Source of the DNA: a virus | Lineage: Duplodnaviria > Heunggongvirae > Uroviricota > Caudoviricetes | DNA: 16,257 nucleotides | IMG/VR virus record: IMGVR_UViG_2939127364_000003 | Reading direction: 5' to 3' (one strand) | In this document: piece by piece, positions 1-16,257 of the stretch | Layout of the letters: each line of letters opens with the position of its first letter | Position numbering within the stretch: the stretch's first letter is position 1 | Notes under the pieces: generated by a model | The model's database searches: none | Seen by the model: the letters and a program-made list of their open reading frames with translations, nothing else | Told to the model about the DNA's origin: nothing | Program-made: the position numbers and the translations under genes

Positions 1-19
1 CTATTTGATAAATATTAAA

Positions 20-1315
20 TTAATTTTTCATTGCTTCGTTATGGGGCATGGTTGGGGCAAACTCGCTTAACTGTGTATTTAACAAAGCTACCTGTGCATT
101 ATTGTTTTCAGACATCCATTTTCCGTATACCTGAAATACCATTTGCGCATCTGCATGGCCCATCTGGTTTGCTATAAATGCCGGGTTAGCACCAGCTGTC
201 AGCGACCAGCAGGCATAAGTATGTCTCGACTGATATGATTTTCGATGGCGGAGTCCGGCACGTTTTATCGCTGCGTCCCACATCTGCCTTATTGAGTCAA
301 CGGTAAAATGGTCACCATAATTTTTTACTCTCGCTGACACTTCAGGTTGAAAAACAAAGGTGCATTTTTGTTTTTCTGTTCTGCCATACTCTCTGAGGTG
401 AACATCAATGATATGCTCTTTGCTCAGTCTCGTTAATGTCATCTGGCTCCGGAGAGCGTCGATTGCTGGCTTAATAAGATGAATGACCCGATTGGTTCCC
501 GCCTGTGTTTTTGGTACCGTGAAACGGTCTTTTGCTAAATTTCTCCTGATCATCATTGTTCCATTTTTCAGATCTATGTCCTCCCATCCAAGTGCACACA
601 GCTCACCAGGGCGAACGCCAGTATAAACAGAAACACACCATAAATTTTTTGCTTGCTGATTTCTGCACGCATCGATAAGACGGATAAATTCCTCCCGCGA
701 AAGAGGATCCGGAATGGTTCTTGATTCCTTTAATGGCGAGATCCCCTTAAGCGGATTATCTGGCAGGTAACCGTTATCAACACCAAACTGGAACACGGCG
801 TTAAGATTTGTCATGTAATTATTTACAGTTACAGCCGATCGCCCTGGTTGTGTAACAATATAGTTACTTTTGGGGATCTGGTATCCAGTCAGTAGCTCTT
901 TACGAACCTCCAGTAATTTTTCTTTATTAATCGATGAGGCAAGATTTTTTTCACCGATTATGCTCAGGATATTTTTGATGACGGCACGGTATGTGTTGAG
1001 TGATGTTTTGGCGACTTCAGTTTCTTTCAGTGCCAGAAATTTTTCAGCCAGTTCTTTTATGGTTAAATCTTGTCGGGCCTCACCAAATTTTTCCAGATTG
1101 CGTGAGGAGGGAAACTGTTTTGCATAGTCGAAAACACCAGTTTTTATTGCGTAACAAACAGAGGAGCGTAGTTCACCTGCAACGCGCCTGTTTTTTGCTG
1201 TGTCAGGAACCCCCAGATTTTCCCTGACTCTTACGCCTTTATAAACAAACCAGATACGTAATTTCCCTCCATGGTTTTCCACGCCTGTCGGATATTTCAT
1301 TTCAACTTCTCTCAT
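20..1315 (-). CDS. int: Tyrosine-type site-specific integrase (lambdoid prophage Int), 431 aa; the start could instead be the internal Met at 1300
   Basis: Intact ORF. C-terminal region has the tyrosine-recombinase box II pattern (SRHTYACW ... MGHADAQMVFQVYGKW), giving the R/H/Y catalytic residues. Sits at the prophage end with its 3' end toward the window edge and a small xis-like gene immediately upstream. Confidence 0.9.
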   Translation of the reverse strand: MREVEMKYPTGVENHGGKLRIWFVYKGVRVRENLGVPDTAKNRRVAGELRSSVCYAIKTGVFDYAKQFPSSRNLEKFGEARQDLTIKELAEKFLALKETEVAKTSLNTYRAVIKNILSIIGEKNLASSINKEKLLEVRKELLTGYQIPKSNYIVTQPGRSAVTVNNYMTNLNAVFQFGVDNGYLPDNPLKGISPLKESRTIPDPLSREEFIRLIDACRNQQAKNLWCVSVYTGVRPGELCALGWEDIDLKNGTMMIRRNLAKDRFTVPKTQAGTNRVIHLIKPAIDALRSQMTLTRLSKEHIIDVHLREYGRTEKQKCTFVFQPEVSARVKNYGDHFTVDSIRQMWDAAIKRAGLRHRKSYQSRHTYACWSLTAGANPAFIANQMGHADAQMVFQVYGKWMSENNNAQVALLNTQLSEFAPTMPHNEAMKN

Positions 1316-1334
1316 TAGTTAGTGTGGCTTTTAG

Positions 1335-1586
1335 TCAAGTAAGATGACGTCTTGGTCTCGCTGATGCCTGGCGCTCAATCCAGCGATCAATTTCTTCCAG
1401 GTTGTAAAAGCATGGACTGTTATCCCATGGCATACCGTCATGAGCGACATGCTTATATTCCCTTCCTTCCATAAACGATTTTTCCCGGGCCTTTTTTAAC
1501 GTACCTTTTTTTATTCCTTTCAGCGCAATTAACTGCTCTTCGGATACCCATTTGCCGGGAGAGACAATCATGATTACTTCGCTCAT
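1335..1586 (-). CDS. xis: Putative excisionase-like small protein (83 aa)
   Basis: Small basic ORF directly upstream of int on the same strand with a 19-nt gap, the typical int-xis arrangement. The functional call is positional; I do not recognise a specific motif. Confidence 0.55.
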   Translation of the reverse strand: MSEVIMIVSPGKWVSEEQLIALKGIKKGTLKKAREKSFMEGREYKHVAHDGMPWDNSPCFYNLEEIDRWIERQASARPRRHLT

Positions 1587-1658
1587 CGATTTCTTTATCT
1601 CTTACATCAGACGAGCGCCGGTTGCAGAATACCAGTCACAACCGGCGACAGTTGAACA

Positions 1659-4130
1659 TTAAGAATCAGCCTGACTCGGGATCAGTTTTTGCCAGATAAC
1701 TGAAACGTATTTTGCCTGGTAACGGGCGTCATCAAGTGCATTATGGCGCTCACCTTCGAATGGAATAGCCGTTCTGGCATCGAAGTCTATGGCTTTCCCC
1801 AGCTCAACGATTGTGCGTACATCGCGATCGTTGTAGTAACGCCACGGGCAGGGGATCCCCTGCCGTTCGTATGAACGGCGCAAAATCGTGTTGTCGAAGT
1901 TGGCTCCATTTCCCCAAACCTGAACAAAAAATTCACCGGAGTTTTCGTCGATAAATTCCCGCAATTGTAACAGTGCATCATCTAACGGGATTTCATCGGT
2001 CATAATGGCAGATTGCGCTTCGCGTGATTGCTTAAGCCACCATTTAATGGTGTTCCGATCAATGACTCCGCCAGCAGTTTCCAGATCGATAGTCTTACTA
2101 AATTCCGGTCCCATATCTCCGGTTTGCGGATCGAAAAATATTGCACCTATTGAGATGATCGGGGCATCAGGATTTTTTCCCATGGTTTCAAGGTCGATCA
2201 TTAGATGGTCACACGTCCTGCTGGTGGATGTGATTTCGTGATGACCGTTCACCTTAATTGAGTGATCTGCCGTCTCGCCAGTTTCATTATCGCTATTGTG
2301 ATGCTGATTGCCGCCAGTGTTCTCCTTGTGTGGATGTTCAGCGCCTTCCATTTCCTCCGGATCATCTTCCTGAACTTCAACCTGATATTCTTCATCGAAT
2401 GTTTCTTGATATGTTGCGTCGCCCATCACCGCGCCACAATCAGGGCAGTTGCCGCCGCCGGTCTGACCGCAGGCGGTGCAGACTTTTTCCACTTCCTGTT
2501 GCGCCACTGGTTCAGGCTGTTTCGTTTCTGGCTCGTTTTGTAACGCATTTGTGCTGTTTTGTTCCGCTTTTTGGTAGTTCCGTTCCGATTTATGCTGGTT
2601 CTGGTTCACAGAATCGCGGGTCTGGATCCCCTTAACCCATTTCGGATCATTCGGGTCACTAATCCCTTCAACAAATTCACCACGTGATGCAGCAAGCAAC
2701 TTATCGGCGTCAGGCTGGCTGATATTGGCTGCCTGCATAATTTTGTTTACTTCGTCAGCGGTAACTTTTATCGGCTCTGGTTGTTCTGAATCTTCAGCGG
2801 TATCTACATTTTGCGGTAAGCCCGTGTATGTGCCATTTTTTCGGGCAAAATATTCTTCTTTTGTGATTTCAGTGGCGCCAGCAGCCAGTGCCTTATCCAG
2901 ACCAGAAAGTTTGTTTGCGCGACCGTATTTTTCTCCGTCCTTATCTGCGAAGAGGAAATAGAACGGCCCCTCACGCTCTACAGATGGTTCAGCTTCCGGC
3001 GCGGTTTCATTTTTTGGGATATCAGATACCTCAGTTTCCACTGCATCAGTTTGTGTTTCTGATGACTGGAGAACATCAACAGTGCCCAGGTCTGTTTCTT
3101 CATTCTCAAACACGCCCTTTGTCGTCAGGTATTCGCAGATATATTTGTTCAGTGCTATGGGATCTTTGTGAATGTCGATCGGACGCTCACGGACAAGGCC
3201 AAAAATAGTCTGGCGGTCGTAGCGAAGGGCATCAGGCTGTTTGCGCATTGATGCCGAGATACGCTTCCAGTCTTCGCGGTCGTTGTCGATAACTTCTTTT
3301 TTTGCCCAGCGATGGATGCTGCCGTCAATGTTTCCGGCATCCACATCACCAGGCCAGAGAGCGTAGGCCAGTTCGTCATCCAGTGTTTTCCATGTCTGCT
3401 TGTATTCGCGATGAATGGCAGCAATGACCGGGCTGATTTTTCCTGTTGAATTTTCAGTGTACTGTTGATTGGCTCTGGCGCGGGCGAGATCAACAACAGA
3501 CGTGTATTTTCCGGTTTCCTTGCGTTCACCTTCGCGACGTTTTTTCCAGATGCGCATCTCTGCCTGAATTTCGGGCCATTTAGCACCAGGAATACATTTA
3601 TGCTTAACCCACCCAATGGCGTGCAACTTAAGCTCCGGATACATGGCGTTAACTTCTGGCATTTTCATCAACGCTTCAACGATATGTCCGTCGAATGTTG
3701 CCATGTCTTCCTGCAACAATTCCTGTGCGCTAATAACCATATCAACGGTGATGTTTTCACATGTGTCGAACTTAACCATGACAGCGTTCTGTACTTCAGG
3801 GGCCAGCTTGTCAAAAGTGACGTTCATCGGATCGGATTCAGTCTCAACCGGGACAAAAGAAGCAGACTCCTCATCCCAGCGGTTTTCCTGCATATATTCA
3901 GCATCCCATGAATCGAGGGCAGGGCGGGGTATGCCAGGTTTATCCTCGCAGACAATAAATTTATAAGCGCAGTCCTGAGCAGCCGGATAATGTTCCAGGA
4001 ACTGCCAGTGAAATTTTGCTCGAGCACGGCGTTCGTCGCCAGCTTCAATGGCTGTGGCTACAGCCACAGCGCCTTCTTCCCTTGTTGCCAGTTCGTCAGG
4101 AATAGCGGCGCAAATAAAGACTTTACTCAT
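1659..4130 (-). CDS. ydfE: RecE-like prophage exonuclease (YdfE-like, 823 aa) with a central CxxC...CxxC zinc-ribbon and a C-terminal DnaQ-like DEDDh 3'-5' exonuclease domain
   Basis: Long intact ORF. Central segment (DKLLAASRGEFVEGISDPNDPKWVKGIQTRD ... CTACGQTGGGNCPDCG) matches what I remember of Rac RecE. C-terminus carries DEDDh motifs (MIDLETMG as Exo I, HNALDDARY as Exo III). Position between xis and ydfD matches the Qin layout. Confidence 0.85.
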   Translation of the reverse strand: MSKVFICAAIPDELATREEGAVAVATAIEAGDERRARAKFHWQFLEHYPAAQDCAYKFIVCEDKPGIPRPALDSWDAEYMQENRWDEESASFVPVETESDPMNVTFDKLAPEVQNAVMVKFDTCENITVDMVISAQELLQEDMATFDGHIVEALMKMPEVNAMYPELKLHAIGWVKHKCIPGAKWPEIQAEMRIWKKRREGERKETGKYTSVVDLARARANQQYTENSTGKISPVIAAIHREYKQTWKTLDDELAYALWPGDVDAGNIDGSIHRWAKKEVIDNDREDWKRISASMRKQPDALRYDRQTIFGLVRERPIDIHKDPIALNKYICEYLTTKGVFENEETDLGTVDVLQSSETQTDAVETEVSDIPKNETAPEAEPSVEREGPFYFLFADKDGEKYGRANKLSGLDKALAAGATEITKEEYFARKNGTYTGLPQNVDTAEDSEQPEPIKVTADEVNKIMQAANISQPDADKLLAASRGEFVEGISDPNDPKWVKGIQTRDSVNQNQHKSERNYQKAEQNSTNALQNEPETKQPEPVAQQEVEKVCTACGQTGGGNCPDCGAVMGDATYQETFDEEYQVEVQEDDPEEMEGAEHPHKENTGGNQHHNSDNETGETADHSIKVNGHHEITSTSRTCDHLMIDLETMGKNPDAPIISIGAIFFDPQTGDMGPEFSKTIDLETAGGVIDRNTIKWWLKQSREAQSAIMTDEIPLDDALLQLREFIDENSGEFFVQVWGNGANFDNTILRRSYERQGIPCPWRYYNDRDVRTIVELGKAIDFDARTAIPFEGERHNALDDARYQAKYVSVIWQKLIPSQADS

Positions 4131-4223
4131 TTTGTTTTAACCTCATGACAGATTTAAGGATGAACAAATCCCTGCCATTGCTGGCATATAAGAATGAAAC
4201 CGGATATTTATTACGGAACTGTT

Positions 4224-4415
4224 TTAAAGACCTGCCGGGATTTCGATATTATCCTGGTGAATAACTTTATCGACCGGGTAACAGTTACCGGGAATTTTCT
4301 GTTCGGTTGCTGCAGTCATACACTCCTGCATTGTCCTGTGAACACTGACTGCAATATCAACTGGCTCTCCGGAAACAAGAAAAACTGTCAGAACAAGCGC
4401 AAATGCTGAATTCAT
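4224..4415 (-). CDS. ydfD: YdfD-like small protein (63 aa; Qin YdfD is reported to cause lysis when overexpressed), start taken at internal Met MNSAF
   Basis: ORF with hydrophobic N-terminal segment (MNSAFALVLTVFLVSGEPV). Its ATG overlaps the dicB stop in an ATGA motif (4412-4415), suggesting translational coupling. Matches remembered YdfD. Confidence 0.65.
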   Translation of the reverse strand: MNSAFALVLTVFLVSGEPVDIAVSVHRTMQECMTAATEQKIPGNCYPVDKVIHQDNIEIPAGL

Positions 4416-4600
4416 TGTGCACATCCTTTTGGCATCAGACGTAAACGAGCCAGCATTGAAACAATGCATATTTTATTTAATAGCTCCCGTTCTTGTTTTC
4501 TCTTGTTAATGGCATCTTCAGTAAATACAGGGTTACTGATAGTGACACCAATTTCAAAACAACCTTCAGACGTATTAACGTTTGGTAATAACGTTTTCAT
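4412..4600 (-). CDS. dicB: DicB cell-division inhibitor (62 aa)
   Basis: Translation from the internal Met gives MKTLLPNVNTSEGCFEIGVTISNPVFTEDAINKRKQERELLNKICIVSMLARLRLMPKGCAQ, matching remembered DicB. GAGGA Shine-Dalgarno 9 nt upstream. Lies directly downstream of DicF. Confidence 0.85.
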   Translation of the reverse strand: MKTLLPNVNTSEGCFEIGVTISNPVFTEDAINKRKQERELLNKICIVSMLARLRLMPKGCAQ

Positions 4601-4770
4601 TATCGCGTCCTCAACAATGAATTTTGTGATGCAGTGCCTGGTGCCTCCAGGTGACGTTAACCAGTTAACAATTAACGCCGGATACAGAGAATCCACCCAT
4701 AACACTGTTTTTGGTTTTAACTGTTCCGCGTGCGCTTAGCCGCATTCACCGCATCACAAAATTCACTTTA

Positions 4771-4827
4771 AAAACGGCGGCAGAGCAGTCACGGAGTAAA
4801 ACTGATACCGCCAAACGTCACCAGAAA
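4771..4827 (-). ncRNA. dicF: DicF small regulatory RNA (ends approximate)
   Basis: Minus strand reads TTTCTGGTGACGTTTGGCGGTATCAGTTTTACTCCGTGACTGCTCTGCCGCCGTTTTT, matching remembered DicF including the 3' GC stem and T-run. Located between the upstream operon gene and dicB as in Qin. Confidence 0.8.
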
Positions 4828-5102
4828 ATTGATAACAGAGGGCGTTGCAGCGGGGTTGTCACTTAAGCGTATGGTCAACCTGACAACTCGGTGTCCTCAA
4901 CGGGGAAGGAATAACCCCGCCATACTTACCGCCGCGCCATTTCGCGGGTTGCCACAACCGGAAGCGCACGGTCGAATTAAATTTAACGACACCGTACAGT
5001 GAGACGAACTTCGCCGTGCGCTTTCGTGTTGTGTGCCTGCTTTTAACCACGTCAGGCGAGGTGGTATCCTTCTTATTCCGAATAACCAAGAAGGAAATCT
5101 AT

Positions 5103-5303
5103 ATGACTAAAGAAGAATTTGTCTCTTATATTTTTGATAAAACGGTTGAAATGTATGCCGCTACTTACGGGTCCTGTAATCCTCTGAATAAACCAGAGGG
5201 GAAAGATGATTTCGACAAAATTTACCGCTTCTTGGAGGACCGCTATATCAAAAGGTTAGAGGACGCAGGGATCAAATCCCCAGTGAAGTCACCATTGTCC
5301 TGA
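5103..5303 (+). CDS. Hypothetical 66-aa protein on the opposite strand inside the dicB operon
   Basis: ATG at 5103 preceded by AAGGAA with a 6-nt spacer. Translation MTKEEFVSYIFDKTVEMYAATYGSCNPLNKPEGKDDFDKIYRFLEDRYIKRLEDAGIKSPVKSPLS is of normal complexity. 3' end overlaps the convergent 5272-5649 gene by 32 nt. No family recognised. Confidence 0.4.
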   Translation: MTKEEFVSYIFDKTVEMYAATYGSCNPLNKPEGKDDFDKIYRFLEDRYIKRLEDAGIKSPVKSPLS

Positions 5304-5649
5304 GAACTTGCAGGACGTCATGATCGTAACTTCCATCCAAACCGCGACGGCAAATTGCTTCTCGTATTACCGGAAGCAGTTCGCTGGAAATCTCGGTGCA
5401 TATTTCACCTGCTAATACGCCTGGCTCAAGTGAGAATATTGGTGAACTTACGGTCTTGGTCTCGACAGTTTCAGAGTCAGTGCCAACATTATAAAGCTCA
5501 ACGAAAGCGGTCTTGATTTTCCGGGCCAGATCTTTTGCTGGCTCGCTTGCAATATCTTTCCCGATTTCTCGCAGCACAGAATGCAATGTATGAGCTGCTG
5601 TTTTCTGTACATCAGACGGTAAATCTTTAAATTCCATCGTCAGCCTCAT
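5272..5649 (-). CDS. Hypothetical protein (125 aa from ATG 5649, or 121 aa from ATG 5637) in the position of Qin ydfB/ydfC
   Basis: ATG at 5649 overlaps the ydfA-like stop (TGATG, 1-nt overlap). The alternative ATG at 5637 has a GAGG 6 nt upstream. Protein is of normal complexity and I do not recognise it. Confidence 0.6.
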   Translation of the reverse strand: MRLTMEFKDLPSDVQKTAAHTLHSVLREIGKDIASEPAKDLARKIKTAFVELYNVGTDSETVETKTVSSPIFSLEPGVLAGEICTEISSELLPVIREAICRRGLDGSYDHDVLQVLRTMVTSLGI

Positions 5650-5801
5650 CAGTCAGTGTTTCTGGCTAACCAGCAACGCGCGCCAGATTCGGTTTTAAAC
5701 GTTTTGCTTTTGGTATATGTCATCGCGGTGAACGTACCGTCCTGGTTGGGGAACACGCCACATACCAGAGATTCGCTGTTGCCAAGATCGATAGTATCCA
5801 T
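5649..5801 (-). CDS. ydfA: YdfA-like small protein (50 aa)
   Basis: Internal-Met translation MDTIDLGNSESLVCGVFPNQDGTFTAMTYTKSKTFKTESGARCWLARNTD matches remembered Qin YdfA. GAGG 7 nt upstream. First gene downstream of dicA on the same strand. Confidence 0.7.
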   Translation of the reverse strand: MDTIDLGNSESLVCGVFPNQDGTFTAMTYTKSKTFKTESGARCWLARNTD

Positions 5802-5877
5802 GCTGACCTCATTTCCCCTTAACGCCGGGGTAGCGGAACTGTTTGCTGAGAACACCGTGCGGTGTGTTGATGGAGGT

Positions 5878-5930
5878 AATTTAGTTTTCTCATTATTTTT
5901 CGTCAAGGTTTTTTGATGAGAAAACTCAAG
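5878..5930 (-). promoter_or_regulatory. Putative dicB-operon promoter with DicA-operator-like sites
   Basis: On the minus strand TTGACG (complement of 5901-5906), a 17-nt spacer, then TAAATT (complement of 5878-5883). Imperfect palindrome GATGAGAAAACTCAAG at 5915-5930 just upstream, and a further TGAGAAAACT half-site inside the spacer. Confidence 0.45.
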
Positions 5931-5993
5931 TATTGGCGCAAGATAAAGCCAATACATTGAAATGTAAGGCTTTAAAATTTTGTGAAGGGATGA

Positions 5994-6401
5994 TTATTGA
6001 TGCTTGTTGCGTTTGCGAGCCTCTAATAGCTCGGTGAACAGGCGATTAAAATTCTCAACGCGGGCGCGGAGTTCGCTGAGTTGTGCTTGTTGCTCTGATT
6101 TAGGAAGTGCGCGATACAAACGCAGCATCTCTAACTCATCTTCCGATAAGTCTAAGGCACTATCGAGTGAAACAGGGGGAGCTGGTGTTTTGTCCTCGTC
6201 GCCAAACAGTATCCAGGTTGGTGAACATTGCAATACCTCGGCGAGGCGATGCAAATTTTGCCCACGCGGGGCTGTATGGTCACTTTCCCATAATGAAATT
6301 GATGAGCCAGATACGCCAGCAGCTTTGCTTAAACCGTTTTGACTTAAGCCTACCTGCTTACGTCTTTCTCTAATGCGTTGACCTAAAGTTTTCTCGTTCA
6401 T
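5994..6401 (-). CDS. dicA: DicA-like HTH (XRE-family) repressor, 135 aa from internal Met MNEKTLGQ
   Basis: HTH region (QRIRERRKQVGLSQNGLSKAAGVSGSSISLWE) and C-terminal segment LQCSPTWILFGDEDK...RARVENFNRLFTELLEARKR match remembered DicA. Divergent from a Cro-like gene. Confidence 0.85.
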   Translation of the reverse strand: MNEKTLGQRIRERRKQVGLSQNGLSKAAGVSGSSISLWESDHTAPRGQNLHRLAEVLQCSPTWILFGDEDKTPAPPVSLDSALDLSEDELEMLRLYRALPKSEQQAQLSELRARVENFNRLFTELLEARKRNKHQ

Positions 6402-6422
6402 ATTTAGATATCTTAATAACCC

Positions 6423-6466
6423 TTGACTTGAGATTCCTTGAGTGATTAGCATTGAGAAAACTCAAT
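6423..6466 (+). promoter_or_regulatory. dicA-dicC divergent control region with a perfect 16-bp palindrome ATTGAGAAAACTCAAT (6451-6466)
   Basis: TTGACT at 6423-6428, about 18-nt spacer, TAGCAT-like -10, with the palindrome over the predicted dicC start region. Repeated TTGAG half-sites at about 10-bp spacing. Same motif as the site upstream of the dicB-operon promoter. Confidence 0.5.
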
Positions 6467-6478
6467 ATTGGAGGTGCG

Positions 6479-6706
6479 ATGTTTAAATCAGACGTAATTA
6501 ATTTTTACGGTACGAAAGCCAAAGTAGCGAAAGCTGCTGGCGTTGACCCATCTGCTGTTTCTCAATGGCAAGAGCTGGTTCCTGAAGGTCGCGCGATGCG
6601 TCTACAGGAGGCATCTGGCGGGGAGCTTCTGTATGATCCCAAGGTTTATGACGAATATCGTAAGACGAAGCGGGCGGGGCGGTTGAACAATGAAAATCAC
6701 TCCTGA
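6479..6706 (+). CDS. dicC: DicC-like Cro-type regulator (75 aa, start at internal ATG 6479)
   Basis: GGAGG at 6470-6474 four nt before ATG 6479. C-terminal VPEGRAMRLQEASGGELLYDPKVYDEYRKTKRAGRLNNENHS matches remembered DicC. Divergent from dicA. Confidence 0.8.
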   Translation: MFKSDVINFYGTKAKVAKAAGVDPSAVSQWQELVPEGRAMRLQEASGGELLYDPKVYDEYRKTKRAGRLNNENHS

Positions 6707-6948
6707 ACAGGCTCGTGAGGCTCTGGATGCCTGGATATGTCGACCAGGAATGACACAGGAGCAGGCGACGATATTAATCACTGAAGCATTCTGGGCTTTG
6801 AAAGAGCGCCCGAACATCGATGTTCAGCGTGTCACAGATGAAGGTGGCGCGGTTGATCAGCGAGCGCTTGGCGTTAATCGAGTGAAGATATTCGAACGCT
6901 GGAAGGCTATCGACACCAGGGATAAGCGTGAAAAGTTCACGGCGCTAG

Positions 6949-6971
<23 letters not shown>
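6690..6971 (+). CDS. YdfX-like hypothetical protein, 3' end interrupted by IS5 (native coding sequence ends at 6948; last 8 codons are IS5-derived)
   Basis: ORF overlaps the dicC 3' end by 17 nt. Reading frame runs into the IS5 left inverted repeat and stops at 6969-6971. If IS5 is removed the frame would continue about 6 codons into the sequence after 8144. Confidence 0.55.
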
Positions 6972-8143
<1,172 letters not shown>

Positions 8144-8201
8144 TTAGCACTGTTAAAAATTTAATCCTTAACCGGAGGGATTTCTGCACCCTCAGAACAT
8201 C

Positions 8202-8230
8202 AGGAGGCCGCCCGAAAGGGCGGTAGTTAA
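8202..8230 (+). promoter_or_regulatory. Shine-Dalgarno plus GC hairpin (GNRA loop) immediately upstream of the 8231 ORF
   Basis: AGGAGG (8202-8207), then stem CCGCCC (8208-8213), loop GAAA, stem GGGCGG (8218-8223), then 7 nt to ATG 8231. The hairpin would bring the SD to working distance from the start codon. Confidence 0.35.
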
Positions 8231-8368
8231 ATGCGAAAGTTTAAAATAATTATTGAAACGGGAATAGCCGGTGGAGATTTCGAGGATGAATTCGAAGTGG
8301 ATAATGATGCGACGCCTGATGAAATACATGACGAAGCAAAAGATATTTTCTTTAACTACTGCAATTAA
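8231..8368 (+). CDS. Hypothetical small acidic protein (45 aa)
   Basis: MRKFKIIIETGIAGGDFEDEFEVDNDATPDEIHDEAKDIFFNYCN; below the ORF-track size cut-off, found by manual translation. Preceded by the SD-hairpin element. Confidence 0.4.
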   Translation: MRKFKIIIETGIAGGDFEDEFEVDNDATPDEIHDEAKDIFFNYCN

Positions 8369-8405
8369 TCATATCACGAAATAAAAGACGAAGAGGAAGA
8401 ACAAA

Positions 8406-8582
8406 ATGGCTGATTTTGGTTCAACTAAATACAACGTCGGTTTTGAAGAATGGCATGAACTGTTAATGGACTATGCAGAGTTACGTGGTGGCAGTGCTGC
8501 TGATGCTGAAGCATGGCGTGATGATTATGAAGCAGGAAAAACTCCGGTCGAAGCATATTGTGATGAGTGGGGCGATGAATGA
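8406..8582 (+). CDS. Hypothetical small acidic protein (58 aa)
   Basis: GAAGAGGAAG Shine-Dalgarno ending 5 nt before ATG 8406. MADFGSTKYNVGFEEWHELLMDYAELRGGSAADAEAWRDDYEAGKTPVEAYCDEWGDE. Stop overlaps the next ATG in an ATGA motif. Confidence 0.5.
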   Translation: MADFGSTKYNVGFEEWHELLMDYAELRGGSAADAEAWRDDYEAGKTPVEAYCDEWGDE

Positions 8583-8701
8583 GCGAGGTTAATTATCAGG
8601 AAGGGCATGAAACGGCGGGGCAAGCAAAAACAGTGGCATGGCGATATCGCTACGTGAAAAAAAGGCGTTACGGACTTTCAGGGGAAGTAGTGGTCTGGTG
8701 A
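8579..8701 (+). CDS. Hypothetical small protein (40 aa), possibly the 5' part of a frameshifted longer gene
   Basis: ATG overlaps the upstream stop (ATGA). MSEVNYQEGHETAGQAKTVAWRYRYVKKRRYGLSGEVVVW. A protein-like open frame with no start codon continues in another frame from 8691 to 8894. Confidence 0.3.
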   Translation: MSEVNYQEGHETAGQAKTVAWRYRYVKKRRYGLSGEVVVW

Positions 8702-9064
8702 CTGGAAATATGTACCGAAAAAAGAGGATTGTAACGATAGGCCGAACTATGAAATTCAGGCCTTATTCACTGCCCCGCCAGTCCCGGTTACATCAGAAGA
8801 ACTGGTTAAAGCTGTGCACTTTTATGAACAACTAAAACGCGAAAATCCACCAGCATCCGGAAACCTGATTACAGGTTCCCAGATAAGGCAATGAGCTACC
8901 TGGCGCAGAACGGGCTGATAAGTATGGGGAATGTTTTACGATGAATATTTAGACTAAAGAGTTTGTAACGCTATGTAAGTGATTTTTTCTGGTTTAGATA
9001 TTTATATGTCCGGCTAAATTGAGGTGTGTTTAAATGTTATTGCACATTGATTGTAGGGGGAATA

Positions 9065-9244
9065 ATGAAAAACGCATTGCAGTTTTTGTTTGTTGCGTTC
9101 TGGTTGTTCGCATCATGTATGCCCATCATCTTCACAGCAAGGTATATGGAAAAAGTTGATGTTTTGATATTAATATTTGGATATATAAATGCCCTTTTTT
9201 TAGGGGTGTTCATGGCGGTCATGTGCATTGAATACTGGCGGTAA
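9065..9244 (+). CDS. Small membrane protein with two predicted hydrophobic helices (59 aa)
   Basis: AGGGGG at 9055-9060 four nt before ATG 9065. MKNALQFLFVAFWLFASCMPIIFTARYMEKVDVLILIFGYINALFLGVFMAVMCIEYWR. No family recognised. Confidence 0.5.
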   Translation: MKNALQFLFVAFWLFASCMPIIFTARYMEKVDVLILIFGYINALFLGVFMAVMCIEYWR

Positions 9245-9501
9245 ATACAGCGAACTCCATTGGTTTAGTTGGATATTTACTGTGCTGGACAAAACGGTTT
9301 GCGGGGAAATCTTAGTTAAGTAGAATGACTGCGGGTGCTTGAGGCTATCTGCCTCGGGCACGAACACCAACGGCAGGTAGAGAAAAGCCCCAGTTAACAT
9401 TACGCGTCCTGCAAGACGCTTAACATTAATCTGAGGCCAATTTCATGCTAGACACATGTAGGTTAGCCTCTTACGTGCCGAAAGGCAAGGAGAAGCAGGC
9501 T

Positions 9502-9657
9502 ATGAAGCAGCAAAAGGCGATGTTAATCGCCCTGATCGTCATCTGTTTAACCGTCATAGTGACGGCACTGGTAACGAGGAAAGACCTCTGCGAGGTACGA
9601 ATCCGAACCGGCCAGACGGAGGTCGCTGTCTTCACAGCTTACGAACCTGAGGAGTAA
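9502..9657 (+). CDS. hok: Hok/Gef-family type I toxin (51 aa); a 70-aa in-frame upstream extension begins at 9445
   Basis: MKQQKAMLIALIVICLTVIVTALVTRKDLCEVRIRTGQTEVAVFTAYEPEE matches the Hok/Gef family (remembered HokD/RelF). AAGGAG 9 nt upstream. Structured 3' region and terminator follow. Confidence 0.85.
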   Translation: MKQQKAMLIALIVICLTVIVTALVTRKDLCEVRIRTGQTEVAVFTAYEPEE

Positions 9658-9726
9658 GAGACCCGGCGAGGGAGAAATCCCTCGCCACCTCTGATGTGGC
9701 AGGCATCCTCAACGCACCCGCACTTA

Positions 9727-9757
9727 ACCCGCTTCGGCGGGTTTTTGTTTTTATTTT
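9727..9757 (+). terminator. Rho-independent terminator downstream of hok
   Basis: ACCCGC-TTCG-GCGGGT stem-loop followed by TTTTTGTTTTTATTTT. Confidence 0.6.
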
Positions 9758-9876
9758 CAACGCGTTTGAAGTTCTGGACGGTGCCGGAATAGAATCAAAA
9801 ATACTTAAGTAGCGCGCAGGGATAAGAGGGATGGTCCCTTAAAGGGGAGAGCTAATTATCCGGAAGGATTCTGATG

Positions 9877-10933
9877 GGCTTTGTTGAATAAATCAGATTT
9901 CGGGTAAGTCTCCCCCGTAGCGGGTTGTGTTTTCAGGCAATACGCACGCTTTCAGGCATACCTGCTTTCGTCATTTTGTTCAGCGCTCGTACCAGGGCCA
10001 TAGCCTCCGCAACCTGACCATCGTAGTCACGCAGCGTCAGTGAACCCCCGAACAGCTGTTTTACCCGGTACATCGCCGTTTCCGCTATCGAGCGACGGTT
10101 GTAATCTGTTGTCCATTTCCACCGCGCATTACTCCCGGTCATTCGCTGATTAGCCACTGCACGGTTACGGTCTACATATTCACCGGGCCAGTAACCCGCA
10201 CCTTTTCGGGGAGGGATAAGCGCGCTGATTTTCTTACGCCGCAGTTCATCGTGACATAGCCGGGTATCGTAAGCGCCATCGGCGGCGGCTGACCTGATTT
10301 TCCGGTGGGTTTGCCGGATTAACCCGGGGAAGGCCTCTGAGTCCGTAACGTTGTTCAGCGACAGGTCAGCGCAGATGATTTCATGTGTTTTACTGTCAAC
10401 GGCGAGATGCAGCTTACGCCAGATACGGCGGCGTTCCTGGCCATGCTTTTTGACTTTCCACTCGCCTTCACCGAAGACCTTCAGCCCGGTGGAATCAATT
10501 ACCAGGTGTGCGATTTCACCCCGGGTGGGCGTTTTGAAACTGACATTAACCGACTTTGCCCGCCTGCTGACACAGCTGTAATCCGGGCAGCGTAGCGGAA
10601 CGTTCATCAGAGAAAAAATGGAATCAATAAAGCCCTGCGCAGCCCGCAGGGTCAGCCTGAATACGCGTTTAATGACCAGCACAGTAGTGATGGCAAGGTC
10701 AGAATAGCGCTGAGGTCTGCCTCGTGAAGAAGGTGTTGCTGACTCATACCAGGCCTGAATAGCTTCATCATCCAGCCAGAAAGTTATGGAGCCACGGTTG
10801 ATGAGGGCTTTATTGTAGGTGGGCCAGTTGGTGATTTTGAACTTTTGCTTTGCCACGGAACGGTCTGCGTTGTCGGGAAGATACGTGATCTGATCCTTCA
10901 ACTCAGCAAAAGTTCGATTTATTCAACAAAGCC
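9877..10933 (-). mobile_element. IS903-family insertion sequence (IS5 family), complete at 1057 bp, no target-site duplication
   Basis: 18-bp terminal inverted repeats GGCTTTGTTGAATAAATC (9877-9894) and GATTTATTCAACAAAGCC (10916-10933). Length is 1057 bp. The 9-bp flanks ATTCTGATG and CATCTAACC do not match. Confidence 0.9.
9933..10901 (-). CDS. IS903-family DDE transposase (322-aa ORF)
   Basis: [91 protein letters not shown]... matches remembered IS903/IS102 transposase. Enclosed by the matching inverted repeats. Confidence 0.9.
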
Positions 10934-10962
10934 CATCTAACCGAAAAGTTAACGGAAAAGCA

Positions 10963-12660
10963 TTGACTGCGGATATAACATTAACGCCGAAAGATATTGG
11001 TACTTTAAATTCAGTAACGATGTCTTTCTCTGGCGGGGCTGGGTGGTTCAAACTGGCTACGGTTACCATGCCACAAGCGAGTTCCATCGTTTACATCGCA
11101 TTGATTGGTGGCGCTGGTTACAACGTCGGTTCCCCACATCAGGCAGGCATTTCAGAACTGGTTCTACGAGCAGGCAATGGAAACCCCAAAGGAATTACCG
11201 GGGCTTTGTGGAAGCGTACAGCCGTCGGATTAACGAATTTCGCCTGGATCAACACATCCGGCGATACATATGATATTTACGTTGAGATTGGCAATTATGC
11301 GACGAGTGTAAATATCCATTGGGATTGTACTGCAAATGCGTCAGTTTCTGTTTATACCTCGCCAACATATTCAGCGAGTAAGCCTTCCAGCGTTACCTAT
11401 GGTGTTGTTTATACGATGTATAGCTCACATCAGAAACCTACACCATCAGATATTGGAGCACTGCCAACAACCGGAGGAACAGTTTCAGGTCCGTTGTCTG
11501 TTACAGGTGGATTAACTGGTTCATTGAATGGTAATGCAAGTACAGCCACGAAATTGCAGACGGCAAGATCTATCGGTGGAGTTGTTTTCGACGGTTCTGC
11601 AAATATTAACCTTCCAGGTGTAAACACTACGGGTAATCAGAACACCACTGGTAATGCTGCAACTGCTACAAAACTTCAGACTGCAAGAAAAATATCCGGT
11701 GTTCCATTTGATGGTTCTACTGATATCACTTTAACCGCCGCGCATGTGGCTGCTTTTGCCAGAAGGGCAACGGATACATATGCCGATGCGGATGGGGGCG
11801 TTCCCTGGAATGCCGAATCAGGCGCTTATAAGGTCACCCGCTCTGGCGACAGCTATATTCTGGTTAACTTCTATACCGGAGTCGGAAGTTGCCGGACCTT
11901 GCAGATGAAGGCGCATTACAGAAATGGTGGTCTGTTCTACCGTTCTTCAAGAGACGGTTATGGTTTTGAGGAAGACTGGGCAGAAGTTTATACCTCGAAA
12001 AATCTTCCACCAGAAAGCTACCCAGTCGGCGCACCAATCCCGTGGCCATCAGATACCGTTCCGTCTGGTTATGCCCTGATGCAGGGGCAGACTTTTGACA
12101 AATCTGCCTACCCGAAACTTGCAGCCGCTTATCCGTCAGGCGTGATCCCTGATATGCGTGGCTGGACGATTAAGGGCAAGCCCGCCAGTGGTCGTGCCGT
12201 ATTGTCTCAGGAACAGGACGGCATAAAATCGCATACCCACAGCGCCAGCGCATCCAGTACTGATTTGGGGACGAAAACCACATCGTCGTTTGATTACGGC
12301 ACTAAATCCACGAATAACACTGGTGCGCATACCCATAGTGTTAGCGGTACGGCTGCTTCAGCCGGTGCACATACCCATTCGATGGCATTTGTTTCAGGTG
12401 GTTCCAGTGGTGCTCCGGGAAGTGGATCACCTGATTATTCTAAATACAGTGTTAACACTTCTTCTGCAGGCGCTCATACGCACTCTGTATCGGGTACTGC
12501 TGCAAGCGCAGGTGCACACGCACATACTGTAGGTATTGGTGCGCATACGCACTCGGTTGCGATTGGTTCACATGGACACACCATCACCGTTAACGCTGCT
12601 GGTAACGCGGAAAACACCGTCAAAAACATCGCATTTAACTATATTGTGAGGCTTGCATAA
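10963..12660 (+). CDS. stf: Side tail fibre protein, 5'-truncated by the IS903 element (565-aa ORF with TTG as first codon)
   Basis: Two tandem phage-tail-fibre repeats ([26 protein letters not shown] and [26 protein letters not shown]), repeated GAHTHS His-x-His motifs and C-terminal [22 protein letters not shown] typical of lambda Stf / T4 gp37-type tips. The frame is open back through the IS boundary and there is no credible native start. Confidence 0.8.
11531..11730 (+). repeat. Tandem coding repeat (phage tail fibre repeat) within stf
   Basis: Two copies beginning GGTAATGC..., each encoding GNA(S/A)TATKLQTAR...FDGS..., about 120 bp apart. Confidence 0.55.
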
Positions 12661-13241
12661 TGGCATTCAGAATGAGTGAACAAGCACGGACCATAAAAAT
12701 TTATAATCTGCTGTCCGGAACTAATGAATTTATTGGTGAAGGTGATGCATATATTCCGCCTCATACAGGTCTGCCAGCAAACAGTACCGACATTGCACCG
12801 CCAGATATTCCAGCTGGCTTCGTGGCTGTTTTCAACAGTGATGAGTTATCGTGGCATCTCGTTGAAGATCATCGGGGTAAAACGGTTTATGACGTGGCTT
12901 CCGGCGACGCGTTATTTATTTCTGAACTCGGCTCATTACCGGAAAATGTCACCTGGTTATCCCCGGAAGGGGAGTTTCAGAAGTGGAACGGCACAGCCTG
13001 GGTGAAAGATGCAGAAGCAGAAAAACTATTCCGGATCCGGGAGGCGGAAGAAACAAAAAACAGCCTGATGCAGGCAGCGAATGAGCATATTGCGCCACTT
13101 CAGGATGCTGTAGATCTGGAAATCGCAACGGAGGAAGAAAACTCGTTGCTGGAAGCCTGGAAAAAGTATCGGGTGTTGCTGAACCGTGTTAATACAACAA
13201 CTGCACCGGATATTGAATGGCCAGTAGCACCTATAGGGTAA
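12660..13241 (+). CDS. tfa: Tail fibre assembly protein Tfa (193 aa)
   Basis: ATG overlaps the stf stop (TAATG). C-terminal [31 protein letters not shown] is the conserved Tfa end of lambdoid and Mu-like tail-fibre chaperones. Confidence 0.85.
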
Positions 13242-13334
13242 ATTCGTAATGATTACCTAAATACGTTATTCTTTTGTTCAAAAAGTGATTTTGCTATAGG
13301 TAGGGAGTATGTTCTTGGATTAAGAATAAAAAAT

Positions 13335-13357
13335 CGCCATGAAAGAGCTTCATGGCG
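13335..13357 (-). terminator. Hairpin that reads as a Rho-independent terminator on the minus strand
   Basis: 9-bp perfect stem CGCCATGAA / TTCATGGCG with a 5-nt loop. On the minus strand it is followed by ATTTTTTATTCTT; on the plus strand there is no T-run. Confidence 0.35.
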
Positions 13358-13829
13358 AGTACATAAACGTACAAAATGTGATGAAAGTAGAGTGGCGTAA
13401 GCCACTATATTAAGATATGACAATAGCGAACAAAAGTAAATAACATTTTATGGACGTTTAATTGTTAATTATAAAAACTAGAGTGCCCGATATTATTTAT
13501 CTTGCTTTAAAATAATGTACTCAAACCAAATTTTTGAGCTAAAAGCTCAAATAATATAAATGCAATGATAATGTTTAATAAGACAATTAGCTTGCTTTGT
13601 ATTTTCATTTCGGAATACTGTTAAGTAACTTTGATGATCCTAACAATAGATCGGAATTTTCTTAGAGTCAATGGTCACTGTTTTTGTTTGCAAAGCAAAT
13701 GTTTTGGTGGTTATAAGTTTTCCTAATATAGTCACCTATGCAACTTGTTCCGTGTGGAGATTAAAGGTTAAAATTTAATGCGAAGATGGAATTATAATAT
13801 ATTTTTTATAATTAATTTAACCTTAACAT

Positions 13830-13927
13830 CGTTGCTGGCGGCATGGAAGAAATATCGGGTCTTGCTGATATCGTGTTGGCACTTCCTTAGTGCGGTTATC
13901 GAATGGCCAGCTGTACCTGTGGGGTAA
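13830..13927 (+). pseudogene. tfa 3'-end remnant (direct repeat copy 2)
   Basis: Encodes [31 protein letters not shown]-stop, homologous to the last residues of the intact tfa (13144-13241). Sequence immediately upstream is AT-rich and unrelated. Confidence 0.55.
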
Positions 13928-14059
13928 AAACTTTATATGGATGCTATTTTTATAATAGCTGGTAAAAACTGGCCGAACTGAAATTCACTGTTGATAAAAA
14001 AGATGTGTTTGAGTGTATGTCATTGTTTTCTTAATGGAATCCACTAGAATGCAGCGAAT

Positions 14060-14257
14060 TTAAGAAGGTGGGTTTTTATTGGAATATAAACTACAATAAT
14101 GCTCAACTCGTTCGTAGAATTGTTTTTTCTTATTTCTTGGAATGCTAACCATTATATGCATTATGGGGGCGATGCTTCCTGATAATTTACATGATGCATA
14201 CATTGAAGCAATAAATTCAATATCATTGTCATCAAAGTTAAAGCTTTCTCCGTCCAT
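14060..14257 (-). CDS. Candidate small ORF (65 aa) in the AT-rich region, weak support
   Basis: AAGGAA 5 nt upstream of the ATG. MDGESFNFDDNDIEFIASMYASCKLSGSIAPIMHIMVSIPRNKKKQFYERVEHYCSLYSNKNPPS. No family recognised, and AT-rich DNA produces such ORFs by chance. Confidence 0.25.
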   Translation of the reverse strand: MDGESFNFDDNDIEFIASMYASCKLSGSIAPIMHIMVSIPRNKKKQFYERVEHYCSLYSNKNPPS

Positions 14258-14585
14258 TTCAATTCCTTATGTGTTTGGCACAACTGATGCTGTATCCCAT
14301 GAGAATTTATGCAAGTTGTTATGTTTGATTTGATATTGCAATGATAATTGTAGCTAATTGTTTTCAATTGAGTGAAAGTTTATTTCGAGTGATTAAGTCG
14401 AAAAAAAAGATTTCTCACGGTTAGTAAGCATATTAGGTCAGTATTCAGATATGAATGGTATTAATGACTAAATTTTCAATCATATATGGATTTTTATGCT
14501 GATGAAGATGTTTTATTTGGCGATTCGTCAAGCATCTTCACTTAAGTAATCGTATATTTTAAGAGTGCAAAAGAGAAAGGGACAA

Positions 14586-14685
14586 CGTTGCTCGCACTCT
14601 GGATTAAATATAGGGTGTTGTTAAACTGCGTTGATACATAATTGTACCGGATATTGAGTGGTCTGAAGTCCCAGTCATTAAGTAA
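14586..14685 (+). pseudogene. tfa 3'-end remnant (direct repeat copy 3), frameshifted
   Basis: Encodes LLALWIKYRVLLNCVDT-stop, then in another frame IVPDIEWSEVPVIK-stop; together homologous to the Tfa C-terminus. A shorter TTAAGTAATCGT trace of the same end also occurs at 14542-14553. Confidence 0.55.
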
Positions 14686-14973
14686 TCGTTTCGTGATATG
14701 CCGCAGAAACGTTGTATGCAATAACGTTCTGCGGTTGGCTGATGCACTTTCGAGAGTGTATTGAATAATTTCAAGCCGTTATTGTTTTTACGCGTAACAC
14801 CATGAAAAGACTGCTTATCTGTTGGGGTGTTTTTTGGGGCATATATGGGACAGAAATAGGCCACAGATAGATAGTAAGATCGAACTCAGGATGCTTTTGA
14901 AAAAATGTAACTATCTGAAAAAACCTAGAAAGCGCCAAGGAAACCACAGAATGAGAAAAAACATCTGTGAATT

Positions 14974-16257
14974 ATGGATTTCCAGTTATATTCGCTCGGC
15001 GCAGCGTTAGTGTTTCATGAAATATTTTTTCCTGAATCATCAACGGCAATGGCGTTAATTCTGGCAATGGGAACCTACGGTGCAGGTTATGTGGCGCGTA
15101 TTGTCGGAGCATTTATTTTCGGCAAAATGGGCGACAGAATAGGGCGTAAAAAAGTGCTCTTTATTACCATCACCATGATGGGGATCTGTACCACCTTAAT
15201 TGGTGTGTTACCGACCTATGCACAGATTGGTGTTTTTGCACCCATCTTGCTGGTGACGTTGCGTATTATTCAGGGGTTGGGTGCAGGTGCGGAAATTTCC
15301 GGTGCCGGTACGATGCTGGCGGAATATGCGCCAAAAGGTAAGCGCGGAATTATCTCCTCATTTGTGGCTATGGGAACTAACTGCGGAACCTTGAGCGCAA
15401 CGGCAATCTGGGCCTTTATGTTCTTCATTCTCAGTAAAGAGGAACTGCTGGCGTGGGGATGGCGTATACCGTTCCTGGCGAGCGTTGTCGTGATGGTCTT
15501 TGCTATCTGGTTGCGTATGAATCTGAAAGAAAGCCCGGTCTTTGAGAAGGTTAACGACAGTAACCAACCGACAGCAAAACCTGCACCTGCTGGTAGCATG
15601 TTCCAGAGCAAATCCTTCTGGCTGGCAACAGGGCTGCGTTTTGGTCAGGCGGGTAACTCCGGGTTAATTCAGACTTTCCTTGCAGGCTATTTAGTGCAGA
15701 CGTTATTGTTTAACAAAGCAATTCCAACAGATGCATTGATGATCAGTTCGATTCTCGGCTTTATGACCATTCCGTTCCTTGGTTGGTTATCCGATAAAAT
15801 TGGTCGCCGGATCCCGTATATTATTATGAATACCTCCGCGATTGTGCTGGCATGGCCAATGCTTTCTATCATTGTAGATAAAAGCTATGCCCCGAGCACC
15901 ATTATGGTTGCACTGATTGTGATTCATAACTGTGCGGTGCTGGGATTATTTGCTCTGGAAAACATTACCATGGCAGAAATGTTCGGCTGTAAAAACCGCT
16001 TTACCCGGATGGCTATTTCTAAAGAAATTGGTGGTCTTATCGCTTCCGGTTTTGGTCCTATCCTGGCGGGTATTTTCTGCACCATGACGGAATCCTGGTA
16101 TCCGATCGCCATTATGATCATGGCATATTCAGTGATTGGTTTAATCTCTGCGCTGAAAATGCCAGAGGTGAAAGACCGTGATTTAAGTGCGCTGGAAGAC
16201 GCTGCGGAAGATCAACCGCGTGTTGTAAGAGCTGCGCAACCTTCCAGAAGTCTGTAA
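14974..16257 (+). CDS. ydfJ: MFS metabolite:H+ symporter-family transporter YdfJ, N-terminally truncated (427-aa ORF)
   Basis: Multi-helix membrane protein with the MHS signature region (GKMGDRIGRKKVLFITI ... RIIQGLGAGAEISGAGTMLAEYAPKGKRG). The ORF begins inside what aligns to helix 1 of ProP-type transporters, with an in-frame stop 3 nt upstream. Matches the remembered 427-aa K-12 YdfJ next to Qin. Confidence 0.85.
   Translation: MDFQLYSLGAALVFHEIFFPESSTAMALILAMGTYGAGYVARIVGAFIFGKMGDRIGRKKVLFITITMMGICTTLIGVLPTYAQIGVFAPILLVTLRIIQGLGAGAEISGAGTMLAEYAPKGKRGIISSFVAMGTNCGTLSATAIWAFMFFILSKEELLAWGWRIPFLASVVVMVFAIWLRMNLKESPVFEKVNDSNQPTAKPAPAGSMFQSKSFWLATGLRFGQAGNSGLIQTFLAGYLVQTLLFNKAIPTDALMISSILGFMTIPFLGWLSDKIGRRIPYIIMNTSAIVLAWPMLSIIVDKSYAPSTIMVALIVIHNCAVLGLFALENITMAEMFGCKNRFTRMAISKEIGGLIASGFGPILAGIFCTMTESWYPIAIMIMAYSVIGLISALKMPEVKDRDLSALEDAAEDQPRVVRAAQPSRSL

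Follow-up and report, generated by a model that had tools for sequence, protein, structure and literature searches.

What are the two genes that face each other in the middle of this dicB-type operon, and why would a repressor-controlled early operon carry a gene on its opposite strand? The window, by which we mean the whole 16,257-nt stretch of viral DNA that was analysed, is a defective Qin-type lambdoid prophage. Pfam confirms a repressor, a Cro-like partner, a DUF1391 protein and an integrase within it, and also shows that two IS transposases have gutted the element. The DNA of Escherichia coli WP8-S17-ESBL-05 is identical to the window and carries gene annotation, in which the minus-strand order, read leftward, is a DicA-like HTH repressor, a DUF1391 gene (the ydfA homologue), two hypothetical proteins, dicB and ydfD, and beyond ydfD an exonuclease, an excisionase and an integrase adjoining rspB. 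The dicBF operon of K-12 Qin reads ydfA-ydfB-ydfC-DicF-dicB-ydfD, and among its products DicF, DicB and YdfD are toxic to the host (PMC5069750). The window shares with it the backbone, the repressor pair, ydfA, DicF, dicB and ydfD, whereas ydfB and ydfC have been swapped out: in the alignment, homology stops right past the ydfA stop codon and restarts near 4985, and about 650 bp stand in for ydfB, ydfC and part of the spacer. The open reading frames and this alignment bear out the first-pass annotation, which had placed a convergent pair of genes with a 32-nt 3′ overlap between ydfA and DicF, in the ydfB/ydfC slot. The features of the region are as follows.

5994..6401, minus strand: DicA-like HTH repressor (RefSeq annotation and Pfam)
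5878..5906, minus strand: promoter-like TTGACG-17-TAAATT at the position of the dicB operon promoter (consensus scan; a matching element is kept in the related locus L076)
5649..5801, minus strand: ydfA homologue (DUF1391), first gene of the operon (RefSeq annotation and Pfam)
5272..5637, minus strand: 121-aa gene, ATG 5635-5637, stop 5272-5274, second gene of the operon after ydfA; PHROG 33007
5103..5303, plus strand: 66-aa gene, ATG 5103, stop 5301-5303, RefSeq CDS with a WP accession; PHROG 34441
5272..5303, both strands: dual-coding 3′ overlap of 32 nt (from the ORF coordinates)
4775..4826, minus strand: DicF sRNA, downstream in the same operon (Rfam, 72.5 bits)

To reach DicF and dicB, the operon transcript must cross the antisense of the 66-aa gene (5103-5303). 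Rfam, run in permissive mode over 4700-5700, returns no RNA family besides DicF. The ydfC-dicF spacer of K-12 Qin contains no credible antisense gene, and in a comparison by eye the K-12 proteins YdfB and YdfC do not resemble the 121-aa protein.

The two proteins had been described as unrecognised, which stands insofar as no function is assigned to either, but both are already present in RefSeq as hypothetical proteins (WP_000159335.1 for the 66-aa protein, and WP_023281935.1). PHROG 34441 matches the 66-aa protein over residues 1-66 of 66 (1.5e-50) and PHROG 33007 matches the 121-aa protein over residues 1-121 of 121 (4.1e-82), both families being of unassigned function. The start of the 66-aa gene can be fixed at 5103 because L003 and L004 have in-frame stops just 5′ of the ATG; a 95-aa plus-strand ORF extended to a GTG at 5016 was rejected on the same ground. 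On the minus strand, an alternative ATG at 5647-5649 would yield 125 aa. It was rejected because it is not conserved among homologues and is missing in L065, where no in-frame ATG lies upstream of the 121-aa start; the 121-aa protein begins MEFKDL... and homologues of its N-terminal part all start with MEF or MEY. This choice changes how the earlier proposal of translational coupling to ydfA is to be read: an overlap with the ydfA stop codon (TGATG) exists solely for the 125-aa start, which is not conserved, whereas the conserved 121-aa start lies 11 nt past that stop and has a GAGG of its own. Within the 3′ overlap, reading the codon phase from the sequence places the wobble base of either strand at codon position 2 of the other. 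The 11 overlap codons of the minus gene (residues 111-121; 33 nt) are identical in the window, L011, L067 and L072 and differ by one change in L065, a near-invariance that fits this phase.

The pattern of substitution indicates that both ORFs are real protein-coding genes. Selection was assessed by the Nei-Gojobori method on eight distinct DNA variants extracted from the fetched loci, with the plus ORF measured on codons 1-55, which face no minus-strand ORF in the window. Across these variants, which number only about eight and all come from Enterobacterales, the 66-aa ORF shows a dN/dS of 0.06-0.26, and this holds even where synonymous sites are saturated; its homologues are 89-51% identical and keep 65-68 codons. 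In the minus gene, residues 1-52 give a dN/dS of 0.09-0.36 in pairs with at least 10 synonymous differences, while residues 53-74 mostly lie at 0.4-1.1 (range 0.12-1.12) and appear to be under relaxed constraint in most comparisons. The remaining residues, when compared with L004, show pN of about 0.2 against a saturated pS of 0.83-0.92, and between L003 and L071 their dN/dS is 0.14. The first-pass annotation had proposed conservation in related prophages as its own test, and both ORFs pass it through their homologues and this purifying selection. We also considered that the plus-strand ORF might have arisen by chance and been conserved through lying opposite a conserved operon RNA. Its small size and the failure of a consensus scan to find a sigma-70-like promoter upstream of it would fit such an origin; however, about 170 of its 201 nt face no minus-strand ORF, and its dN/dS, its conserved length and start, and the in-frame stops immediately upstream in L003 and L004 make this barely plausible.

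The minus-strand gene is a fusion of two modules, namely a widespread 52-aa early-operon domain and a 47-aa C-terminal domain, joined by the relaxed linker.

5482..5637, minus strand: N-domain, residues 1-52, two-helix (PHROGs 9419, 1363, 2151 and 6937 in common; homologues; AlphaFold2)
5416..5481, minus strand: linker, residues 53-74 (dN/dS; low confidence in AlphaFold2)
5275..5415, minus strand: C-domain, residues 75-121 (always beside the 66-aa gene; BLASTP and dN/dS)

The N-domain is found in many phages, either alone, as proteins of about 50-65 aa, or with unrelated C-termini (P0038-P0041). AlphaFold2 models it as a helical hairpin, followed by a disordered stretch with pLDDT below 50 over residues 53-87, and the C-domain as two short helices at low confidence. 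A lambda N-type antiterminator was considered for the minus gene since in L003 and L072 it opens the pL operon, and was rejected: the protein has no Arg-rich motif and no Pfam match, its N-terminus MEFKDLPSDVQK is acidic, and the pI of the N-domain is 6.7. The C-domain recurs on a 124-131-aa protein with an unrelated N-terminal part in L003, L071, L178 and L179, and it stands alone in the Cedecea contigs L004/L005, where it has its own AGGAGA-ATG and was missed by the gene caller. BLASTP backs the homology of these C-domains (E 5e-7 and 6e-11). An HMMER search of the C-domain against 1.84 billion representatives returned its own family together with repeat proteins, P0042 (TPR-like) and P0044 (Cys-rich), which we judged spurious.

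Comparison of the loci shows an invariant unit that is smaller than the gene pair. It consists of the C-domain and the opposite-strand 66-aa gene, which converge and overlap in each of five lineages, spread over three genomic contexts, and here the earlier description of the pair as a unit has to be narrowed: of the minus protein only the last 47 residues belong to the conserved unit, and the first 52 form a separate module. What surrounds this core is swapped throughout: the partner fused at the N-terminal side, the 5′ leader, the kind of repressor, and whether the operon is pL-like or pR-like. In loci of the window type, a C-domain fused to the N-domain follows ydfA in DicA-type prophages; the same fusion comes directly after an S24 repressor in L072 and L011. 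The C-domain proteins of L003, L071 and L178 likewise come directly after an S24-type repressor, and in L004/L005 the core belongs to a pR-like operon, with cro on one side and a cII-like gene on the other. The 3′ overlap measures 32, 38 or 56 nt according to lineage; L004, having lost the minus stop, has one of 197 nt. In the fetched loci, a highly redundant set, 135 of the 137 intact 66-aa ORFs pass a check for the C-domain motif, and the two failures (L067 and L140) still carry the domain, with F for L at one position, and are no real exception. The divergences of the two partners correlate with r = 0.88, some co-inheritance being expected from physical linkage alone since the genes overlap. 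A metagenome scan added no further genomic context for the cassette.

Two functionally unrelated genes, an early-operon protein and an autonomous antisense moron, could produce such an association if they were linked solely by a 3′ overlap that blocks clean recombination between them. The extent of the overlap (197 nt in L004, mostly 32-56 nt elsewhere), the frequent placement of phage mosaic boundaries at gene ends, and the existence of loci (type E, described below) whose cargo has no dedicated C-domain opposite are all consistent with this. Yet the 66-aa gene shares DNA with no more than about 11 of the 47 codons of the C-domain, whereas purifying selection is seen over the whole domain; in L004/L005 the C-domain has a start and Shine-Dalgarno sequence of its own after loss of any N-terminal partner; and the N-terminal part and the leader have repeatedly been swapped right up to the edges of the core. 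We regard an association by overlap alone as somewhat unlikely.

Upstream of the 66-aa gene, the leader contains two predicted hairpins.

5046..5065, plus strand: hairpin 1 (ACCACGTCAGGCGAGGTGGT), conserved and common to loci with other cargo; a comparable stem precedes sieB in Rac
5067..5095, plus strand: hairpin 2 (TCCTTCTT / AAGAAGGA), whose 3′ arm is the Shine-Dalgarno AAGGA 5091-5095

The ribosome-binding site of the 66-aa gene had been called strong. The AAGGA does stand 7 nt before the ATG; nevertheless it is predicted to be sequestered by hairpin 2, which is conserved. For every one of the seven leaders in the 66-aa family, the Shine-Dalgarno sequence is predicted to be paired with a probability of 0.96 or higher, a level that only 1-8 of 100 shuffles of the upstream sequence reach. 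Two stem positions of hairpin 2 differ on both sides when the window is set against L003, and the L004 leader builds its stem from entirely different arms; these compensatory changes are noted without a formal covariation count, MAFFT having misplaced the 3′ arm of L003. Where the pairing in hairpin 2 is imperfect, the plus strand has G.U pairs, and the minus strand would have A.C at the same places. The conservation of the hairpin and these plus-only G.U pairs argue for an RNA from the plus strand with its 5′ end upstream of 5067. The first-pass annotation had named, as a second test, a transcription start serving the plus-strand ORF; the consensus scan shows no sigma-70-like promoter there. 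The only promoter candidate in the shared leader DNA, an extended -10 (TGGTATCCT) read by eye, conflicts with the conserved leader hairpin, as an mRNA from it would start inside hairpin 2. Hairpin 1 is absent from K-12 Qin. Judged by eye only, it is neither a nut/put-like site nor a terminator on either strand, with no boxA-boxB arrangement and no U-tract.

A leader of this kind raises the question of whether the plus-strand unit acts mainly as an RNA. Such an unterminated transcript would read antisense across the 121-aa gene and on through ydfA and the operon promoter, and would damp leaky dicBF expression by transcriptional interference, with the peptide secondary. Besides the sequestered Shine-Dalgarno sequence, this would agree with the convergent layout, with the lack of any terminator-like site on either strand between 4700 and 6000 (none on the plus strand, and none separating the convergent genes), and with the listing of sieB-ydaF as an excludon (PMC12288877). 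An RNA-only function, however, does not explain purifying selection on the 66-aa amino-acid sequence across saturated synonymous divergence, and we consider a mainly RNA-based role very improbable.

Searches for the function of the two proteins came up empty. AlphaFold2 models the 66-aa protein as a helical hairpin of two amphipathic helices (residues 3-22 and 31-54; pLDDT 81.5), and its composition (pI 5.3, GRAVY -0.68) predicts a soluble, acidic protein; both products are small, acidic and soluble by composition, and neither is hydrophobic. Neither protein has a match in Pfam, NCBIfam or PADLOC, and PHROGs gave families of unassigned function alone. A sequence search of solved structures returned no significant match for either, the archaeal-histone matches to the N-domain (E 0.046 and 0.13) being rejected as not significant. 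In fold searches, the 66-aa model returned generic helical hairpins only from PDB and BFVD (E > 0.8), and the 121-aa model returned from BFVD only stand-alone N-domain proteins of unassigned function. The accession and PHROG identifiers, used as literature queries, retrieved no papers. A type I or II toxin-antitoxin pair was rejected, as the genes are convergent, no product is hydrophobic and no toxin-antitoxin family in Pfam, NCBIfam or PADLOC matches. Because homology and fold searches gave no lead, our functional reading rests on the anatomy of the locus.

That anatomy resembles the Rac prophage, where the order is racR, ydaG, ydaF (a DUF1391 gene like ydfA), an opposite-strand sieB, the kilS sRNA and kilR. 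Rac sieB is the equivalent of the 66-aa gene in position and orientation. It is encoded on the opposite strand, with the DUF1391 gene to one side and the sRNA/FtsZ-inhibitor genes (kilS-kilR in Rac, DicF-dicB here) to the other, and like the 66-aa gene it converges on and overlaps the upstream operon gene, ydaF in that case by 4 nt. The sequence upstream of Rac sieB in part resembles window positions of about 5020-5065, in our reading and without an alignment. The first-pass annotation had likened the layout to that of lambdoid morons such as sieB, and this comparison holds as a positional equivalence with sieB in Rac: the 66-aa gene has the location of a SieB-type gene, antisense within an early-left operon and upstream of kil-type genes. 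The proteins themselves are different. SieB of Rac is 162 aa long with a visibly hydrophobic N-terminal half and has no sequence similarity to the soluble, acidic 66-aa protein, which lacks a membrane-type hydrophobic N-terminal half; Pfam, NCBIfam and PADLOC detect no SieB homology in either protein of the pair. In common with lambdoid morons, the cassette is interchangeable cargo that some close relatives have and others lack between conserved flanks, and the 66-aa gene is oriented opposite to the surrounding operon; it differs from them in having no terminator of its own, no promoter recognised by the consensus scan, and a linked partner domain on the operon strand.

Other loci fill the same slot with other genes. 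L006 has an unannotated 106-aa multi-pass membrane ORF and L007 a 114-aa Cys-rich protein, both antisense, and antisense genes of 79, 72, 81, 63 and 73 aa lie opposite N-domain proteins of other C-terminal types. In type E loci, the antisense cargo faces N-domain proteins that have no extra C-domain. These other cargo genes of the slot have no assigned function.

We propose, with a probability of about 0.45, that the pair forms a mobile cassette of two convergent genes, lodged in the sieB slot, which operates as a noncontiguous-operon/excludon switch and in which the C-domain is the antidote to a 66-aa effector. As in a noncontiguous operon, an opposite-strand gene interrupts the operon and overlaps it, here by 32 nt, and sieB-ydaF is an excludon in a list derived from K-12 RNA-seq (PMC12288877). 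An antisense gene in a repressor-controlled early operon would be expressible only while the operon is quiet and would be overrun when the operon fires, and by analogy the pair is probably a lysogeny-phase factor with an induction-phase partner. In the lysogen, a DicA-like repressor would silence the operon and leave the antisense 66-aa gene free to be transcribed, its translation being throttled by the hairpin that hides the ribosome-binding site. The small, soluble, helical product may then bind a host or phage protein, and by its position it would most likely serve exclusion or host modulation. Upon derepression, operon transcription would overrun the 66-aa gene, and polymerase collision together with a full-length antisense RNA would switch the gene off. 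The operon would concurrently make the C-domain, which could neutralise residual 66-aa protein by binding it and thereby spare the prophage's own lytic programme. Since the C-domain is always opposite the 66-aa gene and always in an early operon, it is most simply understood as needed at this switch. Several points weigh against the proposal: the consensus scan gives the plus-strand gene no promoter, the homology and fold searches give no hint of defence, toxicity or another activity, some co-inheritance would follow from linkage anyway, the distinct variants number only about eight, the model of the C-domain has low confidence, and IS1 interrupts the 66-aa gene in some genomes.

Worked examples of prophage self-protection are few, and include SieB/Esc, BstA/aba and Tha/Ith. 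P22 reportedly shields itself from its own SieB by means of Esc (work attributed to Ranade and Poteete, 1993); the antidote proposed here differs in being a separate opposite-strand domain rather than an in-frame truncated product. A closer parallel is Tha/Ith of Staphylococcus aureus prophages, in which a defence gene is accompanied by a small overlapping antisense gene that encodes its inhibitor (PMC11087260). Both systems have a small gene antisense to and overlapping an operon at the border between lysogeny and lysis. For Tha/Ith, the relation of effector and cognate inhibitor has been shown and antisense transcription makes the expression states mutually exclusive, whereas for the cassette, known here from its sequence, the former is proposed and the latter is suggested by analogy. 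The proteins are unrelated, and Pfam and PADLOC find no HEPN domain in the cassette. The polarity is also reversed: in Tha/Ith the operon is that of the lysogenic cI and the antisense gene is the inhibitor, while in the cassette a repressed early lytic operon is crossed by an antisense gene presumed to supply the lysogeny-phase factor.

The roles within the cassette could also be the other way round, with the C-domain on its N-domain acting as a host-directed early effector of the Kil or DicB kind and the 66-aa protein as an antidote that protects the lysogen against a leaky operon. A conserved N-module whose C-termini vary, with a different small gene opposite each of them, does recall polymorphic toxin-immunity systems, and the operon is rich in the host-toxic products DicF, DicB and YdfD (PMC5069750). 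Under this assignment, however, the antisense cargo of type E loci, with no C-domain opposite, would be orphan immunity genes; the Rac slot holds sieB, an effector and not an antidote; and the C-domain amounts to two short helices. We find this reversal improbable. We favour the first assignment, a 66-aa effector countered by the C-domain, because type E cargo lacks partner domains and because sieB, the one characterised occupant of the slot, is an effector; cargo without a C-domain fits a primary payload to which the C-domain is an optional antidote.

A broader reading, which we regard as rather unlikely, is that the sieB slot across lambdoid prophages of Enterobacterales (Rac/Qin-type and related) is a hotspot of interchangeable antisense lysogeny-phase effectors, some with cognate early antidotes. 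The antidote would then take the form either of a swappable C-terminal domain on an N-domain early protein or of a stand-alone mini-ORF, and the pair of 66-aa gene and C-domain would be the first recognisable self-immunity module of the family, a polarity-reversed Gram-negative counterpart of Tha/Ith.

Prophage-encoded exclusion and defence genes, and the ways in which a prophage protects itself from them on induction, are active topics, to which the cassette adds a compact candidate of about 0.6 kb. While both ORFs were already known as hypothetical proteins in RefSeq, what is new here is that the minus gene has two modules, that the C-domain and the 66-aa gene form a strictly linked core, that the ribosome-binding site is predicted to be hidden in a hairpin, and that the loci point to a hotspot of cargo so far unannotated. 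This hotspot lies within the much-studied dicBF/kilR operons and includes at least one unannotated multi-pass membrane ORF. Recognition that the 121-aa hypothetical protein is a two-module fusion also bears on the annotation of the related PHROG families.

The cassette occurs at no less than 99% identity in 391 of 5426 complete E. coli genomes (7%), among them E. coli B C3029, and is absent from K-12, which makes gain- and loss-of-function tests straightforward. It is also carried by phage mEp460_ev081, an evolved derivative of the lambdoid phage mEp460, and diverged forms are found in Salmonella, Enterobacter and Cedecea records. L160 (P0047) probably contains a further diverged pair, its contig ending within the partner. 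In three viral contigs the 66-aa gene is broken by IS1, and since the insertion disrupts the gene there, it is dispensable in these carriers.

Upstream of the antisense slot, the position between ydfA (DUF1391) and DicF/dicB that holds an opposite-strand cargo gene, window positions 5000–5071 have homologous stretches in more than 1500 E. coli genomes. This stretch is kept across different cassettes and in both Qin- and Rac-type prophages, and it takes in hairpin 1 (window 5046–5065) as well as an alternative stem that reads GCCTG...CAGGC in the window and GCCCGG...CCGGGC in Rac, a compensatory change. It could be a plus-strand leader, or else a minus-strand processing or structural element of the precursor of DicF or of KilS, the Rac sRNA in the DicF position.

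The 66-aa family member at L179:952–1185 (minus strand) has its first five codons swapped (MEAEKF in place of MTNEEF), and its leader is of the type otherwise found with the unrelated 72-aa cargo gene of locus L076, which indicates recombination right at the start codon. A match to the cassette in E. coli YJ6 (NZ_AP023235.1:2514825–2515367), where the annotation lists just a single hypothetical protein, starts only at window position 5108; in this genome the 66-aa gene has therefore had both its leader and its start codon replaced. The slot is also able to hold more than one moron, since at the Serratia locus L077 a tandem pair of antisense cargo genes faces a 97-aa protein with the N-domain (residues 1–52 of the 121-aa protein):

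L077:4600–4791, minus strand, 63-aa Cys-rich cargo gene
L077:4269–4514, minus strand, 81-aa cargo gene

The antisense slot of E. coli 504838 (NZ_CP025856.1) contains, downstream of the same hairpin 1, a 106-aa ORF that lacks an annotation and encodes several hydrophobic segments (L006:2606–2926, plus strand); its Shine–Dalgarno sequence lies within a perfect 10-bp hairpin (ATCCTTAAAA/TTTTAAGGAT). RefSeq instead calls a ydfB pseudogene on the opposite strand at this locus. The ORF looks like a real membrane-protein moron, similar in kind to sieB.

The 66-aa gene has been inactivated in some lineages, as IS1 is inserted after codons 15–22 in three viral contigs (L068:3972–4315, L069:4001–4051 and L070:1957–2007). 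In Cedecea contigs, the C-domain (residues 75–121 of the 121-aa protein) stands alone in an uncalled mini-ORF flanked by cro and a cII-like gene; the usual stop is missing, and the frame runs antisense across the entire 66-aa gene to give 109 aa:

L004:3568–3897 and L005:3554–3883, minus strand, C-domain-only mini-ORF (MGKEQVILTGELTIEIAGEVLPVIREAIRRKGLEGDYDH...)

The remainder of the window contains the following features:

6690–6971, 93-aa ORF directly before the IS5-type insertion
6981–7997, IS5-type DDE transposase (338 aa), inserted just after the 93-aa ORF
9333–9507, sok antitoxin RNA (hokD locus)
9933–10901, second IS transposase
10963–13241, tail-fibre gene and its assembly gene
13003–13201, IS009 RNA, an Rfam match inside the tail-fibre assembly gene

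At the place of the IS5-type insertion, the intact relative L001 carries a 173-aa YdaT-family gene and replication genes, and the window prophage is therefore defective. Host DNA probably resumes at some point past 13241, because an MFS transporter begins at 14974.

Follow-up and report, generated by a model that had tools for sequence, protein, structure and literature searches.

Candidate immunity-specific operators of a DicA-type repressor on both sides of dicA in a Qin-like lambdoid prophage

Copies of a short inverted repeat lie on both sides of the dicA repressor gene in a 16,257-base stretch of viral DNA (hereafter the window), which raises the question of which protein would read them and which promoters it would control. 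The original prediction was that three copies of the motif bracket dicA and that DicA, and possibly DicC, uses them to repress both the dicB operon and the divergent promoters. The comparisons described below indicate that the three TGAGAAAACTCA sites are very probably immunity-specific operators of the prophage's DicA-type repressor and, by analogy, also of the Cro-like DicC protein. The window belongs to a lambdoid, Qin-like E. coli prophage whose immunity cassette spans ~5870-6590. At a coverage of at least 80%, the region from 5600 to 6750 was found in 795 of 5,426 complete E. coli genomes (~15%).

Genes, promoters and operator copies around dicA

The identities proposed for dicA, dicC and the dicB operon were upheld by Pfam matches, by a match to the P22 c2 repressor and by the presence of ydfA-dicF-dicB downstream. 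The dicA-type gene (5994..6401, minus strand) encodes a repressor of 135 aa with a Pfam HTH_3 match and the recognition helix VSGSSISLWESD. Residues 1-72 of this protein align without gaps to P22 c2 (E 8e-16; 1adr and 2r1j, E ~1e-15), and its C-terminal half aligns with DicA of the K-12, BL21 and O157 types. No autocleavage domain was detected in DicA, as Pfam gave HTH families only and no S24 match over the 135 aa. The divergent dicC-type gene (6479..6706, plus strand) encodes a Cro-like protein of 75 aa that matches PF14549 P22_Cro (E 3e-16). The N-terminal HTH of DicC is type-specific, and the C-terminal half is common to other immunity types and near-identical to that of K-12 DicC.

A promoter scan covering 5600-6750 returned exactly two promoter-like sites, and these are the two that the motif copies overlap. 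One is the minus-strand promoter that had been predicted, TTGACG(5906)-17-TAAATT(5878), at 5878..5906. Downstream from it are ydfA (5649..5801, minus strand; Pfam DUF1391, E 4e-27), which is the first gene of the repressed operon, a 125-aa ORF taken from the ORF list (5272-5649), the DicF RNA (4775-4826), dicB (4412-4600) and ydfD (4224-4415), both read from the ORF list, and a large exonuclease gene (1659-4130). Because everything in this list, ydfA through the exonuclease gene, lies downstream from this promoter, we consider it to be the equivalent of K-12 dicBp and an analogue of PL. The other promoter, TTGACT(6423)-18-TAGCAT(6452), at 6423..6452 on the plus strand, is the dicCp equivalent and an analogue of PR. 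No promoter for dicA itself reached the threshold of the scan, in agreement with the remark that the dicA promoter of K-12 cannot readily be told from its sequence (PMC3441716). A hairpin just after the dicA stop codon (5944..5974, minus strand; fold -11.3 kcal/mol, z -3.5) is probably a weak terminator for dicA, setting the gene apart from dicBp, although the terminator scan gave no call at this position. The block CAA-ACATTGAAA of the hairpin region was invariant in alignment A1, in which the Buttiauxella loci were compared.

The motif copies were found at the positions and with the sequences that had been claimed for them. Exact copies of TGAGAAAACTCA are present at 5917-5928 and 6453-6464; a minus-strand copy, TGAGAAAACTAA, occurs at 5881-5892 with one mismatch (11 of 12 bases). 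A scan of the entire window with at most one mismatch yielded these three sites against 0.10 expected in 16,257 bases, and none of 200 shuffled sequences reached three. The longer sequences ATTGAGAAAACTCAAT (6451-6466) and GATGAGAAAACTCAAG (5915-5930) share the exact 13-mer TGAGAAAACTCAA at 6453-6465 and 5917-5929, respectively. With at most two mismatches, four window-wide matches to TGAGAAAACTCA were found against 1.78 expected, a number that is not significant alone. The arms-only pattern TTGAG-N4-CTCAA, also with at most two mismatches, was likewise not significant window-wide, giving eight matches against 8.65 expected; five of the eight lie in the short pieces of non-coding DNA on the two sides of dicA, and this clustering is the sole informative part of the arms-only scan. 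Two further candidates were rejected. A match with two mismatches at 14952-14963 is compatible with chance given the 1.78 expected, and AACGAGAAAACT at 6387-6398, considered as a fourth copy, corresponds to dicA codons 2-5 (N-E-K-T) and is a by-product of coding, as the Buttiauxella proteins read MNEMT there.

The main operator, O_C (ATTGAG-AAAA-CTCAAT, 6451..6466), begins 27-29 nt past the start of the dicCp -35. It overlaps the dicC -10 hexamer TAGCAT (6447-6452) by the final 2 nt and also covers the expected transcription start, transcription starts being predicted positions throughout. It had been described as a perfect 16-bp palindrome; it is instead a 6-4-6 inverted repeat whose AAAA centre is asymmetric and not self-complementary. 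O_B2 (GATGAG-AAAA-CTCAAG, 5915..5930) belongs to the dicB-operon promoter and is found upstream of its -35, at a distance of 8 nt. O_B1 (AATGAG-AAAA-CTAAAT on the minus strand, 5879..5894) is an inverse copy that extends over the spacer of the same promoter and over most of its -10 (TAAATT). What had been called a third half-site within that spacer is thus a full site in the opposite orientation. The centres of O_B1 and O_B2 are 36 bp apart. One half of O_B1 is also constrained by the -10 hexamer, independently of any repressor.

The count of three was correct as far as it went, but two degenerate sites in the dicA-dicC spacer had been overlooked. The first, ATTTAG-ATAT-CTTAAT (ATTTAGATATCTTAAT, 6402..6417), is the Oa/OR3 equivalent; it abuts the dicA start codon and overlaps a -10-like TAAGAT on the minus strand (6410-6415). 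Of its 12 arm positions, 10 agree with O_C, and the two that do not occupy the same place within the half-site. The second, ACTTGAG-ATTC-CTTGAGT (ACTTGAGATTCCTTGAGT, 6426..6443), is the Om/OR2 equivalent and is located between the -35 and -10 of dicCp. It has a single good half-site and 8 of 12 agreeing arm bases.

Conservation and covariation of the sites

The DicA proteins of B. ferragutiae and B. gaviniae (Buttiauxella) are 74-76% identical to the one in the window and have the helix VSDSSISLWESD. In these loci TTAGTTTTCTC (the O_B1 core), TGAGAAAACTCA and ATTGAGAAAACTCA are invariant amid bases, both intervening and adjacent, that have diverged; in the 6426-6443 site the left TGAG alone is kept. 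For viral contigs, a scan with the 14-mer TTGAGAAAACTCAA, which gave at least 120 mostly single matches, was judged too short and was replaced by a 21-base paired pattern. Contigs were picked by the left pair only (TAGTTTTCTC-N22-30-GAGAAAACTCA), such that conservation of O_B1 and O_B2 in this set is partly by construction. An exact third copy was present 567-572 nt away in 109 of the 110 contigs with enough flanking DNA, and among the sequences listed every distinct repressor contained a helix of the form VS[GDY]S[ST]ISLWE[SA]D. O_C was 97% conserved over 76 distinct sequences, and conservation of the two bases on either side fell to 50-60%. The degenerate 6402-6417 site was 99.6% conserved in 76 relatives. 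The repressor is 100% identical over its 135 aa to that of phages mEp460_ev081 and HannyBb, and the mEp460 locus contains the same three sites.

We also compared 12 loci that included the E. coli K-12, BL21 and O157 types as well as Citrobacter, Yersinia, Symbiopectobacterium and Rosenbergiella. DicA is of equal length in the seven E. coli loci, and the more distant homologues are 129-135 aa long. A palindrome begins 27-29 nt past the start of the dicCp -35 in 10 of the 12 loci; for the remaining two, L002 and L017, the 7-4-7 inverted repeat that was picked automatically as the best was off-frame (offsets 21 and 24), and their rows in the matrix described below are less clean. The heteroimmune loci also have two related sites at dicBp, one in the spacer/-10 and the other just upstream of the -35. 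In 9 of the 12 loci, including K-12, BL21 and O157, a distance of 34-36 bp separates the centres of these sites. In the K-12-type locus, Oc is at the same offset and is accompanied by two Oc-like dicBp sites with centres 35 bp apart.

Position is shared among types, and sequence is not. The dicCp palindrome is CATTGAG-AAAA-CTCAATA in the window type, TGTTAGT-TATG-ACTAACA in the K-12 type, TGTTAGA-AAAG-TCTAACA in the BL21 type and CCTTAGG-AAAA-TCTAAGG in the O157 type. In a cross-match matrix of the 12 loci, the dicCp palindrome of each type best matched the dicBp pair of its own group. Scores in the window's group were 24-32 of 36 within the group versus 17-25 against other groups, and the score within the K-12 group was 27. 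The helix SGSSISLWES pairs with TTGAG, whereas SHVSVSQWER and AHVTISQWER pair with TTAG. The suggestion that these operators fit immunity specificity was thus borne out at the level of sequence, in that the motif varies with the recognition helix across heteroimmune relatives, is constant within a type and covaries with the repressor type. Same-type loci keep the motif, but heteroimmune dicA-dicC regions lack its exact form. The original prediction had taken absence of the motif from other dicA-dicC regions as evidence against it, and that wording needs to be revised, because immunity-specific operators predict such absence.

The boundaries of the cassette are in keeping with this pattern. The window and the BL21-type locus are 97-100% identical up to ~5869 and 93-100% identical from ~6590, whereas they are only 33-77% identical in between. 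The left edge of the swapped segment is just downstream of the dicBp -10 and the right edge is just after the DicC HTH; all of the operator sites are inside it and none is at a boundary. A swapped cassette of this shape is the classical lambdoid immunity region.

Proposed mode of repression and alternative explanations

A DicA dimer would probably read the two outer half-sites (consensus ATTGAG) via its P22-c2-like helix-turn-helix. The central AAAA is probably uncontacted and would aid binding because it narrows the minor groove, as it does in the operators of the P22 repressor. The P22 repressor binds 18-bp sites in which the central 4 bp are uncontacted, and it prefers an A-tract centre, with a KD of 4.3 nM versus 14.4 and 57.6 nM for other centres (PMC4267663). 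Since the P22 repressor does best on an A-tract, the asymmetric AAAA centre is expected for a P22-like fold and is no defect of the site. Occupancy of O_C would block RNA polymerase at the dicC promoter by occluding the -10 and the start, and it may also help the weak dicA promoter, an autoactivation proposed by analogy with K-12. Occupancy of O_B1 in the spacer and -10 and of O_B2 upstream of the -35 would shut the promoter of the ydfA-dicF-dicB operon, which encodes inhibitors of cell division as well as early genes for recombination. With a spacing of 36 bp (~3.4 helical turns), O_B1 and O_B2 would place the two dimers on different faces of the DNA, and simple cooperative binding is thus not obvious. 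DicC would share its operators with DicA, by analogy with K-12 and P22, and the sites presumably follow some order of affinity. The 6402-6417 site is in an OR3-like position, where DicC or excess DicA would lower dicA expression, and the dicA transcript may be leaderless.

Published work on K-12 agrees with much of this scheme. K-12 dicBp is repressed by DicA, and deletion of dicA led to 22-fold derepression, whereas deletion of dicC had no effect (PMC10448788). Operator sequences were described both in the K-12 dicA-dicC spacer and between dicA and dicBp (PMC10448788), and operators that bracket dicA are therefore an already published arrangement. K-12 Oc is a 20-bp inverted repeat, TTGTTAGTCATAACTAACAA, with arms TTGTTAGT-N4-ACTAACAA, that overlaps the dicC -10; it is bound by DicA in vivo, a single A-to-C change abolishes binding, and Oc-bound DicA was reported to turn dicC off and to aid dicA transcription (PMC3441716). 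The prediction that DicA represses the dicB operon and the divergent promoters accordingly receives support from the match in position to K-12, from covariation and from conservation. DicA binding in vivo was not seen at the neighboring predicted K-12 sites Om and Oa (PMC3441716), and for this reason the roles of the 6402-6417 and 6426-6443 sites are the weakest part of our proposal. K-12 DicA is also without a LexA-like cleavage domain, and induction in K-12 was shown to occur via an antirepressor or a flip of the switch (PMC10448788). As DicA in the window has no cleavage domain, induction by one of these routes would be expected here as well.

In an alternative that we consider improbable, DicA recognizes something else, and the reader of the sites is mainly or exclusively the Cro-like DicC or a host regulator. 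ChIP-seq of K-12 DicC gave its strongest signal at the dicA locus, with one inferred site on either side of dicA and the palindrome TT(A/C/T)G...C(G/A/T)AA, that is, TTNG...CNAA (PMC11430063). These peaks agree with the suggestion that DicC may bind the sites in addition to DicA, and they also speak for this alternative. Similarly, the N-terminal HTH of DicC varies with immunity type as the sites do, and the host factor YjdC was reported to repress the targets of DicA when that protein is lacking (PMC11430063). However, the loss of in vivo DicA binding to K-12 Oc upon one base change and the derepression of dicBp that followed deletion of dicA but not of dicC both argue for DicA as a reader of the sites. 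Repressor and Cro use common operators in lambdoid switches, and a host factor could not account for sites that change with phage immunity type.

It is very unlikely that the two left copies form an RNA or DNA hairpin that terminates or attenuates read-through from dicA rather than serving as protein-binding sites. The copies do form a 17-nt inverted repeat (5877-5893/5916-5932) that is 88% complementary, has 22 nt between its arms and is centred on the -35 hexamer, but any pair of palindromic operators makes an inverted repeat. The centres of the O157-type dicBp sites point the same way (AATAAC and AAAAAC), so that an extended hairpin is no feature of the family. Moreover, the arms are not followed by a T-run, the terminator scan found no terminator there, the separate 5944-5974 hairpin already follows the dicA stop codon, and a hairpin would leave unexplained why a third copy is present at the dicC promoter, 536 nt away. 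Least credible of all is that the repeats are chance matches or recombination leftovers at module boundaries: one repeated 13-mer within 16 kb is in itself no rare event (we estimate ~2 direct pairs) and the two-mismatch scan was not significant, yet no shuffled sequence reached three sites, the sites are within the cassette and away from its boundaries, they are kept across genera while their flanks diverge, and all three occur together in 109 of 110 contigs.

The preferred reading is thus that the sites are operators of the DicA-type repressor. Together they would make up the operators of an immunity type, so far without characterisation, of the known DicA/DicC (P22 immC-like) switch. The current picture of how such a switch works is unchanged, and the sites are a real but ordinary feature. 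Their value is that they provide concrete candidate operators for an immunity type that is present in ~15% of the complete genomes of E. coli as well as in at least two records of phages (mEp460_ev081 and HannyBb), and that these operators would control dicF and dicB, inhibitors of host cell division. In addition, the matched repressor/operator sets from the heteroimmune relatives are a small natural data set on specificity change in P22-c2-like HTH proteins, which could help in the design of orthogonal repressors.

We give a low probability to two larger interpretations, either of which would go further. In one, repressor-operator pairs that are orthogonal to each other but share a single fixed scaffold would form a natural series within the DicA family. 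The symmetric single-base change in the half-site (from P22 TTTAAG or the TTAG of other types to ATTGAG) may then track helix substitutions at positions 32, 33, 34, 37 and 40, and the residue equivalent to P22 N46, which is Arg here, may track the A-tract centre. In the other, the spacing of the left operators would reflect a repression geometry undescribed for lambda/P22; the 35-36 bp spacing around the -35 in most types compared could reflect, for example, a DicA oligomer that clamps the -35.

Comparison with related phages, K-12 Qin and P22

Phages mEp460_ev081 and HannyBb, which have the identical repressor, are whole phage genomes, whereas the element in the window carries an IS5 in its ydaT-like gene and looks degraded. 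The literature on mEp460 consisted of mentions in prophage predictions, and no paper on the operators of mEp460 or HannyBb was found.

The locus resembles that of the K-12 Qin prophage in gene order (ydfA-...-dicF-dicB <- dicBp <- dicA <-> dicC -> ydaT-like), in having a DicA of 135 aa with a common C-terminal half, in a main operator that overlaps the dicC -10 at an equal offset from the -35, in two dicBp sites with centres 35-36 bp apart and in the design of the sites as inverted repeats about a 4-bp centre. The two differ in the recognition helix (VSGSSISLWESD here and ISHVSVSQWERG in K-12) and in the half-site (ATTGAG here, with an A-tract centre, and GTTAGT in K-12), and the ~5870-6590 cassette is just ~50-70% identical to its K-12 counterpart. 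Operator binding was assayed in the K-12 type, whereas the operators described here are candidates from sequence comparison.

The resemblance to P22 immC extends to both regulators, as the N-terminal domain of DicA aligns gap-free with that of c2 and the family of DicC is P22_Cro. Base for base, the stretch between dicA and dicC is colinear with P22 OR3, the -35 plus OR2, and OR1, and the -35 region of the dicCp equivalent is nearly identical to that of P22 PR. P22 OR3, which abuts the c2 start (AGTTAAGTCATCTTAAAT), corresponds to TATTTAGATATCTTAATA (6401-6418); OR2, a perfect palindrome in P22 (ACTAAAGATTCCTTTAGT), corresponds to the 6426-6443 site; and OR1 (ATTTAAGTGTTCTTTAAT) corresponds to CATTGAGAAAACTCAATA (6450-6467). 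In their 7-4-7 design the sites match the P22 operator, an 18-bp site of which the 4 bp at the centre are uncontacted (PMC4267663). P22 c2 is a protein of 216 aa (PMC10448788), whereas DicA in the window has 135 aa and the LexA-like cleavage domain is absent. The scans yielded just two sites at the left promoter, in contrast to the canonical triple operators of the OL type in lambda and P22. At the right, three positions in the window are colinear with P22 OR3, OR2 and OR1, and two consensus half-sites are kept in the OR1 equivalent only, the other sites agreeing at 10 and 8 of 12 arm bases. The operator has also changed symmetrically at the fifth base of the 18-mer, from P22 TTTAAG to ATTGAG here, and c2 helix residues 32, 33, 34, 37 and 40 are all replaced in DicA. 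These replacements fit the change in half-site, from which particular links between residues and bases may be suggested.

Hairpin and palindrome flanking the dicB operon promoter

A conserved minus-strand hairpin (5944-5974; -11.3 kcal/mol, z -3.5) lies directly 3′ of the dicA stop codon, and it is likely a weak terminator that separates the repressor gene from dicBp, the promoter of the ydfA-dicF-dicB operon. O157-type loci carry another hairpin at this position, with a T-run after it. The 5′ UTR of the dicB operon (5802-5870) contains a perfect 14-bp palindrome, ACACCGTGCGGTGT (5852-5865), which lies a short distance downstream of where dicBp is predicted to start transcription. Because this UTR is 97-100% identical between heteroimmune types, the palindrome was ruled out as an immunity operator. 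A possible role is that of a nut-like or processing element.

Prophage integrity and related loci

The IS5 transposase ORF (6981-7997) follows a ydaT-like ORF within the region 6690-7997. As this ORF encodes only 93 aa, compared with 173-183 aa in relatives, the ydaT-like gene appears to have been truncated by IS5 insertion, and the prophage looks degraded. Rfam matches to the sok antitoxin RNA of the hok/sok module and to IS009 RNA were found at 9333-9507 and 13003-13201.

This E. coli prophage region is also present in contigs labelled as 'Bacillota bacterium' (L008) and 'Veillonella parvula' (L009) MAGs, both of which encode a DicA 100% identical to that of the window; its presence there probably reflects binning contamination of the assemblies. 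More distant DicA homologues with the helix SSVSVFKWE were identified in Escherichia whittamii and Enterobacteriaceae LSJC7. The spacer layout differs at these two loci in that AACTTT/AAAGTT-like repeats replace the 7-4-7 palindromes, and these repeats may represent another operator design in the DicA family.

Near-palindrome at the dicA start codon

The near-palindrome ATTTAGATATCTTAAT (6402-6417) directly adjoins the dicA start codon. Its conservation was 99.6% among 76 relatives, and it was also found in a Citrobacter locus (L012) with a different DicA and main operator. The near-palindrome overlaps a -10-like TAAGAT situated 8 nt 5′ of the dicA ATG, a spacing which suggests that the dicA mRNA may be leaderless or almost leaderless. 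In P22, OR3, the immC operator that abuts the c2 start, is colinear with this near-palindrome.

Follow-up and report, generated by a model that had tools for sequence, protein, structure and literature searches.

The window analysed here, a 16,257-nt stretch of DNA, carries a conserved GC-rich hairpin between a Shine-Dalgarno sequence (SD) and the start codon of a small phage gene, gene 1, and this arrangement can be put forward as a good candidate, open to testing, for a split ribosome-binding site beyond the T-even phages. By analogy with phage T4 genes 38 and 25, we estimate a probability of roughly 0.55 that gene 1 is translated from a site of this type. In the mechanism that we propose, the hairpin would take up 16 of the 23 nt that separate AGGAGG from the AUG by looping out, and so bring the SD to an effective distance of 7 nt from the gene 1 start codon, and the conserved core of the site would double as a recombination joint. 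Other aspects of the locus are ordinary, in that its proteins belong to known families and this copy of it is decaying; what is unusual is the conserved hairpin between the SD and the gene 1 start.

Results

A stable hairpin separates the SD from the gene 1 start codon

The SD, AGGAGG (8202-8207, + strand), directly abuts the hairpin CCGCCC-GAAA-GGGCGG (8208-8223, + strand), in which a 6-bp, all-GC stem pairs 8208-8213 with 8218-8223 beneath a GAAA loop and G8207-U8224 is a possible seventh pair. The predicted folding energy is -12.4 kcal/mol, with pair probabilities of 0.98-1.0. A 7-nt spacer, TAGTTAA (8224-8230, + strand), with stop codons in two frames, then leads to the ATG at 8231. A prior reading of the DNA, made from the sequence alone (the sequence-only reading), had described exactly this succession of SD, stem, loop, spacer and ATG, and it is present at 8202-8231 as described. 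AGGAGG occurs only three times in the window, and all-GC 6-bp stems were seen once in its 16 kb against 0.28 expected from first-order Markov simulations.

Counted linearly, SD and AUG are 23 nt apart (8208-8230); we took a spacing of more than about 15 nt as too long for direct initiation. With the 16-nt hairpin looped out the effective distance is 7 nt, and our geometric definition of a split SD was that the hairpin cuts the effective spacing to about 5-11 nt. Both geometric features of a split SD, a long linear spacing and a stable hairpin lying wholly within it, are therefore present. For T4 gene 38, the split site reduces a linear spacing of 22 nt to an effective 5 nt, and for T4 gene 25 it reduces 27 nt to 11 nt (PMC3014915); for both genes, the hairpin has been shown to be necessary for initiation (Nivinskas et al. 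1999; Malys and Nivinskas 2009; reviewed in PMC3014915).

The sequence upstream of the SD may influence its accessibility. In the window this sequence is a conserved intergenic leader (8144-8201, + strand), recognised from alignments and folds and referred to here as type A, in which GGAGGG (8174-8179) and CCCTC (8189-8193) can pair mutually or with the SD. Folding of the type-A leader predicts that the SD is for the most part sequestered by the CCCTC before it; the SD is unpaired with a probability of 0.03-0.11 in one fold context and is freer in another. In addition, the 3′ arm of the hairpin and the U that follows it (GGGCGGU) themselves resemble a weak SD and lie 6 nt from the ATG.

Two other identities for the hairpin were considered and ruled out. 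It is not an intrinsic terminator, as there is no U-tract and no terminator-like site at 8208-8223, and it is not a lambda boxB/nut site, as nothing like boxA lies upstream and the hairpin is wrongly placed for one.

The arrangement is conserved before gene 1

To survey the hairpin we used 131 distinct sequence contexts before gene 1, which are not mutually independent, and found it in 129 of them. This conservation, together with a geometry equivalent to that of the T4 sites (23 to 7 nt, compared with 22 to 5 and 27 to 11 nt), favours the idea, raised in the sequence-only reading, of a hairpin-bridged initiation site of T4 type. The stem is fully paired in 110 of the 129 contexts (82 entirely Watson-Crick, 27 with one G•U and 1 with two) and contains one or two mismatches in the other 19. 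The SD adjoins the stem in all 129 and reads AGGAGG in 113. The spacer measures 7 nt in 128 of the 129, with a variable sequence (TAGTTAA, TAGTGAA, TAATGAA, TAAACCA, TAACATA and others), and the loop is likewise variable (GAAA, GGCA, GTCA, GAGA or TAAA). Three contexts that do not contain AGGAGG lost it by recombination within the 5′ arm, and the most diverged DUF7167 gene, at 64% identity, has an ordinary site (GGGGAG-6 nt-ATG) and no hairpin.

Among substitutions in the stem, C>T changes in the 5′ arm, which retain a U•G pair, occur in 34 contexts, and G>A changes in the 3′ arm, which create a C•A mismatch, occur in 6; an excess in this direction is what would be expected under selection on the + strand RNA, with the proviso that the contexts are not independent. 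One lineage contains a G-C to A•C intermediate and, inside the same lineage, a compensated A-U pair. A pair-count covariation test of the stem gave values not above those of shuffled controls, because the stem is nearly invariant. A species-level genome scan for further carriers returned only Shigella and one probable contaminant metagenome-assembled genome, and therefore yielded no distant leaders for covariation analysis.

The same core precedes a second, unrelated gene

A 28-nt core, TC[A/G]GGAGG CCGCC[C/T] GAAA GGGCGG TA, also precedes an unrelated gene for a 72-aa membrane protein (phrog_1832; ArgO145 gp12), in this case with a 6-nt spacer. Two different sequences are found upstream of the core: type A, a 93-nt intergenic leader, which is the one in the window, and type B, the end of a 70-aa gene, found for instance in ArgO145. 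Each of them occurs both with gene 1 and with the 72-aa gene, and the 28-nt core is the sole sequence common to all four combinations. Because the core is joined to two different upstream sequences, it probably also behaves as a recombination joint for the swapping of small genes. Across 1.6 Mb of related loci, the SD, hairpin and ATG geometry was found essentially only at gene 1 and the 72-aa gene, the other hits being two on the minus strand at dubious ORFs, and two more pattern scans for the SD-hairpin core revealed no third gene family.

The region is probably a partly decayed three-gene module

Comparison with intact relatives, among them the phages ArgO145 and vB_EcoS-689R5, indicates that in the region downstream of the hairpin a three-gene accessory module from the early operons of lambda-like E. 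coli phages has probably undergone partial decay. In these relatives, three overlapping genes encode a 60-aa DUF7167 protein, a 58-aa acidic three-helix protein and a 171-aa phrog_660 protein. The first two overlap by 8 nt, at ATGGCTGA, and the second and third by 4 nt, at an ATGA that lies at 8579-8582 in the window. This ATGA is kept in 83 of 85 relatives and persists even where Ead/Ea22-like genes replace gene 3, with the first codons, MSEI[ND]YQ, in common. Other neighbours of the cassette in accessory early regions are HNH, methyltransferase and toxin-antitoxin genes. Purifying selection acts on gene 1 and gene 2, whose pN/pS values across alleles are 0.17 and 0.12, respectively, and both are therefore real genes. 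The sequence-only reading had listed four ORFs here (8231-8368, 8406-8582, 8579-8701 and 8891-8944), and all four lie at those positions, with lengths of 45, 58, 40 and 17 aa, but the coupled chain that it made of them dissolves, as the last two are fragments of a single pseudogene. Its description of the ORFs as small and acidic is right for the 45-aa and 58-aa products (both with pI 4.05) and wrong for the 40-aa product (pI 9.6), and of its two ATGA couplings the one at 8579 stands, whereas that at 8891 is an internal Met codon of gene 3.

Gene 1 (8231-8368, + strand) encodes a truncated DUF7167 protein of 45 aa (Pfam PF23768, E 2e-10; phrog_1997) with 13 D+E against 4 K+R. Its codon 46 (8366-8368) is TAA in the window and TAC or TAT in relatives, a TAC>TAA change; the ancestral 60-aa frame ended at the TGA at 8411-8413, and the 60-aa form is present in 84 of the first 88 gene 1 copies. 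Both forms pass the PF23768 gathering threshold of 24.4 bits, the 45-aa form scoring 41 bits and the 60-aa form 55.1 bits, although the window's gene 1 covers profile positions 1-52 only, of 1-60, so that the full-length domain is absent. An AlphaFold model of the 60-aa protein has a beta-beta-alpha-beta fold (pLDDT 78.5), from which the truncation would take away the last 15 residues, comprising strand 3 and the acidic tail. At least 1,000 contigs carry the exact 45-aa allele, which is fixed in a widespread cryptic prophage. In the window, the nonsense codon removes the 8-nt overlap between genes 1 and 2, and the coupling of the two genes is therefore lost there.

Gene 2 (8406-8582, + strand) is intact and encodes a 58-aa acidic protein with 16 D+E against 4 K+R. 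It matches phrog_519 (E 5.5e-22), but only over the C-terminal part of the profile (positions 76-137 of 143); the longer proteins of the phrog_519 type, P0144 among them, give the impression of read-through from another upstream ORF. The predicted fold is a three-helix bundle (pLDDT 77), and the family is small, with 71 cluster representatives in 1.84 billion proteins. Gene 2 has an SD-like GAGG of its own at 8393-8396. It does not form an obligatory pair with gene 1, since gene 2 homologues elsewhere follow Ead/Ea22-like or exonuclease genes. Specifically, in Enterobacter prophages gene 2 occurs without gene 1, after Ead/Ea22-like genes and either beside xis/int or after the O/P replication genes, and the two are therefore independent small accessory genes. 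A gene 1-gene 2 fusion or a programmed frameshift was likewise ruled out, as there is no slippery site at the junction.

Gene 3 survives in the window as a remnant (8579-8944, + strand) of a 171-aa gene that is intact in many relatives, an intact one of which matches phrog_660 with E 4e-75. When the 171-aa protein was aligned to the window by tblastn, residues 1-28 fell at 8579-8662 and residues 145-171 at 8861-8941, both in the first frame and the latter followed by a stop at 8942-8944, with residues 27-91 lying between them in the next frame, at 8658-8852; residues 92-144, or 53 codons, are deleted. The frame shift lies at an A7 run (8657-8663, + strand), which is A6 in intact alleles, giving a +1 frameshift, and A8 in other relatives. 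In the restored frame, a TAG nonsense codon (8688-8690, + strand) replaces a CAG of the intact alleles. With the frameshift, the TAG and the 53-codon deletion, no intact reading frame matching phrog_660 is present in the window, and rescue by slippage at A7 is ruled out by the stop codon and the deletion further down. RefSeq annotates 8579-8944 in the same way, as one pseudogene, 'frameshifted; internal stop'.

These lesions account for both of the short ORFs. The 40-aa ORF (8579-8701), which is basic, consists of 28 authentic gene 3 codons and 12 out-of-frame codons, and the 17-aa ORF (8891-8944, + strand) is the C-terminal tail of gene 3, reading MSYLAQNGLISMGNVLR where the ancestral protein has MDYLKRNGLISVEDVLR. 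In the frame of the ancestral 171-aa protein, the ATG at 8891 encodes an internal Met, and the TGA of the ATGA at 8891-8894 lies in a frame made by the lesions, not in that of the 40-aa ORF. As the two ORFs are the ends of one dead gene, the ATGA at 8891 is accidental.

The proteins belong to known families of unassigned function

By sequence comparison, the cassette proteins are members of known families (DUF7167/phrog_1997, phrog_519 and phrog_660) that have no assigned function. There is no Pfam family for gene 2 or gene 3, and an NCBIfam search with the cassette proteins gave no hits. PADLOC models, applied at E up to 0.1 to genes 1-3 and to neighbouring small membrane proteins, gave no match. 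Sequence-profile searches of the PDB returned noise only, including uL23 at E 0.008 over 30 residues. When the predicted models of genes 1 and 2 were compared with the PDB using Foldseek, the best E was above 1; the neighbours of gene 1 at this non-significant level include the Ung inhibitor p56 and T7 Gp2. Foldseek against BFVD retrieved nothing beyond phage proteins from this same small family, all of them uncharacterised, and in a literature search no paper was found that mentions DUF7167 or the RefSeq accessions. Our best guess is that these proteins are small modulators that bind host or phage proteins and are made early in infection.

The cassette lies in a heavily deleted prophage

The window is a Qin/Rac-like lambdoid E. 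coli prophage that has suffered heavy deletion. Its identity to annotated chromosomal DNA from E. coli strain 13P460A is 99.96-100%, with matches to the 13P460A locus at 1-6908 and 9001-10733 only, and over the cassette region itself the identity to annotated E. coli prophage DNA reaches 100%. The gene order in 13P460A is integrase, excisionase, exonuclease, ydfD, dicB, HTH repressor, Cro and YdaT/cII-like gene, with hokD further on; in the annotated prophage, the cassette has ydaT and cro on its upstream side and hokD on its downstream side. The cassette DNA is carried by about 2,570 of 5,426 complete E. coli genomes and by several phages, and Stx-converting phages are also among its carriers.

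Directly upstream of the cassette, where the sequence-only reading had placed it, is an IS5 element (6949-8143, + strand; 100% identity to annotated IS5 copies). It stands in place of 2,092 bp of the intact prophage, which held the 3′ part of the ydaT/cII-like gene, the O replication gene, a DUF977 gene and two small ORFs. The tetranucleotides that flank IS5, CTAG and TTAG, are unequal, a pattern consistent with a deletion linked to IS5 rather than with simple insertion. Downstream lie an IS903B copy (about 9877-10933) and, after it, tail-fibre fragments, so that the cassette is confined to a 1.7-kb island with an insertion sequence on either side. As IS5 ends only 58 nt upstream of the SD, transcription of the window's cassette is uncertain; a promoter and terminator scan of the + strand of the 8144-8944 region found neither. 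An Rfam scan of 8000-9900 placed no family within 8144-8944 at E up to 1, save a snoRNA match at 8930-8995 that is at chance level (E 0.32) and overlaps only the cassette end. The real Rfam match near the cassette in that scan is sok/hok.

Discussion

The conserved geometry before gene 1 could have more than one origin. The most far-reaching possibility, which we put forward only tentatively, is that the 28-nt core is both a portable hairpin-bridged initiation cassette and a joint for homologous recombination at which DUF7167 and phrog_1832 genes are swapped from one early-operon position to another, with genes 1 and 2 possibly encoding acidic inhibitors of host factors or defence. It seems rather unlikely to us that the core is mainly a recombination linker, with initiation proceeding through the weak GGGCGGU, through ribosome standby binding or through coupling. 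A linker would fit a core that is all the four leader/gene combinations share, the breakpoint inside the 5′ arm in one lineage and the non-significant formal covariation of the stem, but a DNA-level linker alone does not explain why the geometry is fixed at 0 nt before the hairpin and 6-7 nt after it, nor does it explain the strand-specific excess of C>T over G>A or a loop that varies while the stem is kept. The linker role and the bridged-SD role are in fact compatible and not mutually exclusive.

Two further explanations appear weaker still. In the first, the hairpin would act at the RNA level in a negative or stabilising way, for example by protecting the transcript at its 5′ end or between cistrons, by marking a processing site, or as part of a switch through which CCCTC gates translation. 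This idea draws on the high stability of the hairpin and on the alternative pairings of similar energy predicted for CCCTC, with GGAGGG or with the SD. We consider it improbable: the type-B leader contains neither CCCTC nor GGAGGG and yet keeps the SD-hairpin, neither the SD nor the AUG is occluded by the hairpin, the missing U-tract means that it is not a terminator, and it has no Rfam match. Least probable is the proposal of the sequence-only reading that an intact, coupled chain of four ORFs encodes acidic DNA-mimic proteins directed against restriction or other defences. Genes 1 and 2 are strongly acidic, their neighbourhoods are accessory early regions of the kind described above, and p56 and T7 Gp2 are among the non-significant Foldseek neighbours of gene 1. 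The chain itself, however, is refuted by the finding that the 40-aa and 17-aa ORFs are one dead gene 3; moreover, the 40-aa ORF is basic, gene 2 occurs without gene 1 in Enterobacter prophages, and there is no significant sequence or fold likeness to known anti-defence or DNA-mimic proteins. For the anti-restriction function as such we found no support beyond acidity, and the sequence, profile and fold searches name no function.

Comparison with better-known systems helps to place the candidate split site. As in T4 genes 38 and 25, the SD is too far from the AUG when counted linearly, a stable hairpin lies wholly in between, and the arrangement is kept in close relatives and missing from distant homologues. 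In contrast to T4, the hosts of the site are temperate lambda-like phages and prophages and not T-even phages, the stem is a short, all-GC one of 6 bp with a GNRA-type loop, and one cassette stands before two unrelated genes at mosaic joints.

Linker or boundary sequences are also said to occur at the module joints of lambdoid phages, as reportedly described for HK620 by Clark and colleagues in 2001. The core resembles such linkers in being a short conserved sequence at gene boundaries whose flanks are unrelated across phages, but it differs from them in that the conserved island coincides exactly with the SD and the structured element, which suggests retention for function and not by recombination alone.

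For the proteins, the relevant comparisons are with families and with inhibitors. Gene 1 matches DUF7167 and PHROG 1997 above the cut-off, with the window allele missing the last 15 residues; gene 2 matches PHROG 519 and the intact form of gene 3 matches PHROG 660, and gene 3 shares with the Ead/Ea22-like genes both its first codons and its ATGA junction. Acidic DNA-mimic inhibitors such as Ocr, ArdA, p56, Ugi and similar proteins are small and highly negative. Genes 1 and 2 are like them in size and charge, but there is no sequence similarity and no significant fold similarity.

If the split ribosome-binding site works as proposed, a rare way of initiating translation would gain a second natural example, independent of the first and very common. 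No earlier split SD would lie outside the T-even phages or have a tie to genome mosaicism. The site would also provide a compact, 28-nt part that links a translational signal to the exchange of phage modules. The results bear on annotation as well: the 40-aa and 17-aa ORFs should not be counted as genes, and what RefSeq lists as a 45-aa "DUF7167 family protein" comes from an allele truncated by a nonsense codon.

Translation start sites and predicted alternative leader pairing

The 28-nt core that precedes gene 1 of the cassette, consisting of a Shine-Dalgarno (SD) sequence and the GC hairpin abutting it, also lies upstream of a 72-aa membrane-protein gene (phrog_1832) in other related loci (L004, 4075-4321; L044, 1408-1654; and L222-L263), where the spacer is 6 nt. 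The annotation of phrog_1832 reads 'released from the phage upon host infection', and 21 viral contigs carry the gene in a form cut to 26 aa. Predicted folds of the type-A leader, which is the form present in the window, contain an alternative-pairing stretch (8174-8207) in which CCCTC (8189-8193) is able to pair with either GGAGGG (8174-8179) or the GGAGG of the SD (8203-8207). The predicted accessibility of the SD varies with which of these pairings forms, and the choice between them could constitute a translational switch. The type-B leader, which is the end of a 70-aa gene, is without the CCCTC/GGAGGG element.

Slippage and mosaicism in gene 3

The A-run of gene 3 (8657-8663, and the homologous positions in the related loci L002, L003 and L005) is polymorphic in length between relatives, with A6 in the intact form and A7 or A8 in others. 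This run is a slippage hot spot that inactivates gene 3 repeatedly; the intact A6 context, GTG-AAA-AAG, resembles the dnaX-type slippery heptamer A-AAA-AAG. The gene-3 slot is occupied by 171-aa and 119-aa forms of phrog_660 and by Ead/Ea22-like proteins of 185-270 aa. All of these different genes share an ATGA junction and the opening codons MSEI[ND]YQ (8579-8600 and its counterparts in relatives), so a second mosaic joint lies just within the 5′ end of the coding sequence.

Relatives of the cassette

A different E. coli lineage has its gene-2 homologue (proteins P0144 and P0010) joined to an upstream ORF, either by fusion or by read-through. The N-terminus of that ORF, MPKYQINATIKKPGGGPVKWTHYSDFPMTAEECRKNF, carries the DUF7167 pattern (MRKFKIIIETGIAGG...ATPDEI) yet is basic, and the ORF may represent a second, divergent partner family. 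A copy of the cassette that is 95% identical to the one in E. coli occurs on a 3-kb scaffold (L086) of a metagenome-assembled genome labelled Collinsella sp., where it is almost certainly E. coli DNA contaminating the bin.

Genes downstream of the cassette

A 59-aa ORF on the + strand (9065-9244), beginning MKNALQFLFVAFWLF..., has a GGGGG/AGGAGG SD 5 nt to its 5′ side and encodes a predicted two-helix membrane protein that has no match in Pfam, PHROG or PADLOC. Its exact sequence is present on at least 1,000 contigs; RefSeq leaves it unannotated in the 13P460A prophage, and a phage record instead annotates an opposite-strand 'hornerin' ORF at this site. Farther downstream, the region 9333-9657 contains sok (9333-9507; full-length match to Rfam RF01794, 107.8 bits) and the hokD toxin gene (9502-9657). 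After hokD lies a terminator-like hairpin with a T-run (9726-9743, in region 9726-9752), which is overlapped by a sub-threshold isrK-like match (9666-9747, E 0.005).

Insertion sequences and lost prophage genes

The tetranucleotides bordering IS5 (6949-8143; region inspected, 6945-8147) differ, CTAG versus TTAG, and the element replaces 2,092 bp of the otherwise identical 13P460A prophage, containing the ydaT 3′ end, O, DUF977 and two small ORFs. The unequal flanks and the replaced segment together indicate that the replication genes were removed by an IS5-associated deletion. An IS903B copy (9877-10933; transposase 9933-10901, - strand) interrupts the prophage immediately ahead of rem and is followed, at 10963-13241, by a tail-fibre fragment with Collar, Phage_fiber and gp37_C domains and by a tail-fibre assembly gene; therefore, most of the late region between the IS903B break and the tail-fibre fragment is absent.

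Follow-up and report, generated by a model that had tools for sequence, protein, structure and literature searches.

Organisation of the locus

The stretch of DNA analysed here (16,257 nucleotides, referred to below as the window) belongs to an E. coli prophage of the lambdoid, Qin-like kind that is degraded and defective: it carries an IS5 element (6949-8143) and, at 9877, a deletion linked to IS903. A hokD/sokD toxin cassette (approximately 9291-9753) and, upstream of it, a gene for a 59 amino acid membrane protein (9065-9244), designated ORF59, are situated between the replication genes and Q. We consider it highly probable that these form two independent units. The first is of a kind already known, being an ordinary complete copy of the well-known hok/sok cassette.

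The locus is bounded on its downstream side by an IS903/ISKpn26-like insertion sequence on the minus strand (9877-10933), whose transposase matches Pfam DDE_Tnp_1_5 and which ends in perfect 18-bp inverted repeats but is not flanked by a target duplication. It stands in place of everything from the start codon of rem to a tail-fibre gene; K-12 and other strains run on into rem at 9877.

The hokD gene and the predicted mok-hok mRNA

The hokD toxin gene (9502-9657, plus strand) encodes a protein of 51 amino acids and is preceded by a Shine-Dalgarno sequence (AAGGAG, 9487-9492). Its product matches the full Pfam HOK_GEF profile (PF01848, positions 1-42) with 82.9 bits against a cut-off of 22 and is 100% identical to WP_000813254.1, which is annotated as HokD in records with 100% identity to the queried stretch. 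The preliminary description of an intact Hok/Gef-type toxin gene is thereby borne out. The mok reading frame (9445-9657, plus strand) comprises 19 leader codons and then continues in frame with hok; it matches PHROG 251, ‘MokW-like host killing’, with an E-value of 7.7e-33, and the counterpart of the in-frame extension is annotated as MokW in other records. The earlier suggestion that a 70 amino acid in-frame upstream extension might correspond to mok was thus right as to identity but not as to length, since 70 amino acids is the total for the whole ORF and the extension accounts for 19 codons only. The mok Shine-Dalgarno sequence, GAGG, lies at 9433-9436 (+101 to +104 of the mRNA); in the R1 mRNA, the corresponding GAGG takes in G105 and A106 (PMC9841398).

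The hok promoter, read from the sequence, occupies 9299-9326 on the plus strand, with a -35 element TTGCGG (9299-9304), a 16-nt spacer and a -10 element TAGAAT (9321-9326), placing the start of transcription at around 9333 (±3). A consensus promoter scan detected neither this promoter nor that of sok, both of which are weak and were placed by homology instead, the hok promoter lying below the scan threshold because its -35 element matches at only three of six positions. The hok promoter of R1 is likewise weak. In the aligned loci the hok -10 element is found at the same position, as TAGAAT in Sp5, TAGGAT in PPompW and TACAAT in the P1-like locus.

The predicted full-length mok-hok mRNA is ~420 nt in length (9333-9753), extending from the start of a match to Rfam family RF01794 to an intrinsic terminator (9726-9753) that consists, as first described, of a stem at 9726-9743 followed by a T-run. 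The RF01794 match covers the full model (1-157) at 9333-9507 on the hok-mRNA strand and scores 107.8 bits (gathering score 59). The minimum free energy (MFE) of the full-length transcript is -172.7 kcal/mol, and the MFE fold includes long-range pairing of the 5' and 3' ends: the tac element at the 5' end (9333-9344) forms 12 pairs with 9707-9719, within the fold-back inhibition (fbi) element (9707-9722). The same two regions contain an inverted repeat, 9330-9338 and 9714-9722, complementary at nine of nine positions and 375 nt apart. The ucb or anti-Shine-Dalgarno box (GCCCCA region, 9386-9391) forms a hairpin with the mok Shine-Dalgarno sequence, 9387-9389 and 9391 being paired with 9437-9435 and 9433, respectively. 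With this Rfam match and both upstream/downstream and local complementary elements present, the locus fits the folded-mRNA control typical of hok, as had been proposed.

A candidate dcb element complementary to the mok Shine-Dalgarno region (AGCCUC, 9466-9471) was placed by eye and is invariant in four aligned loci. When the mRNA was folded in 3'-truncated form, the published activating rearrangement (tac with ucb, Shine-Dalgarno with dcb) did not appear in the MFE structures, the Shine-Dalgarno sequence remaining paired to ucb. Downstream of hokD is a GC hairpin at 9665-9686, located correctly in the preliminary description but with a stem of 9 bp (arms 9665-9673 and 9678-9686) rather than 8 bp. 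By analogy with R1, in which mutation of the last 3' stem-loop of Tr-hok abolishes toxicity, this is probably the last stem-loop protecting the 3'-processed, translatable mRNA.

The predicted Sok antisense RNA

A sok-like antisense RNA had been expected on the minus strand at around 9380-9470, with its promoter unplaced. A promoter can now be predicted at 9488-9460 on that strand, with a -35 element TTGCCT (9488-9483), a 17-nt spacer and a -10 element TAACCT (9465-9460), identical across this stretch to the promoter of the Sp5 hokW-sokW locus. The RNA that it would produce, ~71 nt running from approximately 9453 to 9383, is predicted to begin with a 5' single-stranded tail that covers the mok start, continue as a long hairpin and finish with GGGGCUUUU at its 3' end; the minus strand of this region does fold as a 5' tail, hairpin and U-run (-30.4 kcal/mol). 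The Sp5 promoter has been validated experimentally: sokW has 71 nt of complementarity to the hokW 5'-UTR (PMC8621323), the primer used for the promoter-less mutant (YO-421) swaps out exactly TAGGTTA, which is the -10 element, and mutating the -10 abolishes antitoxin activity. Identity of the -10, -35 and spacer with this tested promoter is what allows a sok gene to be placed, as a prediction, in the window.

The preliminary description also pointed to a hairpin, GCGTC/GACGC, flanked by direct repeats, and both features are present. The element spans 9394-9428 and is made up of one copy of TTAACATTA (9394-9402), the two hairpin arms (9404-9408 and 9415-9419) around a CTGCAA loop, and a second, exact 9-nt copy of TTAACATTA (9420-9428). 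We estimate that chance alone would place two exact copies of a 9-mer within 30 nt of each other ~0.1 times per kb. A 26-nt hairpin between 9-bp repeats might be taken for an insertion sequence remnant, or the outcome of nearly precise excision leaving 9-bp target duplications, but this idea was rejected because the hairpin-plus-repeat element is conserved in the Sp5 hokW, P1-like and TA280 loci (it is missing from the PPompW allele) and because the repeats are stem arms, the two copies pairing with each other on the Sok strand by way of two G·U pairs. The hairpin with its flanking repeats is the apex of the Sok/sokT stem-loop and not an extra regulatory element.

Comparison with known hok loci

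Alignment to characterised hok/sok loci, proposed at the outset as a way of placing mok, sok and the complementary boxes, was carried out with the Sp5, PPompW and P1-like loci and allowed the sok promoter to be placed; tac/fbi and ucb were located from complementarity and folding, and mok from its reading frame. The Sp5 hokW-sokW locus comes from Sakai prophage 5, of the VT2-Sakai/933W-type Stx phages (Takada et al. 2021, PMC8621323), and its cassette is 92.5% identical in nucleotide sequence to that in the window over 439 nt. The two are located in prophages, have the 70 amino acid mok in frame, agree exactly in the sok -35, -10 and spacer, and share the extended Sok/sokT hairpin apex bearing TTAACATTA repeats. 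They differ at the Hok C-terminus (…FTAYEPEE here, …FVDYESEK in HokW), at several bases in the Sok 5' tail and mok start region, in the terminator region, which is not homologous, in the upstream neighbour (ORF59 here, orf75 in Sp5) and in position within the phage genome, between the replication genes and Q here as opposed to near the left end in Sp5. Experiments on hokW-sokW have demonstrated toxin activity, an antitoxin RNA that depends on the -10, and participation in phage release (PMC8621323).

The Hok protein is identical to that encoded by hokD (relF) in the Qin prophage of K-12, a member of the same prophage family whose intact relatives also have rem downstream, and positions 9488-9876, including the 3' UTR, show a single mismatch. 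In K-12, hokD follows relBE, as previously noted, with which it is co-transcribed. The relBE genes are fused 14 nt upstream of the hok ATG and homology to the window starts only at 9488, so that K-12 hokD is without the hok and sok promoters, tac, ucb, the Sok target and the mok start, and without ORF59 also. With K-12 retaining only this relBE-fused stump, the window offers a view of the ancestral, untruncated hokD locus.

Here mok is in frame with hok; in plasmid R1 the two overlap in different frames. The Sok hairpin of the window is ~26 nt longer than that of R1, and the R1 locus is carried by a plasmid rather than a prophage. The architecture of R1 hok/sok (parB) is otherwise the same, with a mok Shine-Dalgarno sequence, mok AUG, 19 leader codons, hok AUG, tac/fbi, ucb, a protective 3' stem-loop and a cis-antisense Sok. 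Counting from +1 at 9333, the mok Shine-Dalgarno sequence is at +101, the mok AUG at +113 and the hok AUG at +170, each within 3-4 nt of its R1 position (approximately +104, +116 and +174, respectively; PMC9841398). The R1 Hok protein is only 44% identical to HokW, a close relative of the Hok encoded here (PMC8621323).

Proposed working of the hokD/sokD cassette

In the proposed scheme, the weak constitutive promoter would give rise to the ~420-nt mok-hok mRNA, in which tac at the 5' end would pair with fbi at the 3' end and ucb would bury the mok ribosome-binding site, leaving the full-length mRNA untranslated. Slow 3' trimming to the 9665-9686 hairpin would be expected to undo the tac/fbi lock, allowing ribosomes to start at mok (9445) and read its 19 codons, thereby opening the hok start at 9502; the Hok protein would then enter the inner membrane and kill or lyse the cell. 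Short-lived Sok, ~71 nt in length and transcribed from the predicted promoter at 9488-9460, would prevent this by pairing with the mok start region, blocking translation and triggering cleavage by RNase III. By analogy with hokW-sokW of Sp5, prophage induction may lead to loss of Sok and hence to Hok speeding lysis; alternatively, the cassette may serve to stabilise the prophage.

It is possible, though we think it the less probable case, that the cassette is intact in sequence yet functionally silent, a relic like other chromosomal hok loci. Two IS elements have disabled the host prophage, and the locus is often disrupted, by the relBE fusion in K-12 and in many strains by an IS insertion in the hok start codon. 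Chromosomal hok loci reportedly gave no post-segregational killing in work by Pedersen and Gerdes in 1999. A 2025 bioRxiv preprint, summarising earlier work, likewise gives no post-segregational killing for the chromosomal loci tested so far (hokA, hokB and hokC). Against this, each regulatory element can be recognised in the window, the predicted sok promoter has the same hexamers and spacer as its functional Sp5 counterpart, the hok reading frame is undamaged, and R1 hok in single copy on the chromosome is toxic without Sok (PMC9841398).

ORF59, a conserved small membrane-protein gene

ORF59 (9065-9244, plus strand) starts with an ATG at 9065, preceded by a Shine-Dalgarno sequence (AGGGGG, 9054-9059); an alternative GTG start at 9026, with poor Shine-Dalgarno spacing, would give a 72 amino acid form. 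The promoter scan gave none for this gene. T makes up 53% of bases at codon position 2, and the ORF displays periodicity (p=0.015). AlphaFold (AF2) models the product as a helical hairpin (helices 2-26 and 31-58, pLDDT 72.5); it is probably an inner-membrane protein with cytoplasmic termini and an acidic, periplasmic loop.

Homologues are found in three diverged E. coli lineages, the Qin-type, TA280 (78% identity) and a Rac-site paralog (59 amino acids, 41%), all aligning without gaps and with the same start and stop. Word-indexed protein searches returned near-identical copies only and a profile search added only TA280, the Rac-site paralog being found solely by exhaustive HMMER search. A locus in E. 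coli ECMA0423 (L085, 53% tblastn identity) was considered as a divergent copy but set aside, because its differences are single-base homopolymer indels that occur region-wide, a pattern suggestive of decay or of a poor-quality assembly. The family does not extend beyond E. coli and Shigella; of 5426 complete E. coli genomes, 1567 have a Qin-type copy and 1045 an intact Rac-site paralog.

Could ORF59 be no more than a chance ORF in a T-rich prophage spacer, its hydrophobic translation merely reflecting T-rich codons? Shuffling of 8945-9332 produces an ATG-initiated ORF of at least 59 amino acids in 7.9% of cases. The protein has no family match at E≤1 in Pfam, PHROGs, NCBIfam or PADLOC, there is no PGAP annotation at ORF59 in 40 sampled RefSeq genomes, and one phage record annotates the opposite strand instead; a literature search with peptide strings from the protein also gave no match. 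Many database copies are frameshifted or truncated and, within the Qin-type lineage, all five segregating substitutions are nonsynonymous, although two of these, I37M and Y40H, are to residues found in the paralog. Several further lines of evidence tell against a chance ORF, which we regard as distinctly improbable. Length, start and stop are kept without indels in three lineages at identities down to 41%, while the flanks are more diverged and need gaps. There is an excess of synonymous change, with dN/dS values of 0.32 (binomial p=0.011) and 0.19 (p=0.0024), and identity by codon position (0.87/0.93/0.75) is lowest at position 3. No frame other than ORF59 stays open in all three lineages, the minus-strand frame having two stops in the Rac-site paralog, and in a neutral simulation at the larger divergence, joint retention of frame, start and stop has P=0.0036. 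The Qin-type and TA280 copies are preceded by a strong Shine-Dalgarno sequence, the Rac-site paralog by an AGGGA motif. As judged from these sequence comparisons, ORF59 is a real, conserved small membrane-protein gene under purifying selection. The two-helix membrane protein to which the preliminary description drew attention is thus upheld, and the lack of conservation that would have counted against it is the opposite of what is found.

Possible functions of ORF59

Most likely, ORF59 encodes a prophage accessory (‘moron’) protein that would act by binding another membrane protein. Small prophage inner-membrane ‘moron’ proteins include superinfection-exclusion proteins such as HK97 gp15. Like these, the ORF59 protein is very small, helical and membrane-embedded, and is encoded by a lambdoid prophage outside the core modules; it has no sequence similarity or significant structural similarity to any of them.

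Another reading makes ORF59 a second membrane toxin, type I-like or holin-like, with a hidden antidote of its own. The protein is small and very hydrophobic, and its gene adjoins that of a membrane toxin in a prophage. A Foldseek search against viral structures returned some neighbours labelled membrane protein or holin, but all matches have E>1, and for a 59 amino acid helical hairpin neither this search nor the structure prediction was informative. With two transmembrane helices and a C-terminal tail of only four residues (EYWR), the protein is unlike holins, and its gene, sited between the replication genes and Q, is well away from the lysis cassette. Nothing resembling an antisense RNA or antitoxin was detected for it: Rfam gave no match at ORF59, no antisense hairpin overlaps the ORF, and on the minus strand of 8850-9900 no promoter-like site reached the scan threshold, which weak promoters would escape. 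At the Rac site, those 1045 genomes have an intact paralog although the remnant around it has decayed and offers no evident partner gene. A second toxin seems to us very improbable.

In all three lineages, ORF59 is found directly upstream of a hok cassette (intact in TA280) or its remnant, in the same orientation, raising the question of whether the protein is functionally coupled to Hok, as an immunity factor, modulator or membrane-insertion helper, to give a three-part module. We think this unlikely. Most hok loci (Sp5, PPompW, P1-like, plasmid and K-12) are without ORF59; of 82 Qin-type loci, 39 have an IS in place of hok, beginning inside the hok start codon, and ORF59 is still intact; and at the Rac site, an intact paralog stands beside a 5'-deleted hok pseudogene. 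The adjacency may instead be mere shared ancestry of one prophage segment, since homology reaches into the non-coding flanks. It is similarly doubtful, to our minds, that ORF59 and its paralogs constitute a previously undescribed family of 59 amino acid, two-helix inner-membrane proteins that travels with prophage hok cassettes and acts together with Hok, whether by gating or countering pore formation or by influencing the timing of lysis. Were this so, some prophage hok loci would be three-component membrane modules and not simple toxin/antisense pairs.

Implications

The hok/sok part of the locus reveals nothing new in principle, though its sok promoter can be placed by hexamer and spacer identity with a tested relative. 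The useful by-product is ORF59, a modest lead: a gene under purifying selection, with no known relatives and no annotation in the RefSeq genomes sampled. Small membrane proteins of prophages often change host physiology or phage sensitivity, and for this reason ORF59 makes a cheap, well-defined candidate for follow-up, most likely as an accessory protein of the prophage.

Prophage setting

The window belongs to a degraded E. coli prophage of the lambdoid, Qin-like type. An integrase gene (20–1315, minus strand) is followed by genes that include an excisionase and an exonuclease (1659–4130, minus strand), then by the DicF RNA (4775–4826, minus strand; Rfam, 72.5 bits) and a gene for a DicA-like repressor. 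Directly downstream of the latter, in the early region, a complete 1195-bp IS5 has inserted (6949–8143; 16-bp inverted repeats, 338 amino acid transposase at 6981–7997). A second element, a 1057-bp IS903/ISKpn26-like sequence (9877–10933), is bounded by terminal inverted repeats that are perfect over 18 bp (GGCTTTGTTGAATAAATC), with no target-site duplication. Its left edge abuts the rem start codon and its right edge the middle of a tail-fibre gene. This arrangement implies that the prophage segment between rem and the tail genes was deleted in an IS-mediated event. Beyond it lie tail-fibre and tail-fibre-assembly genes, the second containing an Rfam IS009 match (212 bits, 13003–13201), and then the host gene ydfJ. 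Both IS009 and DicF are expected parts of Qin-like prophages.

The gene order in intact relatives (O, DUF977, several small genes, the region of interest, rem, ydfU, Q) places the hok locus and ORF59, the 59 amino acid membrane protein gene upstream of it, between the replication genes and Q. The gene directly upstream of ORF59 (8579–8944) is a frameshifted pseudogene in the window and in strain 13P460A and is intact in E. coli TA280 (114 amino acid ORF, 2580–2924 of locus L097).

The hok/sok cassette

The hok/sok part of the window is a textbook system, already annotated as HokD. The toxin gene is a 51 amino acid ORF (9502–9657; Pfam HOK_GEF, 82.9 bits), listed as WP_000813254.1 in records matching the queried stretch at 100%, and is thus the intact Hok/Gef gene that the preliminary description had proposed. 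The in-frame upstream extension reported there does exist, starting at 9445, but 70 amino acids is the length of the total ORF and the extension comprises 19 codons only; similarly, the downstream GC hairpin (9665–9686) is present but has nine base pairs rather than eight. A terminator, also noted there, lies at 9726–9743.

The Rfam model RF01794 (‘sok’) matches 9333–9507 at 107.8 bits (threshold 59) on the hok mRNA strand, ending at the hok AUG, so that in effect it describes the leader. Pairings that fit the folded-mRNA control suggested earlier occur in the predicted minimum free energy fold of 9333–9750 (−172.7 kcal/mol), where the 5′ end (9333–9344) pairs with 9707–9719, corresponding to the tac/fbi interaction, and the mok Shine–Dalgarno sequence GAGG (9433–9436) pairs with GCCCC (9387–9391), the ucb box. 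An inverted repeat at 9330–9338 and 9714–9722 is complementary at 9/9 positions. A hok promoter can be read from the sequence at 9299–9326 (TTGCGG, 16 nt, TAGAAT), its −10 being retained, in the same place, by other loci in the alignment. With +1 set at 9333, the mok Shine–Dalgarno sequence, mok AUG and hok AUG fall at +101, +113 and +170, compared with approximately +104, +116 and +174 in plasmid R1, where 19 mok codons likewise precede hok (PMC9841398).

The HokD Tyr47 codon (9640–9643) is UAC followed by G, giving UACG, the motif of TadA editing sites. According to a 2025 preprint, the hokC, hokD and hokE mRNAs undergo A-to-I editing, which changes the Tyr47 position to cysteine and would allow a disulfide with Cys30 (10.1101/2025.08.07.668861).

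The closest characterised relative of the cassette is hokW-sokW of the VT2-Sakai prophage Sp5 (92.5% identity over 439 nt), of which HokW is toxic and the sokW RNA, complementary to 71 nt of the hokW 5′-UTR, is detectable and antitoxic (Takada et al., PMC8621323). The two are identical across 9455–9500, which points to a minus-strand sok promoter with −35 TTGCCT (9488–9483), a 17-nt spacer and −10 TAACCT (9465–9460). Protection is lost in a ‘promoter-less’ sokW mutant, whose mutagenic primer, YO-421, replaces exactly TAGGTTA (Takada et al., PMC8621323), and this is the −10 placed here. From a predicted start at ~9453, an RNA of 71 nt would finish at 9383, where GGGGCUUUU ends; the antisense RNA had been expected on this strand at 9380–9470, and on this placement that range was right. 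In the minus-strand fold (−30.4 kcal/mol) a single-stranded tail of ~15 nt, which covers the mok start, is followed by a long hairpin and the U-run.

Within this region the GCGTC/GACGC hairpin (9404–9419) lies, as first noted, between exact copies of TTAACATTA (9394–9402 and 9420–9428). Bases extra to the Rfam consensus sit at the apex of the ucb/Shine–Dalgarno hairpin, where the Rfam alignment shows an insertion of 16 nt that belongs to a 26-nt unit made up of one TTAACATTA copy and the 17-nt segment CGCGTCCTGCAAGACGC. The 26-nt element is common to the Sp5 hokW, P1-like and TA280 cassettes, and the PPompW allele has a shorter apex. In the Sok fold one repeat copy (UAAUGUUAA) pairs with the other via A-U pairs and two G·U pairs, so that the ‘direct repeats’ form both arms of an extended Sok stem; in the mRNA, the G·U positions become A·C mismatches. 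The apex stem is thus predicted to be stronger in Sok than in its target.

The relation of mok to hok varies among hokD/hokW-type alleles (9445–9501, compared with loci L049, L089 and L087). In the window and in Sp5 the mok frame, annotated as the 70 amino acid MokW, reads through in frame into hok. P1-like alleles have one base more, their mok overlapping hok out of frame, and in L049, another Qin-type allele, mok has 19 codons and its TGA stop overlaps the hok ATG. Both the mok frame and the sok −35/spacer (TTGACC and 18 nt in one form, TTGCCT and 17 nt in the other) are shifted by a single-base indel in GG(T)CAAGG.

K-12 differs in that its homology to the window is confined to 9488–9876, and relBE is joined on 14 nt before the hok ATG. 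The promoter, tac, ucb, Sok target, mok start and sok promoter are therefore lost there, and the window carries the full-length form of hokD. This form is frequent, at least 80% of 8900–9900 being covered in 1066 complete E. coli genomes. In 39 of 82 ORF59-bearing loci, among them L003, L005 and phage PhiR42_1 (L086), an insertion sequence takes the place of hok from within the ATG (break at 9503/9504) and is followed by flxA; its transposase (HTH plus rve_3) has 437 amino acids. These alleles also have A to C at 9488, in the sok −35 and beside the hok Shine–Dalgarno sequence. Together with the K-12 relBE junction at 9488, they suggest that the hok start region is repeatedly hit by disruptions.

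ORF59, a conserved gene upstream of hok

The small membrane protein gene of the preliminary description is present (9065–9244, plus strand), its ATG preceded by AGGGGG within an ORF spanning 9026–9244, and has homologues in further lineages. No family match was obtained in Pfam, PHROGs, NCBIfam or PADLOC, nor any RefSeq feature over it in 40 genomes sampled across the ranking; GenBank records on at least 1000 contigs list it as a hypothetical protein of 59 or 72 amino acids. When 1.8 billion representatives were searched exhaustively with HMMER, a gapless 59 amino acid relative was identified (41% identity, E=1.2e-8). A close variant of this relative, P0042, is present in 1045 of 5426 complete genomes and on at least 1000 contigs. 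P0042 is found at the Rac attachment site within a decayed remnant (ttcA, integrase fragment, ORF, uspF), where the paralog is immediately upstream of a 5′-deleted hok pseudogene. The third lineage is that of E. coli TA280, whose copy has 78% identity and is followed by an intact hok cassette (Rfam, 115 bits).

The Rac-site remnant is found in many strains, for example E. coli CP042246.1 (L091, 5001–5180 to ~5330), ATCC 11775, ST131 and F11. Besides the intact paralog and the hok pseudogene, it contains an integrase fragment and pieces of a gene for an ABC-3 permease. No annotated feature covers its 501-bp paralog and hok stretch among the 30 RefSeq rows listed. The 13 codons before the ORF59 ATG are open and similar in two lineages (9026–9064, MFKCYCTLIVGGI; L097 3541–3579, MFKYYYALIVGGI), and the Rac-site paralog has a 12-codon upstream ORF (MLNYALIVNHRD; L091 ~4960–5000) that stops 4 nt before the ATG. 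These codons may represent a conserved 5′ leader or an upstream ORF, or may provide an alternative start.

Within the Qin-type lineage ORF59 varies little, and all five segregating substitutions are nonsynonymous, which taken alone would argue against selective constraint. Deeper comparison, however, argues for it. Between the window and TA280 there are 10.7 synonymous and 16.3 nonsynonymous differences (dN/dS 0.32; binomial p for synonymous excess 0.011), with identities of 0.87, 0.93 and 0.75 at codon positions 1, 2 and 3; against the Rac-site paralog the values are 24.8 and 48.2 (dN/dS 0.19, with dS saturated; p 0.0024) and 0.58, 0.72 and 0.48. The flanks are less conserved against TA280 (71% and 77% identity, with indels). 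Of the six frames, +1 alone is open throughout the three lineages, a minus-strand ORF annotated in PhiR42_1 having two stops in the Rac-site paralog, and in neutral simulation the probability that frame, start and stop all survive is 0.10 for the smaller of the two divergences and 0.0036 for the larger. Nucleotide periodicity is significant (p=0.015; T at 53% of second codon positions) and absent from the flanks. Invariant residues include W13, S17-C18, P20-I21-I22, T24, F38-G39, N42 (serine in TA280), A43-L44, E56, W58 and R59. These comparisons lead to the conclusion that ORF59 is a real, conserved gene that lacks RefSeq annotation in the genomes sampled.

Possible roles of ORF59

AlphaFold predicts two helices (residues 2–26 and 31–58; pLDDT 72.5), and the distribution of charge (K/R at the N-terminal end, acidic residues in the loop, R at the C-terminal end) points to a topology with both termini in the cytoplasm. 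For a role as toxin, Rfam and a promoter scan gave no antisense or antitoxin signature. The conserved adjacency of ORF59 to hok is the sole pointer to a role as Hok partner, which is weakened by the many hok loci without ORF59 (the majority), its intact state in the 39 of 82 Qin-type loci that have lost hok to the insertion sequence, and the Rac site, where the ORF is intact and hok is dead. ORF59 is worth simple experimental follow-up.

Follow-up and report, generated by a model that had tools for sequence, protein, structure and literature searches.

Why the 3' end of a tail fibre assembly gene should occur three times in direct orientation, separated by AT-rich DNA, between the fibre genes and the host junction of a lambdoid prophage is the question raised by the locus described here. 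The locus lies in a 16,257-nt stretch of viral DNA (the window), and its features are collected in Table 1. An initial annotation, made from the letters of the sequence, had proposed either repeated cargo exchange by recombination at the conserved tfa end or an array of decayed tfa-linked cassettes whose payload may be small peptides or RNAs. For gene annotation we used a RefSeq record identical to the window, in which the window position equals the record position minus 901.

Table 1. Features of the interval from stf to ydfJ (positions in the window; strand given where it applies)
Feature	Position	Strand	Remarks
stf, side tail fibre gene	10963..12660	+	From the ORF list; RefSeq start 11068
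tfa, intact tail fibre assembly ORF	12660..13241	+	193 aa; tfaQ in RefSeq
Spacer 1, phage-borne AT-rich moron-like module	13242..13825		Normally 3' of tfa
Predicted intrinsic terminator of the leftward unit in spacer 1	13334..13358	-	10-11 bp stem followed by UUUUUU
33-aa ORF, putative YncL-like small membrane protein	13507..13608	-	MKIQSKLIVLLNIIIAFILFELLAQKFGLSTLF; unannotated
Sigma-70-like promoter candidate	13643..13671	-	TTGACT-17-TATTGT, upstream of the 33-aa ORF
Novel joint	13820..13829		End of spacer 1 to codon ~162 of an older tfa
Copy 2, older tfa 3' fragment	13829..13927	+	Residues 162-193; frameshift in mid-fragment
Spacer 2, AT-rich DNA	13928..14566		Lies 3' of an intact tfa in a prfC prophage
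65-aa orphan ORF	14060..14257	-	ATG start, AAGGA Shine-Dalgarno-like motif; RefSeq hypothetical protein WP_001421370
12-nt trace	14542..14553	+	Identical to the copy 3 stop-codon region, 14678-14689
Copy 3, older tfa 3' fragment	14567..14685	+	Residues ~156-193; internal stop and frameshift
Conserved hairpin region	14686..14795		Module of several lambdoid lineages with differing integrases
Bulged hairpin	14701..14734	-	Homologue of a leftward intrinsic terminator located 3' of int or dinI
P arm of attP	14796..14971		Qin-type integrase; phage side of attR
att core, prophage-host boundary	14972..14982		TTATGGATTTC; common to attR, attP and attL
ydfJ without its first ~28 codons	14974..16257	+	Missing codons at attL, beside int

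The stf gene lies directly 3' of an IS903B copy, and the product of the tfa gene that follows matches the Pfam family Caudo_TAP (PF02413) over its full length (profile positions 1-130 of 131, E = 9.5e-44). The last ~100 nt of this intact gene (13143-13241) form the first copy of the repeat, and the same end recurs twice more in direct orientation, as had been described, with copy-to-copy spacings of 686 and 756 bp (blocks 13143-13182/13207-13242, 13829-13868/13893-13928, and 14585-14624/14640-14668). Compared without gaps to the two blocks of the tfa copy, copy 2 shows 85% and 81% identity and copy 3 shows 73% and 79%; when gaps are allowed, the identities to tfa are 73% over 101 nt for copy 2 and 69% over 132 nt for copy 3. 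In translation, copy 2 corresponds to Tfa residues 162-193 (56%, E = 8e-8); the match of copy 3 is divided between two frames, with residues 156-179 in one and 183-192 in the other (E = 6e-5). Judged from these alignments, the similarity of the repeats is well above chance. Neither copy 2 nor copy 3 encodes a complete Caudo_TAP protein; only the last ~32-38 codons are present, in two frames, and both copies are dead, non-functional tfa fragments. Apart from indels, copy 2 runs collinear with the intact tfa 3' end of a prophage at prfC in strain 210205630, and copy 3 is ~95% identical to the corresponding remnant in the same prophage. Copy 3 had been placed at 14586-14685; it is present there, but its start lies further left, at ~14567, with a possible leftward extension to 14539. 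The 12-nt trace previously noticed to its left is indeed an exact repeat of the stop-codon region of copy 3, and its significance is suggestive only (shuffles average 0.11 matches to the pattern): it is possibly a scar older than copy 3, and a lucky repeat is also conceivable.

To the right of copy 3, the DNA at 14686-14970 had been regarded as a third intervening cargo segment. By its homologies it is instead a leftward terminator-type hairpin followed by the P arm of attP, and not cargo. The hairpin region could be aligned in the prfC prophage, mEp460, SPF_0923, a sit prophage, Qin, and HannyBb. Folding bears out the bulged hairpin, with -20.7 kcal/mol on the plus strand and -15.6 kcal/mol on the minus strand (z about -3), and the consensus has 12 pairs, among which one C-G/A-U pair is compensatory. 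On the minus strand, the stem is followed by UUUUU in Qin, HannyBb, and mEp460, whereas this U-run of an intrinsic terminator is missing in the window as well as in the prfC prophage and SPF_0923. In phage lambda, the tI/sib region provides a leftward terminator and an RNase III hairpin beyond attP. The hairpin here lies likewise on the P-arm side, 238-271 bp from the att core and downstream of int in the free phage, and in Qin, HannyBb, and mEp460 it is a stem with the U-run on the leftward strand; unlike in lambda, the U-run in the window is replaced by the abutting tfa remnant. Homology to Qin-type phages starts already at 14701, and the P arm, which directly adjoins int in HannyBb, is 87% identical to that of phages HannyBb, Tritos, and PhiR42_1. 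The att core is shared by attR in the window, attP in HannyBb, and attL in the identical RefSeq record, and it occurs once in the window. Everything up to 14971 is phage DNA.

The spacers between the copies are AT-rich, as first described, with 25-37% GC compared to 45-57% in stf/tfa and ydfJ. Spacer 1 (25-32% GC versus about 45-52% in stf/tfa) is unlike the flanking phage genes in composition and is ~98-99% identical to the DNA that follows tfa in phages mEp332 and ev099 and in a prophage at zinT; this homology decays from ~13720 and is gone by ~13820-13825. Spacer 1 is carried by 831 of 5,426 complete E. coli genomes, in up to four places per genome. The minus-strand terminator that had been predicted at 13335-13357 was recovered, one base longer at either end, as a stem with a U-run (-15.2 kcal/mol, z = -5.1), and it is kept but weaker in the 90%-identical copy of strain A20. 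The 33-aa ORF matches the NCBIfam profile of YncL (NF000537) with E = 1.3e-5 and 25 bits, under the cutoff of 35, while neither 8 shuffles nor the reversed version of the sequence matches this profile; the match is specific, though sub-cutoff. Residues 1-28 align to K-12 YncL from Met1 without gaps, at 39% identity and 64% similarity. The predicted peptide resembles the 31-aa YncL in size and in its single hydrophobic helix ending in (K/R)FG, but unlike K-12 YncL it is phage-borne and lies in AT-rich DNA. Its sequence is identical in mEp332, ev099, and EBJ003, and three of the four substitutions in the A20 version are silent. A tblastn search of phages with the peptide gave no match even to the identical ORF of mEp332, evidently through masking by the low-complexity filter, and so carries no information on its distribution. 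The ORF has no good Shine-Dalgarno sequence and is annotated in none of the sampled genomes, and the evidence for a promoter of the spacer gene is weak because sites such as the candidate upstream of it (9 of 12 consensus matches) do not occur in the region above shuffle expectation. The ORF looks like a real gene, and the small ORFs of the spacers may be expressed. Spacer 1 is moron-like and is predicted to encode a YncL-like membrane peptide; like the morons of lambdoid phages, it forms a leftward unit complete in itself, with a terminator and a distinct composition of its own. In E. coli K-12, YncL is a membrane protein of the stress response, and its production depolarises the membrane and condenses the nucleoid (PMC12542507). 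Because this chromosomal relative depolarises the membrane, a role of the phage-borne peptide in lysogen physiology or phage exclusion is testable. AT-rich, "ORF-poor" intergenic ends of prophages can conceal real small genes: viable phages carry the putative YncL-like gene, as do 831 of 5,426 complete E. coli genomes, but it has gone unannotated.

Spacer 2 is 79.5% identical over its full length to the DNA that begins 8 bp past the tfa stop in the prfC prophage of strain 210205630, and the identity climbs to about 95% from about 14340. It is found in 591 genomes, and no phage record carries it. The spacers had been said to hold no ORF of 60 aa or more with a convincing start, which is partly right; the exception is the 65-aa ORF of spacer 2, with its ATG and AAGGA motif, which RefSeq annotates as a hypothetical protein in most carrier genomes. 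In the prfC prophage, the start, stop, and length of this ORF are unchanged at 69% amino acid identity, with a dN/dS of 0.31 and substitutions distributed 12/9/19 over the three codon positions. Word-indexed and exhaustive HMMER searches found relatives in E. coli only, with many truncated variants among them, and otherwise returned weak multi-stretch matches to long proteins. The ORF belongs to no Pfam, PHROG, or NCBIfam family, and scans of nine spacer ORFs against Pfam and PHROGs gave nothing significant. The earlier suggestion of small-peptide payloads appears to hold for spacer 1, with its YncL-like ORF, and possibly for spacer 2, with an ORF whose dN/dS is ~0.3.

The units of the array were each found elsewhere behind an intact tfa gene. 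Phages mEp332, ev099, and PhiR70_1 carry unit 1 (tfa and spacer 1); the prophage at prfC has unit 2, which runs from copy 2 through spacer 2 and copy 3 into the hairpin region, behind intact tfa; and unit 3, in the form of an intact tfa with the hairpin region, is located upstream of sitDCBA. It follows that the right ends of modules are stacked in the array, one nested in the next, and a single extra joint, at 13820-13829, accounts for the arrangement. At this joint, the phage homology of spacer 1 ends and the tfa homology begins abruptly at 13829, with no clear microhomology readable between them. The view of the initial annotation that the locus is an array of decayed tfa-linked cassettes is essentially right, as each remnant was found together with its downstream DNA behind an intact tfa elsewhere. 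The three units are not equal cassettes, however; they are nested, with spacer 2, copy 3, and the hairpin travelling as one pre-existing module. The repeats are ordinary phage mosaicism, leftover tfa 3' ends stacked by swaps of fibre and cargo modules, and the tfa-ydfJ interval is probably the non-essential b-region arm of a defective lambdoid prophage of E. coli at the Qin site, made up of nested right ends of tail-fibre modules.

A few comparator loci suggest an order of events. In the oldest state, tfa would have stood directly against the leftward terminator hairpin near attP, an arrangement that persists in SPF_0923. A fibre/tfa cassette with the AT-rich spacer 2 and its 65-aa ORF would then have been joined into this old tfa ~117 nt before its stop, leaving copy 3, and that state persists at prfC in strain 210205630. 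Last, the present stf-tfa with spacer 1 would have been joined 99 nt before the stop of the second tfa, leaving copy 2, and the truncated tfa ends would since have gained frameshifts and a stop. On the left, homology within the conserved fibre genes presumably resolved each replacement; the joint on the right, at the border of the conserved C-terminal block of tfa, may have been illegitimate or based on short homology. Read in this order, the locus would be a clean example, dated by nesting, of how the variable arm of lambdoid phages is built up, in which the swap of a host-range cassette leaves a scar of the prior chaperone gene and every intermediate state of the stack persists in other genomes.

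The position of the array fits this picture of nested module ends. Morons occupy the non-essential arm between the tail-fibre genes and attP, the b region in lambda, and the concept of lambdoid mosaicism associated with Hendrix and Juhala reportedly places them there. The array lies in the same position between tfa and att and is AT-rich; unlike at usual morons, the joints have left same-oriented 3' fragments of the preceding gene, stacked twice. A moron-like presence/absence pattern can be read from the DNA that follows tfa, which is spacer 1 in mEp332 and ev099, spacer 2 in the prfC prophage, and the hairpin region in SPF_0923. The tfa-ydfJ interval is a known cargo slot, because in relatives it is occupied by pinQ-ydfK-ynfT (Qin), by nleC and dinI (EHEC), and elsewhere by sitABCD, and the earlier statement that the Qin-type slot carries an invertase and cargo agrees with these contents. 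EHEC strain 08_3449 has nleC and a dinI-like gene in the interval, together with a fragment of the tfa 3' end. Tobe and co-workers are said to have described, in 2006, exchangeable effector loci in the lambdoid prophages of EHEC and EPEC, whose slot is identical to that of the present array. The spacer ORFs include no type III effector or recognisable virulence gene, and the cargo consists of tiny ORFs. As had already been argued, the array is not a Pin-type inversion switch, because the repeats are direct and there is no invertase: between tfa and ydfJ we found no recombinase ORF or annotation and no inverted copy of tfa or stf, all three tfa ends being direct, and an alternative fibre C-terminus is absent at the locus. 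The Pin/Gin/Cin/Min systems of e14, Qin, Mu, P1, and p15B act on the same kind of genes, a fibre C-terminus and tfa, and likewise have alternative tfa copies near the end of the fibre operon; unlike those, the extra tfa copies here are truncated and dead.

Among the other explanations, the one that survives best is that the tfa 3' blocks and the hairpin/P arm work as portable homology arms through which infecting lambdoid phages take up or lose cargo by relaxed homologous recombination of the Red or RecA type, and that the stack is maintained for this exchange. Lambda recombines with Rac and Qin across stf-tfa in a Red-beta-dependent manner, and a third of the right-hand crossovers fall in a 95%-identical tfa block (De Paepe et al., 2014, PMC3945230). 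This relaxed recombination concerns the same region as the present array, the stf-tfa genes of Qin and Rac with crossovers in the conserved tfa block, and such lambda crossovers, together with the finding of spacer 1 after tfa both in free phages and in prophages integrated at several sites, speak for exchange. Fragments of the tfa 3' end were found in 8 of 14 surveyed loci, always in the orientation of the fibre genes, and four independent remnants from four lineages have left breakpoints that all lie 99-146 nt ahead of the stop, a span of ~50 nt where the conserved block starts (a 77-nt tail assembly fragment of EHEC, which aligns poorly to tfa, was excluded from the breakpoints). However, the array is fixed, at 98.4-100% identity, in 578 of the 5,426 complete E. 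coli genomes, and among these 5,426 genomes no deletion or replacement bounded by the repeats occurs at the locus, so the presence/absence polymorphism that had been anticipated between the repeats is not seen. Synthetic junction queries found no copy 2::copy 3 recombinant, and those for tfa::copy 2 matched only ancestral-type modules at 79-85% identity. Repeated cargo exchange as an ongoing process is therefore not borne out by any variant at the locus, and exchange belongs to its history. Moreover, copies 2 and 3 would be poor substrates because they are only 69-85% identical to tfa and carry indels, nothing points to selection keeping them, and an exchange inside the block replaces DNA and does not duplicate the block. 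Relaxed recombination likewise swaps DNA between homologous flanks and alone makes no duplicated tfa ends, and, unlike in that system, no recent exchange is visible at the present locus. We consider it unlikely that the stack is a working site of exchange.

The clustering of the breakpoints at the edge of the conserved tfa block hints that the block served as a recombination arm, and it is unlike what purely random illegitimate joining would give, suggesting a more specific, homology-guided process. It is possible, although we put it forward only tentatively and with some doubt, that the conserved C-terminal ~100-145 nt of tfa is a portable module boundary or homology arm, used for the exchange of fibre cassettes to its left and of cargo to its right. 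Such a portable boundary would explain why the tfa 3' fragments are same-oriented and have their left ends within ~50 nt, and defective prophages bearing stacks would then be reservoirs of small cargo genes, such as the one for the YncL-like peptide, for infecting phages. The locus thereby raises the tractable question of whether the conserved tfa end is a preferred recombination boundary.

Successive prophages could also have integrated in tandem at the ydfJ att site, with deletions leaving the older tfa ends and right arms, and the lambdoid prophage that occupies the ydfJ site does vary between lineages. Between the units lies neither a second att core nor another copy of the P arm, and the single att core of the window gives no indication of tandem prophages. 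The block of spacer 2, copy 3, and hairpin, moreover, exists at prfC with a different neighbour (dinI), and the presence of the inner unit at another site indicates that the stack formed in phage genomes and not at the ydfJ att site. Tandem integration is thus very improbable.

Had tfa been duplicated locally in tandem, with or without the DNA beyond it, and had the two copies further downstream then decayed, direct copies would result at spacings close to the gene length plus an intergenic gap, as observed, and there is a weak collinear hint at the protein level between Tfa residues 29-55 and 14193-14273. In local and semi-global DNA alignments, however, the best matches of the 5' 436 nt of tfa to either spacer, on both strands, were not above those of dinucleotide shuffles (z = -1.9 to 1.9), and the spacers also lack similarity to each other. 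The array is not an in-situ duplication, because the spacers are unrelated to the 5' part of tfa, and since other loci show each unit, downstream DNA included, after a different intact tfa, this explanation is effectively refuted and has hardly any probability left. A single decayed full-length tfa composed of spacer 2 and copy 3 was rejected, as the DNA alignment scores lie within those of the shuffles. The spacers also do not bear out an outcome that the initial annotation had considered, an alignment to ordinary decayed tfa or pin genes; they show no similarity to the tfa 5' part.

A function of the tfa-end copies as RNAs of the Rfam family IS009, whether small RNA genes or cis-regulatory elements, is hardly credible: the strong match to this family (RF02111; 212 bits at 13003-13201, above the gathering threshold of 117) sits inside the intact tfa coding sequence, the weak scores of copies 3 and 2 (40.8 and 33.1 bits, the copy 3 match spanning 14452-14643) are far below the threshold and track sequence homology, and the copies bear indels typical of pseudogenes. 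An Rfam scan of 13000-15100 at E <= 1 returned, besides IS009, one chance miRNA match and nothing else, which leaves the RNA payloads once proposed without an Rfam family other than one that is itself tfa coding sequence. A 2026 preprint places IS009 near PasB, which is located between the tail genes I and J in E2348/69; the spacers were ruled out as Pas sRNA genes on account of this location and of a PasB probe that is absent from the window even at 3 mismatches. IS009 is tfa coding sequence, and we flag the Rfam entry as a piece of that gene.

The last ~100 nt of tfa were found twice more in direct orientation before ydfJ, as the initial annotation had noted, with start-to-start distances of 686 and 756 bp. 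In ungapped alignments to the tfa copy, copy 2 shows 85% and 81% identity in two blocks and copy 3 shows 73% and 79%, while the gapped identities are 73% over 101 nt and 69% over 132 nt, respectively. At the translated level, Tfa residues 162-193 are recovered from copy 2 (E 8e-8) and residues 156-179 and 183-192 from copy 3 (E 6e-5), the latter two stretches in separate frames with an intervening stop. These alignments and translations show that both copies are real and that both are dead. The spacers are AT-rich (25-37% GC vs ~45-57% in the flanking genes), and the two hairpins described earlier both exist. The initial finding of no convincingly started ORF of at least 60 aa needs a slight correction, since a 65-aa ATG ORF with an upstream AAGGA motif is present in spacer 2.

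The window matches E. coli strain CP53 at 100% identity, and the annotation was taken from the RefSeq record of that strain (L001; window position = L001 position - 901). The window is essentially a single lambdoid prophage, defective and located at the Qin site (rspB/ydfJ), with the RefSeq gene order, from left to right, int, xis, exo, ydfD, dicB, the cI/cro region, IS5, hokD, IS903B, stf (tail fibre), tfa, and ydfJ without its N-terminus. No head or tail-shaft genes are annotated in it by RefSeq, so stf-tfa here cannot serve a virion. The transposase genes of IS5 and IS903B break up the prophage. The DicF and sok RNAs both score above the Rfam gathering thresholds, and sok adjoins hokD; Qin-type regulatory RNAs are therefore still present in the degraded prophage. 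The 3' part of stf contains short direct repeats coding for repeated His-x-His motifs (GAHTHS...), which also occur in the fibre tips of other phages.

Coordinates of features in the window (default) and in compared records
Feature	Position	Strand	Remark
DicF RNA	4775-4826	minus	
IS5 transposase gene	7017-7997		
sok antitoxin RNA	9333-9507	plus	
hokD	9502-9657		
IS903B transposase gene	9933-10901		directly upstream of stf
stf direct repeats	12230-12560		
IS009 match	13003-13201		
Copy 1 (tfa end)	13143-13241		
Spacer 1	13242-13825		
Intrinsic terminator, strong	13334-13358	leftward	spacer 1
33-aa ORF	13608-13507	minus	between promoter-like site and terminator
Promoter-like site, weak	13643-13671		spacer 1
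Copy 2	13829-13927		
Spacer 2	13928-14566		
65-aa ORF	14060-14257	minus	annotated by RefSeq in most carrier genomes
Copy 3	~14567-14685		
Hairpin	14701-14734		
att core	14972-14982		
ydfJ codons 1-28 (attL)	L001 ~790-880		CP53 record
ydfJ remainder (attR)	14974 onward		
sitABCD cargo	L010 3777-6541; L014 3358-6255; L015 3358-6255		prophages; one deposited as 'Salmonella phage SPF_0923'
Lone tfa 3' fragment	HannyBb (L009) 3124-3222; mEp460 (L011) 2902-3102		viable phages; downstream of a different fibre-gene type
Second IS903B copy	L013 4393-5361		strain NB4833
Hairpin ~1 kb after tfa	L003 6009-6060	minus	

The right boundary was located by aligning attR (window), attP (phage HannyBb) and attL (prophage left end), which have the core TTATGGATTTC in common; the window matches attP to the left of the core and is ydfJ to its right, and ydfJ is divided by the prophage. 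All of 13242-14971 is thus phage DNA. The segment 14701-14980 shares 87% identity with Qin-type prophages and with the free phages HannyBb, Tritos, and PhiR42_1, and its counterpart in HannyBb directly adjoins the integrase gene. The stretch 14686-14970, taken initially as a third cargo spacer, is by the att alignment not cargo; it is a terminator hairpin plus attP arm, and this recognition is a useful by-product of the analysis. ydfJ is annotated as N-terminally incomplete in all genomes sampled, and an uninterrupted ydfJ could be rare in E. coli.

Each unit of the array stands behind an intact tfa elsewhere. Tfa with spacer 1 occurs at ~98-99% identity in the viable phages mEp332 and ev099, in PhiR70_1 and in a prophage at zinT, and at 90% identity in a prophage carrying sitABCD; the homology weakens from ~13720 and ends at ~13820-13825, a few bases before copy 2. 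Spacer 1 is found in 831 of 5,426 complete E. coli genomes, at no more than four places per genome. The prfC prophage of strain 210205630 (L012) carries an intact tfa, 8 bp, a full-length spacer 2 homolog, a copy 3 homolog, the hairpin region to window ~14795, and a dinI-like gene, with an identity to the window of ~79% in the first part and ~95% from ~14340. By this arrangement, 13928-14795 is one pre-existing module that already contained copy 3 as a scar. The jump from ~78% to ~95% inside spacer 2 (window ~14335; L012 ~5560) marks a further mosaic breakpoint in an apparently single spacer. The hairpin region comes straight after an intact tfa in "Salmonella phage SPF_0923", and sitDCBA comes next; several prophages carry the sitABCD iron/manganese transporter operon as cargo immediately behind spacer 1 or the tfa/hairpin region. 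Because all three units are found elsewhere, the window arrangement requires only one more joint, which would have linked codon ~162 of the tfa formerly heading the spacer 2 module with the right end of spacer 1. The array stacks the right ends of tail-fibre modules one inside another, with pseudogene scars left behind, and lies in the defective prophage's variable arm. It exemplifies known lambdoid mosaicism and is no new type of system. The initial interpretation holds in part: the reading as decayed tfa-linked units is retained, and the repeated cargo exchange belongs to the past of this locus and is not ongoing.

The whole tfa-ydfJ interval occurs in 578 of the 5,426 complete genomes at 98.4-100% identity. 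Synthetic recombinant junctions, kept short so that the normal arrangement cannot merge into one match, were used as queries for repeat-bounded presence/absence polymorphism, and no deletion of the array was found: the copy 2::copy 3 junction (spacer 2 deleted) matched none of the 5,426 genomes, and the tfa::copy 2 junction (spacer 1 deleted) was covered in only five, at 79-85% identity. These five are the ancestral type of intact tfa plus spacer 2, not deletions of the array. Structural variation of the array was seen only as an IS903B insertion into spacer 2; in strain NB4833, this second IS903B copy lies just past the start of the 65-aa ORF. On these comparisons the stack is a fixed fossil rather than a cassette in current use. 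An origin from tandemly integrated prophages with later deletions finds no support, as there is a single att core with no repeated P-arm sequence and the inner stack is also present at a different att site. In-situ duplication of tfa was rejected: the spacers match the 5' 436 nt of tfa no better than shuffles do (z between -1.9 and 1.9) and show no similarity to each other. Qin-type loci carry pinQ-ydfK-ynfT in the tfa-ydfJ slot, whereas the window has no invertase and its repeats are direct, and the earlier exclusion of a Pin-type switch holds. Pas sRNAs, which a recent preprint ties to IS009 neighbourhoods, are unrelated to the array.

Rfam catalogues IS009 (RF02111) among the small RNA genes; its matches, at 212-229 bits, fall on the 3' part of intact tfa coding sequences (in the window and among the compared loci L003-L015). 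A further useful result is that IS009 is tfa coding sequence, and in practice the model detects tfa genes and fragments. Scanning 14 tail-fibre loci with it revealed an intact tfa only in five, an intact tfa with one fragment in one, an intact tfa with two fragments (this array) in three, and a fragment without intact tfa in five, including the viable phages mEp460 and HannyBb. All fragments share the orientation of the current fibre genes and follow closely behind them. The left ends of the fragments lie 99 (copy 2), ~117 (copy 3), ~116 (Qin/HannyBb, where the upstream DNA differs), and ~146 (mEp460/sit group) nt before the stop, a cluster that coincides with the left margin of the conserved C-terminal tfa block. 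De Paepe et al. demonstrated genuine lambda x Rac/Qin crossovers in this block, with Red-beta-dependent exchange (PMC3945230). Four joints within ~50 nt of a 582-nt gene are tighter than random breakage predicts, in a small sample of lineages that are possibly not fully independent. The clustering and the known crossover suggest the tfa end as a portable homology arm, a reading that is tentative and rather doubtful because of that sample; it gives the useful, testable hint that tfa may contain a boundary at which recombination is favoured.

The initial suggestion of a small-peptide payload is in part borne out. Spacer 1 behaves like a classical moron, with a composition unlike its flanks, presence or absence between the same neighbours, a strong leftward terminator of its own and a weak promoter-like site. 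Its 33-aa peptide matches the NCBIfam YncL profile with E 1.3e-5 and 25 bits, short of the 35-bit cutoff; neither the reversed sequence nor any of eight shuffles matches the profile, and a natural variant matches again. It aligns with K-12 YncL ungapped from Met1 (39% identity, 64% similarity), is identical in the phage copies including mEp332 and ev099, and in the 90%-identical copy of strain A20 shows four substitutions, three of them silent. None of 30 sampled genomes has it annotated, and this phage-borne yncL-like small gene is another useful by-product. Production of YncL, a stress-response membrane protein, leads to sublethal membrane depolarisation and nucleoid condensation (PMC12542507), and the phage copy may have a YncL-like activity. 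The 65-aa ORF of spacer 2 is a possible gene: start, stop and length are kept in the 79%-identical copy, dN/dS is 0.31, and most changes are at third positions. It occurs in E. coli only, with many truncated variants, and scans of Pfam, PHROG, and NCBIfam found no family for it.

The hairpin at the array's right end is common to six lineages with different integrases. Its minus-strand stem, a consensus of 12 pairs, is preserved with a single compensatory change (C-G/A-U), and in Qin, HannyBb, and mEp460 the stem is followed by a U-run, which points to an intrinsic terminator that acts leftward, downstream of int or dinI. Its place corresponds to that of lambda tI/sib. The window, the prfC prophage, and SPF_0923 have lost the U-run, and there the stem directly borders the tfa end. 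Another conserved hairpin, ~1 kb after tfa in loci L003, L007, and L008, weakly matches an Rfam plastid 3'UTR family (40.9 vs the threshold of 68 bits) and is probably another phage-arm terminator.
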